Below are positions 1 through 16,885 of a stretch of 16,885 nt of DNA, one piece after another. The notes under the pieces are model-generated. The model was not told the DNA's origin. It saw only the letters and a list, made by a program, of their open reading frames with translations, and searched no databases. The stretch spans positions 1 to 16,885 of the forward strand of contig JBHLME010000097.1 of the NCBI GenBank assembly GCA_048938445.1, in the 5' to 3' direction. Every line of letters begins with the position of its first letter. Within the stretch, counting starts at the first letter, position 1. A program made the position numbers and the translations under genes. This DNA is from Promethearchaeota archaeon (GTDB lineage Archaea; Asgardarchaeota; Lokiarchaeia; Sigyniarchaeales; SOKP01).

Positions 1-111
1 ACTACTTTCATTATCAATAATTCTTGATAATATCTCTATTGAGTTCTCAAGTCCTAATTCTTCACGTCGTTGAAATACATCACGAGGAAGATTAATCTTT
101 TCTATTTGCAG
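1..111 (-). CDS. Probable 5' end of a gene running off the left edge; hypothetical protein
   Basis: Stop-free minus-strand frame from 117 to 1 (YKLQIEKINLPRDVFQRREELGLENSIEILSRIIDNESS...), bounded by TGA at 120-118. The only plausible start is CTG at 111-109. Composition is protein-like, but the start codon is non-canonical and the frame is short. Confidence 0.4.
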   Translation of the reverse strand, partial: MQIEKINLPRDVFQRREELGLENSIEILSRIIDNESS

Positions 112-184
112 TTTATATCATTAACTGATTAATTTTTAATTATACTATTATCATATTTAATCATTAAAATATTTTAATCTATCG

Positions 185-248
185 GGATCGATCATTTAGT
201 AGTTATTTCGTGATCGAGAACGGCGATAACTATCAATATTGATCATCC
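185..248. repeat. Long imperfect inverted repeat/hairpin in divergent intergenic region
   Basis: GGAT(185-188)/ATCC(245-248), GATCA(190-194)/TGATC(240-244), TAGTTAT(200-206)/ATAACTA(226-232), CGT(209-211)/ACG(220-222). It also contains the perfect palindrome ATCAATATTGAT (232-243). Confidence 0.5.
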
Positions 249-483
249 AAAAACAATAAATTATTGAGTTTCGAAAAAGATCTGTGGTATATTTTTTTAT
301 TTATTCACTCTCAATTATTTATTTTGAATAAATTTAATAAAAAAAAAAATAGTGAATCTTCTGTCAATAAAGAGGGTACTTTTATCCAAACAAAAATATA
401 AAAATATTAAAAATATGATCTTATAAATTTTTAAAAAAAATATACGTAAAAAATTTTATAATGTTTATTTAGGGGCTATAAGA

Positions 484-1284
484 ATGGTAGATTTAATTGA
501 AATTATATTCGCTGCAATTTATATTCCTATTTTAATAACAATAGCAACTTACTTGTTATACAAAGCCATAAAGATTAAAGCTAATAACGTTATTTTTATA
601 TCTTTATATTTTTACATGATTGGTTTAGATTTCCTATTTGAAACTTTTTATTTAAAAGATTTAGCATATGAAATATTTGCAATTTTCACAAATACTCCCT
701 TAATCTTGCTCATTTTTTTTATTAAATATACATTTTACAAGGAAAAAAAAAGCGCATTCAAATTTATTTTAGTTTTATTCATCATATTAAGAGTTTCAGA
801 ATTAATTTTGAGATTACCTAATAACTTTACAATCCCTCAAGACACCCCAATTACTGAATCTCAAGTTCCAATTTATTATATATTTGAAATAATAGTTATT
901 CTGAATTCGTATTTGGTCAATGGTTGGTTTTTTTACGTATCATTTCGCACTTATCGTTCTCTTGAAAACTTAAATATAGAACCATGGATAAAAAGAAGAT
1001 ATTTAATTATCTCTTATGCCATTCTATGTAGTGCAGTTTCAACTTCATTGAGTATTTTCATACCTCCAATAGGCGGGGGATACCAAGGAACATCTTTATC
1101 AATTAGCATAGCTTTATTAAAACTCCCATTTGTAATGTCATTTTATTTTGGAAGTCTAATTGGATGGATAATGCCGAAAAAATTAAAATTATATTTTAAT
1201 AAAAATTATAAAATAATTGAAGATAAAGAATTTTCTGAAGAAGAATTAATGAATTTAATAAGAAATCAATTATCTGAGAAATAA
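484..1284 (+). CDS. Hypothetical integral membrane protein, about 7 TM helices, acidic C-terminal tail
   Basis: 266 aa with about seven hydrophobic stretches separated by Lys/Arg-rich loops and tail ...EDKEFSEEELMNL. AGGGG precedes the ATG. Confidence 0.8.
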   Translation: MVDLIEIIFAAIYIPILITIATYLLYKAIKIKANNVIFISLYFYMIGLDFLFETFYLKDLAYEIFAIFTNTPLILLIFFIKYTFYKEKKSAFKFILVLFIILRVSELILRLPNNFTIPQDTPITESQVPIYYIFEIIVILNSYLVNGWFFYVSFRTYRSLENLNIEPWIKRRYLIISYAILCSAVSTSLSIFIPPIGGGYQGTSLSISIALLKLPFVMSFYFGSLIGWIMPKKLKLYFNKNYKIIEDKEFSEEELMNLIRNQLSEK

Positions 1285-1315
1285 CATCTTAAAATCGCAT
1301 TAAATAAGAGATATT

Positions 1316-2179
1316 CTATTTTATTTTTAAGAATTCAGCTAAAGGTTTTGAATGAATTGAAAAATATTTGAAAATTTTATTAAACACCTCAACTGCTCCT
1401 GGTTCATTTTCAATTAAAAAATAAGGCCCTATTCCAAATTCTTCCTTTTCATTGAGAAAAAAATGGATGATATCATTATATCGCATCATTATGAATCTAA
1501 ATCTATCAATATTATCTGTTATTTGAAATCTTTCTTTAATTTCGGGATTTTTTATCATGTTATTTATTAATTCATTATTCTCCACATCTTTTAGGATATT
1601 TTTATCAGTAATTAATTTGAGATTAATTTCATTGAGTAAATTTTTTATTGATTCATTATTCAAATCTATTTCATTAAACGTATTTTGGATGATTTCAATC
1701 CCTAAAGCAAGGCTATTCCATCCAAGTACCTTGATTTCAATTTTTTTGTTGCCTAGTTCAGCTTTTATTTGGTTTAACATCCTATTTGAAATTGTAATGA
1801 ATTGCCATTGATTAGTAATTATTGGGATATTTTTAAGAAACGGTAATAGTTCTGAAATGTATTCTGAAGGAATAAAATCAGCATCAATTTGACCAAAAAT
1901 GATGCTTGTTTTATTTAAAATTTCTAAATCATCAAGAGTATTTAAAATATAGCTTCCAAAGTTAGAAAGATAATATAATTTTTCAGATTTAAAGATTAAC
2001 TTTGCGTTTAATAATTTTTTTAAATGATCTTTAACAGTTGAGGTTTTTTCGTTTACAATTATGGAAGTATCAGTCAAGTTCAAACCGTTTTTCTTTTCTG
2101 AATATACTTTCAGTATTTTAAATGCAATTCGATTTGAAAATGAATTTAAGAAATTAAAGAAATTTGGTGAGCTAACCAT
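1316..2179 (-). CDS. Winged-HTH transcriptional regulator (ArsR-like N-terminal wHTH plus C-terminal putative effector domain)
   Basis: N-terminal 'SNRIAFKIL...LNLTDTSIIVNEKTSTVKDHLKKLLNAKLIFKSEKLYYLSNFG' fits an archaeal wHTH pattern. Divergent from the SDR genes. Confidence 0.75.
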   Translation of the reverse strand: MVSSPNFFNFLNSFSNRIAFKILKVYSEKKNGLNLTDTSIIVNEKTSTVKDHLKKLLNAKLIFKSEKLYYLSNFGSYILNTLDDLEILNKTSIIFGQIDADFIPSEYISELLPFLKNIPIITNQWQFITISNRMLNQIKAELGNKKIEIKVLGWNSLALGIEIIQNTFNEIDLNNESIKNLLNEINLKLITDKNILKDVENNELINNMIKNPEIKERFQITDNIDRFRFIMMRYNDIIHFFLNEKEEFGIGPYFLIENEPGAVEVFNKIFKYFSIHSKPLAEFLKIK

Positions 2180-2210
2180 ATTAATATTAATATCAAATTC
2201 ATTAATTTTA

Positions 2211-2244
2211 AATTTTTACGGAATTTTCGCAAAAAGTAAAAATT
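2211..2244. promoter_or_regulatory. Candidate operator: 9-bp inverted repeat between the divergent regulator and SDR genes
   Basis: AATTTTTAC (2211-2219), 16-nt spacer, GTAAAAATT (2236-2244), about 30 bp upstream of the regulator start. The AT-rich background lowers significance. Confidence 0.3.
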
Positions 2245-2456
2245 CTAAATATAACGACAATTACGCTCAATATAATATTTCTGAAATCTGGAATTTTTAT
2301 TTTAATCTAGACATATTTATTATTCCAATTATAAGAATTGGTAAAATATTTAAATTTTTAAATTTTATATAAATCAATTATCAATTCTTTTTATATTACT
2401 AAATTGAAGATATTGAGTTTAATTGTGATAAATATTATTGGGGGAGTTGGTGAGTA

Positions 2457-3437
2457 TTGAGAGTTTTATTGACGGGAGCTTTTGGTAATGTTGGAACTAG
2501 TACTTTAAAAAGCCTAATTAAGCAAGGTAATACCGTTAGATGTTTTGATATTAAAAACTCTAAAACTAAAAAGATACAGAAAAAATATATTAAAAAATAT
2601 AAATTTGAGACGTTTTGGGGTGATATTACCAACATTGACGATGTTTACCAAGCAGTGAAAGGTGTCGATTCTATTATTCACCTTGCAGGAATTATACCTC
2701 CTTTAAGTGAAAAAATCCCGGTTATAGCCTATGATGTGAATGTTAAGGGAACAGAAAATATTGTTAAATCAGTAAAAAAATTAGAAAACCAACCGATTAT
2801 AGTGTTTGCTAGCTCTTGTTCAGTTTTTGGAAAAACTATGTCTTTATCTCCTCCAAGAAATTCGAATGATCCTGTAAATCCCTCAGATAATTACACAAAT
2901 CAAAAAATAATGTGTGAAAAAATAATAAAAGAAAGCGGTTTAAATTGGGTGATCCTACGTATTGCAGCAGCATTACCCTTGAAATTACCCCTGAAATTAG
3001 ATCCGATATTATTTGAAATTCCTTTAAATCAACGGATTGAATTCTTATATACTGGTGATGCAGGTGTTGCTTTTGCTAATGCATTGAACCTTCAAGAAAA
3101 AGAAAAAATTTTATTAATTGGAGGAGGAAAGAAATGTCAAATATATCAAGAGGATTTTGTAAAAAAAATTTTAAACACAATGGGAATATCAATGCCCTCC
3201 AATTTAGCTTTTAAGCAAGTTGAGAATGATTCTGATTGGTTTTATACCGATTGGCTTGATACAGAAGAATCTCAAGACTTACTCGAATATCAAAATAATT
3301 CTTTTGAAGATTATATTGAAAAATTAAATAAAAATGGCGCCCTGCGTAGATTAGGATTAAAGATATTGAGTCCTTTAGTGAAGATGAGTCTTCTTAAAAT
3401 GTCCCCTTATTATAAACTCAATAAAAAAATTTCCTAA
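2457..3437 (+). CDS. NAD(P)-dependent epimerase/dehydratase family (extended SDR) oxidoreductase
   Basis: TGAFGNVG Rossmann motif, GDIT, HLAG, VNVKGT, ASS and catalytic YTNQK (YxxxK). TTG start preceded by SD-like GGAG/GGTGA. Confidence 0.9.
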   Translation: MRVLLTGAFGNVGTSTLKSLIKQGNTVRCFDIKNSKTKKIQKKYIKKYKFETFWGDITNIDDVYQAVKGVDSIIHLAGIIPPLSEKIPVIAYDVNVKGTENIVKSVKKLENQPIIVFASSCSVFGKTMSLSPPRNSNDPVNPSDNYTNQKIMCEKIIKESGLNWVILRIAAALPLKLPLKLDPILFEIPLNQRIEFLYTGDAGVAFANALNLQEKEKILLIGGGKKCQIYQEDFVKKILNTMGISMPSNLAFKQVENDSDWFYTDWLDTEESQDLLEYQNNSFEDYIEKLNKNGALRRLGLKILSPLVKMSLLKMSPYYKLNKKIS

Positions 3438-3557
3438 AGATATAACTGATACTTTAAAAAAGATACATGATGAATTTGTATACAATGAAATAAATAATTA
3501 CTGAATAAACTGTCTAACTAAAATGGAATATTAAAAAATAAATTAGGTGACTTAACA

Positions 3558-5108
3558 ATGGAGAAAGAGAGAGTTTTTTTACCAGGTGCCAGTGGTTCTA
3601 TGGGATTTGAGGCTTTTAGAAATTTATGGTTGAGACGAGATAAATATGATATTGTATTATTGCAACGACCATCAAAAAAAAATAAGAAAATTTTCAGATC
3701 TTATGAGAAACAATGTGGTATCAAACCTATAAAAGGTAGAGGAATTGTTGAAGGAACAGGATTAAAAATTATATGGGGTGATGCAACCAATTATGATGAT
3801 ATTTTCGAGGCATGTAAGGGAATAGATTGGTGTCTTTGTCCAATGGCTTTCATATCTCCAGCAGCAGATCGCAATCCTAAAATGGCAAAAGCAGTGAATA
3901 CAACTGCTATTGAATATATTGTGAAAGCAATTGAAGCTCAACCAAACGGAGCGGAACATATAAAATTTGTATATACTGGAACAGTTGCGGCAACCGGAGA
4001 TCGATTACCACCAATCCATATGGGGCGAATTGGTGATCCTTTAAAACCAAGTGTGTTTGATTTTTATGCTGTAACAAAAATAATGGGCGAAAGGGCAGTA
4101 TTAGAATCCAATATAAAACATTGGGCATCATTACGGCAGACTTTTATTATGATCCCTGATGTAATGTCTTTAATGGACCCTATAATGTTCCATCAACCAA
4201 TTAATTCTTTCATGGAAAATAATACTAATCGAGACGCTGGACGAGGATTAATTAACTGTCTGGACATTCCGGATGATTCGGATTTTTGGAAACGTGTTTA
4301 TAACATGGCAGGAGGTCCTTCTTGTAGGATAACCTTCTATGAATTCATGAATAAAACAATGGAAATGAATGGTGTTGGCAATACTGATGATGTCGCAGAG
4401 CGTAAATGGTTTGCATTACGTAATTTTCATATGCAATTTTATGAAGATAGCTGGATTCTCAATGAGTACATACATAACTGGGGAGATAGTGTCGAAGATT
4501 ACTTAAGAATAATGAAGGAAAATAGACCTTCTTATATTAAATTTGCTGCTTGGTTATCGGGTAAATCAAAAAGATTTAAAAAAATAGTACAAAACACGAC
4601 ACGCAAGAAATTAAAAAAACTGGCCTTAGATAAGACAGGAACGCTATATTGGTATGAAAATAAAAAAGACATGAGAATTTCAGCATTTTATAAGGACTAT
4701 GATACCTATGATGCCATACCAGATTGGGGAATAGACATGCCTCAAATAAATCCCCGACCAGAGTGGAAAAGGTTAGATCATGGGTATGATGAACAAAAAG
4801 GAACACTTAATTTAGAGGATTTAAAAGGAGCTGCTAGCTTCCGGGGTGGACAATGCCTTTCAAGCGAATGGGATGGGGACCTCTATTCAACATTAACTTG
4901 GAAATGTGCTTTTGACCATGAATTTAAAGCAAAACCATTCACAATTATAAAAGCAGGGCATTGGTGTCCAGAATGTCTAGCCCCACCATGGAATTATGAT
5001 GAAATCGCAAAAAAAAATCCTTTTTTTGCCCAAGTATGGTATCCTAACCATGATAAAAATGAACACAATTTTTATCCAGAAGATTGTTATTTAGATATTG
5101 CTGATTAA
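3558..5108 (+). CDS. Extended SDR (NAD-dependent epimerase/dehydratase family) with C-terminal Zn-ribbon-like domain
   Basis: PGASGSMG nucleotide-binding motif, GDAT, catalytic YAVTK, and C-terminal WKCAFDHEF...HWCPEC. SD AGGTGA at 3545-3550. Confidence 0.88.
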   Translation: MEKERVFLPGASGSMGFEAFRNLWLRRDKYDIVLLQRPSKKNKKIFRSYEKQCGIKPIKGRGIVEGTGLKIIWGDATNYDDIFEACKGIDWCLCPMAFISPAADRNPKMAKAVNTTAIEYIVKAIEAQPNGAEHIKFVYTGTVAATGDRLPPIHMGRIGDPLKPSVFDFYAVTKIMGERAVLESNIKHWASLRQTFIMIPDVMSLMDPIMFHQPINSFMENNTNRDAGRGLINCLDIPDDSDFWKRVYNMAGGPSCRITFYEFMNKTMEMNGVGNTDDVAERKWFALRNFHMQFYEDSWILNEYIHNWGDSVEDYLRIMKENRPSYIKFAAWLSGKSKRFKKIVQNTTRKKLKKLALDKTGTLYWYENKKDMRISAFYKDYDTYDAIPDWGIDMPQINPRPEWKRLDHGYDEQKGTLNLEDLKGAASFRGGQCLSSEWDGDLYSTLTWKCAFDHEFKAKPFTIIKAGHWCPECLAPPWNYDEIAKKNPFFAQVWYPNHDKNEHNFYPEDCYLDIAD

Positions 5109-5127
5109 ATAACTTTAAGTAAACCCA

Positions 5128-5159
5128 TTTCTTCTTTTTTTTTAACATTTTTGTTAAAA
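5128..5159 (+). terminator. Probable archaeal oligo-T terminator with short hairpin
   Basis: TTTCTTC plus T9 run (5135-5143) about 20 nt after the stop at 5108, then TTTTAACA-tttt-TGTTAAAA (5140-5159). Confidence 0.5.
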
Positions 5160-5344
5160 TAAAGGGCAAATTTAATTATATTTATTAAAATGTCGAATTA
5201 AATATATAAATAGTAGGCAGTTATATAATAATAATAATAAATTATTCAGAAAATTGTTATTTCCGATCATTATAAGGCTTATCAACGATCCAGAATGATC
5301 ATAGTAACTATTTTTAAAAAAATAGAGGTGGTGTGAAGAAATCG

Positions 5345-7282
5345 ATGGAAAATAAAAATTCTCATCGGATTGGATACTATGCTTGTCAGTGAGGGATAAA
5401 TATTCGTGGTAAAGTTGATTGCAACAAGTTAGTAGAATACGCAAAAAATATTGATGATGTCGTTATTTCAAAAAGTCATGCTTTTCTATGAACTGAAAGT
5501 GGTCAAAATGAGATTATTGAAGATATTAAAGAAAAAAAATTAGATAGAATAGTTGCTTCTGCTTGAACACCACGCACGCACGAACCCATTTATCGTGGGT
5601 CAATAGCAAAAACTGAGATAAGTCCTTATTATTTTCAGATGGTCAATGTTCGAGAGCATGTTAGCTGGTGTACCGAAGATAATGGAGAAGCGTTAGAAAA
5701 AGCAAAAATCTTGGTAAAAAGCGGAGTAGAACGTTCAAGATTATTAGAAGATATCCCTGTTAAAACTGTGCCTGTTGAACGAGCAGCTTTAATAGTAGGA
5801 GGGGGAATAGCTGGCATGAACGCAGCTTTAGATCTAGCAAATCAAGGATTAAAAGTTTATTTAGTCGAGATAAAAACGACAATAGGAGGTAGGATGGCAC
5901 AATTAGATAGGACTTTTCCTACTGATGATTGTGCGATATGAATCTGTGGGCCAAAGATGCTTGAAGTAAATCGACATGAAAATATAGAAATTATAGCTAA
6001 TTCGCAGGTTTCGAAAGTAGAAGGATATGTAGGGAATTATGAAATTACAATTAAAAAGGAACCTTGGTTTACTACAGATGAATGTAATGGCTGTGGTGCA
6101 TGTTCCGAAGTTTGTCCAGTTTACACTTCTAATTATTTTGATGAATATTTAGGTGCGCGAAAAGCTATAGATATATCGTTTGGTCAAGCCGTTCCTTTTA
6201 GGTATAATATCGATAGAAATTCATGTATTGAATGTTTTAGCTGCGTTGATGCTTGTGAATTACACGCGATTGATTTCAGTCAAGTCGAAGAAGAAGTAAA
6301 AGTAAAAGTCGGAGGGATCATTATAGCAACAGGTTGGGATATTTATGAACCGTTTGGAGAATATGGTTATGGTGAATATCTGAATGTTGTTACTCAAAAC
6401 CAATTAGAACGAATGTTAGCTCCGAATGGACCGTTAGAGGGACACGTTCGAAGGCCTTCAGATTTGAAAACACCTAAGGAAATCGTCTTTATAAATTGTG
6501 TGGGAAGCAGGGATACAGAAAGAACTTTTTGTAGTGGTGTTTGTTGTATGATAGGATTGAAGAATGCTAAACTACTCAAAGAAGAGTTTCCTGATGCTAA
6601 CATTACCATTTGCTATATAGACATGAGAACAGTTGAAAAGGGTTTCGAGGAATACTACCAAAGGGCTAAAGAATCTAATATTAGGTTAATTCGTGGGAAA
6701 GTTGGTGAAATTTCTGAAGATCCTGAAACAAAGAATATTAATCTAAGAGTTTATTCATCGTTGACCGACGAAATTATTAAGATTAAAGCAGAGCTCGTAA
6801 TTTTATCTAGTGCGGGTTTACCTTCAAAAGGTACAGGACAAATAGCTAAAGTTTTAAATTTAGATGCTGATAGAAATGGTTTTCTAACTGAATCTCATTT
6901 TGGATTAATGCCACAAGAGACTAAGACAAAAGGTATATTTATTGCAGGATGGGCTCAAGGCCCCAAGGATATAGCTTATTCGGTTTCACAAGCTAGAGCT
7001 TGTGCAAGTAAAGTTGCCGAAATGACGTCTGCAGGAGAAATAGATATTGAACTCATAGTCGCGGAGGTAGACAATGACTCTTGTATATCTTGTCAAAGAT
7101 GTGAGAAAGTATGTCCTAAAGGTGCAATTAAGATAATGGATGGAGAATATGCTGTTGTTGACGAGATAAATTGCGATGGGTGTGGAATATGTGCGACTTG
7201 CTGTCCTACTCTCGCAATTGATATAAGATATTATCGAGATGACCAATTATATGCTGAAATTGAAAGCATCCTAGGAGGTTAG
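5345..7282 (+). CDS. hdrA: Heterodisulfide reductase subunit A-like flavoprotein, selenoprotein with 4 Sec (645 aa)
   Basis: One continuous frame from ATG 5345 (alternative GTG 5333; SD-like GAGGTG 5325-5330) to TAG 7280-7282, interrupted only by TGA at 5390, 5489, 5564 and 5939 (U16, U49, U74, U199: ACQUGINI, AFLUTESG, ASAUTPRTHE, TDDCAIUICGPK). It joins ORF-track fragments 5639..5941 and 5957..7282. It contains the GGGIAG FAD motif, an inserted 2x[4Fe-4S] domain, the CVGSR...CSGVCC...K motif and a C-terminal 2x[4Fe-4S] domain. Length is typical of HdrA. Confidence 0.93.
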
Positions 7283-7287
7283 AACAA

Positions 7288-7749
7288 ATGAATGAAAAGT
7301 TAAATATTTTGATGTTTGCTTGCTTGAAATGAGGTTATAGTGCAGCAGATTTGGCTGGAGTCTCCCGTTTAAAATATACACCTTCTGTAAAAATATTGAA
7401 AGTCAGATGCACAGGAAGAATTGATATCAAGCATCTATTATTTGCTATCAAATCTGGAGCAGATGGAGTTATGATTGTAGGATGACGGCCAAATGAATGT
7501 CAGTTTAAAGATGGAAATTTTAAGGCAGAGTCTCATGTTGACCTGGCAAATCGGATTTTAGAAAGGCGTGGTTTTGGCAGCCAACGAATAAACCAATATT
7601 GGTTGAGTGGAGCAGAATCAGAGAAATTAGTCAAGAGTGTTGAGGATACTTTAGAAAAATTACTACGGATAGGTCCTAATCCCTTAAATTTAAACGGATC
7701 AAAAACAAAGAAAGAAGAAAAAGAAATAATAATAGCCCCTGTTGAATGA
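7288..7749 (+). CDS. mvhD: MvhD/VhuD/FlpD-family [2Fe-2S] subunit, selenoprotein with 2 Sec (153 aa); missed by the ORF track
   Basis: ATG 7288 with SD GGAGGT 7274-7279. Translation: MNEKLNILMFACLKUGYSAADLAGVSRLKYTPSVKILKVRCTGRIDIKHLLFAIKSGADGVMIVGURPNECQFKDGNFKA...GPNPL...APVE. TGA at 7330 (U15) and 7483 (U66) fall at conserved Cys positions. Ends at TGA 7747-7749 (TAA at 7756-7758 if read through). Confidence 0.93.
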
Positions 7750-7802
7750 ATCTTTTAATAAAATATTAGTTATAAGATGACAGACCTAGCAAAGGTAAGG
7801 GT
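7735..7802 (+). promoter_or_regulatory. Eukaryote-type SECIS element (kink-turn AUGA...GA core, apical AAA)
   Basis: 5' core AUGAA 7746-7750 and 3' core UGAC 7778-7781 (tandem G7748.A7780 / A7749.G7779). Upper helix UCUUUUAAU 7751-7759 pairs with GUUAUAAGA 7769-7777 (one U.U mismatch, one G.U). Apical loop AAAAUAUUA. Plausible lower helix CCUGUUG 7738-7744 with UAGCA..GG 7787-7795. Occupies the only sizeable intergenic gap in the operon. Folded by eye only. Confidence 0.8.
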
Positions 7803-7834
7803 ATCAATTAATAAAAAAAAATAAATATTAAATT

Positions 7835-9343
7835 ATGGTTCAAATAGAAAAGAATATTGAATTTAAAGGAATTTCTCCCAAGCAATTAATGGAAGCTACA
7901 TATTTTGCTTCTGAAAATTTTCAAGTGAGAGCATTTTATGAAGCAAAAGAAGAAATTCTTGCTATTGGAAAATATTCAGAAAAGGAATTTTATGAAATTC
8001 TTGATTCAATGATTGATGCTGAAACCGAACGTAAGTTAGTGCTTGAAAAATTGAAAGGACATAAGGCACTTTTTTTAGCTGAGATCATTAAAATTGTAAA
8101 GGATATACCTTCAATAAATGTTATAAGAGATATAATTTATTTAAAAGAGCAGGGTTATATCAAGGAAGAAATTGAAGTTAAAATTAAAAAAGTTATTAAG
8201 AAAATCAAAGGGGAAGAAAAAGAAGTAGAAGAGAAAGAATATTTCTATAGATATAAAGTGGATAAATTACCAGGTGATTTTTTAGAACATTTTTTTGAAC
8301 CCGTTTCTATTGTTTATGAATCTGGAGTATGTTGCCAATGCGGATGGTGTTCGTCTATTTGCCCCGTGAATGCAATTACTGTTGATGCTGATTCCTTGGA
8401 AATTGACGAAAAAACTTGTATGAAATGTGGATTATGCTTTTCGGTTTGTCCTCGTTCTTTTTCAATCGATCAAGCGTATAAGAACATCAAGCAATTAGAT
8501 AAATCTTTAAAGTGGTCTGATAAAGTTGGTGCCTATGTGAACATGTACACCGCATCCACGACTAAAAATGAAATTATTAAAGTACGTCAAGATGGAGGAA
8601 TAGTCACTTCAATTTTAGAGTATTTATTAAAAAATAAAATGGTTGATGCAATCGTAGCAGTTCAACATTCAAAAGATCTTTGGAAGCCAGAACCAGTAAT
8701 TATAGAAGATATCAAGGATCTTTATAAAACAGGAGGAACAAAGTATGCTAATTCTCCTTCATTAACTATTATTGATCAATGTAAGAAATATGAGAACATT
8801 GCTTTTGTAGGAGTTCCGTGTATGATGAAGGCAATTGAAAAAGGGTCCCTTTTTCCTAGTGGTTATGAATTTTTTAAAAATATAAAATATAAAATTGGTT
8901 TATTCTGTATGGAATCATTTCCTTATGATGGTATCATTCAATTAGCACAAGAACAATTCAAGAAAGATGTGAATGAACTAACGAAGATGAATATAGGAGG
9001 AGGTAAATTTATTATTAATTTAAAATCGGGAGAACAGATGGACGTGCCTTTAAAAGATGTCCAACAATATGCCCGAGATAATTGTCATTTTTGTGAAGAT
9101 TTAACTTCTGATTATGCTGATATCTCAGTAGGATCAATTGGTTCACAAGATGGTTGGTCTTCAGTCATTACCCGCTCTAAAGAAGCAGATAAAATTTTTA
9201 ATGATGTAGTGAAATCAGGGCTGGTTGAATATAAAAATCTAAAAGATGTTAAACCAGGACAATTTTTAGTAGAGAAGATTGGAGGGACAAAACGGGACAA
9301 ATGCAAGCCTATTGTTTTACAAAAAAATGATAAAAAAGATTAA
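7835..9343 (+). CDS. FrhB/FdhB-family (coenzyme F420 hydrogenase/dehydrogenase beta subunit-like) protein with ferredoxin domain and about 150-aa N-terminal helical/wHTH-like extension
   Basis: CCQCGWCSSICP and CMKCGLCFSVCP clusters; FrhB motifs QDGGIVT, GTKY, VGVPC, IGLFCME, CHFCED, ADISVGSIGS..GWSSVITR. Confidence 0.88.
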   Translation: MVQIEKNIEFKGISPKQLMEATYFASENFQVRAFYEAKEEILAIGKYSEKEFYEILDSMIDAETERKLVLEKLKGHKALFLAEIIKIVKDIPSINVIRDIIYLKEQGYIKEEIEVKIKKVIKKIKGEEKEVEEKEYFYRYKVDKLPGDFLEHFFEPVSIVYESGVCCQCGWCSSICPVNAITVDADSLEIDEKTCMKCGLCFSVCPRSFSIDQAYKNIKQLDKSLKWSDKVGAYVNMYTASTTKNEIIKVRQDGGIVTSILEYLLKNKMVDAIVAVQHSKDLWKPEPVIIEDIKDLYKTGGTKYANSPSLTIIDQCKKYENIAFVGVPCMMKAIEKGSLFPSGYEFFKNIKYKIGLFCMESFPYDGIIQLAQEQFKKDVNELTKMNIGGGKFIINLKSGEQMDVPLKDVQQYARDNCHFCEDLTSDYADISVGSIGSQDGWSSVITRSKEADKIFNDVVKSGLVEYKNLKDVKPGQFLVEKIGGTKRDKCKPIVLQKNDKKD

Positions 9344-9347
9344 AAGT

Positions 9348-10457
9348 ATGCCAAAATCATTTCAAGATTTGATAGATGAGGTTCATTCTAAGGGAATATG
9401 CCAAGAATGTGGTGGATGTGTTAGTTTTTGTAGTTCCGCAGATTATAATATTATAGGATTTCCCAATCCTAATGCTCCACCTGAGTATATAAATAAAGAG
9501 AAGTGCCTAGAATGTGGTATTTGTTATTGTTTATGCCCCCAAACTCATTATCTTCATGATGAGTTAGATTCATACTATAAGATATCAGATTTTCATTCCA
9601 TGCCCTTAGGACAGTACCACGATGTTATTTCTTGTCAAGCTAATGATCCTGATTTTTTAAGAGTTGGAACGGATGGCGGTGTAGTAAATTCAATTATTAA
9701 TTTTTTAATTGAAGAAAAAGAGATAGATGGGGCAATAGTCTCAAAATCAGAAGCTCCTTTTTTAAGAGAAGCAACTATTGCGTATAATAAAGATGATCTG
9801 ATTAAAGCTTCAGGAGCTACTTTAAACATAACACCTCAATTAACTGAAGTACAAAAATATTGCACGTATACTCATTCTATTCCTGAATTAAACCACTATA
9901 AATTTAAAAAATTGGCAGTTGTAGGAACACCTTGTCAAATATACACGATGCGATCCATGCAAAATCTAGGTGTAACACCCTCTGAAAATATCGAAATTTG
10001 TCTAGGTTTATTTTGTTATGAAAATTTTTCTTTTGATAAATCTCAAACAGGAAAATTCGAAAAAGATTTTAATTTTAAATTTGAAGATATAAAAAAAATC
10101 AATATTAAGGAAGATGTAATATTTAAAATATCCAATAATGGTAATGAAATTAGAACAATCCATGTACCCTTTAATCATTTAACAGATTATATGCGACCCG
10201 CATGTAATGCTTGCAGTGACTTTAGTAATCTTTATGCAGATATTTCATTTGGAGGTCTTGGATCACCTGATAAATACACTACTGTAATCACCAGAACTAA
10301 GAAAGGAAAAGATCTCATTTCCAAAGCAATAAATTCAGGAATTATCAATTCTCTCGATATGGATTTAGAAAAGAAGGAAAAGGTTACTAATTTACTTACT
10401 CAGTTTGCTTTGAAAAAAATTGATAGATATTTATCTCATATGGAAATAATACAATAA
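9348..10457 (+). CDS. Second FrhB/FdhB-family protein with N-terminal 2x[4Fe-4S] domain (369 aa)
   Basis: Start revised to ATG 9348 (MPKSFQDL...), 4 nt after the upstream stop. Motifs: CQECGGCVSFC, CLECGICYCLCP, TDGGVV, VGTPCQ, GLFCYE, CNACSD, ADISFGGLGS. Confidence 0.88.
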   Translation: MPKSFQDLIDEVHSKGICQECGGCVSFCSSADYNIIGFPNPNAPPEYINKEKCLECGICYCLCPQTHYLHDELDSYYKISDFHSMPLGQYHDVISCQANDPDFLRVGTDGGVVNSIINFLIEEKEIDGAIVSKSEAPFLREATIAYNKDDLIKASGATLNITPQLTEVQKYCTYTHSIPELNHYKFKKLAVVGTPCQIYTMRSMQNLGVTPSENIEICLGLFCYENFSFDKSQTGKFEKDFNFKFEDIKKINIKEDVIFKISNNGNEIRTIHVPFNHLTDYMRPACNACSDFSNLYADISFGGLGSPDKYTTVITRTKKGKDLISKAINSGIINSLDMDLEKKEKVTNLLTQFALKKIDRYLSHMEIIQ

Positions 10458-10465
10458 AAAAAAGA

Positions 10466-11725
10466 GTGAATACCATAACTGAAATTAGTAAAAAGACTAA
10501 ACAAGGGGAAAGTGAACAAGTAGAAAGAGAAATTTTACCTGATTTAAAGGACCTTTTAAAAAGGTGTTATCAATGTGGAAGATGTTCAGGAGTTTGCCAA
10601 CTTTCAAAAGTCGAAAAATTTACTCCAAGCAAGATTATTCAACTTATCTTGGAAGGATTTGAAGAAAAAGTATTAAATAGTGGAATTCTATGGGATTGTT
10701 TAACTTGTAATCATTGCCTTCAAAATTGCCCTCAAAATATAAATTTTGCCGATGTAGTGAGAATCGCGCGCTATAAAATGAGTAAACTCAAAAAGCAGAA
10801 TGTGGATGATTATATAGCCCATAAAGGAATGTATACTACAATTTCTGAAATAATGAGCAAAAGCAACATCCAACCAAAGAGAAATCTTGACTGGATTCCT
10901 AAGAATGTGAAAGTGTCTCATGAAAAAGGAGATATTTTATATTATGTAGGGTGTCTACCCTATTTTAATTATGAATTTGAAAATATTAACCCCATTGCCG
11001 AAAATACTTTAAAATTAATATCCAAAATTGAAAATAAAGAAATTTTAGTTTTTAAGGATGAAATATGCTGTGGACATGATATTTATTGGGGTCAGGGAAA
11101 AATAGATGAATTTATAAATTTAGCTAAAAAAAATATAAAAAAATTTGATGACGCAAAAATTTCAACGATAATTACGGCATGTGCCGAGTGTTATAGAACT
11201 TTCTTAGTAGACTACCCCAAAATTTTTAATAATTTTAAAGAACGATTTGAAGTTAAACATATAATTGAATATATTTATGATAATTGGAAAAATAATAAAA
11301 TAAAATTTAAAATTCCTAAAAAAAGTAAACAGGTACATTTTACATTTCATGATCCTTGTCGTTTAAGTCGATTTTTACCTAAGGATAATATGATTTTAGA
11401 AGAAAGTCGTGAGATTTTTAATTTCTTAAAAAAATTAGGATATAATTTTAAAGAAATGACTCATAACAAAGAAAATTCGCTTTGTTGTGGTGTTAGTTCT
11501 TGGATGAATTGTAATGAAAAATCCAAAGCTTTAAGATATAAGCGAATGCTTGAGGCTAAAGATGCTGGAGAAGTCATGGTAACTTCATGTCCAAAATGTC
11601 GAATTCATTTCCAATGCCTTCAAAATGATTATGAAAATATCGCTTCTATTCAAATATTAGATTTCTCTGAATTCTTAGTAGACCTTGTGGAACCAATTAA
11701 CCCAAATACGAAAAATGGTGGTTAA
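10466..11725 (+). CDS. HdrD/GlpC-like Fe-S oxidoreductase (HdrC-like 2x[4Fe-4S] plus two CCG domains)
   Basis: CYQCGRCSGVC and CLTCNHCLQNCP; CCG domain 1 YYVGC...CCG...CAEC; CCG domain 2 FHDPC...CCG...CPKC. GTG start; no TM segments. Confidence 0.88.
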   Translation: MNTITEISKKTKQGESEQVEREILPDLKDLLKRCYQCGRCSGVCQLSKVEKFTPSKIIQLILEGFEEKVLNSGILWDCLTCNHCLQNCPQNINFADVVRIARYKMSKLKKQNVDDYIAHKGMYTTISEIMSKSNIQPKRNLDWIPKNVKVSHEKGDILYYVGCLPYFNYEFENINPIAENTLKLISKIENKEILVFKDEICCGHDIYWGQGKIDEFINLAKKNIKKFDDAKISTIITACAECYRTFLVDYPKIFNNFKERFEVKHIIEYIYDNWKNNKIKFKIPKKSKQVHFTFHDPCRLSRFLPKDNMILEESREIFNFLKKLGYNFKEMTHNKENSLCCGVSSWMNCNEKSKALRYKRMLEAKDAGEVMVTSCPKCRIHFQCLQNDYENIASIQILDFSEFLVDLVEPINPNTKNGG

Positions 11726-11727
11726 AA

Positions 11728-14700
11728 ATGATGGAGGGGGCAGTATTAGTTATTGGAGGTGGGATTGCCGGAATCCAAACTTCCTTAGACTTAACAGAAT
11801 TGGGTTATAAAGTTTATCTTGTCGAAAAATCACCTTCAATTGGTGGGCGCATGGCTCAACTTGATAAAACATTTCCAACCAATGATTGTAGTTTATGCAT
11901 ATTAGCACCTAAAATGGTAGAGGTCTTTAGAAATCCTAATATTGAATTAATGACGTACCATGAAGTTAAAAAGGTTTCAGGAAAACCCGGAAATTTTACT
12001 GCAACTATCTTAAAAAAACCTCGATATGTAGATGAAAATAAATGTAAAGGATGTGGTGATTGTGCATCCAAGTGCCCAAAAATCGAAGTTCCTAATATTT
12101 TCGATATGAATTTGGGTAAAAGAAAATCTATATATATCCCATTCCCTCAAGCCGTTCCTCCCATATATGTAATAGATCCTGAATTATGCTTGAAATTAAC
12201 CAAAGGGGTGTGCGGAGTATGCAGTAAAGTATGTCAAGCAGATGCTATTAATTATGAGCAAAAACCTAAGGATATTCAAATTAAAGTGGGTGCAATTGTC
12301 GTTGCTACTGGTTTTGACATGCCAGCAGAAAAATTATCATCACGGTGGGGATATCAATACAAAAATGTTGTTTCTGCTTTAGAATATGAACGAATTTTAT
12401 GTGCCTCAGGTCCTTTTGGTGGTCATGTATTGCGACCTAGCGATCAAGAAGAACCCATAAATATTGCTTTTATTCAGTGTGCGGGTTCAAGAGACTTACA
12501 TGAAGGTGTTCCCTATTGTTCTAGTGTTTGTTGCATGTATACCGCGAAGGAGGCAATCATTACTCAAGAACATTCTGAAAATTCTAATTGTTTTGTTTTT
12601 AGACATGACATACGTGCCTATGGAAAGAATTTTTATGAGTTTACTGAACGTGCTCAAGAAGAATATGGTGTGAAGTATTTTCAAACGAAAATTAGCAAGA
12701 TAAATGAAGATCCTGAAACAAAAGATTTACTCATCCATTATGAAAATTTAAAGACAGGAAAATTCGAACAATTTAGGGCAAATCTGGTTGTTCTAGCAAC
12801 ACCTTTAGTACCTTCAGCAGGAAATAATGATTTAGCAGGAATTTTAGGTGTTGAATTAGATGAATATGGTTTTTTTAAAGAACGATCTTATTTTAACAAA
12901 TCAATGTCCTCTAAAGAGGGAATATTTTTATGTGGATTTTGTCAAGGTCCAATGGATATTCCTGAAACCGTTGCTGATTCTAGCGGTGTCGCATCTCAAG
13001 TTGCATCTTTACTTCATTCAGTATCATATACACAATTAGAAGATAACATACCTGAAATCGAAGAAAAGGAGGTTTTACAATCAGATGAGCCTCGCATTGG
13101 AGTTTTAATTTGTCATTGTGGAATAAATATTGGTAAGTACGTAGAGGTTCCAAGTGTAGCCGAATACGTAAGAACATTACCCAATGTTATTTATTGCGAG
13201 GATAATTTATATTCCTGCAGTTCTGACTCTCAAGCAAGGATAAAGGAAGTAATTAATGAATATAAATTAAATAGGTTTATCGTAGCATCTTGTACTCCTA
13301 GAACTCATGAAGCATTATTTCAAGAAACTTGTGTTGAAGCAGGCTTGAATAAATATTTATTCGAAATGGTGAACATCCGTGATCAATGTTCTTGGGTCCA
13401 CATGGAAGAACATGAAGCCGCAACTCAAAAGGCTAAAGATCTCATTAGAATGGCTGTAGCTAAAGCAAGATTACTAGAACCGTTGAAAGAGGAAGAAATT
13501 GAGATTGCCCCCACTGCCCTAGTTATTGGTGGTGGAATTTCTGGAATGACAGCCGCATTAAATATTGCAAGTCAGAATTTTAAGGTATTTCTTGTTGAAA
13601 AGGAGAATGAATTAGGGGGCAATTTAAGGTATCTCAACCTGTTATACCCTGTAAGTTATGATGCTAATGCATTTCTCGATGAGACTATTTTAAAGGTAAA
13701 AAAAAATAAAAACATAGAAGTGTTTCTTAGTTCTAATATTAAAGATATTAAAGGTTATATTGGTAATTATAATGTCTCAGTGTTAGATGAGAAGGATAAA
13801 ATTCATGAATTAACCATTGGGACTATTATTGTCGCAACAGGTACTTTAGAGCATAAACCTCTTGGTCTCTTTGAATATAATGAAGGTAATAATAATGTTA
13901 TTACTCAATTGGAGATGGAACAAAAACTTAAATCTAAAGATAAATCTTGGCTTGAGAATATAAATCGAATAACAACTATTCTATGCGTAAATGCTAGGCA
14001 GAAAGAAGGAATTACATATTGCTCTAATGTATGTTGTGGAAATGCAATTAAAAATATTAGTTATCTTAAAGAATTAAAACCAGAGTTAGAAATTGTCGTG
14101 CTCTATAGAGATCTTCAAATGGCTAAGAAAAAATATGAAGAATATTATCGAAATCGTAGAAAAAATGCTATATTTCTGAGATATGATCTCGATAATCCGC
14201 CTGTTGTTTTTAAAAAGAGTAAAAAGCCTGAAAGTTATCAAATTAAAGTATTTGATACGAATTTACAGGAACAAATTGAATTTGAGACAGATTTAATAGT
14301 TCTTTCGACACCGATGATTCCACCAGATAATAAAGAATTAGCTAAAATGTTAAAGGTTCCAATGGATCGAAATGGTTTCTTTTTGGAAGCTCATGTCAAA
14401 TTAAGACCATTAGATTTTGCTACTGATGGAATTTTCTTGTGTGGGTGTGCACAATGGCCAAAAAATATTCAAGATTCGATTTCGCAAGCAAACGGAGCAG
14501 CGGGGAGGGCAAGTAGATTTTTAAATGCTAAGACAATAAAGACTTCTGGGATTGTTGCGGAATCAAATCCTATATCTTGCATCGGTTGTGGGCAATGTGT
14601 TGATGTATGTCCTTATAATGCTATAGAACTTGTAGTTGCAATAAAAGAATTTGAAGATATTAATATCTCTACAAACAAATCATTTATCAATCCTGCTTTA

Positions 14701-15207
14701 TGTAAAGGATGTGGAACATGTGCTGCAACATGTCCTAATGGTGCAATTTCCATAAAACATTATGATTTTGATCAAATTACAGCGATGATAGAATCATATT
14801 TCAATCCCGAGATTTTAGTATTCTGTTGTAATTGGTGTTCTTATGCTGGCGCTGATTTGGCAGGAGTTTCTAGATTTCAATATCCTCCTAACATGCGAAT
14901 TGTTAGAGTAATGTGTTCAGGAAGAGTAGATCCTTCATTTATCTTAAAAGCTTTTAAAGATGGTGCTGATGGTGTGTTAGTCAGTGGTTGCCATATAGGT
15001 GATTGTCATTATATATCAGGAAATGAATATACAAAAGAGCGGTTTGAGAGACTCCATGAGATAATTATTAAGCAATTAGGAATTAATGAAAAAAGATTAA
15101 GGCTTGAATGGGTAAGTGCTTCTGAAGGTAAACGTTTCGCAGATTTAATCACTGAATTTACTCATCAAATCAAAGAGTTAGGACCTTTTGAATCAGCTTC
15201 AAATTAA
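11728..15207 (+). CDS. hdrA: Large HdrA-like protein with two FAD-binding modules fused to a C-terminal MvhD domain (all-Cys)
   Basis: Domain order: GGGIAG + TNDCSLC + inserted ferredoxin + CAGSR..CSSVCC; internal RIGVLICHCG...YSCS...ASCTPRTHE...RDQCSWVH domain; second GGGISG module with CSNVCC; C-terminal 2x[4Fe-4S]; MvhD domain from about 14803 (FCCNWCSYAGADLAG...MCSGRVD...GCHIGDCHY). Confidence 0.92.
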   Translation: MMEGAVLVIGGGIAGIQTSLDLTELGYKVYLVEKSPSIGGRMAQLDKTFPTNDCSLCILAPKMVEVFRNPNIELMTYHEVKKVSGKPGNFTATILKKPRYVDENKCKGCGDCASKCPKIEVPNIFDMNLGKRKSIYIPFPQAVPPIYVIDPELCLKLTKGVCGVCSKVCQADAINYEQKPKDIQIKVGAIVVATGFDMPAEKLSSRWGYQYKNVVSALEYERILCASGPFGGHVLRPSDQEEPINIAFIQCAGSRDLHEGVPYCSSVCCMYTAKEAIITQEHSENSNCFVFRHDIRAYGKNFYEFTERAQEEYGVKYFQTKISKINEDPETKDLLIHYENLKTGKFEQFRANLVVLATPLVPSAGNNDLAGILGVELDEYGFFKERSYFNKSMSSKEGIFLCGFCQGPMDIPETVADSSGVASQVASLLHSVSYTQLEDNIPEIEEKEVLQSDEPRIGVLICHCGINIGKYVEVPSVAEYVRTLPNVIYCEDNLYSCSSDSQARIKEVINEYKLNRFIVASCTPRTHEALFQETCVEAGLNKYLFEMVNIRDQCSWVHMEEHEAATQKAKDLIRMAVAKARLLEPLKEEEIEIAPTALVIGGGISGMTAALNIASQNFKVFLVEKENELGGNLRYLNLLYPVSYDANAFLDETILKVKKNKNIEVFLSSNIKDIKGYIGNYNVSVLDEKDKIHELTIGTIIVATGTLEHKPLGLFEYNEGNNNVITQLEMEQKLKSKDKSWLENINRITTILCVNARQKEGITYCSNVCCGNAIKNISYLKELKPELEIVVLYRDLQMAKKKYEEYYRNRRKNAIFLRYDLDNPPVVFKKSKKPESYQIKVFDTNLQEQIEFETDLIVLSTPMIPPDNKELAKMLKVPMDRNGFFLEAHVKLRPLDFATDGIFLCGCAQWPKNIQDSISQANGAAGRASRFLNAKTIKTSGIVAESNPISCIGCGQCVDVCPYNAIELVVAIKEFEDINISTNKSFINPALCKGCGTCAATCPNGAISIKHYDFDQITAMIESYFNPEILVFCCNWCSYAGADLAGVSRFQYPPNMRIVRVMCSGRVDPSFILKAFKDGADGVLVSGCHIGDCHYISGNEYTKERFERLHEIIIKQLGINEKRLRLEWVSASEGKRFADLITEFTHQIKELGPFESASN

Positions 15208-15216
15208 GAGAAATTA

Positions 15217-16885
15217 TTAATTAATATAATTGATTCTTCCCTCTAAAAGAATATTTCTTGAAGAATTTCCTATAATAATTAAAAATTCTCCATTCTCAAC
15301 TTTCCATGTTTTTGAATTTTCGTCAAAGAAGATAAGATCCTTTTTCCCTAATTCAAAATTGATTTTTATCTTATCACCCGCCTCAAGATATACCTTCTTG
15401 AATCCTTTTAATTCTTTTAATGGTCTTTTAGAGGTACATTCTACATCTTTAATATATAATTGAACAACTTCAGAACCAGCTCTTTTTCCCGTATTTTTTA
15501 CCTCTAATTCTACTTTAAATTCCTCTTCCCCTGATATTTGCGTTTTATCAATACTTAGATTCTCAAATTCAAATGTCGTATAAGATAGACCATGTCCGAA
15601 TGGAAATAATGGATCTATATTAAAGGTATCGAAATATCGATATCCGACAAAAATCCCTTCTTCGTAATAAACTTTATCTTGATGGTTTGATTTAATGATA
15701 ATTCCCTTATTATGTTTTAAAATCTCAATATCTCCTTCTTTTATCGAGCTCCAATCTTTTAATCCAGGATAAGTTCTAAATGATTTATGAGCAGGTGAAT
15801 CTTGAAGATTTTTAGGAAAAGTTATAGGTAATTTTCCTGATGGATTGACATCACCGAAAAGAATATTAGCAATTGCATTTCCTCCTTCCATTCCAGCATA
15901 CCACATCATGACAATTCCAGGTACTTGATCTGCCCAATTATTCATTTCAATTGGATTGCCACCTATTAGTACTACAATAGTTTTTTTATTTTGTTTAACA
16001 CAATTGTTAATTAAATTAATTTGTTCTTTAGGTAATCCTAAAATAATTCTATCTTTATTCTCTCGATCCATATATTTTCCATGACTTAATCCTGCAAATA
16101 TTACTACTGCGTCTGCTTTTGAAAGAGATTTTGTTATTTTAATCCTTTTTTCTTTGCATTTTAATTTCATTCCTTTGAGCGGAGTTATCTCATATTTAGC
16201 TCGAACAGTAGAACTCCCCCCTCCTCTTGAATGTTTTTTCTTTAAATTTGGTCCTATTAATGCTATGCTTTTGATGTTCTCATTATCTAAAGGTAATATA
16301 TTATCTTGATTTTTTAAAAGTACTATACCTTCTTCAGCAATTTTTAAAGCAAGATTTTGATGTTCGACTGTATTCCTATTCCCAGGGGGAATATTTTCTT
16401 CTTTATCAAGCATTCCTACTAAAAAACATACTCTCAAATAACGCTTTATATTGTCATTAAAAAAATCAATTAGTTTTTCTTCTTTTTCTAAGGCTTTTTT
16501 GATCCTTCTTTTCCTATAGCAAATAGCGAAAGGCATTTCAAGAGATAAACCTGCCTTAATGCATCCTTTTGTATCTGTAAAGCGTGTTGCAAACCAATCA
16601 GATACTAAAAATCCCTTGAATTTCCATTCATCCATTAAGGTCTCTCTTATTAAATTATAATGTTCACATCCATAAATTCCATTTAATCTATTATAACATG
16701 CCATAAATGACCAAGCATCTGCTTCCTTAACTGTCGCTTTAAATGCAGGATAATATATCTCTTGAAGTGCTCGCTCTGATACTTCAGTACTTATCTTATA
16801 CCGGTTATATTCTTGATTATTAGCAGCAAAATGTTTTATACAAGTTGAAATTCGCTTACTTTGAACTCCTTTGGTTAATTCAACG
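15217..16885 (-). CDS. Glycoside hydrolase family 3 (beta-glucosidase-like), 5' end outside the window
   Basis: The frame stays open from 16704 to the window edge (VELTKGVQSKRISTCIKHFAANNQEYNR...ERALQEIYYPAF...WSFMACYN). GH3 motifs: KHF, SDW nucleophile, GIVLLKN, PSGKLPITFP, YEEGIFVGYRYF, PFGHGLSYTTF, and a C-terminal Fn3-like domain. Confidence 0.95.
   Translation of the reverse strand, partial: VELTKGVQSKRISTCIKHFAANNQEYNRYKISTEVSERALQEIYYPAFKATVKEADAWSFMACYNRLNGIYGCEHYNLIRETLMDEWKFKGFLVSDWFATRFTDTKGCIKAGLSLEMPFAICYRKRRIKKALEKEEKLIDFFNDNIKRYLRVCFLVGMLDKEENIPPGNRNTVEHQNLALKIAEEGIVLLKNQDNILPLDNENIKSIALIGPNLKKKHSRGGGSSTVRAKYEITPLKGMKLKCKEKRIKITKSLSKADAVVIFAGLSHGKYMDRENKDRIILGLPKEQINLINNCVKQNKKTIVVLIGGNPIEMNNWADQVPGIVMMWYAGMEGGNAIANILFGDVNPSGKLPITFPKNLQDSPAHKSFRTYPGLKDWSSIKEGDIEILKHNKGIIIKSNHQDKVYYEEGIFVGYRYFDTFNIDPLFPFGHGLSYTTFEFENLSIDKTQISGEEEFKVELEVKNTGKRAGSEVVQLYIKDVECTSKRPLKELKGFKKVYLEAGDKIKINFELGKKDLIFFDENSKTWKVENGEFLIIIGNSSRNILLEGRINYIN

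Follow-up and report, generated by a model that had tools for sequence, protein, structure and literature searches.

[quoted passage not shown]

Introduction

Can an hdrA gene that is interrupted by four in-frame UGA codons be intact, and if these codons are read as selenocysteine (Sec), where in the enzyme would the selenium lie? The question is raised by a stretch of 16,885 nucleotides from a Promethearchaeota archaeon (contig JBHLME010000097.1; hereafter the window), for which an original prediction, made from the letters alone, proposed an HdrA with Sec at codons 16, 49, 74 and 199, the first three of which would replace likely ligands of an Fe–S cluster. According to the accessible parts of Mariotti et al. 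2016 (PMC4989117), Lokiarchaeota possess an HdrA with up to four Sec, encoded in tandem with VhuD and served by one common SECIS element; the same parts describe the Sec sites as not coordinating clusters and propose catalytic redox roles for them.

As far as their available text goes, later structural papers state that HdrA's N-terminal domain carries the [4Fe–4S] shuttle cluster HA3 (PMC9012536, PMC13580544), and two papers of 2026 (PMC13518236, PMC13580544) call both the entry of electrons into the bifurcating FAD and their low-potential exit from it unresolved. Here, we ask whether the gene is a genuine selenoprotein gene and what the positions of its Sec residues suggest about their function.

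Results

An intact HdrA frame with four UGA codons

The hdrA gene (5345..7282, + strand) runs from an ATG at 5345 to a TAG stop at 7280-7282 and encodes a five-domain HdrA of the HdrA1 type, 645 codons long. Neither TAA nor TAG occurs within the frame, which has a chance of about 5e-19 at the base composition of the window, and the other two frames across the same stretch contain 54 and 35 such codons. The four UGA codons, all on the + strand, are Sec16 (5390..5392), Sec49 (5489..5491), Sec74 (5564..5566) and Sec199 (5939..5941), so that the four in-frame TGAs in an otherwise intact frame were reproduced to the exact nucleotide. When translated with table 11, the gene came out in pieces, one of 100 aa (5639-5941) and one of 441 aa (5957-7282), confirming the expectation that standard annotation would break it up.

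Residues 7-644 of the translated protein matched the HdrA of Methanococcus maripaludis (9sfi_A) with 653.8 bits (E 2e-195). The matches to the solved HdrA set covered the full length with E values from 2e-195 to 7e-162, including 9e-185 for 5odc_A, nearly full length, and 2e-187 for 8RVU, and each U of the query stood opposite a Cys or an X. The protein consists of an N-terminal Fe–S domain, an FAD/thioredoxin-reductase fold, an inserted ferredoxin and a C-terminal ferredoxin. Pyr_redox_2, NAD_binding_8 and FAD_oxidored were detected by Pfam at residues 149-225, in keeping with the FAD-binding GxGxxG motif of the thioredoxin-reductase fold. The cysteine patterns of all six clusters were also found, namely the four N-terminal Cys (columns 14, 16, 49, 74), two CxxCxxCxxxC motifs in the inserted ferredoxin (247, 250, 253, 257; 294, 297, 300, 304), one Cx10-12CxxxCC motif (385, 396, 400, 401) and two CxxCxxCxxxC motifs in the C-terminal ferredoxin (580, 583, 586, 590; 610, 613, 616, 620). 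Three of these conserved C/U columns (16, 49 and 74) are U in the window.

U16, the second position of a C14-x-U16-G motif, aligned with Cys in both 9sfi_A and 8rvu_a. The cysteines equivalent to residues 14, 16, 49 and 74 are at chain positions 11, 13, 46 and 71 of 9sfi_A and 19, 21, 54 and 79 of 8rvu_a. U199 belongs to a C196-x-x-U199 pair and aligned with Cys205 of 8rvu_a and with X197 of 9sfi_A, that is, Sec197 of M. maripaludis HdrA, which bears out its identification as the canonical methanococcal Sec site.

An all-Cys paralogue in the same operon had been put forward as an internal control, and its arithmetic was found to be correct. Its Cys codons TGT 13117, TGC 13216 and TGT 13291 (codons 464, 497 and 522) are separated by 33 and 25 codons, the same spacing as that of U16, U49 and U74, and a distance of 47 codons, equal to that from codon 152 to U199, separates the start of its GGGIAG (codon 10) from the TGC at 11896 (codon 57).

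Conservation of the UGA codons among orthologues

We assembled 81 orthologous loci, comprising the window and 80 loci from public Asgard genomes. Frames were selected by k-mer choice, which retained 80/80 loci, as against 66/80 with a motif filter. In two loci (L086 and L102), codons 16, 49 and 74 were unscored because the chosen frame segment (552 aa) begins past codon 74. Codon 199 was TGA in all 81 loci, and codons 16 and 74 were each TGA in 79 of 81, the remaining two being the unscored loci. Codon 49 was TGA in 56 loci, TGT in 17 and TGC in 6 (unscored in 2 of the 81). The anticipated alternation between TGA and Cys was thus seen at codon 49 (56 TGA, 23 Cys), while codons 16, 74 and 199 were invariably TGA wherever scored. 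The cysteines C14 and C196 were Cys in 81/81. Outside the four columns, TGA occurred at only two other positions, both Cys columns: codon 300 (3/81) and codon 613 (2/81). Most loci (53/81) have the four-Sec form, and five Sec were found in 4/81 orthologues and in one paralogue of the source genome; the paralogue C214 has Sec at codons 300 and 385.

These data bear directly on the reading that the TGAs are ordinary stops, produced by decay into a pseudogene or by sequencing or assembly errors. The fragments obtained with table 11 fit that reading, as does the state of the assembly (256 contigs, 8% estimated contamination), but the same TGAs recur in 79-81 of 81 independent genomes at codons 16, 74 and 199. 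Purifying selection was also detected in each interval between TGAs and downstream of the last one, as the original prediction required, with dN/dS values among 74 closer pairs of 0.13 for codons 17-48, 0.056 for codons 50-73, 0.048 for codons 75-198 and 0.054 for codons 200-645. Contigs from two further studies carried the same letters at the TGA codons that they cover, with no difference there among the 40 of 78 differences listed. With the absence of TAA and TAG over 645 codons and with the SECIS element and Sec machinery described below, this reading retains hardly any probability; orthologue conservation, dN/dS and the independent contigs refute it. The UGA codons accordingly stand opposite Cys of homologues in a frame that is conserved downstream of them, as in a selenoprotein gene. 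Among 79 complete hdrA genes, the stop codon was TAA in 64 and TAG in 15, and TGA in none.

Decoding machinery in the source genome

A search of the source genome identified SepSecS (471.7 bits), selB/EFSec (243.3 bits) and SelD (181.3 bits), all over their cut-offs, the last with one in-frame TGA and thus itself Sec-containing. A PSTK-like gene scored 159 bits, below the curated cut-off of 290.5. Adjoining SepSecS is a tRNA-Sec with anticodon UCA in the loop CUUCAAA, which, with an insertion of 30 nt in the D-arm taken out, takes up a 9/7/4 fold; its RF01852 score of 39.5-40.3 bits lies below the Rfam cut-off of 47. ARAGORN did not call a tRNA-Sec in the whole genome (39 tRNAs) or in the sequences L001 and L002. 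The complete set of factors for which a check had been suggested is therefore present, the PSTK-like protein and the tRNA scoring under their cut-offs.

An open frame under TGA as a sense codon would also be compatible with an organism that reads every TGA as a standard amino acid, in the manner of genetic code 4 or 25. However, TGA serves as an ordinary stop across the genome, where it ends 192 of 1055 long frames, it is absent in-frame from the nine other long ORFs of the window, and the TGAs of the HdrA orthologues are confined to Cys columns. Together with the presence of SepSecS, EFSec and a tRNA of UCA anticodon and 9/4 fold, these observations leave such a reassignment with a negligible chance. 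We conclude that hdrA is an intact selenoprotein gene, as its frame, TGA conservation, purifying selection, SECIS and Sec machinery attest.

A two-Sec vhuD and a shared SECIS element

The stretch of 550 nt after hdrA had been read as a gap; in reality it begins with a two-Sec vhuD followed by a SECIS element, both of which had been missed. The vhuD/mvhD gene (7288..7749, + strand) is separated from hdrA by a spacer of 5 nt (7283-7287) and comprises 153 codons if UGA 7747-7749 terminates it; the frame reaches TAA 7756-7758 two codons on. Its Sec15 (7330-7332, + strand) and Sec66 (7483-7485, + strand) are at the two methanococcal positions, since the match to 9sfi_K (E 2e-36) has X at both, and U15 aligned with Cys16 of MvhD (9sw2_D). 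The gene follows hdrA in 77/81 loci, and in the other 4 the flanks are too short.

Overlapping the end of vhuD is a Loki-type SECIS element (7746..7780, + strand) with AUGA at 7746-7749, GA at 7779-7780, a stem of 7750-7758 with 7770-7778 in which the window's copy has a single U.U mismatch, and an A-rich loop of 11 nt (7759-7769). Across loci, 94.7% of the cells of the alignment were paired and 8 of 9 pairs showed compensatory change, values reached by 0/500 shuffles, in an alignment biased towards structure because the scanner demanded near-perfect pairing. The scanner made picks at 73/77 loci, one of them false (L080, inside frhB) and left in the alignment and model as a junk row. The resulting model recovered four more elements, none of them in the training rows, at L058, L068, L077 and, in its true place, L080. 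The last of the 77 loci has a flank that is too short.

On the contig of the window, the model gave a sole match at 7741-7785 (61.4 bits), and genome-wide at least seven elements were found, 150 of 14369 first-look candidates having been scored; it found none for paralogue C117 (locus L024). When 7735-7834 was folded as a single sequence, the hairpin appeared in the MFE structure with z -1.01, and 32/200 shuffles folded equally well. An Rfam scan of 5000-8200 with E up to 10 returned two chance-level matches and no SECIS family. A SECIS in the mRNA is thus evident across loci, while the hairpin of the window alone is not significant. The pair has the arrangement of Loki-type hdrA-vhuD genes, with a short spacer, one SECIS after vhuD, none after hdrA and TAG as the hdrA stop. 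Following the proposal of Mariotti et al. 2016 (PMC4989117), as given in its accessible parts, the one SECIS behind vhuD would direct EFSec and Sec-tRNA(Sec) to each of the six UGAs in a bicistronic mRNA.

Operon neighbours

Downstream on the + strand lie an frhB/fdhB-like gene with a 2x[4Fe–4S] insert (7835..9343; PF04432, PF04422), a second frhB-like gene with an uncertain start codon (9279..10457), an HdrD-like gene with 2x[4Fe–4S] and two CCG domains (10466..11725; PF02754 twice), whose product is a candidate disulfide-reducing subunit, and the all-Cys hdrA-hdrA-mvhD fusion of 1159 aa (11728..15207). In 76/80 orthologous loci, vhuD is followed by a co-oriented frhB-like gene. In the fusion, the HdrA of module 1 has CxxC but lacks the N-terminal domain, that of module 2 has this domain but lacks CxxC, and the MvhD domain comes next. 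No canonical hdrB/hdrC or mvhA/G was found in the window; the HdrD-like gene with its two CCG domains lies 3 kb downstream.

Discussion

Relation to known systems

By the description in the accessible parts of Mariotti et al. 2016 (PMC4989117), the locus resembles the Loki tandem in the following respects. HdrA carries as many as four Sec, one of them at the canonical site close to residue 200 and all on conserved Cys columns; vhuD comes immediately after hdrA on the same strand; the hdrA stop is never UGA; a single SECIS follows vhuD, with its AUGA...GA core, 9-bp stem and 11-nt A-rich loop; and EFSec is encoded on the strand opposite to tRNA-Sec, about 5-6 kb upstream of it. The five Sec positions of the 2016 study may correspond to codons 16, 49, 74 and 199 plus one C-terminal site. 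The locus differs in that the tRNA-Sec insertion is in the D-arm rather than the T-loop, and in that one paralogue and 4/81 orthologues have five Sec as against "up to four". As far as that text was available, the 2016 report on the Lokiarchaeota selenoproteome centred on the four-Sec HdrA, the two-Sec VhuD and the eukaryote-like SECIS that they share. The novelty implied for a multi-Sec HdrA therefore falls away: as a gene type, the four-Sec form is already known and ordinary for the lineage.

The M. maripaludis enzyme (9SFI) shares the five-domain HdrA, Sec at the C-x-x-U site and Sec at both VhuD positions. It differs in having Cys at the three N-terminal positions (13, 46 and 71 of the chain, by alignment) and in being a methanogen CoM-S-S-CoB reductase with HdrBC and VhuAGU, whereas the neighbours in the window are frhB-like and hdrD-like. 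The HdrA of Methanothermococcus thermolithotrophicus (5ODC) and of Methanothermobacter marburgensis (8RVU, 9SW2-6) are homologous over the full length but are all-Cys proteins without any selenium; by alignment, Cys202/Cys205 of M. marburgensis 8rvu_a correspond to C196/U199.

Selenocysteines as candidate cluster ligands

What remains worthwhile is a structural corollary, as later structures put the Sec columns in the HA3 domain and the Cys pair facing it. Because this cluster-bearing domain has four invariant Cys/Sec only (C14, U16, U49 and U74), with at most one to spare, no fewer than two of its three Sec are predicted to be selenolate ligands of HA3, and probably all three are. The prediction that U16, U49 and U74 stand in place of cysteines that are invariant in the N-terminal Fe–S domain was borne out; homology and published descriptions of the domain support their role as ligands short of proof.

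In the literature searched, we found no statement of a ligand role for the three N-terminal Sec; it seems not to have been made explicit in published work. The sole explicit statement that we found, in the accessible parts of Mariotti et al. 2016 (PMC4989117), is the opposite. On that account, the selenoprotein is real, and its N-terminal Sec are redox-active or catalytic, acting as selenol or selenenylsulfide. Two observations agree with it. The available text of the cryo-EM papers (PMC13518236, PMC13580544) presents the C-x-x-C/U pair not as a permanent ligand of a cluster but as a Se–S link or a pair that binds a ligand, and MvhD Cys16, the equivalent of VhuD U15, is a non-ligand cysteine, for which reason some Sec of the operon are probably not ligands. 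However, the 2016 statement is older than any HdrA structure, and the domain in question binds a [4Fe–4S] cluster with a family-wide set of four invariant Cys/Sec. The same lineage, moreover, has Sec at textbook ferredoxin-motif ligand positions (codons 300 and 613 of the orthologues; codons 300 and 385 of C214). We therefore regard a purely non-ligand role of the N-terminal Sec as unlikely.

A ligand role would fit into the following mechanism, which we propose because of the published roles of HA3 and these cysteines in all-Cys HdrA. At least three of positions 14, 16, 49 and 74 would ligate HA3. In the crystal structure, according to the parts available (PMC9012536, PMC13580544), the N-terminal cluster is bound by N-terminal Cys together with Cys197 of the partner as fourth ligand. 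MvhD Cys16 is described as the third "additional" cysteine at that interface, in a trio with Cys202 and Cys205. For M. maripaludis HdrA Sec197, a Se–S feature is described (PMC13518236, in part), and cryo-EM shows the C-x-x-C/U pair either binding an unidentified density or bridging the arm clusters and FAD by a Se–S link (PMC13518236, PMC13580544, likewise in part). U199, in its pair with C196, would be the equivalent of the Cys197 that meets the N-terminal cluster of the partner, and VhuD U15 would lie at the same interface. This placement would put all six Sec on, or at the docking site of, the mobile arm that gates electron flow around the flavin.

In its full form, the model has HA3 held by three selenocysteinates (U16, U49, U74) and Cys14, the docked arm meeting a fourth selenium (U199'), and, with VhuD U15 and U66, six selenium atoms ringing the electron entry and exit site of the bifurcating flavin; we give this full form an even chance. 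A comparison of the HdrA N-terminal domain with VhuD, whose homology would help in assigning ligands, gave no significant match (BLASTP E 2.3; hhalign probability 0.6%, E 0.1). In both of these non-significant alignments, U74 was paired with VhuD U66.

Implications

We are fairly confident in the broader reading of the window as an Asgard (Promethearchaeota/Lokiarchaeia-like) selenoprotein operon of hdrA, vhuD, SECIS, frhB-like, hdrD-like and hdrA-hdrA-mvhD fusion genes, taken jointly with the inferred single-SECIS decoding and cluster ligation. As a practical reminder, gene callers split such genes, and the same has been reported for hdrA of methanogens in the parts of the literature available. 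An enzyme that naturally has selenium in place of almost all the contested cysteines would also be a ready spectroscopic probe (77Se, Se EXAFS) for how electrons enter and leave the bifurcating FAD. If the ligand assignment is true, these archaea would possess a natural Fe–S cluster whose ligands are mostly selenolates and which belongs to the low-potential branch of flavin-based electron bifurcation, where selenium may tune the potential, speed ligand exchange during arm movement, or both.

Intact hdrA frame and its conservation

When TGA was read as selenocysteine (Sec, U), the forward-strand hdrA gene at 5345–7282 yielded a 645-residue protein with exactly four U residues, U16 (TGA at 5390), U49 (5489), U74 (5564), and U199 (5939), at the positions originally predicted. 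The sole other stop in this frame was the terminal TAG at 7280–7282. At the window composition (A 0.36, T 0.33), 645 codons without TAA or TAG have a chance probability of about 5e-19, and the other two frames of the stretch contained 54 and 35 such codons. Translation table 11 split the gene into 100-aa and 441-aa fragments, the misannotation anticipated under the standard code. Pfam placed a FAD/pyridine-nucleotide-disulfide fold at residues 149–225 and ferredoxin-type dicluster domains at residues ~241–305 and 573–624, and full-length matches were obtained to the solved chains 9sfi_A (E 2.2e-195), 8rvu_a (2.4e-187), 5odc_A (9.4e-185), and 7bkb_A (7e-162). The proposed internal control, an all-Cys paralogue in the same window, proved accurate to the base: its Cys codons at 13117, 13216, and 13291 (residues 464, 497, and 522) reproduce the spacing of U16, U49, and U74, and that at 11896 (residue 57) lies 47 codons past GGGIAG, as does U199.

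We compared the gene with 80 orthologous loci (74–82% identity) taken from public genomes, almost all of which are labelled as Promethearchaeota or under another Asgard name. With the window included (n = 81), codon 199 was TGA in all 81, and codons 16 and 74 were each TGA in 79 and Cys in none, two loci (L086 and L102) being unscored since their chosen frame segment begins further downstream. Codon 49, with the same two unscored, showed the expected alternation between TGA (56) and Cys (23; 17 TGT and 6 TGC). Codons 14 and 196 encoded Cys in all 81 and were never TGA. Only two other columns inside HdrA contained TGA, both of them Cys columns: residue 300 (3/81) and residue 613 (2/81). Four Sec were counted in 53 proteins, three in 22, five in 4, and one in two truncated segments. 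The hdrA stop was TAA in 64 and TAG in 15 of the set, and TGA in none.

Purifying selection was evident between and after the TGAs, with dN/dS over 74 closer pairs (pS 0.05–0.5) of 0.13, 0.056, 0.048, and 0.054 for codons 17–48, 50–73, 75–198, and 200–645, respectively; the poorly conserved codons 1–15 gave 0.26. Public sequencing runs of other studies yielded contigs identical to the window over the TGA codons that they covered. X3 record 17 (5552–6507) and X10 record 9 (5903–6094) showed 0 differences, and X9 record 25 (5357–5561) showed one; a 5395 G>T change is listed for X9. Among the differences listed, none fell within a TGA codon.

Separately, residue 106 (codon 5660–5662) is Val in the window versus Cys in 78 of 81 orthologues, and Cys26 and Cys109 are kept within the orthologue group (78/81 and 75/81) and not across the wider family.

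A downstream vhuD gene and its SECIS element

The 550 nt 3′ of hdrA are not intergenic, which the original prediction had missed: a VhuD/MvhD gene starts at ATG 7288, 5 nt past the hdrA stop, with in-frame TGAs at 7330 (U15) and 7483 (U66). Its product matched M. maripaludis VhuD (9sfi_K, E 1.8e-36), in which both positions are deposited as X. A forward-strand hairpin overlapping the vhuD end has the published Loki SECIS anatomy, comprising AUGA (7746–7749), a 9-bp stem (7750–7758 paired with 7770–7778) around an 11-nt A-rich loop, and GA (7779–7780). The UGA at 7747–7749 within this AUGA is in the vhuD frame, which otherwise ends two codons later at TAA; it probably terminates vhuD, as Mariotti et al. 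2016 (PMC4989117) describe for VhuU.1.

vhuD with both Sec followed hdrA in 77 of 81 loci, the remaining four flanks being too short. A pairing scanner found the SECIS element in 73 of the 77, including one false pick (L080), and a covariance model built from the scanner rows recovered the true element in L080, L058, L068, and L077; L110 has too little flank (356 nt). In the resulting alignment 94.7% of cells were paired, a percentage inflated by the scanner's pre-selection for pairing, and 8 of 9 pairs showed compensatory changes, which at homologous columns are not accounted for by such pre-selection. None of 500 shuffles reached the observed values, and slid registers fell to 40–57% paired. 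The stability of the window hairpin by itself was not significant.

Sec machinery and other selenoprotein loci

The window's own genome (4.63 Mb, 256 contigs, 29.6% GC; estimated completeness 96.5%, contamination 8.2%) encodes the Sec machinery looked for: SepSecS (471.7 bits), an EFSec of the selB family (243.3 bits), SelD (181.3 bits), whose frame includes one TGA, a PSTK-like protein scoring below cut-off at 159 bits, and tRNA-Sec. The latter, with anticodon loop CUUCAAA (UCA anticodon), lies directly upstream of SepSecS and is divided between the overlapping ends of two contigs (C108:40440–40558 and C157:1–75); EFSec lies ~5 kb upstream and is encoded on the opposite strand. It scored below the Rfam threshold because its D-arm holds a 30-nt AT-rich insertion; without this, it takes the expected archaeal tRNA-Sec fold, which has a 9-bp acceptor, a 7-bp D stem, a 4-nt D loop, and a 4-bp T stem. 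The Loki tRNA-Sec of Mariotti et al. 2016 (PMC4989117) instead carries a 31-nt intron in the T-loop. Elsewhere TGA is a normal stop, closing 192 of 1,055 long frames genome-wide; none of the window's 9 other long ORFs contained an in-frame TGA. Given the orthologue TGAs, selection, SECIS, machinery, use of TGA as a stop, and public contigs, a pseudogene, sequencing error, or code reassignment is excluded for practical purposes.

Elsewhere in this genome, an HdrA paralogue at C214:60712–62640 (+) has five in-frame TGAs, in the U16, U74, and U199 columns, at C300 (third Cys of CxxCxxCxxxC), and at C385 (first Cys of Cx(n)CxxxCC). No vhuD follows it, and a SECIS match of 35.7 bits lies 72 nt downstream (C214:62712–62756). 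Mariotti et al. 2016 (PMC4989117) gave Loki HdrA up to four Sec and an invariable tandem arrangement with VhuD, and this paralogue differs on both counts. Three further paralogues (C117:2097–4022, C204:2688–4598, and C20:3388–5313) have two Sec each, at the U16 and U199 columns. SECIS matches lie behind those on C204 and C20, and none was found behind that on C117 at E up to 0.1. A Loki-type match at C226:2335–2379 follows the Sec-containing SelD (C226:1319–2110), and others among those listed are C24:4381–4426 and C53:11858–11902.

Sec residues as predicted cluster ligands

U199 aligned with X197 of 9sfi_A, the known Sec197 site of M. maripaludis HdrA, as had been claimed, and with Cys205 of 8rvu_a; C196 aligned with Cys202 of 8rvu_a, and VhuD U15 with Cys16 of 9sw2_D by chain index. 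The M. maripaludis Cys-Sec197 pair has a feature read as a Se–S bond (PMC13518236), and the cryo-EM work (PMC13580544) describes an unidentified density held by Cys202/Cys205 and a [4Fe-4S] "shuttle" cluster of the N-terminal domain (HA3/A3) riding a mobile arm together with MvhD. The 2026 Sci Adv paper places "additional conserved cysteines" (Cys202, Cys205, and MvhD Cys16) between the MvhD [2Fe-2S] cluster and FAD; two of this trio are Sec here (VhuD U15 and HdrA U199), the third being HdrA C196.

In the N-terminal domain, C14, U16, U49, and U74 correspond to chain positions 11, 13, 46, and 71 of 9sfi_A, and no other Cys/Sec column within residues 1–135 is invariant across all nine full-length paralogues of the genome and the solved homologues shown. 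These columns strengthen the earlier proposal that U16, U49, and U74 replace cysteines likely to ligate a cluster, a role that homology suggests. Mariotti et al. 2016 (PMC4989117), which predates the HdrA structures, regarded the Sec positions as not cluster-coordinating save one C-terminal site. The crystal structure, as described in PMC9012536, has the cluster bound by the domain's cysteines and Cys197 of the other HdrA copy. With four N-terminal ligands, or three plus the partner Cys197, at least two of U16, U49, and U74 would have to bind iron. From the alignments and published structure descriptions, we consider it likely that at least two of them are Fe–S ligands; selenium ligands on this cluster would number at most three, or four with the partner U199. 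Sec at undisputed ligand positions is tolerated in the lineage: both residue 300 (third Cys) and residue 613 (second Cys) belong to classical CxxCxxCxxxC motifs.

Relation to known selenoproteins and operon context

According to Mariotti et al. 2016 (PMC4989117), Loki HdrA and VhuD are always in tandem, a single lokiSECIS behind VhuD (9-bp stem, 11-nt loop) may serve up to six UGAs, and HdrA never terminates in UGA; all their listed features were reproduced in the present analysis. Among the 1439 Asgard selenoprotein sequences counted in a 2024 ISME J survey (PMC11227280), those of HdrA and FrhD/VhuD are the most abundant. This kind of gene is therefore already known and the window copy is one of many orthologues. 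The original prediction was right in substance, an intact selenoprotein HdrA, and not new as to gene type. The literature searched yielded no statement of HA3 ligation by the N-terminal Sec of Asgard HdrA, and this corollary, plausible and unproven, is apparently new to print.

An frhB-like gene follows vhuD in 76 of the 80 orthologous loci. In the window it is succeeded by another frhB-like gene, an HdrD-like protein containing two CCG domains, and the all-Cys fusion (11728–15207, +; 1159 aa), in which two HdrA modules precede a terminal MvhD domain; neither mvhA/G nor separate hdrB/C was found in the window. Module 1 lacks the N-terminal domain and has the CxxC pair, and module 2 has the former and lacks the latter. 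This complementary "self-heterodimer" pattern is shared with the ANME fused HdrAs of Chadwick et al. (PMC9012536), although the module order is reversed. The operon may encode a flavin-based electron-bifurcating or confurcating complex, with FrhB-like proteins as the putative input and the HdrD-like protein as the putative disulfide-reducing module; published views on Asgard Hdr-Mvh favour H2-evolving confurcation.

Follow-up and report, generated by a model that had tools for sequence, protein, structure and literature searches.

A predicted eukaryote-like SECIS element at the end of a lokiarchaeal hdrA-vhuD gene pair, with the vhuD stop codon in its core

The closest described counterparts of the element analyzed here come from other members of the same phylum. 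In the main text of Mariotti 2016 (PMC4989117), the lokiSECIS is defined by an AUGA motif, a 9-bp stem and a loop of 11 nt that starts A-rich and ends in an ultraconserved G (mostly after an A), followed by GA (or AA); one such element downstream of vhuD serves both hdrA and vhuD, with up to six UGAs over ~2 kb. According to the same article, hdrA in Loki stops at UAA or UAG and never at UGA, the vhuD stop can be UGA, and the intergenic gap is very short. An AUGA motif doubling as a stop codon is named in its main text for VhuU.1 only, and its Discussion argues that the closeness of a UGA to the SECIS prevents recoding. In the authors' hands, SECIS tools for archaea, bacteria and eukaryotes all missed the Loki genes, and no SBP2 was detected in Loki. 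Huang, Xiao and Zhang (2024, PMC11227280) have since described, again as far as the main text goes, an Asgard eSECIS-like type I element (core 5'-GA_[G/A]A-3', upper stem of 7-15 bp, loop of 8-20 nt), a single element in common for Asgard hdrA and frhD/vhuD, and UGA stops of Lokiarchaeia selenoproteins that often overlap the AUGA motif. A lokiarchaeal SECIS was reported not to function in Methanococcus maripaludis (2025 RNA Biol paper), and the literature covered yielded no experiment on a lokiSECIS in its native host.

The window considered here, that is, the whole stretch of DNA that was analyzed, comprises 16,885 nucleotides (contig JBHLME010000097.1) from a Promethearchaeota (Lokiarchaeia) MAG with a genome of 4.6 Mb. 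It contains the following gene pair:

5333..7282, forward strand: hdrA, from the ORF list (predicted GTG start) and Pfam domains, with the stop codon TAG.
7288..7749, forward strand: vhuD/mvhD (FlpD family), from Pfam PF02662, with the stop codon UGA at 7747-7749.

When TGA is read as Sec, hdrA has four in-frame UGA codons (at 5390, 5489, 5564 and 5939) and vhuD has two (at 7330 and 7483); all six sites are Cys in a Cys-type HdrA-HdrA-MvhD fusion encoded in the same window (11728-15207). The hdrA product carries Fer4, Pyr_redox_2 and FAD domains (Fe-S and FAD) according to Pfam, and the vhuD product matches PF02662 (FlpD/MvhD) over residues 7-129 of 153 with an E value of 8.1e-40. The two genes are separated by a gap of 5 nt, which, together with the TAG stop of hdrA, agrees with what Mariotti 2016 (PMC4989117) describes. 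A match to selB that is barely above the cut-off (243.3 vs 242.25 bits) is located on contig C108 of the genome. About 4.6 kb away, the other strand encodes a tRNA whose anticodon is UCA and whose variable arm is long; its acceptor stem may comprise 9 bp. This tRNA-Sec candidate scores below the cut-off of the Rfam tRNA-Sec model (39.5 vs 47 bits) and aragorn called no tRNA-Sec, but the synteny of selB and the UCA tRNA is the one described in Mariotti 2016 (PMC4989117).

The end of vhuD reads ...A-P-V-E-UGA-I-F-UAA and is embedded in a hairpin structure with the following parts:

7735-7802, forward strand: predicted SECIS as a whole, at the 3' end of the hdrA-vhuD pair.
7735..7739, forward strand: helix I (lower helix), 5' strand, from folding and ortholog pairing; within the A-P codons of the vhuD tail.
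7740..7745, forward strand: internal loop, 5' side, made of the V and E codons, with a GA before AUGA that hardly varies among orthologs, coding or not.
7746..7749, forward strand: AUGA core, whose UGA (7747-7749) is the vhuD stop; AUGA is invariant in 56/56 aligned orthologs.
7750..7758, forward strand: helix II, 5' arm, which holds the in-frame back-up TAA (7756-7758).
7759..7769, forward strand: apical loop of 11 nt, with A at loop positions 2-5 and AG as the final two bases.
7770..7778, forward strand: helix II, 3' arm, from ortholog pairing.
7779..7781, forward strand: 3' core GA (7779-7780), then a nearly invariant C.
7784..7796, forward strand: small hairpin of 4 bp with a 5-nt loop, from folding; in the 3' strand between the core and helix I.
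7799..7802, forward strand: helix I, 3' strand, pairing with 7735-7738 in a short G-C helix.

The reading frame bears out two statements of an initial annotation made from the sequence alone, namely that the UGA of the core (7747-7749) is in frame with mvhD/vhuD and ends it, and that the next in-frame stop, after I-F, is the TAA at 7756. The same annotation had described a helix of about 10 bp. The hairpin itself stands, but its length does not: the comparison with relatives points to a stem of 9 bp and a loop of 11 nt, not to 10 bp with 9 nt, and the difference arises because a U-G closing pair had been counted that the relatives do not keep. In these, the first loop base is mostly A but also G or U, whereas the opposite G is invariant. 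The nine pairs of helix II (7750-7758/7770-7778) consist of eight standard pairs and one U.U (7755/7773).

The element shows every listed feature of the lokiSECIS, including the position at the end of a selenoprotein gene, and does not differ in kind from the hdrA-vhuD lokiSECIS of Mariotti 2016 (PMC4989117), which was described from a different MAG of the same phylum. With the Asgard eSECIS-like type I elements (PMC11227280) it shares the core, the stem and loop ranges and the sharing between hdrA and vhuD; in the part of Huang 2024 (PMC11227280) covered, lower-stem features are given for frhA and selD and not for hdrA/frhD, and the small 3' hairpin is unmentioned. The resemblance to form 1 of the eukaryotic SECIS lies in an AUGA and a GA placed for tandem G.A pairs, unpaired A's in the 5' part of the apical loop, the presence of a lower helix and an internal loop, and a position at the 3' end of the mRNA from which it would act at a distance. 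Unlike eukaryotic elements, it has a 9-bp stem from the core to the A's, finds no match in Rfam, overlaps coding sequence and would serve two cistrons. Like the methanogen vhuD SECIS, in which AUGA and GAC/AAC lie beside the main stem (Mariotti 2016, PMC4989117), it is located at the 3' end of vhuD and would serve two vhuD UGAs. The GAA_A asymmetric bulge between G-C-rich stems that is found in the SECIS of Methanococcales and Methanopyrus is absent from 7735-7802.

Thermodynamic folding alone gave no significance against 200 shuffled sequences (minimum free energy -13.5 kcal/mol, z = -1.12; 26 of the 200 shuffles at least as stable). In the minimum-energy fold the 3' GA is paired with the 5' internal loop and the G.A pairs are absent; the energy model excludes G.A. 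Rfam was equally uninformative: with E values up to 10, a search of the whole window returned no SECIS and two unrelated weak matches, and the region 7700-7835 had no match of any family. This absence agrees with the failure of existing SECIS tools on Loki genes in Mariotti 2016 (PMC4989117). Because neither folding energy nor Rfam was informative, an approach internal to the genome was taken. A strict motif (AUGA, 9 nt, a loop carrying AAA at positions 2-4 and ending in AG, 9 nt, GA, and at least eight of nine pairs formed) occurs 10 times in the genome and not once in any of 10 first-order Markov genomes. All 10 sites lie at most ~20 nt from the end of an ORF with an in-frame TGA; these ORFs encode four FlpD/VhuD proteins, one SelD-like protein, one VhuU-like peptide of 50 aa and four products without a Pfam match.

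A covariance model was then trained on the nine other SECIS sites of the same genome, with the window left out. In the window, its sole significant match is 7740-7791, with 44.2 bits and an E value of 4.6e-8, a score that comes from this genome-trained model and not from Mariotti's own. Genome-wide, the window site ranks 10th, just after the nine training sites, with an E value of 1.3e-5. The covariance-model check proposed in the initial annotation thus gives a match with the genome-trained model and none with the Rfam SECIS families, and the claim of a eukaryote-like SECIS is upheld by this score as well as by the lokiSECIS features. The runner-up in the window (5514-5559) reaches only 14.0 bits with an E value of 0.34, most of its stem being unpaired. 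As this is the best other match, a separate SECIS for hdrA was rejected; the scan of the window with the same model found no SECIS between hdrA and vhuD, and none anywhere in the window that would be better supported than the one at the end of vhuD.

Orthologous loci were collected by searching all six frames of 81 genomes from this family; 61 ortholog rows had E values of 4.1e-54 or better and the next row 1.0e-33. Before any counting, one row (G035) was removed because its contig ends within the locus, which left 60 loci with the window included; the named relatives are Promethearchaeota (Lokiarchaeia) MAGs. The 30 loci with organism names contributed to this identification alone and not to the counts, as at least several appear to duplicate contigs already in the set. 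The 9/11/9 geometry fits 55 of the 60 loci, one (L026) has a 12-nt loop, and four from one genus (L059-L062) deviate; the latter were excluded from a plain MAFFT alignment of the remaining 56, yet were counted in the tally of stop codons. Three A's and the G of the loop are invariant across the 56 aligned orthologs, and the 3' core dinucleotide is GA in 45 and AA in 11 of them (the 9/11/9 fits plus L026).

Covariation of the hairpin, which the initial annotation had put forward as a check, was found in helix II, where 94.2% of cells are paired across the 56 orthologs and both sides have changed in seven of nine pairs. The corresponding values are 80.9% and four of five pairs for helix I, and 91.7% and one of three pairs for the small hairpin, these two percentages being underestimates, as the flanks of the alignment are partly out of register. 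Overall, 89.9% of cells are paired vs 81.9% in shuffles, and 78 cells have changed on both sides vs 25.4; the observed covariation score was reached by none of 500 shuffles, and slid partners were 42-56% paired. The orthologs are related to one another, so that the counts are not independent and these figures overstate independence, although their direction is clear. A chance hairpin is ruled out by the covariance-model score, the simulated genomes and the ortholog covariation taken together, and sequence comparison thus confirms 7735-7802 as what we would call a genuine Loki-type (eukaryote-like, type I) SECIS.

The same alignments bear on whether the hairpin could instead be mainly a transcription terminator or an mRNA-stabilizing 3' structure, and no SECIS. 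A run of at least four T is found within ~30 nt past the small hairpin in 43 of the 60 orthologs, most often directly after the G-rich 3' strand of helix I, and this speaks for such a role. However, the window is without such a T run, and an invariant AUGA and GA, an A-rich loop and a fixed 9/11/9 geometry are unnecessary for termination; in this genome, moreover, the motif occurs only beside ORFs with an in-frame UGA. A structure of this kind in place of a SECIS is extremely improbable, whereas a combined role as SECIS and terminator is possible in the relatives.

Given a SECIS at this position, the question becomes how often its core also ends vhuD. We tallied the first in-frame stop past the second Sec codon in the 60 orthologous loci. 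The commonest state, found in 34 of them, is that of the window, with the stop being the core UGA (+1 relative to the A of AUGA). In the other loci the stop lies 3-18 nt upstream: a UGA at -3, abutting AUGA, in six; a UAG at -4 in eight; and a UAA at -6 to -18 in 12. The overlap is present in seven of 10 genera. Counted by hand per genus, it occurs in 3/3 loci of g1, 12/20 of g2, 1/1 of g5, 3/6 of g6, 1/2 of g9, 1/1 of g10 and 13/16 of g11, and in none of the loci of g3 (0/6), g8 (0/4) and g12 (0/1). Mapped on a VhuD tree of the 60 orthologs (quick maximum likelihood, last 12 residues removed; poorly resolved, with 27 of 57 inner branches open), the two states require at least nine changes. 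The coincidence of stop and core, whose conservation the initial annotation had proposed to check, thus recurs in more than half of the orthologs but is not fixed. Within the genome of the window, three vhuD paralogs stop at -3 (UGA), -4 (UAG) and -20 (UAA), and two VhuU-like genes (on C158 and C176) use the core UGA as their stop, in which they resemble VhuU.1 in the Discussion of Mariotti 2016 (PMC4989117). Across these sequences, the overlap is thus frequent and well tolerated without being fixed.

The initial annotation had also pointed out that every other gene of the window ends in TAA or TAG. This is true (eight TAA and two TAG among 10) but uninformative, since of the genome's 2872 stop-to-stop ORFs with a length of 200 aa or more, 509 end in TGA and 340 in TAG. 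UGA is an ordinary stop in this genome, and its rarity as a sign of something special was rejected on the same count.

Could the stop in the core nevertheless be an adaptive, translation-coupled switch, in which the terminating ribosome melts the SECIS and thereby gates or resets Sec insertion at the six UGAs? In favor of this idea, the overlap is the commonest state among the orthologs and persists in 24 of the 27 rows of one clade, and the stop lies at most 18 nt from AUGA in all 60 loci, so that every terminating ribosome would open at least helix I. Against it stand the repeated changes of state on the tree, the different stops of the vhuD paralogs in one and the same genome, and a default expectation of overlap in about one frame in three. 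Furthermore, in M. maripaludis a SECIS placed right after the coding region functions with no apparent loss, although this concerns the methanogen SECIS type (Peiter and Rother 2022, in the part of that work covered). We consider such a switch, which takes up the initial annotation's suggestion that Sec insertion upstream could be transiently switched off, very unlikely, and nothing in the data hints at a switching-off of this kind. The overlap would rather be a by-product of tight packing than a dedicated device, and merely tolerated, because its state keeps changing among the orthologs; weak selection is possible, the overlap being the commonest state.

A further alternative is substantial decoding of UGA 7747 itself as Sec, with a VhuD C-terminus of Sec-Ile-Phe and an end at TAA 7756. 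The organism has Sec machinery (the selB match and the tRNA with a UCA anticodon), and of the 34 overlapping loci, 26 have an in-frame back-up TAA at +10 and five others have it at +13. In the remaining three, however, it comes only after ~27-31 codons, so that read-through would add about as many residues. The extension peptides also vary (IF, IL, VL, FL, LL, NL, SL, ILK, TLK), and their codons are the 5' arm of helix II, which covaries with the 3' arm; as the two arms compensate each other, the constraint is on the RNA. The back-up stop is usual but not required, and in most loci it is simply conserved stem sequence. Finally, the published argument from a minimal distance between UGA and SECIS (Mariotti 2016, PMC4989117) speaks against recoding here. 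Sec at this codon is thus highly improbable. The reasoning of the initial annotation, that a ribosome arriving at the UGA must melt the SECIS and so cannot recode it, matches this published reasoning, and its interpretation as a whole is partly supported.

The nucleotides upstream of the core provide a likely explanation for the choice among the stops. The 16-20 nt before AUGA are conserved as RNA, translated or not. In loci with a UAA at -16 (such as L004, L006 and L010), nearly the same nucleotides are 3'UTR that in overlapping loci such as L012 and L013 encode the TTPVE tail. Read in one frame, this flank offers UAA at -16 and UAG at -4, and in another it leads to the core UGA. We infer that the frame in which vhuD arrives decides the stop that is used, and that insertions and deletions in the Lys/Glu-rich linker following the FlpD domain set this frame. 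The residues of the tail are APVE in the window and TTPVE in most relatives; judging from the alignments, they are probably a translation of helix I and the internal loop.

Taken together, the locus is likely to be a bicistronic hdrA-vhuD mRNA with a single lokiSECIS, where translation of vhuD terminates at the core UGA and the overlap is a tolerated by-product of packing. Through recruitment of the Sec elongation factor, this one SECIS is expected to direct the insertion of Sec at all six UGA codons of the pair, located between 263 and 2356 nt upstream of its AUGA. With the SECIS packed against the end of vhuD, the reading frame would run into the flank and end at the first in-frame stop triplet. 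For the window and roughly half of the orthologs this is the core UGA, and the final four to five vhuD codons would then coincide with helix I and the internal loop. With UGA 7747 in the A site, helix I, the core and some of helix II should already have been opened by the mRNA channel. The Sec elongation factor would then find no SECIS, and translation would be terminated by the release factor. Occasional read-through would add only two further residues (I-F) before TAA 7756.

Much of this picture is already published: the type of element, its sharing between hdrA and vhuD, the use of the UGA of AUGA as a stop and the argument from proximity are all contained in Mariotti 2016 (PMC4989117) and Huang 2024 (PMC11227280). 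The element is real and ordinary for its lineage, and adds little as a discovery. Added here are a measure of the overlap, which is found in 34 of 60 loci and flips repeatedly, a protein tail probably dictated by RNA, and a covarying lower helix and 3' hairpin. The literature covered gave no count of the vhuD overlap, no account of its recurrent appearance and disappearance or of the tail's origin in RNA, and no small 3' hairpin; the figures and supplements of these papers may hold stop counts or lower-stem features.

These results can be of use in the design of reporters or covariance models for Asgard SECIS elements, and they suggest caution against treating the VhuD tail as a protein motif. 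It is also conceivable, though unlikely, that the vhuD SECIS is larger than the published core, with a junction closed by helix I (whose 5' strand is translated as the TTPVE tail in many genomes), the 3' hairpin and, in most relatives, the T run, and that SECIS, stop codon and transcript end form one module that is reset in each round of translation. If so, the position of the stop would tune the availability of the SECIS to the six upstream UGAs.

Downstream of vhuD, the SECIS core is followed by a further element, found in the window and at the equivalent place in the orthologous loci L004-L058:

Window, 7784-7802: small hairpin and G-rich strand of helix I, the lower helix of the SECIS

In the window and these loci alike, the hairpin starts 2-4 nt 3' of GA-C and consists of 3-4 bp closed by a 5-nt loop, frequently N-G-C-N-A; the G-rich helix I strand comes next in the 3' direction. 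A run of at least four T residues lies downstream of this strand in 43 of the 60 orthologs and is absent from the window itself. Judged by eye, similar hairpins occur downstream of the other SECIS elements of the genome, and no mention of such a hairpin was found in the excerpts available from the literature on these elements. The geometry is modified in four genomes of genus g8 (L059-L062): the vhuD stop UGA directly adjoins AUGA, the downstream structure departs from the 9/11/9 pattern (two 9-nt arms of one stem around an 11-nt loop) with a longer apical part, and AA apparently forms the 3' core. The strong C5/G5 lower helix is retained.

Other SECIS-like sites in the genome of the window include:

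C176, 91014-91066, minus strand: second VhuU-like gene of the genome (50 aa), with a SECIS at the gene end
C214, 62711-62762, plus strand: weak match (32.7 bits) to the covariance model, AGGA replacing AUGA

In the VhuU-like gene, too, the core UGA of the SECIS serves as the stop codon; the SECIS stem seems to exceed 9 bp by one pair. The C214 match could be a variant SECIS or one in decay; the ORF 5' of it ends in a stretch similar to the C-terminus of HdrA.

The same genome contains a candidate for tRNA-Sec:

C108, 40439-40558, at the contig end, and also C157, 3-72: candidate with UCA anticodon

The candidate has a long variable arm, an intact T arm and possibly a 9-bp acceptor stem, and its D-arm region holds an insertion of about 30 nt; an earlier report places an intron of 31 nt in the T loop of the Loki tRNA-Sec (Mariotti 2016, PMC4989117). 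It scores 39.5 bits, below the Rfam cut-off of 47, and aragorn makes no call at this site. The selB match is encoded on the other strand, at a distance of about 4.6 kb.

Elsewhere in the window are:

Window, 11728-15207, plus strand: fusion protein of 1159 aa, with two HdrA-like modules and, at the C-terminus, an MvhD/FlpD domain
Window, 3558-5108, plus strand: 516-aa ORF

The fusion has Cys where the upstream hdrA-vhuD pair has Sec, and is separated from that pair by two FrhB-like genes plus one of HdrC/HdrB type with a CCG domain. For the 516-aa ORF, a Pfam search at E up to 1e-5 gave no match.

Small ORFs with their own Loki-type SECIS are grouped on another contig:

C53, about 11300-12830 (locus L064, 2037-3532): three short ORFs in tandem

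Each of the three has its element within 10 nt of the stop, and their in-frame UGAs are clustered, including adjacent UGA-UGA pairs. A Pfam search at E up to 0.001 returned no match for any of them; they may represent the Prx-like family or other selenoprotein families known from the literature, or undescribed ones.
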